From Snowella sp. (GTDB taxonomy: Bacteria; Cyanobacteriota; Cyanobacteriia; Cyanobacteriales; Microcystaceae), in the NCBI GenBank assembly GCA_035285545.1, contig JAYKGY010000023.1, positions 1-14,889 of the forward strand: a stretch of DNA of 14,889 nt, written 5' to 3'. Within the stretch, counting starts at the first letter, position 1, and each line of letters starts with the position of its first letter. The notes under the pieces are model-generated. The model was not told where the DNA came from, ran no database searches, and saw nothing but the letters and a program-made list of their open reading frames with translations. Made by a program: the position numbers and the translations under genes. Of this stretch, positions 1-14,889 are shown piece by piece.

Positions 1-116
1 ATCGTTTCCGAGGCATCCTTATTCGATGGGCCAAATCTTCTCAATCCTACTTGGGCTTTATTCAGATTGCTGCTTGTTTGATCATCGGCCGCAAACTTCT
101 CACATTTTTCGGATAG
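1..116 (+). CDS. IS5-family transposase, C-terminal tail (start lies outside the window)
   Basis: Frame from nt 3 reads RFRGILIRWAKSSQSYLGFIQIAACLIIGRKLLTFFG* (TAG 114-116). This matches the IS5-family C-terminal pattern (RFRrLliRWeK..nYlafl.lA). The stop lies inside the terminal inverted repeat. Confidence 0.8.
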   Translation, partial: RFRGILIRWAKSSQSYLGFIQIAACLIIGRKLLTFFG

Positions 117-120
117 GTTC
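1..120 (+). mobile_element. Right end of an IS5-family element; IRR TTTTCGGATAGGTTC (106-120), followed by a TAA target triplet (121-123)
   Basis: The transposase tail ends inside this 15-mer. Its reverse complement matches 14768-14782 at 14/15 nt. Confidence 0.8.
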
Positions 121-176
121 TAAGGGGATTAAGTAGTAAATGGACAAAAAACAACGGATTCTACTCAATCACAATA

Positions 177-350
177 AACAATAGCTTGTTTACCATTCAA
201 CCCTATTGGCTGGGTCATACTTGGGTTTTTGATGCGCCAGAAGTCGGTTTAATAGCTGATGCTACTTCTAACAGCGATCGCGGCTGGCTATACCCTGCAA
301 CCCTAAAATTTTTTCCCACTGGTCATCCTCCAGAACTTTACATTCAAGTC
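177..350 (+). pseudogene. DUF6717-like remnant, internally deleted
   Basis: NSLFTIQPYWLGHTWVFDAPEVGL and GWLYPATLKFFPTGHPPELYIQV resemble the N- and C-terminal motifs of DUF6717 as I recall them (NslfvI.PY....WVFDD..vGL; GWLCPAl.kyF...P..iYvq). The middle is missing and there is no in-frame ATG. Confidence 0.5.
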
Positions 351-394
351 CTTTCTGTCAGTAATCTCAGCTTTTTTAGAATCTTTCACGGCAA

Positions 395-1321
395 TCACCA
401 ATATCTATCTGGATCGTCTAGGGCAAACATCTCCACTTCGATAAAACAATGACCATTGGCTGCTAACTCTTCTGCTTTTACGAAAATATCTTGTTCAATG
501 ATAGTGTCTAATTCTGCATCAGTGGTATAGGGAATCGTCAAAATATACTCATAGCCCTCTTTATCGAGTTTTTCCATACCAAAATGACTTAATACATTAG
601 ATTCAATGGCTTTCTGAACTAAAGGTTGGTTTTGAAGTAAGGGGTTATCATTGCCCACTTGCAACCACAACTTTACTTTCATCACCTTAGATTCAAAGGA
701 CGGTAGTATTTCTTCTGGCTGTATCGGCTCCGATGGTTTATCTGAAGACGATTTTGACGAAGCAGGTTTACTGTCGTAATTGAGGTATTTGTAATAGGTA
801 TTGCGAGAAATACCCACTATCTCACAGATTTCCTTAACACTTCTTTCGCGATCCTTACTCAAAGCCACCACTGCTTTTCGTTTCCGTTCATCAACTCCTT
901 TAGGACGGCCCCCCATTCTCCCTCTCGCCCGTGCTGCGGATAGTCCTGCATTGGTTCGTTCTCGAATAATATCCCGTTCAAACTCTGCTAATGATGCAAA
1001 TATATGAAAGATTAGTTTGCCTCCAGATGTTGTGGTATCAATGCTTTCTTGCAAACTTTTAAAACCAATGTCTTGTTCGATCAATTGTTTGACCGTTTCC
1101 ACTAAATGAGGCAGCGATCTCCCCAATCGATCCAACTTCCAAACCACCAAAGTATCACCAGCCCGACAATGCTCTAATGCCGCCGTCAAACCAGGGCGTT
1201 CCGTTTTTGCCCCACTTGCCTTATCCGTAAAGATTTTTTGACACCCTGCTGACTTCAACGCATCTTTTTGAAGATCCAACTTTTGTTCTGGCGTAGAAAC
1301 CCTGGCATACCCGATTAACAT
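395..1321 (-). CDS. Serine recombinase (resolvase/invertase family) with HTH and an extra ~100-aa C-terminal domain
   Basis: MLIGYARVST (catalytic Ser), VVWKLDRLGRS, LAEFERDIIRERTNAGL..ARARGR.GGRP and HTH SVKEICEIVGISRNTYYKY. The likely start is ATG 1321 rather than TTG 1360. Confidence 0.95.
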   Translation of the reverse strand: MLIGYARVSTPEQKLDLQKDALKSAGCQKIFTDKASGAKTERPGLTAALEHCRAGDTLVVWKLDRLGRSLPHLVETVKQLIEQDIGFKSLQESIDTTTSGGKLIFHIFASLAEFERDIIRERTNAGLSAARARGRMGGRPKGVDERKRKAVVALSKDRERSVKEICEIVGISRNTYYKYLNYDSKPASSKSSSDKPSEPIQPEEILPSFESKVMKVKLWLQVGNDNPLLQNQPLVQKAIESNVLSHFGMEKLDKEGYEYILTIPYTTDAELDTIIEQDIFVKAEELAANGHCFIEVEMFALDDPDRYW

Positions 1322-1365
1322 AGCCGTGACCTGAAACGATAAGTCAGTTATACCACGCAACTTAG

Positions 1366-1500
1366 TGTCTAAATCTTATTTGGTATATAGATTTAACAGA
1401 CGAGTTGACGACACAAAGAAAGCATCGTGGAATCGTCAAAATTCGATTTTTGAGAAAGTCAGAAGAGCTATACCAAAAAAAGGGATGTTTATTTATGCTA
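1366..1500. promoter_or_regulatory. Putative res site and resolvase promoter
   Basis: Inverted repeat TAAATCT (1370-1376)/AGATTTA (1389-1395) and near-palindrome TCAAAATTCGATTTTTGA (1436-1453) lie directly upstream of the resolvase, the usual res position. Confidence 0.5.
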
Positions 1501-1773
1501 CTCAGACTCCTCCATCGTTTTCAAACTAAAGCAAATCAAGCATTTAGAGCAATTTTAGGCGAAATTATCAAGGGATAATCTTAAAATGCTTTCTTTAGGA
1601 AGACTAACGCATAATTACAAGGCTAATTTTCTTGGTACGTGACCCGCCTCAAATTCCTTTAGATTATACACATGTAAATAACAAGCGATCTCCTAAATCG
1701 GTTAACTGTTGCCAATGAGCAAAGGGAGCATCTCCATGCTACGCATCAGCAGCGATCTAGTAAATTTTATTGC

Positions 1774-1803
1774 TTGACAAGTATATTCCTATATAGCTAT
1801 ATT
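1774..1803 (+). promoter_or_regulatory. Sigma70-type promoter of psbA
   Basis: Perfect TTGACA (1774-1779), 18-nt spacer and TATATT (1798-1803). AGGA lies ~11 nt before ATG 1846. Confidence 0.7.
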
Positions 1804-1845
1804 AGCTAACTATAGATTCATTCTTTTACTAGGAATTATTTACCT

Positions 1846-2928
1846 ATGACAACTGCACATTTGGGGCTGCGCCAAGATAGCCTCTGGTCTCGCTTTTGTA
1901 ATTGGATTACCAGTACTTCTAACCGCATCTATATCGGCTGGTTTGGCGTATTGATGATTCCAACTCTCTTAACGGCAACAATCTGCTTCATCATTGCTTT
2001 TGTTGCGGCTCCCCCCGTTGACATCGATGGTATCAGAGAACCGATCGCGGGTTCTTTGCTCTCTGGCAATAACATTATTACGGCTGCGGTAGTTCCCAGT
2101 TCTAATGCCATTGGGTTACATTTTTATCCCATTTGGGAAGCGGCCAATTTAGATGAATGGCTATATAACGGCGGCCCTTACCAGTTAATTGTTTTTCATT
2201 TTTTACTGGGCATTTTTTGCTATATGGGTCGTCAGTGGGAACTTTCCTACCGTTTAGGAATGCGTCCTTGGATTTGTGTTGCTTACTCTGCCCCTGTTTC
2301 AGCTGCGACTGCGGTACTGCTCATCTATTCTTTAGGACAAGGCTCCTTCTCCGATGGGCTACCCTTGGGCATCAGTGGAACCTTTAATTTCATGTTCGTA
2401 CTCCAAGCGGAACACAATGTTTTAATGCATCCATTCCACATGATGGGAGTTGCAGGAGTGTTTGGTGGAGCTTTATTCTCTGCCATGCACGGTTCTTTGG
2501 TAACATCTTCCTTAATTCGCGAAACTACCGAAATTGAATCCCAAAATCAGGGTTACAAATTTGGGCAAGAGGAAGAAACCTATAATATTGTGGCTGCTCA
2601 TGGTTATTTTGGTCGCTTAATTTTCCAATATGCGTCATTTAACAATAGCCGTGCCTTACACTTTTTCTTAGGAGCTTGGCCCGTTGTGGGAATTTGGTTT
2701 GCGGCTTTAGGGGTTTCCTGCTTTGCTTTTAACCTCAATGGCTTTAACTTTAACCAATCGGTTTTGGATGCCCAAGGAACCCCGATTTCAACTTGGGCCG
2801 ATGTTATCAACCGCGCCAATATTGGGTTTGAAGTTATGCACGAGCGTAATGTTCATAATTTCCCTTTGGATTTAGCGTCTGGTGAAGTTGAAATGGTTGC
2901 AATGACGGCTCCTGATATTCATGGCTAA
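1846..2928 (+). CDS. psbA: Photosystem II D1 protein, microaerobic D1' (group 2) isoform
   Basis: 360-aa D1 with the D1' diagnostics A80, L158 and A286, plus S162, L172 and L186. It has Q130. D61, Y161, D170, E189, H190, H198, H215, H272, H332, E333, H337, D342 and A344 are all retained, and so is the C-terminal extension after A344. Confidence 0.98.
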
Positions 2929-2991
2929 TTATTGCTAGTTATTGGTTTGATTGACAACTTAACGGGTTCTCTTATTCGTCCTATCTGATAC

Positions 2992-3021
2992 GGCACTCTT
3001 AATCTAGAGGGTGCCATTTCT
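2992..3021 (+). terminator. Stem-loop 3' of psbA (weak terminator or mRNA stabiliser)
   Basis: GGCACTCT...AGGGTGCC (2992-3015) forms an 8-bp stem with one G-U pair. It is followed by only a short T tract (ATTTCT). Confidence 0.55.
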
Positions 3022-3085
3022 GCCTGTAGTAGATTGATTAAAAGTAAGTGAATAGCGGTAATTCTTATTTAATGAGGTAAACATA

Positions 3086-3676
3086 ATGTGGGATGAACGG
3101 TTTAATACCCCAGAGTATATTTATGGCACTGAACCCAATGATTTCCTCGTTTCTGTGGCTTCCCTGATTCCGTCAGGCAAGGTGTTGTGTCTAGCAGATG
3201 GCGAAGGACGCAATGGAACCTATCTGGCTTCTCTGGGTTATGAGGTTACGGCGGTAGATCAATCGGCTGTTGGATTAGCGAAAGCAGAGAAACTCGCTCA
3301 AGAGAAACAAGTAGAGATTGCAACTATTCGCGCTGATTTGGCAGATTATGTGATTGAAACGCAATTTTGGGATGGTATTGTTTCAATTTATTGCCATCTT
3401 CCTTCAAATTTGCGAGATCAGGTTTATCCACAAGTCGTTAACGGCTTGAAATCCAATGGTGTGTTAATCTTGGAAGGCTTTGCCCCTGAGCAACTCCAAT
3501 ACAACACAGGTGGCCCTAAAAATCTTGATATGTTACCTTCGCTTAATACCTTAAAACAAGAATTATCTGGTCTAAACTGGGAAGTTTCAAGAAATTTAGA
3601 GCGAGAGCTATTTGAAGGCCGCTATCACGATGGAAAAGCGGCTGTTATCCAATTGTTAGGGCGTAAACCTTTTTAA
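3086..3676 (+). CDS. Class I SAM-dependent methyltransferase (Slr1183-like, TehB-related)
   Basis: Motif I VLCLADGEGRN, followed by VTAVDQS and RADL. The N-terminus MWDERF...YGTEPNDFL closely resembles Synechocystis Slr1183 as I recall it. RBS GAGG is upstream. Confidence 0.92.
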   Translation: MWDERFNTPEYIYGTEPNDFLVSVASLIPSGKVLCLADGEGRNGTYLASLGYEVTAVDQSAVGLAKAEKLAQEKQVEIATIRADLADYVIETQFWDGIVSIYCHLPSNLRDQVYPQVVNGLKSNGVLILEGFAPEQLQYNTGGPKNLDMLPSLNTLKQELSGLNWEVSRNLERELFEGRYHDGKAAVIQLLGRKPF

Positions 3677-3724
3677 TCCAGATAAAACACTATCGATTTG
3701 CTTAATTTTTAAGGAAGCACGGCA

Positions 3725-4249
3725 ATGCGACTTAATCTGAAACTGATTCAATCTGCTGGGGTTAAACTGATTCTCTTGATCTGTCTTTTTATGTTTGTGA
3801 AAAATTCCCCCGCAATGGCTGCAACAACGAATTTATCTCCCTCTATTTTTTCAGAATTTTTACCTACCATGTCTCAAGATACTGCTAATTTAAAGACAAC
3901 GCTTACCCAATTTTTAACTTCTATTCCATCGGGGTTTTATACGCTGCCAACTATCGAAAAATTAAAAGATCAGTTGGAAAATCCACAAACAGTTTTAATT
4001 GATGTGCGAGAGCCTTCTGAATATCATTCAGGGCATATTCCCCAAGCCATTAATATTCCGCTACGGACTTTAACTCAAAAATTGGAAGCAATTCCTCGCG
4101 ATCGCCCAGTGGTGTTGTATTGTTCTGCGGGTTATCGGGCGGCAATGGGGGTGATGACCTTACACCTGTTGGGTTATGAAAATATTCAAGGTTTTCCACC
4201 GAGTTTTATGGGCTGGAAAAATGCGGGAGAGGCGATCGCTAAAGCCTGA
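3725..4249 (+). CDS. Single-domain rhodanese (sulfurtransferase) with predicted Sec signal peptide
   Basis: LIDVREPSEYHSGHIPQAINIP and active-site loop YCSAGYRA. The N-terminus has a basic region, a hydrophobic stretch and an AMA-A cleavage motif. Confidence 0.92.
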   Translation: MRLNLKLIQSAGVKLILLICLFMFVKNSPAMAATTNLSPSIFSEFLPTMSQDTANLKTTLTQFLTSIPSGFYTLPTIEKLKDQLENPQTVLIDVREPSEYHSGHIPQAINIPLRTLTQKLEAIPRDRPVVLYCSAGYRAAMGVMTLHLLGYENIQGFPPSFMGWKNAGEAIAKA

Positions 4250-4517
4250 CGATATTTTAATTGATTAGCTCAAAAAATTAGATTGTATTAAACTGTACCT
4301 ATTTAAACGATCTTTTTTGACTTTGCAATTTTCTCTGAGTCGCTAAGAACTATAAAACTATTTTTGATTTTCGCCACCTTTGATTAATCTTTAATTTTAA
4401 TTAAATTATTACTAATTTGACTCTTTGTCTCTTGATTAATTTAAAGAAAATTGTTAATTAAATGAGTGGTAATTATTTTAGGTGCTTTCAAATTTTTAGG
4501 TAATACTCAATACATTT

Positions 4518-5960
4518 ATGGATTTTTTTTCAGATACCGTTACACTATCACGGATTCAATTTGCTTTTACAGCGATCTTCCACATGCTTTGGCCGGTATT
4601 AACCACAGGAATGGCCATTTATTTAGTCATTATTGAAGGTTTATGGCTCAAAACTAAAAATATTGATTACTATCATCATGCCCGTTTTTGGTCAAAGCTC
4701 TATGTGCTAAATTTTGGGATTGGGGTGGCTTCGGGTTTGCCGATGGCCTTTCAATTTGGGTTAAATTGGGCCCCTTTTTCGGAATCCGTTGGCGATTTCT
4801 TCGGAACAGTTCTCGGTTTTGAGGGAACTATGGCTTTTATGCTGGAAGCGAGTTTTCTCGGCATTATGCTTTTTGGTTGGGAGCGGGTTCCGCCTTTAAT
4901 TCATTGGCTAGCAACAATTCTGGTGGCTTTTGGTGCAAATCTTTCAACTTTCTGGATTTTATCGGCTAATTCTTGGTTACAGACTCCAGCAGGGGGAATT
5001 TTTGTCGATGGGAAGTTTGTCGTTCAGGATTATTTCCAGGCGATCGCTAATCCCTTTATGCTGAAAAGTTTTCTGCACATGTTTTTTGCCACGTTGGAAA
5101 CTTCGTTATTTGTCATTGGCGGAATTAGTGCTTGGTATCTGATTAATAAGCGGGATACGGACTTTTTTACGCGATCGCTGAAAGTGGTGTTGGTGTTAAT
5201 TATTGCGATCGCACCGTTGCAACTTTTTATCGGCCATCTCAGTGCGGAACAGGTTTATCACTATCAGCCCACCAAATTAGCGGCAATGGAAGCCCAATGG
5301 GAAACGGTTCCTGCCAATCAACCCGCCGATTGGAGTTTAATTGCTGCACCCAATGTAAAAGAAGAAAAAAATGATTGGGAAATCAAAATTCCAGGACTTT
5401 TAAGTTATCTCCTTGAAGTCAAACCAGCCCTCAATGAACCCATTAAGGGATTAAAGGAATGGGCTACTGAGGATCGTCCCCATTTAGTGGGATTAGTTTA
5501 TTATTCCTTCCGCATAATGATTGCCATTGGTCTTTTCTTTGCTGCTTTAATGGCAATGACGGTAATCCAATGGATTCGGGGAAAATTGAACGCTCAAACC
5601 ATTAGTCAACAGACTTGGCTACTCAGAAGTTGGATTTTTGCGGCTCCTTTAGGCTATTTAGCGGTAGAAACGGGCTGGATTGTACGTTGTGTCGGACGGC
5701 AACCATGGATCGTTTATGGGGAATTGCGTACCGTTGATTCTGCTTCCAATTTACCAGCGGGTGAAGTCTTATTTTCGTTGCTTGGTTTAATGACCCTCTA
5801 CAGCATTTTGATTGTGGCAGCCCTTTACTTTGGTAGCCGCATTGTTCGCCAAGGCCCGAATCGCCAATTACCGCTACCTCAACCGATTAAACTACCCGCA
5901 TTAAACATCGAACCTGCTCAACATGAACGCGATCGCCGCCCCACAGAAGCCCAACAATAA
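4518..5960 (+). CDS. cydA: Cytochrome bd quinol oxidase subunit I (short Q-loop)
   Basis: SRIQFAFTAIFHMLWP, FEGTMAFMLEASF, LHMFFA, QPTKLAAME, AVETGW and GRQPW. Confidence 0.97.
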   Translation: MDFFSDTVTLSRIQFAFTAIFHMLWPVLTTGMAIYLVIIEGLWLKTKNIDYYHHARFWSKLYVLNFGIGVASGLPMAFQFGLNWAPFSESVGDFFGTVLGFEGTMAFMLEASFLGIMLFGWERVPPLIHWLATILVAFGANLSTFWILSANSWLQTPAGGIFVDGKFVVQDYFQAIANPFMLKSFLHMFFATLETSLFVIGGISAWYLINKRDTDFFTRSLKVVLVLIIAIAPLQLFIGHLSAEQVYHYQPTKLAAMEAQWETVPANQPADWSLIAAPNVKEEKNDWEIKIPGLLSYLLEVKPALNEPIKGLKEWATEDRPHLVGLVYYSFRIMIAIGLFFAALMAMTVIQWIRGKLNAQTISQQTWLLRSWIFAAPLGYLAVETGWIVRCVGRQPWIVYGELRTVDSASNLPAGEVLFSLLGLMTLYSILIVAALYFGSRIVRQGPNRQLPLPQPIKLPALNIEPAQHERDRRPTEAQQ

Positions 5961-5977
5961 AAAGAGAACATGACAAT

Positions 5978-6985
5978 ATGGAACCCTTACAACCGCTACA
6001 ACAGTTTTTACCCCAAGTTTGGTTTTGCATCTTAGGACTCTTTCTCTTTCTCTATGTCCTCTTAGATGGCTTTGATCTCGGTGTGGGAATTCTTTCCCTG
6101 ACCGCATCCAGTGAACAACGCCGCAGCATTTTAATGACCAGTTTGGGAAATGTCTGGGATGCAAACGAAACCTGGCTGGTTTTGATGGGCGGCTCCTTAT
6201 TCGGTGCCTTTCCCCTTGCCTATGCCACCATTTTAAATGCCCTTTATTTGCCCGCCGTTATTATGGTTGTGGGATTAATTTTAAGAGCCGTTTCCTTTGA
6301 ATTTCGGGAAAATGCTAATCGTAAGTTAATTTGGAACGTTGCTTTCGGGGTCGGCAGTTTTCTCGCCGCTTTAGGTCAAGGATTTGCATTGGGCAGTGTT
6401 TTTGAAGGAATTACCGTTGATGCTCAAGGACACTTTGCAGGGGGCATTTGGGATTGGTTAACCTGGCGGTCTGTTATTGTTGCTTTAACTTTAATTCAAG
6501 GTTATGTCCTCATCGGCTCAACCTATTTAATTTTAAAAACCACAGGGGAATTACAAGAAACCCACTATAAGACGGCAACACTCGCTGCTTGGACAACTTT
6601 GGTCGGCGCAATCTTTATTACCATTACTACGCCAATTATGTCGGAAGAAGCCCGCACTCAATTGTTTACGGCTCCTTTAATTTATGTTTTTGGACTCATC
6701 CCAGTTTTAGGATTACTGTTAAGTGGACTACTGATTAAAAGCTTAAATCGTCGAGAAGAAAATACGCCACTGATTTGGACATTTTCGTTATTTACCCTGT
6801 CTTTTGTTGGATTAGGTTTCGTTATTTTTCCCAATATTATTCCACCCAGCATTACTATTTATGAAGCCGCTGCTGCACCAAGCTCTCTAGTTTTTATGCT
6901 AACTTTTATTGGCTTTTTGATTCCTGTTTTGTTATTTTATAATATTTATAATTATTTAGTTTTTCGAGGAAAAATTACTGACTAA
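5978..6985 (+). CDS. cydB: Cytochrome bd quinol oxidase subunit II
   Basis: LDGFDLGVG, VWDANETWLV, AFP.AY and LRAVSFEFR. Starts 17 nt after cydA. Confidence 0.97.
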   Translation: MEPLQPLQQFLPQVWFCILGLFLFLYVLLDGFDLGVGILSLTASSEQRRSILMTSLGNVWDANETWLVLMGGSLFGAFPLAYATILNALYLPAVIMVVGLILRAVSFEFRENANRKLIWNVAFGVGSFLAALGQGFALGSVFEGITVDAQGHFAGGIWDWLTWRSVIVALTLIQGYVLIGSTYLILKTTGELQETHYKTATLAAWTTLVGAIFITITTPIMSEEARTQLFTAPLIYVFGLIPVLGLLLSGLLIKSLNRREENTPLIWTFSLFTLSFVGLGFVIFPNIIPPSITIYEAAAAPSSLVFMLTFIGFLIPVLLFYNIYNYLVFRGKITD

Positions 6986-7006
6986 TATTCTAATTTAATT
7001 TATCCT

Positions 7007-7055
7007 AAAAAGTTCTTTGATAAATAAAAATTCCATTATTTTTAAAGAACTTTTT
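7007..7055. terminator. Bidirectional hairpin/terminator between convergent clusters
   Basis: AAAAAGTTCTTT (7007-7018) pairs with AAAGAACTTTTT (7044-7055), and the stem extends inward via AATAA/TTATT. A/T tracts lie on both sides. Confidence 0.7.
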
Positions 7056-7094
7056 GATTTTTTAACAATGCCAAAAATAGAAATTCGATAGAAG

Positions 7095-9782
7095 TTAGAT
7101 CAAAAGTTGAAAAAATATAACTGTAAAGCCAATCATTAGCAATAGGTGAGGCAAGTTACTCAACAGCGATCGCTGGGTAATGCGTAACAAAGGATAGGGG
7201 CTAAAGACCAACGCTGACAGGAGCGTAACCCCTTGGAGAAATTGAGCAACATCTAGACTCCAGGTTAAACTGGGTAAGACAATAAGATTAAAGCCGAAAG
7301 AATAAGCGGTAACAGGAAGAATACGGCCCGCTTCAGTGATTGCCGCAGGAATGTAATAGGCTAAATTGGCTGCTAGGGTCAACGGGAGATAGATATAGAT
7401 AACCGTCAGATAATTGGGTTGTTGGGGGTCAAAATAACAGGCGATCACGTGGGTTAAATAGGTTAAAATCGCGGGGATGCTTAACAAAATCAGTGTAATG
7501 GGAATACTAATCAGTAAATGCTCCGAATCTAGGCTAATGGAATCGAATCCGAAAGCTCTGAGTATTTTCTGGGATTGGTGCATAAATACACCACCCAAGA
7601 GCAACAGTAATAACGCAATTTCTGCCCAAAAACCTTGATGATTATCCAATAAATCCGAAGCGGGAAAGCGAAGATTGAGTTGGGCGGAACGATTGGGGCA
7701 AGCTTTGAGGCAGGTCATACAGAACATACAATCCCGATTATCCTGCAACTGATTTGGATGGGAATAGAGAGGGCAACCATCTGTTGCTTGACCTTCATTG
7801 GGGAGGGCATCGGGAAAGCTGATCGGGGTAGCGGCACTGCCTTTATAACAACCAAACGTATTACATTGGCTGCCACAGACCTGTTGAGTAGAGCGCAACT
7901 CGATCATGGAAAGCTTGGCAAACATTCCATTCATGCCCCCAATTGGACAAAGATAACGACACCACAGCCGCCGTTCATAAATTTGGCTAAAAATGACTGC
8001 TCCTGCTGTGATCACCAACAATAGCCAAGCAGATAAATAGGCATGATGAGGTAAATCCCAGAGTTTTTCCCAGAGATAAATAGCGACAAATCCTGCAAAG
8101 AGAAACCACGCTCCCCAACGGTTCAGCGATCGCGTATTCCAGGTAAGTTGCTGACGGGGAAATAGCCACAGAGAAAGCCTCCGCAACCATTCCGCCGTAA
8201 TCATAAAGGGGCAAACCGCACACCAAAGCCGCCCGACAAAGGCAAACCAAAATAAATAACCGGGCCACCACCAGGCCCAAAAAAGATTTAAGGTGACGCT
8301 ATGTTCTCGATCCTGTGGGCCGATAAATCCCAATATAGTGACAGGCACAAAAATCACCATCATGATCAGCCAAAGTCCCTCTGGATACCAACGGCTGAGG
8401 AAAAATTGCCTTAAACCAGGCACATGAGTTAATAAATCTAAACGAAACGCATTTTTGGTTGATTGCACAGACCATAATGCCTGTTCGGGGATAAACTCAT
8501 AGCCCAACGGGGTCATCATGACGGCTCGGTGAAGGATTTCCGCCAATTCCGCAATATTGCCAGGATAGTCATAACTGATTAAACGACGGAGATCGGACTG
8601 ATCCAGTTGTAGAAGGGGACGATTTTGGGCTTGGCAAAACTGAGTGAGAAAATAACGGGCAAAATTGGGAATATCGGCTTTCCGTTGGCTGAGAGTCTGG
8701 AGTTTAATGGTCAGCGCGTTAATATCGGGTAATGATACTTTATTAGGAGAAGTGAGGATTAATCGAACCCAGGCGTAAATGGGTTGAGGCGGTTCCGTTG
8801 CTAAATCCAAAGGGTCAATAATGCCGTGATTGGGCAGAATAAACCCCGTTTTCAAATAATGGGCTAAACGGGCGCGATCGCCGTCTCCGAGAACTTGCAC
8901 ATTAGTTAACAGTAAGGTTCCCCGTTCCAACAGTTCAAAAATACCGACTTGACCATTGACTCGTCCAAACAAAAGATCTGTGTCTAACCGACCATCGCTG
9001 GATCTAGGCAACTTCGCACAATCCAATTCAGCAAAGGGGTTATCCGCCAATTCAGAACAGGCATGAATTAGACCCGCTAAAAAGGTTTTTCCTGTTCCTG
9101 GTTGAGCCTGAAAAATAACGGGTTTTACGCTCCCAGCCGCTTGTTGAACGTATTCGGCTAACTTTTGAGTAGCTTTACTATTACCCAAAATGGTTGTTTT
9201 TGTCGGAACCGCATGAAGGTAAGCCTGTAAGCCTTGAATACGGTGTTGTTCTTGGGCAAGACGTTCAATATAGTGATTTAAGTCTGCGGCTAATTGGCTA
9301 TTCAATAAATGTTCAATTTCAGGATGGTCTTGCATTAATTGTTGGAACTGAGCGATCGCCAAAAAGCCAATTTCACTATCGGTTAACGCGATCGCTTGAT
9401 TTTGATAGGTTCCCTTGTCTAAATTGGTCATCCAGGAGACATAACCAAACAAATCCCCCGCTCCTCGATGACGAATCAAAGATTTCCCTAATGCAGAGAG
9501 TCGATAAATCTCTACTTCACCGCTTTTAATGAGATATAAACCTATAATCGGCTGATTAGCTCTAAAAATGGGGGTTCCTGCTTTTACTGTCAATACATGC
9601 AGCGATCGCGCTAAATCTTGTAATGCCGTTTCCGATAATTGTCCCCAAAGTCGATGGGATTTTAACCATTGCTTAGATTCTGCAAGTTCGTTTTCCGTTA
9701 GGTTAGGTAACTCCTCCAATCCCGCCCCCAAGGGAAAGTTATCGCTCCGTAATGCAGAGATTGAATCCAGCCGAGAAACCAT
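7095..9782 (-). CDS. cNMP-binding domain + degenerate sigma54-activator-like AAA+ domain + polytopic membrane 4Fe-4S domain (NapH/RdxA-like)
   Basis: cNMP fold (LYLIKSGEVEI, GAGDLFG), Walker A AQPGTGKT, LSQRKADIP and YDYPGNIAEL. These are followed by many TM segments with GRLWCAVCP, WCRYLCP and CMFCMTCLKACP. Confidence 0.85.
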   Translation of the reverse strand: MVSRLDSISALRSDNFPLGAGLEELPNLTENELAESKQWLKSHRLWGQLSETALQDLARSLHVLTVKAGTPIFRANQPIIGLYLIKSGEVEIYRLSALGKSLIRHRGAGDLFGYVSWMTNLDKGTYQNQAIALTDSEIGFLAIAQFQQLMQDHPEIEHLLNSQLAADLNHYIERLAQEQHRIQGLQAYLHAVPTKTTILGNSKATQKLAEYVQQAAGSVKPVIFQAQPGTGKTFLAGLIHACSELADNPFAELDCAKLPRSSDGRLDTDLLFGRVNGQVGIFELLERGTLLLTNVQVLGDGDRARLAHYLKTGFILPNHGIIDPLDLATEPPQPIYAWVRLILTSPNKVSLPDINALTIKLQTLSQRKADIPNFARYFLTQFCQAQNRPLLQLDQSDLRRLISYDYPGNIAELAEILHRAVMMTPLGYEFIPEQALWSVQSTKNAFRLDLLTHVPGLRQFFLSRWYPEGLWLIMMVIFVPVTILGFIGPQDREHSVTLNLFWAWWWPGYLFWFAFVGRLWCAVCPFMITAEWLRRLSLWLFPRQQLTWNTRSLNRWGAWFLFAGFVAIYLWEKLWDLPHHAYLSAWLLLVITAGAVIFSQIYERRLWCRYLCPIGGMNGMFAKLSMIELRSTQQVCGSQCNTFGCYKGSAATPISFPDALPNEGQATDGCPLYSHPNQLQDNRDCMFCMTCLKACPNRSAQLNLRFPASDLLDNHQGFWAEIALLLLLLGGVFMHQSQKILRAFGFDSISLDSEHLLISIPITLILLSIPAILTYLTHVIACYFDPQQPNYLTVIYIYLPLTLAANLAYYIPAAITEAGRILPVTAYSFGFNLIVLPSLTWSLDVAQFLQGVTLLSALVFSPYPLLRITQRSLLSNLPHLLLMIGFTVIFFQLLI

Positions 9783-9888
9783 AGCCCATCCTAGAATTCT
9801 TTAATTGAATTTTATCGTTGGCTTTAACCGCTTGATTTCAATATTTATTAAGATTTTGGGGCTTTTCTCCAATCAGGTTGAAATAGGT

Positions 9889-10755
9889 TTATCGCGTTAA
9901 CTTTTTAAGAACCGATTGAGTAGAAACCAGATGTTTATCTAGCCCTAATTTGTGGGGTTTAATCCCCAACGCTAAGCCGATTAACTCGGTGATATAAAGA
10001 ATCGGTAGGGAATAGCTGACATTATATTTCTTTTCAATATCAGGTTGCCGTAATTCCAAATTGGTTGAACAAAGCGGGCAAGCTAAAACGATGCAATCGG
10101 CTCCCAAAGCTTGGGCTTCATCTAAAAGTTTTTTGGTTAACTCATAGGCCACATTTTCTTGAGGAATTAAAATTGGCCCGCCACAGCATTTGGTTTTAGA
10201 GCGGAAATCGAGAACTTCTGCGCCACAAGCCTTTGCTAAATTATCCATTGCCATCGGTCGAACAGGAGAGTCCCAACCCGTTAAATCTTCAGGACGAGTC
10301 AGCAAACAGCCGTAATAGCAGGCCACTTTTAAACCCGTCAGAGGTCGTTTCACATATTTGGTAATGTTAATATCATTGGCTAAAACATCCACCACACTCC
10401 TTACTTTAATCGGGTTATTTTGGACTTTAATTCCCATTTCTTCTAGGATTGGCGTAATTTTAGACTTTTCAATTGGATCTTCTAAGGCTCGATTGGCTTT
10501 GGCGGATTTATTGTAACAACCTGAACAGGAAGCCAGCAGATCTTGACTTTGGGCTTGGGCAAGAACCACATTTCTAGCGGCTAAGGCCATACTCAATTCA
10601 TGATTAACCCCCCCTGCAATTGATCCGCCACAACACGACCAATTTTTTAGTTCTTCGAGTTCAAATCCCAAAGCTTGCATAACGGCTTTGGTGGACAGAT
10701 CAAATTCTTTCGCAGACGTATGAAGGCTACAGCCAGGATAATAAGAATATTTCAT
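9889..10755 (-). CDS. hdrB: Heterodisulfide reductase subunit B-like (HdrB2), two intact CCG domains
   Basis: YYPGC...SCCGG...CSGC and YYGC...KCCGG...CPLC, i.e. the CX31-39CCX35-36CXXC-type motif occurs twice. Confidence 0.93.
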   Translation of the reverse strand: MKYSYYPGCSLHTSAKEFDLSTKAVMQALGFELEELKNWSCCGGSIAGGVNHELSMALAARNVVLAQAQSQDLLASCSGCYNKSAKANRALEDPIEKSKITPILEEMGIKVQNNPIKVRSVVDVLANDINITKYVKRPLTGLKVACYYGCLLTRPEDLTGWDSPVRPMAMDNLAKACGAEVLDFRSKTKCCGGPILIPQENVAYELTKKLLDEAQALGADCIVLACPLCSTNLELRQPDIEKKYNVSYSLPILYITELIGLALGIKPHKLGLDKHLVSTQSVLKKLTR

Positions 10756-10840
10756 AATGTTATACCTATTTTAATCAATCTTAAATAATGGGGCATTGCT
10801 AGATTCAGACATGACCCCTTGGTTTCGTTAATGGTAATAG

Positions 10841-10919
10841 CCCCCTAAATCCCCCAATTCTGGGGGACTTTCGAGCATTGTGATCGCTGAGTTTCCAAAA
10901 AAGTTGGAGGATTGGAGAG
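10841..10919. repeat. Cyanobacterial REP-like palindromic repeat (one intact unit, one decayed unit)
   Basis: CCCCCTAAATCCCCCAATTCTGGGGGACTTT (10841-10871) contains a TCCCCCA/TGGGGGA hairpin. A degenerate partner TTTCCAAAAAAGTTGGAGGATTGGAGAG lies at 10892-10919. Confidence 0.7.
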
Positions 10920-10934
10920 ATAATATCGAGAATG

Positions 10935-10973
10935 TTATTTGCATAGAAGTCAAATTAATTTGGTATGCAATAA
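10935..10973. other. Hairpin immediately after the hdrC2 stop
   Basis: TTATTTGCATA...TATGCAATAA arms surround the palindrome CAAATTAATTTG. Confidence 0.45.
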
Positions 10974-11573
10974 TTAGGGCGTTTTAACTTTTGATAAAGC
11001 GTCACGGAAAGCTTGGGGATTTTTAACTTGAGCGGGAAGGGGGGATAATTTTCCTTTCAAGGCTAATTGAATACCGAGGGGAGCTTGTTCCATGACTGCT
11101 TTTAAGCCGCCGTATTCTCGGATTAGTTCAGGCTCAAAAAGAATGCCCCATTTTTGAATAATATTGACGAAAATTTGATTAAATCGGGTGGAGTCGTTTT
11201 CAATGCCTTCTCGAATCGCGATTGCTTTCACTGCTTCAATCACTTCCGAAGGACGAACCCCACGAGGACAACGGGAGGTGCAAGTATGGCAAGAACTACA
11301 GAGCCAAAGGGTATTGCTTTTAATAACCGTTTCCCATTCTCCCCGTTGCACCATCAACACTAAACTTCTGGGAGTCAGATCCATGCGATCTACATTCGGG
11401 CAACCCCCGCTACAGGTTCCACACTGCATACAAGCGGCAATTTTAGCGGCCTCGCCTCCCTCTGCTTTAACCCGTTCTTGAAAGGCGTGATTCATTCGAT
11501 CTCCATCCACTTGGCGATCGCGTTTAATCCCGAAGAAACATTTCTTTTTCGTTTTAGTTAATTGTGCGGTCAT
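10974..11573 (-). CDS. hdrC: Heterodisulfide reductase subunit C-like (HdrC2), 2x[4Fe-4S]
   Basis: CMQCGTCSGGCP and LWLCSSCHTCTSRCPRGV. RBS AGGAG is upstream. Confidence 0.93.
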   Translation of the reverse strand: MTAQLTKTKKKCFFGIKRDRQVDGDRMNHAFQERVKAEGGEAAKIAACMQCGTCSGGCPNVDRMDLTPRSLVLMVQRGEWETVIKSNTLWLCSSCHTCTSRCPRGVRPSEVIEAVKAIAIREGIENDSTRFNQIFVNIIQKWGILFEPELIREYGGLKAVMEQAPLGIQLALKGKLSPLPAQVKNPQAFRDALSKVKTP

Positions 11574-11612
11574 GCCGTCATCTCCTATTAAATTAGGTTA
11601 AATATTGAGAAT

Positions 11613-12689
11613 CTATTTTTCTAAGAGCGCGACAGAACCCGAACTCACTGATTGACCGTTATAGCTAATAAAAACAGAGCTAGGAGCTAAAAAGGCAGCA
11701 ATTTCGGCAGCAGCAGAGCGGCCATCGGTGATCGATTCCACAATCGCTTTGGGGCCTGTGGCGGTTCCTGCGAGGAAAATTCCTGGACGAGGTGAAGCAT
11801 TATTGGAATATTGTTGATGGGCAGTCGTATAGAAGCGATCGCAACCAATTTCTAACCCTGCGACTTGAGCCATTTCCGTATTGCCTTCCATTCCCACCAT
11901 CAAAACCAACATATCGACGGTTAATTTCATGGGTTTTGCAATCAAGGTATCTTCCAGACGGAGTAACAAACTGCCCTGACCATCATTTTTCTCATTGGCT
12001 TCTGACAATCGACCCCGAATAAATTGAATGCCGTAGGTTTCCTGCGCTGTGCGATAAAGTTCTTCGTAACCCCGACCGAAAACCCGAATATCCATATAAA
12101 GGCAGTAAATATCGCAATCAGGAATTAATTTTTTGATTTCAATGGCATCTTTAATGGTATTGGTGCAACAGACACGAGAACAGTAATAATTGCCCACTTT
12201 TTGGTCACGGGAGCCGACACAGTGAATCATGGCAATTTTTTTCGGAACCTTGCCCTGTACCGTCGTTAATCGTCCTTCCTTGAGCCGTAAATCCAGTTCA
12301 ACCGCCGTAATACAATTATCGTAAACGCCATAACCGTATTCTTCTTTTAAGGTTGCATCAAAGTGATAAAATCCGGTGGTCATTAGAATAGCTGCTGCTT
12401 CCAAGGTTTCCCCATTGGACAGACTAACTTGAAACTGGGGAGAAGTTCCCGCGATCGCGCTGACGGTTGTTTCGGTTAAAACTCTGGTTCCGTTCAATTC
12501 TCGTTGTAATTGATTGACAATCTCTGCGCCCTCGGTGAAATCGGGAAAGACTTTAAACCAGTTTTTGACATGACCGCCTAAAGCCCTTTCTTTTTCTATC
12601 AGCGTCACCTGAAAACCTAAGTGGGAAAGTTTTGCAGAAGCTGACATTCCCGCAACGCCTCCACCAATAACAACAATCTGTTTATTCAT
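11613..12689 (-). CDS. hdrA: Short HdrA-like FAD/[4Fe-4S] subunit (358 aa, no ferredoxin domains)
   Basis: VIGGGVAG Rossmann motif, EEYGYG, HdrA signature CVGSRD...YCSRVCC, YMDIR.FG..YE and GIFLAGTATGPK. Confidence 0.93.
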   Translation of the reverse strand: MNKQIVVIGGGVAGMSASAKLSHLGFQVTLIEKERALGGHVKNWFKVFPDFTEGAEIVNQLQRELNGTRVLTETTVSAIAGTSPQFQVSLSNGETLEAAAILMTTGFYHFDATLKEEYGYGVYDNCITAVELDLRLKEGRLTTVQGKVPKKIAMIHCVGSRDQKVGNYYCSRVCCTNTIKDAIEIKKLIPDCDIYCLYMDIRVFGRGYEELYRTAQETYGIQFIRGRLSEANEKNDGQGSLLLRLEDTLIAKPMKLTVDMLVLMVGMEGNTEMAQVAGLEIGCDRFYTTAHQQYSNNASPRPGIFLAGTATGPKAIVESITDGRSAAAEIAAFLAPSSVFISYNGQSVSSGSVALLEK

Positions 12690-12738
12690 AGCTTGCTCAT
12701 CCGAATAAAAGGTTAATAAGGTTAAGTGTTAGAAAAAT

Positions 12739-13785
12739 TTAAAAAGGCCGACGGCGTTCTTCAAAGGTTTTTGAGCGATCGTAGGGAATTCCAATTTGAT
12801 CTAATAACGGTTCAATCGCGATCGCTTTGGCATTCAAACCACAATCTTTGAAGGGGTCGTAACCGAGCAGCAGACCCGTTAATTGGGCATAATCCAACAC
12901 ACAAACCCCAAAATCTTCTTCTAACACTTCCCGAATCGTTCCTTGTTCTGCATCCAAGAAAACCGTACAGCCTGGACAGTTGGTTAAAATCAATTTACAG
13001 TCGGGATGGGCTTCTTTGAGACTCTTCATTTTTTTATAAACGGAGCCTGCGGTATAGTCTCGATTTTCGGGAAAAGCACATTGACGAAAACCCATACCGC
13101 AACAATGCCGCCGTTCAGGATAATCAACGATCTCAGCCCCAAACGCCTGTAACATTCCCACTAAAATCTGGGGGAACTCTGCGCCGCCCATTGCTTCTTC
13201 AGGGAAAATTTTGGCGTAGTGACAGCCCACATGATCGGTTGCTTTAATGCCTTTCAAACTATATTTGGCTTTAGCCGCTAACTTATGGCGATTGGCAAAA
13301 AAGACATCGGATGCATGAACTACCGAAGGACGACCTTCTAAGACATGGGGAACCCAAAATTCACGCCCTGTTGTTTCTTTTAAGGTTTTGGCAGTATATT
13401 CTCGCAATTCGGGTTCTTCTTCCCAAAGCTTCATCATTTCCGTGTAATTAGCGAAAGACGTTACACAAAAAGAAAATAATTTATCGACTCCCAGTTCGTA
13501 GTGAGCAAGGGAAAAATTGCGGGCAGCCACCACCATTTGGGTTTCAATATTGGTGACATCACCGTGATAACCGATCGCGCCGCAGGAGGTATGGCCTGGG
13601 GCTTCTCGTAAATCGATGCCTAAATCATTTTTGAGAATTTTGTAGGCAATGCCTTCGGTATAAGGAGCCGCACTTTGCAAAAAACAACTGCGAAAACAGC
13701 CCCACACTTTTCCATCGGGATCATCAATACTGGGAACAGCTTTTTGGTGTTTTTCCCATGCTTTTACTTTTCCTTCAACTTTCAT
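12739..13785 (-). CDS. hdrB: HdrB1-like subunit with a modified first CCG domain
   Basis: First domain RSC...TSCGAIGYH...FCVTSFANY is altered. Second domain HVGCHY...HCCGMGF...NCPGC is intact. RBS GAGGA is upstream. Confidence 0.9.
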   Translation of the reverse strand: MKVEGKVKAWEKHQKAVPSIDDPDGKVWGCFRSCFLQSAAPYTEGIAYKILKNDLGIDLREAPGHTSCGAIGYHGDVTNIETQMVVAARNFSLAHYELGVDKLFSFCVTSFANYTEMMKLWEEEPELREYTAKTLKETTGREFWVPHVLEGRPSVVHASDVFFANRHKLAAKAKYSLKGIKATDHVGCHYAKIFPEEAMGGAEFPQILVGMLQAFGAEIVDYPERRHCCGMGFRQCAFPENRDYTAGSVYKKMKSLKEAHPDCKLILTNCPGCTVFLDAEQGTIREVLEEDFGVCVLDYAQLTGLLLGYDPFKDCGLNAKAIAIEPLLDQIGIPYDRSKTFEERRRPF

Positions 13786-13924
13786 GCTTTTTATTTCCTC
13801 AAGGGTATTTATAAAAAATTGATGGTTAATTTTGGCTATAGTTTTTTAAAAAGGCGAAGACTGATCAACGAATTAACGGTTGACCTAAATAGGATTCAAA
13901 ATAAATTTAATTGGGTAAATTTGA

Positions 13925-14626
13925 TTACTCTGGCAGAGAATAATTCCTGCTATCTGCGGTTTCTAACCAATTTTGCCAGTATTTTTCTACTTCTTCCTTG
14001 CTGCCTAATTTCTTTTCCATTCCCTTTTCTACTGCTTCCATTAACGCGATCGCGCCCGTTTTTTCGTAGATGGTTCGTAATTCTTCTAAGTCTTTTTCAG
14101 GAATTTGCCGATGGGAACCCGCACTATTTTCCAAATCCATCGGTACGCCCCACCATTCCCGCATTTCTGCCATGTGTTCGTAATAGTATTCCCAGTTTTC
14201 GCCTAATTCGGGGAAATGGGCAGGAGAAATATTTTGAGCAACTAATGTATAACCCCGTTTAAGCATATTTTCGCCAAAAACGCGCTTAGCAAACAGTTGT
14301 TGTCGGCCTTTTTCCGATTCAGCAAAATAACCATGTTTGACCGACAGACGACGCAGAGCCAGAATCACCGATGCCGCACTATTCCCCCTCGGACAACGGG
14401 TTTTACAAGAAAAACATTGCCCACAATACCAAATTTGCTCGGATTTGAGCAGGGCTTCAATCTGTTCATCATCTTCAGACTGCACGGTATTCATCACTTC
14501 ACGGGGCGAATACTCGTAAAATTCGGCAGCAGGACAAACGGCAGTACAAACCCCACAGTTGAGGCAGGCGTTCATCCCATGTTCATACAAAATGTCTTGC
14601 TTGAGTTCGTTGAATAATTGACCCAT
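13925..14626 (-). CDS. hdrC: HdrC1-like subunit, 2x[4Fe-4S]
   Basis: CLNCGVCTAVCP and IWYCGQCFSCKTRCPRGN. The start is placed at ATG 14626 (MGQLF) because GGGGGT lies 7 nt upstream. Confidence 0.92.
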   Translation of the reverse strand: MGQLFNELKQDILYEHGMNACLNCGVCTAVCPAAEFYEYSPREVMNTVQSEDDEQIEALLKSEQIWYCGQCFSCKTRCPRGNSAASVILALRRLSVKHGYFAESEKGRQQLFAKRVFGENMLKRGYTLVAQNISPAHFPELGENWEYYYEHMAEMREWWGVPMDLENSAGSHRQIPEKDLEELRTIYEKTGAIALMEAVEKGMEKKLGSKEEVEKYWQNWLETADSRNYSLPE

Positions 14627-14767
14627 TGAATTACCCCCGATTGCTTTATCTATCATATAACCAGATAGTAAAATAGTTATCAATAGGGATAAATACTCAA
14701 TTTTTAGCTTAGGGGAAAATTTAAAAGCTTTGTCAAAGTCGCGATCGCCAACTAACTGTTCGACTAA

Positions 14768-14889
14768 GAGCCTATCCGAAAAGTCAATAGGAACGAAATT
14801 GGTACATTTTAGCGAACGCTAACTTCACTAGCTAGGTGGACGGTTATTTCCCTAGCAAATGCTCGGATAACTATCTCTCAAATGAGTCC
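14768..14889 (+). mobile_element. Probable left end of a second IS5-family element; IRL GAGCCTATCCGAAAA, preceded by TAA (14765-14767)
   Basis: 14/15 match to the reverse complement of 106-120. The sequence beyond differs from the reverse complement of 1-105, so this is the opposite end rather than an inverted copy. An ATG at 14882 could be a transposase start. Confidence 0.7.

Follow-up and report, generated by a model that had tools for sequence, protein, structure and literature searches.

Two gene clusters meet tail to tail (together, the island) in the window, by which we mean the whole 14,889-nucleotide stretch of DNA analysed here, raising the question of whether they form a single functional module or are separate units that now lie side by side. 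A preliminary description of this DNA had proposed the former, namely a single, co-regulated module serving transitions between oxic and anoxic-sulfidic conditions: D1 would be exchanged, cytochrome bd would scavenge O2 to protect the Fe-S clusters of the Hdr complex, and sulfur would be processed. Our analysis favours a different answer: the two convergent clusters are real, and are probably separately built units of a low-O2/sulfide gene pool common to many cyanobacteria, not one fixed module. Re-annotation of the stretch with family profile searches found all of the earlier gene calls and coordinates to be correct, the end formerly given for hdrC1 (14626) corresponding to an internal ATG of that gene. 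The plus-strand cluster (cluster A) comprises:

1774..1803, plus strand: sigma-70-like promoter candidate for psbA (11/12 hexamer matches), overlapping a weak 9/12 palindrome at 1784-1801
1846..2928, plus strand: psbA, for a D1 protein of the D1' type, group 3, microaerobic (TIGR01151, 737.8 bits; residue criteria)
3086..3676, plus strand: TehB-like SAM-dependent methyltransferase (MT), Slr1183 orthologue (TehB and Methyltransf_25 matches; PDB 2KW5 alignment)
3725..4249, plus strand: single-domain rhodanese (PF00581, E 1.3e-20); N-terminus hydrophobic and signal-like, active-site loop CSAGYR at residue 133
4518..5960 and 5978..6985, plus strand: cydA and cydB, cytochrome bd quinol oxidase (PF01654, E 3.5e-155; PF02322, E 2.8e-89)

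The psbA product retains all seven of the residues which we take to be the Mn4CaO5 ligands of D1 (D170, E189, H332, E333, H337, D342 and A344), unlike the psbA genes adjoining relatives of the 895-aa "sensor" protein of the opposite cluster in loci L021, L023, L068 and L044, where several of these ligands are missing. It also possesses A80, L158 and A286, corresponding to the changes Gly80Ala, Phe158Leu and Thr286Ala relative to standard D1 that serve as D1' criteria (PMC2776144), confirming its earlier identification as D1'; a standard-D1 fragment of the same genome has T286. The methyltransferase aligns over residues 1-194 to residues 1-194 of PDB 2KW5, 'Slr1183 protein' (308.5 bits), and the rhodanese is 47-60% identical to rhodaneses in related D1' clusters. 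The same-strand order of psbA1, Slr1183 orthologue and rhodanese is repeated in L151-L153 and L250. Of 88 family genomes, 10 contain D1' orthologues (90-94% identical) at a total of 11 loci, with the methyltransferase as a partner in five, a rhodanese in six and PetC in eight. Microoxic induction of psbA1-rhodanese-petC in Acaryochloris, and of slr1181-slr1185 in Synechocystis (for which Summerfield 2008 is cited), is described in PMC5295598. Orthology to these published clusters upholds the suspected link of the psbA, methyltransferase and rhodanese genes to low O2; judged by sequence, cluster A is the orthologue of the low-O2-induced Synechocystis psbA1 cluster, and its own induction is predicted.

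Downstream of the rhodanese we found neither a YgaP-like (DUF2892) small membrane gene nor petC2, the 268-bp gap at 4250-4517 containing no such ORF, and a search of the same genome with one PetC query returned no petC2-type gene (best PetC match 49% identical). The place normally held by this alternative Rieske gene is here occupied by cydAB, a swap seen in none of the 11 related D1' loci. By orthology, cluster A would provide, under scarcity of O2, a microaerobic D1 together with a quinol oxidase of high affinity. Both oxidase subunits are full length (PF01654 positions 1-418 of 418; PF02322 1-302 of 302); the island cydA shares 75-78% identity with the cydA that same-family genomes carry as their only copy, and a second cydAB copy, on contig C69, is 67-70% identical to that of the island. 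Around the 20 closest cydAB operons, none of the island's other genes occurs within ~9 kb (0/20). Elsewhere, cydAB, methyltransferase and sensor genes are arranged together in L035 and L041, cydAB lies near the methyltransferase and a PDO-like gene in L163, and cydA is found ~4 kb from hdr in L107, with cydA near hdr in 1 of 15 hdr loci overall. Given this normally stand-alone habit and the single hdr locus with cydA nearby, the coupling of bd to Hdr that had been proposed is not borne out.

Between the clusters lies a 109-bp gap, which contains:

7007..7055, no strand: A+T-rich hairpin with A/T runs on both sides (17-nt arms, 88% complementary)

This hairpin has a fold z-score of -2.92, with 3 of 200 shuffles folding equally well. 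It is missing from the terminator-scan listing because it has too few G-C pairs, and is possibly a two-way terminator. Besides the named genes, no ORF of at least 60 aa with a family match was detected between the clusters. An 8608-base Logan contig from run X1 spans 2262-10869, including the junction, with zero differences, so the junction is not an assembly artefact; as run X1 may be the window's own source sample, this constitutes an independent assembly, not an independent sample. Gene calls and junction contig thus agree with the description of two clusters converging on one hairpin with no unrelated gene between them. The minus-strand cluster (cluster B) comprises:

7095..9782, minus strand: 895-aa membrane protein with cNMP-binding, sigma-54-type AAA+ and NapH-like 4Fe-4S domains
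9889..10755, minus strand: hdrB2 (PF02754 in two stretches; both CCG intact, at residues 41 and 190; CxxC at 77 and 226)
10838..10872, no strand: short dispersed repeat in the unusual 218-bp hdrC2-hdrB2 spacer (depth peaks in four of four runs)
10974..11573, minus strand: hdrC2 (Fer4_8; TIGR03290, E 3.6e-24)
11613..12689, minus strand: hdrA, short, 358 aa (FAD; one Cys cluster motif, residue 157)
12739..13785, minus strand: hdrB1 (PF02754 in one stretch; single intact CCG, residue 228)
13925..14626, minus strand: hdrC1 (likely start ATG 14626; open frame extends to TTG 14683)

One contig of run X6 joins 10756 to 10975 across the hdrC2-hdrB2 spacer, whose ~35-nt repeat is present in dozens of copies per same-genus genome. 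Residues 3-329 of HdrA align to residues 2-335 of PDB 6TJR (sHdrA; E 2.1e-62), and relatives of hdrC1 align from residue ~17-20 onwards. Of 400 other cyanobacterial genomes sampled, 15 contained hdrB1 (81-91% identical), distributed patchily over nine families, and 14 of these 15 loci had all five hdr genes. Adjoining hdr were a Pyr_redox_2 protein of SQR size (8/15 loci), a trio of PDO-like, rhodanese-YgaP and TauE genes (2/15), Lactamase_B with a rhodanese (one further locus) and TauE alone (one more), as well as PetC-like (4/15) and Tll0287-like (2/15) genes. The sulfide link ascribed to the operon is borne out by these sqr-like, PDO-like, rhodanese and TauE genes and by an operator common to them. 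Searches for LbpA (GCV_H) gave no match among 109 flank ORFs from the 15 hdr loci, the single GCV_H gene of the window's own genome being located on another contig, and those for DsrE/TusA families gave none in window proteins or the same flank ORFs; rhodaneses are found in their place. As far as its genes can be read, cluster B is related to the sulfur-oxidising sHdr complex but lacks LbpA. Its TauE, PDO-like and sqr-like neighbours predict that it oxidises protein-bound sulfane sulfur to sulfite. The sulfane sulfur would be that made by SQR, a role suggested because the cluster elsewhere adjoins sqr-like, persulfide-dioxygenase-like, rhodanese and TauE genes.

The candidate operator, a palindrome of the form TATAAC-N6-GTTATA, is present in the window as a degenerate copy:

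14656..14673, no strand: palindrome with 10/12 half-site letters, ~30 bp upstream of hdrC1, the sole window site of at least 10/12

In other loci, copies of at least 11/12 precede hdrC1 in 12 of 18 cases, versus 0 of 18 coding controls, and the palindrome is also found upstream of sqr-like, PDO-like, petC2, ArsR and some psbA genes in other genomes. The motif was discovered on hdrC1 upstream regions, and therefore only the non-hdr matches test the operator idea. Sensor, hdr and MT loci totalling 1.78 Mb hold 26 matches, 24 of them at most 450 bp upstream of a gene of the sulfide/low-O2 set, and, with hdr-only sites excluded, all 11 sensor-locus matches fall in the qualifying 7.6% of bases. These counts are drawn from related, not independent, genomes, so that binomial figures make the association look stronger than it is; the 378 kb of control cydA loci contain one match, beside none of these genes. 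Sites of 10-11/12 occur 62-91 bp upstream of D1' psbA in three of eight further family loci, and a 12/12 site 78 bp upstream of a psbA in L032; together with the weak site before the window psbA, they leave some probability that both clusters are co-regulated. The window's own genome carries, on contig C125, an 11/12 site with a DUF2214 gene on one side and an Ald_deCOase-sqr pair on the other, and, on contig C34, an ArsR-PDO-rhodanese/TauE cluster. The 9/12 site 44 bp upstream of the window psbA (1784-1801) is at chance level, sites of 9/12 being expected at 0.05-0.10 per 100 bp compared with 0.004-0.006 per 100 bp for those of at least 10/12. A credible operator copy is thus carried by cluster B only, which shares its upstream palindrome with sulfide genes and where, as at these genes, an ArsR-type repressor likely binds.

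These observations can be extended, tentatively and with rather less confidence than an even chance would warrant, to a single sulfide/low-O2 regulon in many cyanobacteria. Such a regulon, governed by an ArsR-type persulfide sensor at TATAAC-N6-GTTATA, would comprise sqr, persulfide dioxygenase, rhodaneses, an LbpA-less Hdr-like sulfane-sulfur oxidase, an alternative Rieske protein and alternative D1 forms, with both window clusters as members and the exchange of petC2 for cytochrome bd rewiring the exit from the plastoquinone pool. If true, this exchange would let a sulfide-tolerant oxidase dispose of SQR-derived electrons using trace O2.

The single co-regulated module first proposed is, in our view, unlikely, and only part of it stands. 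All families of both clusters do recur together in other cyanobacteria, repeatedly co-localising there; elsewhere the palindrome precedes hdrC1, sqr-like, PDO-like, petC2 and some psbA genes, and weak sites precede both psbA and hdrC1 here. In addition, PMC8651085 reports that in a low-O2 sulfidic mat the forms expressed most strongly by Phormidium were group 3 psbA and a bd oxidase. Against this, the exact juxtaposition was found in none of 137 comparison loci (0/80 sensor loci, that is, those of 895-aa protein relatives, 0/15 hdr, 0/14 MT, 0/20 cydA and 0/8 further D1'), where contigs are often short (median sensor locus 15.8 kb) and missing-neighbour counts are accordingly lower bounds. Further, cydAB is unlinked in 20/20 closest orthologue loci and 11/11 D1' loci, the psbA site is no better than chance, and the presence of cydA in 13 of 15 hdrB1-bearing genomes is near the background of 91/129 (71%) in the same order. 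Co-occurrence at the level of whole genomes, too, is no more than chance for hdrB1 and the methyltransferase, which share two genomes versus 1.3 expected.

Alternatively, rearrangement through the many repeats of this genome might have brought the clusters together incidentally, with no functional tie other than their both being accessory genes. The following features near the contig ends bear on this reading:

1..124, no strand: end of a ~1036 bp high-copy, IS-like repeat unit, closing the contig (100% identical copies at ends of >20 other contigs)
395..1360, minus strand: serine recombinase with resolvase domain, HTH and long C-terminal tail (PF00239, E 2.1e-47; HTH_7/HTH_23)
14765..14889, no strand: opposite end of the ~1036 bp repeat unit (identical contig-end copies and Logan contig)

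A 1036-base Logan contig of depth 901.7 links 14767-14889 to 1-121, compared with an island depth of 16-20, i.e. a repeat depth ~50x that of the island, and inverted repeat arms are located at 106-137 and 14751-14782. A high-copy repeat brackets the two convergent clusters, one copy on each side, and the stretch includes a resolvase gene, albeit one absent beside every sensor, hdr and MT comparison locus checked. Also in favour of this reading, five same-genus genomes show no DNA similarity to hdr, MT, cydAB or D1', in Picosynechococcus sp. PCC 7003 the hdr cluster is carried by a mobilizable plasmid of 253 kb, and hdrB1 is well conserved over its nine families yet patchy. Composition, on the other hand, is native: GC content (42.0% versus 42.1% for the genome), a typical HIP1 density and a tetranucleotide distance below that of 53% of genome windows led us to reject a recently acquired foreign genomic island. 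Moreover, the gene families of the two clusters recur as neighbours within a single network, which makes a pairing from within that pool more likely than a random one. We therefore consider rearrangement of otherwise unconnected genes improbable, and retain separately built units of a common gene pool as the preferred reading.

Least probable is that the Hdr-like complex does not act on sulfur but is a thiol/disulfide or electron-bifurcating redox module passing electrons to the membrane via the NapH-like 895-aa protein: the lack of LbpA, DsrE or TusA genes in any hdr flank, the single GcvH-family gene of the genome, the 895-aa gene directly after hdrB2 here and in L019, L029 and L112, and a genome paper (PMC12060301) that interpreted the cluster from its likeness to methanogen Hdr favour it, but the protein accompanies hdr in only 3/80 of its own loci and 1/15 hdr loci, it is most often partnered by a CysK-like PLP enzyme (35/80), and hdr flanks and palindrome point to sulfide genes.

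Comparison with known systems places these components individually. The 895-aa protein, which has 579 relatives in cyanobacterial genomes, six hydrophobic stretches (residues 466-891) and one CxxCxxCxxxCP motif, matches NapH/MauN, i.e. NapH-type quinol dehydrogenase subunits, in its membrane Fe-S part, and aligns to the sigma-54 enhancer-binding proteins ZraR, NifA and PspF in its AAA+ domain. A role as such an enhancer-binding protein was rejected, as it has no GAFTGA, LLLTNV at Walker B (TN for DE) and no HTH or DNA-binding domain (Pfam); a search of the genome, which is 95% complete, gave no sigma-54 (PF04552).

A 'hyp' gene between hdrA and hdrC2 is typical of type I sHdr, whereas no gene lies between them in the window. 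Also unlike type I sHdr-LbpA, no lbpA, dsrE3, tusA or lipoate-assembly gene was detected in the window or the 15 flanks, and the host is a cyanobacterium. Shared with the type I sHdr-LbpA system of Hyphomicrobium denitrificans are the order hdrC1-B1-A-C2-B2 and a short HdrA aligning full length to PDB 6TJR, and, as described in PMC12423496, a neighbourhood of sulfur-oxidation genes and an ArsR-type regulator, as around cyanobacterial hdr.

A link between alternative D1 (group 2/3) and sulfide genes, through proximity to sqr and arsR, was already published by Grim and Dick 2016 (PMC5061849), whose available text reports 14 psbA genes within five genes of sqr in cyanobacteria and contains 0 occurrences of hdr, rhodanese or cytochrome bd; unlike in that arrangement, sqr here is on the separate contig C125, cut off at the contig end. 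As in Synechocystis PCC 6803 slr1181-slr1185 and Acaryochloris marina AM1_0448-0451, D1' psbA, an Slr1183-type methyltransferase and a rhodanese lie on one strand, with the window psbA 90-91% identical to psbA of same-family genomes bearing the Synechocystis-type cluster and the methyltransferase matching Slr1183 over its full length. In contrast to those clusters, the YgaP-like gene and petC2 give way to cydAB after the rhodanese. Both subunits are full length, as in other cyanobacterial cydAB operons, which usually stand alone (20/20 closest loci), whereas here the operon is appended to a D1' cluster in addition to the second, more divergent copy on C69.

Based on ORF calling and family scans, all of the genes named in the preliminary description of this stretch, which makes up the entire contig C23 of a draft genome of 4.16 Mb (151 contigs, 95% complete), were borne out, and a serine recombinase gene was located beyond the range which that description had covered.

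Features of the window (first six lines from ORF calling and family scans)
1846-2928, plus strand: psbA
3086-3676, plus strand: TehB-like methyltransferase
3725-4249, plus strand: rhodanese
4518-6985, plus strand: cydA/cydB
7095-9782, minus strand: 895-aa protein
9889-14626, minus strand: hdrB2, hdrC2, hdrA, hdrB1, hdrC1
395-1360: serine recombinase gene
7007-7055: A+T-rich hairpin, inside the 109 bp separating cydB from the 895-aa gene

The hairpin has a z-score of -2.92 and too few G-C pairs to be listed by a terminator scan. The recombinase carries a tail of approximately 125 residues past its HTH without a family match, and no such gene was found beside the comparison loci. An 8608-base Logan contig from run X1, which may represent the source sample, covers positions 2262-10869 with 0 differences; the junction between the plus-strand genes from psbA to cydB (cluster A) and the minus-strand hdr and 895-aa genes (cluster B) is therefore not a misjoin. 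Runs X4, X5 and X6 contributed small shares only, covering parts of the 895-aa and hdr genes at 90-99% likeness; these partial data leave approximately 2983-7455 without cover and carry no weight on absence or habitat.

The preliminary description had read both clusters as one module for transitions between oxic and anoxic-sulfidic conditions, in which cytochrome bd would shield the O2-labile Hdr clusters. What stands of this proposal is that the gene families on either side recur in a common neighbourhood and that, in genomes other than this one, they fall in a single operator set. The exact pairing, however, was found at 0 of 137 comparison loci (80 for the 895-aa gene, 15 for hdr, 14 for the methyltransferase, 20 for cydA and 8 further D1' loci), and the genome-level co-occurrence suggested as a check did not emerge, with hdrB1 and the methyltransferase present together in 2 genomes compared to 1.3 expected. 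Similarly, cydA accompanies hdrB1 in 13/15 genomes, but is present in 91/129 genomes of the same order anyway. Five genomes of the same genus have no DNA similarity to the hdr, methyltransferase, cydAB and D1' genes, and only one of the five has a gene closely matching that of the 895-aa protein; in the same-genus genome G218, a protein search likewise did not find hdrB1, the methyltransferase or cydA. This lineage has thus likely brought together two units from a common pool of low-O2/sulfide genes. The contig ends (1-124 and 14765-14889) are opposite ends of a single repeat unit of approximately 1036 bp, present in approximately 50 copies at a depth of approximately 900, compared to 16-20 for the island formed by both clusters; more than 20 other contigs terminate in this unit as well, and it is probably an insertion sequence fragmenting the assembly. 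Despite being bracketed by this unit, the island is native to the genome in composition, which rules out a foreign island, while a circular element was rejected because the Logan joint from 14889 to 1 is explained by collapse of the repeat.

The 895-aa protein combines a cNMP-binding domain, a sigma-54-type AAA+ domain with an intact Walker A (GTGKT), and a NapH-like membrane part possessing one CxxCxxCxxxCP motif and six hydrophobic stretches. Given that the Walker B DE pair is replaced by TN, that GAFTGA is lacking, and that no sigma-54 DNA-binding domain was found in the genome (95% complete), a sigma-54 activator is ruled out, and its naming as a sensor is a role that we infer. Relatives are widespread, with 579 confirmed stretches in cyanobacterial genomes, the best 80 of which were used for neighbour counts. 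The commonest neighbour among these 80 loci is a CysK-like PLP enzyme encoded directly downstream (35/80), which is absent from the window. This enzyme is approximately 317 aa long (e.g. L010, 12665-13618) and lies at a median gap of 43 bp from the 895-aa gene; the closest copy in the present genome, on contig C150, is 56% identical. Other neighbours were rhodanese and DUF3122 (12 loci each), SQR-like (10), PetC-like (9), ArsR (7), Tll0287-like (6), psbA (5, four without Mn ligands), the methyltransferase (5), the full hdr cluster (3) and cydAB (2), such that 26 of the best 80 loci feature at least one family besides the PLP enzyme. Where psbA adjoins the 895-aa gene in L021, L023, L068 (divergent) and L044, the product lacks several Mn-cluster ligands (E170, S/D/R189, A/S333 and V342 at the ligand positions); these are "rogue" D1 forms, not D1'. 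Also identified was a paralogue of the 895-aa protein in the same genome (C12, 21748-24264; 38.5% identical), adjoining ATP synthase beta/epsilon genes and belonging to a class of 38-40% identity seen in 14 of the 80 loci.

A palindrome scan of hdrC1 upstream regions yielded a candidate operator, TATAAC-N6-GTTATA, scored by matches to its 12 half-site letters. Of 18 other loci, 12 have a site of at least 11/12 upstream of hdrC1, with no such site at any other position in the loci. Across 1.78 Mb of 895-aa, hdr and methyltransferase loci, 24 of 26 matches lie within 450 bp upstream of a defined set of genes: hdrC1, PDO-like (persulfide dioxygenase), SQR-like, NMO, YgaP-PetC, rhodanese-YgaP, ArsR, NifX-like, the 895-aa gene, and psbA of L032 and L023. 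With the hdr-only discovery sites removed, 11/11 matches at 895-aa loci fall in the qualifying 7.6% of bases, a result whose binomial value is overstated as related genomes are not independent. Conversely, control cydA loci (378 kb) contain one match, which adjoins none of these genes. In one locus (L150) a site lies 66 bp before an ArsR gene, and this position suggests that the operator may be bound by an autoregulated ArsR-type repressor. Within the present genome, an 11/12 site separates a DUF2214 gene from an Ald_deCOase-sqr pair on contig C125, and contig C34 carries an ArsR-PDO-rhodanese/TauE-DUF3122 cluster. On C125 (1-1938) the DUF2214 gene is divergent and Ald_deCOase, an aldehyde-deformylating oxygenase paralogue, lies upstream of sqr; the end of the contig truncates sqr, and its remaining half could not be located in the assembly. 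In other genomes, members of the Ald_deCOase and DUF2214 families are again neighbours of the 895-aa gene.

In the window itself, the sole site of at least 10/12 is found at 14656-14673, approximately 30 bp before hdrC1, where chance would provide 0.004-0.006 per 100 bp. A 9/12 site 44 bp before psbA coincides in part with the -10 hexamer of the best promoter candidate; sites of this score arise by chance at 0.05-0.10 per 100 bp, yet the presence of 10-11/12 sites 62-91 bp before D1' psbA in 3/8 further loci of the family counts against its dismissal. Scanning the genome by the simple half-site score is not specific (12 matches of at least 11/12, compared to 23-28 in shuffles), and a search for repeats common to the window's own promoter regions found only HIP1-type and A+T-rich chance matches.

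Within cluster B, the 358-aa HdrA matches a solved structure, the short sHdrA of Hyphomicrobium denitrificans (6TJR), along its entire length at E 2.1e-62, and CCG motifs number two in HdrB2 and one in HdrB1. The hdrC2-hdrB2 spacer (10756-10973) measures 218 bp, compared to 0-35 bp in other cyanobacteria, and holds a dispersed repeat of approximately 35 nt (approximately 10838-10872) with dozens of copies per same-genus genome, at which depth peaks in each of the four runs. One X6 contig joins 10756 straight to 10975, and the spacer looks like a small insertion within the operon. Among 400 other sampled cyanobacterial genomes, hdrB1 was identified in 15 (81-91% identical; patchy across nine families), with the five-gene set complete in 14 of the 15 loci. 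L111 has a shortened cluster without hdrC2 and hdrB2, in which a 394-aa ORF (7165-8349) fuses the N-terminal part of an HdrA-like protein to a CCG domain. Flanking genes were surveyed by Pfam scans of 109 of 166 listed ORFs, those left out being mostly short, farthest from hdr, or identified by tblastn. An SQR-sized Pyr_redox_2 protein flanks 8/15 loci; a trio of metallo-beta-lactamase (persulfide-dioxygenase-like), rhodanese-YgaP fusion and TauE flanks 2/15, with Lactamase_B plus rhodanese in one further locus and TauE alone in another. PetC-like (4/15) and Tll0287-like (2/15) genes were also found, as were the methyltransferase, cydA (in the same-family genome L107) and the 895-aa gene at one locus each. 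In Picosynechococcus sp. PCC 7003, the hdr cluster is followed by an FAD-dependent oxidoreductase and resides on a mobilizable 253-kb plasmid.

In cluster A, the psbA product carries all three changes by which D1', the microaerobic D1, is recognized (Gly80Ala, Phe158Leu, Thr286Ala; PMC2776144), and retains every Mn-cluster ligand. Genes 90-94% identical to it form a separate class in the family (next best at most 87%), found at 11 places in 10/88 family genomes with the methyltransferase (5), rhodanese (6) and a PetC-like Rieske gene (8) as neighbours, commonly in the order psbA-methyltransferase-rhodanese-YgaP-like-PetC. Residues 1-194 of the methyltransferase align to 1-194 of the solved Synechocystis Slr1183 protein over its full length (308.5 bits). 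No paper was found linking TehB with hydrogen sulfide and methanethiol, and a sulfide-methylating role is a guess on our part. An ICMT/PEMT-family membrane methyltransferase was also seen near the 895-aa gene in 4/80 loci (e.g. L008, 5126-5638); at a guess, it and the Slr1183-type enzymes might hint at methylation of small sulfur compounds. Oxidases of the bd type tolerate sulfide. They also have high O2 affinity (PMC8651085). The cydAB genes occur beside D1' at 0/11 loci, three of which are contigs of less than 5 kb, and none of the present gene set was found within approximately 9 kb of the 20 closest cydAB loci (0/20). More broadly, cydA is present in 105/400 other sampled genomes; the island copy is 75-78% like same-family cydA, and a second copy on contig C69 64-68%.

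How cyanobacteria switch photosystem II, cytochrome b6f and respiration with the onset of sulfide or loss of O2 is a long-standing question, which bears on microbial mats and Proterozoic oceans. By itself the window adds little, since the D1'-rhodanese cluster, psbA-sqr link and hdr cluster were in print before: D1' together with its induction at low O2, the cluster of psbA1, rhodanese and petC, the fact that group 2/3 psbA lies near sqr and arsR (PMC5061849), and five-gene hdr in a few cyanobacteria, including Cyanobacterium sp. DS4, where it was interpreted via methanogen analogy (PMC12060301); hdrA2B2C2 is also listed for an Antarctic Phormidium (PMC8002359). Particular to the window are the swap of cydAB for petC2 and the arrangement of cluster A tail to tail with hdr. 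Neither a paper on a linkage of hdr with sqr and PDO nor one on the palindrome was found (for an sqr/ArsR operator, among the titles and abstract openings of the matches listed), and none under the terms psbA1 with petC2 at low oxygen. These results provide three handles, all testable in culturable carriers: an hdr operon found in the company of sulfide-oxidation genes yet lacking the known sHdr lipoate carrier; a specific palindromic candidate operator common to hdr, sqr-like, PDO-like, petC2 and some psbA genes; and a natural variant with cytochrome bd instead of petC2 behind D1'.

Compared with known systems, cluster A corresponds to the psbA1 cluster induced under microoxic conditions in Acaryochloris (AM1_0448-0451; PMC5295598) and Synechocystis (slr1181 psbA1, slr1184 rhodanese, slr1185 petC; Summerfield 2008, as cited in PMC5295598). 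The Synechocystis type is present in other genomes of the window's family. In contrast to both, the window lacks the YgaP-like gene and petC2, and has cydAB after the rhodanese, across a 268-bp gap; cluster A matches a known unit except for a single exchange, cydAB for petC2. Cluster B would act similarly to the sulfur-oxidising sHdr-LbpA system (PMC12423496); in that paper and one other, cyanobacteria were seen only in reference lists. Cluster B is not a member, however, since GCV_H/LbpA, DsrE and TusA families were absent from the 109 scanned hdr flank ORFs, which rules out a canonical sHdr; the single GCV_H gene of the present genome is located elsewhere. Cluster B is, instead, an sHdr-like operon that lacks LbpA and belongs to a sulfide context.

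What the first reader, a model, noticed from the sequence alone, without database searches (positions are those of the whole stretch)
9889..14626. Five-gene hdrC1-B1-A-C2-B2 (sHdr-like) cluster in a cyanobacterium
Seen: five co-oriented intact genes in the order C1-B1-short A-C2-B2, with FAD, 4Fe-4S and CCG motifs. Known: C1-B1-A-H-C2-B2 with a ~350-aa HdrA is the layout of the sulfur-oxidising sHdr system (Hyphomicrobium, Acidithiobacillus, Aquifex). Cyanobacterial sulfur energy metabolism is normally described only through SQR, and their usual HdrB-like protein is a lone succinate dehydrogenase subunit. Inference: this is a cytoplasmic sulfane-sulfur/disulfide oxidoreductase. It could oxidise sulfur beyond S0, or it could act as the electron sink for the dark anaerobic S0 reduction known from mat cyanobacteria. 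I know of no characterised cyanobacterial example, but cannot search.
Basis: partly seen in the sequence, partly recalled or inferred. Interest (0 to 1): 0.92.

Follow-up and report, generated by a model that had tools for sequence, protein, structure and literature searches.

The report
Cyanobacterial sulfur-redox enzyme, sHdr cousin
Some sulfide-tolerant cyanobacteria carry five genes for an iron-sulfur flavoenzyme related to, but distinct from, the sulfur-oxidising sHdr complex, and it is a testable candidate for the unidentified oxygen-independent step that takes sulfide beyond elemental sulfur in their photosynthesis.

Summary
The five genes are real, intact and belong to this cyanobacterial genome. 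They are not a canonical sHdr: sHdrH, LbpA, its lipoylation genes and DsrE were not found, and identity to type I sHdr is 30-35%. HdrB1 forms, with Altiarchaeales and Bacteroidales-labelled proteins, the sister clade of sHdrB1 (99/96) and shares its degenerate first non-cubane site. The cluster occurs in 17 of 401 Cyanobacteriota genomes sampled, all with an SQR (type I 12/17 versus 25/384), often directly beside sqr. A conserved 20-bp palindrome precedes hdrC1, pdo, sqr, low-oxygen psbA and acsF/ho, and tracks a BigR/SqrR-like ArsR. Best reading (0.45): an O2-independent persulfide oxidoreductase downstream of SQR that makes sulfite and discharges electrons on a second (per)sulfide; main rival (0.25): a reductive electron sink. 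Direction is not shown. The cluster is in print for two cyanobacteria without a sulfur role; an sHdr study lists a carrier strain as shdr-negative. This scan reached a similar reading earlier on another genome (e1-2300337).

The parts
14655..14674 (.). Degenerate copy of a 20-bp palindromic operator about 30 bp upstream of hdrC1
   Evidence: Score 14.1 with a matrix trained on 51 other genomes' upstream regions, window excluded; shuffled maximum 13.2; ninth-best site in the 4.16-Mb genome
13925..14626 (-). hdrC1, 2x[4Fe-4S] ferredoxin-like subunit, 233 aa
   Evidence: 35% to type I sHdrC1, 68% to Altiarchaeales
12739..13785 (-). hdrB1, CCG subunit with degenerate site 1 (TSC, CVTS) and canonical site 2 (GCH, CC, CPGC); likely catalytic
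11613..12689 (-). short hdrA, FAD plus one [4Fe-4S], no N-terminal, inserted or C-terminal ferredoxin domains
   Evidence: model pLDDT 87, TM 0.88/0.92 to 6TJR
10974..11573 (-). hdrC2, 2x[4Fe-4S], 199 aa
9889..10755 (-). hdrB2, both non-cubane cysteine sets intact; likely disulfide/persulfide reductase
   Evidence: motifs in 60-61 of 61 cyanobacterial B2
7095..9782 (-). cNMP-binding/AAA/NapH-like 4Fe-4S membrane protein directly downstream; in 3 of 49 other full loci
1783..1802 (.). Second copy of the same operator, upstream of psbA
   Evidence: score 18.3, third-best site in the genome
1846..2928 (+). psbA of the low-oxygen D1' type
   Evidence: TIGR01151; A80, L158, A286; the D1' signature itself is recalled, not from a call
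3725..4249 (+). single-domain rhodanese
   Evidence: PF00581; family in 13 of 49 other full loci
4518..6985 (+). cydAB, cytochrome bd quinol oxidase

Best explanation
A soluble (HdrA)2-C1B1-C2B2 complex that works on sulfane sulfur when sulfide is present and oxygen is scarce, downstream of SQR. Steps: (1) SQR oxidises sulfide to persulfide/polysulfide and reduces plastoquinone (known chemistry; co-location shown). (2) Persulfide releases a BigR/SqrR-like ArsR repressor from the palindrome before hdrC1, pdo, sqr and psbA (motif and its co-occurrence with the ArsR shown; binding inferred). (3) With O2, PDO removes persulfide; without O2, B1 oxidises the sulfane sulfur to sulfite at its sHdrB1-like site (inferred from the shared signature). 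(4) Electrons pass C1 -> A dimer -> C2 -> B2, which reduces a disulfide or a second persulfide. As LbpA is missing, I propose a low-molecular thiol or rhodanese persulfide, so that sulfide is released and re-enters SQR: net dismutation that feeds more electrons per sulfide into the plastoquinone pool (inferred). (5) Sulfite leaves via TauE or condenses with sulfane sulfur to thiosulfate (inferred). That the substrate is sulfane sulfur, in either direction: about 0.75; this oxidative route: 0.45.
For: B1 site 1 reads xSC/TSC/CxTS in 63 of 63 cyanobacterial B1 (RSC 60 of 63) and in 80 of 81 type I sHdrB1, against CC and CxxC in B2 and methanogen HdrB. B1 clade is sister to sHdrB1, 99/96. 17 of 17 carriers have an SQR: type I in 12 of 17 versus 25 of 384 non-carriers, type II in the other five. 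An sqr lies in 30 of 49 full loci; type I sqr follows hdrB2 within -18 to 133 bp in five of them, overlaps it in L029 and follows at 5 bp on the PCC 7003 plasmid; type II sqr precedes hdrC1 in five. Operator before pdo 12 of 17, sqr-II 9 of 19, psbA 4 of 9, unrelated genes 3 of 233; before pdo in 9 of 10 hdr-negative genomes with the ArsR beside pdo (score >=15) and 0 of 10 where it was not found. No hydrogenase, MvhD, Flx or Etf among 105 further neighbours or the recurrent families, so no dedicated electron donor is encoded as a pure reductase usually has. Sodalinema stali CCY9619 makes thiosulfate, not S0, in anoxygenic photosynthesis (PMC12694226, passage); related named strains (P. willei BDU 130791, HE10JO) carry sqr-II then the cluster, and C. 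chthonoplastes has the HdrA. A paper title reports sulfite as intermediate of anaerobic sulfide oxidation to thiosulfate by marine cyanobacteria (Rabenstein 1995, title only). Dismutation becomes exergonic at <=10 uM sulfide or pH 8 with low sulfite (recalled potentials).
Against: No activity, expression or mutant data. LbpA is essential in Hyphomicrobium (PMC6067878) and only one canonical GcvH was found in each of 19 carriers. The nearest relatives, with the same site-1 signature, are in Altiarchaeales and Bacteroidales, anaerobes that I do not know as sulfur oxidisers. B1 site 2 is canonical CPGC (63 of 63) where type I sHdrB1 has DTGC (80 of 81), and HdrA keeps the Lys that methanogen HdrA has and sHdrA lacks. 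Standard free energy of dismutation is about +89 kJ per sulfite. The regulon also holds acsF/ho and D1', so it may answer low oxygen as much as sulfur. PDO, common in these taxa (108 of 401), could explain thiosulfate where traces of O2 remain. The operator precedes type I sqr itself in only 3 of 16 cases. The genome of S. stali CCY9619 was not checked. Genomes are related, so the counts overstate.
Confidence: 0.45

Rival explanations
1. Reductive persulfide/S0 reductase: reduced ferredoxin (or NAD(P)H through a partner) delivers electrons to HdrA or HdrC, and B1 and B2 reduce polysulfide or glutathione persulfide to sulfide. It detoxifies sulfane sulfur without O2 and is the electron sink of dark fermentation; with SQR and cytochrome bd it would also shuttle electrons to the quinone pool.
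For: Sister lineages in strict anaerobes; the Altiarchaeales locus has C1-B1-A-C plus a 630-aa membrane CCG protein with 5 predicted helices. B2 and B1 site 2 are canonical reductase sites; HdrA keeps the methanogen-type Lys. Thermodynamically easy. cydAB and a Hox hydrogenase are in this genome. Dark S0 reduction by mat cyanobacteria is recalled; the paper was not held.
Against: No electron-input genes near the cluster. Co-transcription with type I sqr would form a futile cycle in the light. Two different B modules are not needed for one reduction. Geitlerinema PCC 9228, recalled as the model dark S0 reducer, is not among the 64 loci and its genome paper has no 'hdr'; both are weak.
Confidence: 0.25
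2. A low-oxygen thiol/disulfide oxidoreductase with a non-sulfane substrate (thioredoxin, glutathione disulfide, protein disulfides), recruited into a general hypoxia regulon.
For: Operator also before acsF/ho, D1' psbA, feoA-like and an aldehyde-decarbonylase-like gene; low-oxygen genes in 21 of 49 loci.
Against: Sulfur genes are more frequent neighbours (36 of 49), sqr is often abutting, and the operator tracks an ArsR whose helix-2 Cys aligns with that of BigR and SqrR-type structures.
Confidence: 0.15
3. Sulfane oxidation to sulfite with electrons leaving through the HdrA flavin to ferredoxin/NAD(P)+ and a high-potential acceptor (bifurcation), or with housekeeping GcvH standing in for LbpA.
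For: HdrA keeps the Lys near FAD (role recalled); a petC-like Rieske gene lies in 17 of 49 loci; GcvH is present in 19 of 19.
Against: HdrA lacks all ferredoxin domains; no subunit has a membrane helix; LbpA and GcvH are not interchangeable in the tests reported in PMC6067878 (abstract); gcvH is unlinked.
Confidence: 0.12
4. Assembly artefact or contaminant contig.
For: Not found in 5 of 5 genomes of the same genus; contig bounded by IS ends.
Against: Composition, shared repeats, linkage to psbA, and complete cyanobacterial records with the cluster.
Confidence: 0.01

Closest known systems
Type I sHdr-LbpA system (Hyphomicrobium denitrificans, Acidithiobacillus, Aquifex)
   Same: Order C1-B1-A...C2-B2; short HdrA with the 6TJR fold; degenerate B1 site 1; B2 in one clade with sHdrB2 and SdhE-type proteins (100/99, unresolved inside); linkage to sulfur-handling genes and an ArsR repressor.
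   Different: No sHdrH (A-C2 gap -53 to 252 bp in 49 loci versus 669-969 bp in 38 of 40 reference loci), no LbpA, lipoylation genes or DsrE; 30-35% identity; B1 about 100 aa shorter with canonical site 2; HdrA Lys kept; outside the sHdrB1 clade.
Type II sHdr (shdrC1B1AHB3-etfAB-emo)
   Same: C1-B1-A core; presumed type II B1 proteins share site 1.
   Different: Separate C2 and B2, no H, no EtfAB/EMO; the presumed type II B1 (label from taxon names, synteny not checked) have DTGC and group with type I.
Uncharacterised HdrC1B1A clusters of Altiarchaeales and Bacteroidales
   Same: Closest relatives: B1 72%, C1 68%, A 55% to Altiarchaeales; B1 43%, A about 50% to Bacteroidales-labelled proteins.
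   Different: The Altiarchaeales locus ends in a short C and a membrane CCG protein instead of soluble C2-B2. Bacteroidales gene context was not seen.
Methanogen HdrABC
   Same: TrxR-fold HdrA core, HdrC, CCG HdrB.
   Different: HdrA half the length, no MvhD/hydrogenase, all NCBIfam scores below cut-off, two unlike B-C modules.
Cyanobacterial Slr0201-type SdhE/HdrB
   Same: CCG fold; 38% to B2.
   Different: A separate lone gene on C13 in this genome; own long branch. Its role in succinate dehydrogenase is from a search listing only.
hdrB-hdrC-hdrA-hdrB-hdrC of Cyanobacterium sp. DS4; hdrA2B2C2 of Phormidium pseudopriestleyi
   Same: Very probably the same cluster (P. pseudopriestleyi FRX01 is L048; DS4 sequences were not compared).
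   Different: Those papers compare it with methanogen Hdr and leave substrate unknown or suggest bifurcation; in the passages read they make no link to sHdr, SQR or a regulon.

Membership tests
Type I sHdr-LbpA | Syntenic shdrC1B1AHC2B2 including sHdrH | tested here: not met
   Definition in PMC11094781; 39-bp A-C2 gap; no sHdrH hit in the genome
Type I sHdr-LbpA | Short sHdrA, FAD plus one [4Fe-4S], no ferredoxin domains | tested here: met
Type I sHdr-LbpA | sHdrB1 degenerate site 1 (TSC, CxTS) | tested here: met
Type I sHdr-LbpA | sHdrB1 site 2 Cys-to-Asp (DTGC) | tested here: not met
   CPGC in 63 of 63 cyanobacterial B1; DTGC in 80 of 81 references
Type I sHdr-LbpA | B1 and A inside the sHdr clades | tested here: not met
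   Sister clade for B1 (careful tree); separate clade for A (quick tree, long branches warned, no type II rows)
Type I sHdr-LbpA | LbpA and dedicated lipoylation genes | tested here: not met
   One strong GCV_H match in each of 19 carriers, plus two marginal 35-39-aa hits; sLplAB, LipS, LipX queries gave no hit in the 95%-complete genome; lbpA-like gene in 33 of 40 reference loci
Type I sHdr-LbpA | TusA and DsrE sulfur transferases | tested here: not met
   No DsrE or DsrE_2 match; one unlinked TusA-family gene, a family also found in the Synechococcus elongatus control; rhodaneses present
Type I sHdr-LbpA | HMSS2 sHdr HMM cut-offs | not testable with these tools
   HMMs not held. Indirect: PMC12423496 lists P. 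willei BDU 130791 as without shdr, though L054 holds the cluster
Type I sHdr-LbpA | Oxidation of protein-bound sulfane sulfur to sulfite | not testable with these tools
   Needs biochemistry or genetics
Type II sHdr | shdrC1B1AHB3 with etfAB | tested here: not met
   Separate C2 and B2; no H; no Etf among neighbours
Methanogen HdrABC | Long HdrA with ferredoxin domains, MvhD/hydrogenase partner, NCBIfam cut-offs | tested here: not met
SqrR/BigR persulfide-sensing ArsR (proposed regulator, not in the window) | Two cysteines (helix 2 and C-terminal helix) forming a sulfur bridge; binding to the operator | tested here: inconclusive
   Helix-2 Cys aligns with 3PQJ and 6O8K; it is present in 7 of the 9 locus proteins (absent in L072; L034 and L022 have it in the same LC/SC position) and a C-terminal CxxxC is in 8 of 9, but that end was outside the printed alignments; binding not testable

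The most novel reading that the evidence does not exclude
Cyanobacteria have a third, lipoate-free type of sHdr-like complex that dismutates sulfane sulfur and recycles the sulfide through a co-transcribed SQR, so that anoxygenic photosynthesis draws up to 4-6 electrons per sulfide instead of 2 and yields sulfite/thiosulfate. It would be the missing enzyme of anaerobic sulfide-to-thiosulfate oxidation in mat cyanobacteria, and its clade with Altiarchaeales and Bacteroidales would mark the stock from which sHdr arose.
Probability: 0.35. Interest if true: 0.9.

Novelty: new variant of a known kind. Interest (0 to 1): 0.74.

Why it matters
Cyanobacterial sulfide photosynthesis is modelled as SQR alone, two electrons per sulfide, ending at S0 (PMC5776472), yet some strains make sulfite and thiosulfate and no enzyme is assigned. 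This cluster gives a concrete candidate in cultured strains (PCC 7003, C. chthonoplastes, Gloeothece PCC 7424, P. willei BDU 130791), so the question becomes testable with one deletion. If oxidative, electron budgets for sulfidic mats and Proterozoic models change; if reductive, it names the dark sulfur-reducing enzyme. Either way it shows an Hdr-like lineage that surveys requiring sHdrH do not count, and it defines a cyanobacterial sulfide/low-oxygen regulon joining pdo, sqr, D1' and hdr.

Tried and rejected
Contaminant or chimera: rejected. Canonical sHdr: rejected (membership tests). Single-sequence fold of HdrA failed (pLDDT 31); the alignment-based model was used. Expression: no RNA holder listed; no evidence either way. 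The promoter/terminator scan found no more than chance. ChlR- and FNR-type patterns (recalled) matched 0 of 47 hdrC1 upstream regions and the ChlR pattern none of 8 regions of this genome; the ChlR review gave no motif; chlR itself was not searched. PDO co-occurrence (17 of 17 carriers) is not specific: 108 of 401 genomes. The ArsR was found in 15 of 17 carriers and 96 of 401 genomes; the two carriers without it still have weaker sites (about 12-13), which weakens the pairing. The hdrC1 operator count (43 of 50) is partly circular because the matrix was trained there. SoeABC/Psr: the only molybdopterin enzyme found looks like nitrate reductase by its N-terminus (not confirmed by HMM). No Bacteroidales loci or synteny-verified type II loci could be fetched. 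No complex prediction was run. Literature: searches (open-access library only) showed no functional study; 'hdr' was absent from PMC8651085, PMC5776472, PMC5061849, PMC7784965, PMC12694226, PMC12466478. The one held supplement file of PMC11094781 had no 'Cyanobacteri' but may not include Table S1. Ernst 2021, Kuempel 2024, Wagner 2017, de Wit 1987 and Rabenstein 1995 were not read; subscription papers or unseen supplements may already discuss this clade.

Full report
Observation. The window is the whole contig C23 of a 4.16-Mb genome. On the minus strand lie five intact ORFs: hdrC1 (14626-13925), hdrB1 (13785-12739), a 358-aa hdrA (12689-11613), hdrC2 (11573-10974) and hdrB2 (10755-9889). C1 and C2 each have two CxxCxxCxxxCP motifs and no subunit has a predicted membrane helix. 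The contig also holds psbA, a rhodanese, cydAB, a cNMP/AAA/4Fe-4S protein and a resolvase. Composition matches the genome, both ends are repeats shared with more than 20 other contigs, and in the probable source run one contig spans 2262-10869 and another 10843-14793 without mismatch.

Distribution. A scan of species genomes returned 64 loci, mostly titled cyanobacteria; three carry other labels (Sphingobacterium, Actinomycetota, Sulfopaludibacter; the B1 of the last nests among cyanobacterial B1), some are 'uncultured bacterium', and one is Altiarchaeales. 49 of 64 hold all five genes, 48 in this order and one with B1 and A in one ORF; most of the other 15 are cut by a contig end or are lone extra B1 copies. 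Identity to the window: B1 77-91%, C1 72-92%, A 60-82%. In an even draw of 401 genomes of the phylum 17 carry B1; among 40 relatives 6 carry the HdrA, none of 5 in the same genus. It is on a plasmid in Picosynechococcus PCC 7003. Patchy occurrence, a plasmid copy and IS ends suggest lateral spread (inference).

Relation to sHdr. I used an Acidithiobacillus plasmid HdrB to fetch 80 metagenome loci, which show C1-B1-A-H-C2-B2 with lbpA and lipoylation genes and serve as type I references. The window proteins are 30-35% identical to them. The HdrA model (pLDDT 87) matches the Hyphomicrobium HdrA-like subunit 6TJR best (TM 0.88/0.92, rmsd 1.8). B1 shares a telling signature with sHdrB1: in the first non-cubane site two cysteines are replaced by serine (TSC, CxTS) in 63 of 63 cyanobacterial and 80 of 81 reference proteins, whereas the second site is canonical CPGC in cyanobacteria and DTGC in the references. 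B2 keeps both sites. In a bootstrap tree of 40 of the 86 B sequences collected, cyanobacterial B1 (100/100) joins Altiarchaeales B1 (100/100) and two proteins, one labelled Williamwhitmania (100/99); this clade is sister to all sHdrB1 (100/100), joined at 99/96. A quick HdrA tree gives the same grouping, with a long-branch warning and no type II rows. HdrA keeps the Lys found in methanogen HdrA where sHdrA has Asn. The accessory system is missing: A-C2 gaps are -53 to 252 bp versus 669-969 bp in 38 of 40 references; each of 19 carriers has one strong GcvH-family match; no DsrE, sLplAB, LipS or LipX was found in this 95%-complete genome. By the definition in PMC11094781 (passages) and the LbpA requirement in PMC6067878 (passages) it is not a member, but it is built like one.

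Context. SQR genes lie in 30 of 49 full loci, any sulfur-handling gene (sqr, pdo, rhodanese, tauE, yeeE, sulP) in 36, low-oxygen genes in 21. The two SQR families match Aquifex/Acidithiobacillus-type and mitochondrial-type structures, hence types I and II. Type I sqr follows hdrB2 within -18 to 133 bp in five full loci, overlaps it in L029 and follows at 5 bp in PCC 7003; type II sqr precedes hdrC1 in five. Type I SQR is in 12 of 17 carriers and 25 of 384 others; the other five have type II. Of the 401 genomes, 217 are in families with neither gene, so the fairer background is about 25 of 167; kin are not independent. This genome has type II sqr, a type I sqr cut by a contig end, and arsR-pdo-rhodanese with tauE on other contigs. 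None of 105 further neighbours is a hydrogenase, MvhD, Flx, Etf, LbpA or DsrE.

A shared operator. Upstream of hdrC1 a palindrome with consensus ATATAACT-ATAT-AGTTATAT overlaps the likely -10 region in 41 of 51 other loci. A matrix trained without the window finds, among the ten best sites of this genome, acsF/ho-hemN, the genes ahead of type I sqr, the window's psbA, pdo and hdrC1; 8 of 2287 long ORFs have a site scoring 12 or more. In the loci it precedes pdo in 12 of 17, sqr-II 9 of 19, psbA 4 of 9, arsR 4 of 8, sqr-I 3 of 16 and unrelated genes 3 of 233. In hdr-negative genomes chosen for having the ArsR beside pdo, the site scores 15 or more in 9 of 10; in 10 genomes where the ArsR was not found (7 of them hdr-negative or not checked beyond, 2 carriers included), in 0 of 10, with three at 11.5-12.1. 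The ArsR's helix-2 cysteine aligns with BigR and SqrR-type structures. So the cluster most likely belongs to a persulfide- and low-oxygen regulon; binding is inferred. Closeness of sqr, arsR and low-oxygen psbA was already noted in PMC5061849 (section 18), without hdr or a motif in the text I read.

Mechanism. Shown: cofactor motifs, kinship, context, operator. Inferred: substrate and direction. Two unlike B-C modules around an HdrA without ferredoxin domains, and no donor genes, fit an enzyme that couples an oxidative half-reaction at B1 to a reductive one at B2, as proposed for sHdr. Without LbpA the simplest acceptor at B2 is another persulfide or disulfide; released sulfide would be re-oxidised by the adjacent SQR, which supplies the missing link to plastoquinone. 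With recalled potentials this is +89 kJ per sulfite at standard state but negative at 10 uM sulfide and 1 uM sulfite, or at pH 8. Physiology points the same way: Sodalinema stali CCY9619 makes thiosulfate in anoxygenic photosynthesis (PMC12694226, passage), PMC5776472 cites thiosulfate and sulfite as products and leaves a second enzyme hypothetical (passages), and a 1995 title names sulfite as intermediate of anaerobic oxidation (title only). P. willei BDU 130791 and HE10JO carry sqr-II followed by the cluster and C. chthonoplastes has the HdrA; CCY9619 itself was not checked. Against this, the nearest relatives are anaerobes, with a membrane CCG subunit in Altiarchaeales, reduction is energetically easier, and PDO can make thiosulfate if O2 leaks. 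I give 0.45 to oxidation/dismutation, 0.25 to reduction, 0.15 to a non-sulfane role and 0.12 to other oxidative wiring.

What is known. The cluster is printed for Cyanobacterium sp. DS4 as hdrB-C-A-B-C with substrates unknown (PMC12060301, passage) and for P. pseudopriestleyi as hdrA2B2C2 (PMC8002359, passage). [quoted passage not shown] A mat study says its cyanobacteria encoded only SQR and that markers of Hdr-based oxidation are unclear (PMC13384644). Ten searches of an open-access library found no functional study.

Verdict. Real; a new variant of a known kind: an LbpA-less, sHdrH-less sister lineage of sHdr inside a cyanobacterial sulfide/low-oxygen regulon. Presence is not new to print; the placement, the SQR coupling and the operator appear to be. 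Interest 0.74, because it makes an old physiological question testable while the direction of catalysis is unproven.

Noticed in passing
window 1-121 and 14767-14889: Both contig ends are the two ends of one 1036-bp high-copy element, so the 14.6-kb low-oxygen block, with a resolvase at 395-1360, may be a composite transposon or simply broken at two copies.
   Followed up: partly
L024, L027, L060, L073 (about 10001-11047 in the first three), L023: A lone second hdrB1 with all motifs intact (87-88% to operon copies) sits between an NMO-like gene and psbA-Tll0287-DUF3122 in several Oscillatoriales; lone or doubled B1 also occurs in Altiarchaeales (L069) and on an Acidithiobacillus plasmid near a GcvH-like gene (L076).
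   Followed up: partly
G000 C125:701-1465: An aldehyde-deformylating-oxygenase-like gene (label from recalled similarity) lies between the operator and type I sqr, apparently in one operon.
   Followed up: no
G000 C70:102264; C139:29694; C116:8250: The operator also precedes acsF/ho-hemN, a feoA-like gene and an MFS transporter; the acsF/ho/psbA set is usually credited to ChlR (recalled), so this genome may have a second or replaced regulator.
   Followed up: partly
window 7095-9782: 895-aa cNMP-binding, degenerate sigma54-type AAA, NapH-like 4Fe-4S membrane protein; a paralogue at 38% on C12; cyanobacteria are recalled to lack sigma54.
   Followed up: no
L026:1285-3396: B1 and A in a single 703-aa ORF in a Laspinema MAG; real fusion or sequence error.
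   Followed up: no
L069:7371-15969: Altiarchaeales locus with doubled C1-B1, a NifX-like gene, short HdrA, a 112-aa ferredoxin and a 630-aa membrane CCG protein; 68-72% identity to cyanobacterial C1/B1 hints at transfer between domains, direction unknown.
   Followed up: partly
L074:14041-14595 and L048:14668-15117: DUF2202 and NifX-like small proteins recur beside the cluster (6 and 10 of 49 loci); possible carriers, not found in this genome.
   Followed up: partly
L013, L046, L065: Records titled Sphingobacterium, Actinomycetota and Sulfopaludibacter carry cyanobacterial-type clusters; labels or bins look wrong.
   Followed up: partly
window 10756-10973: The C2-B2 gap holds a dispersed repeat with 35 other hits in the genome.
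   Followed up: partly
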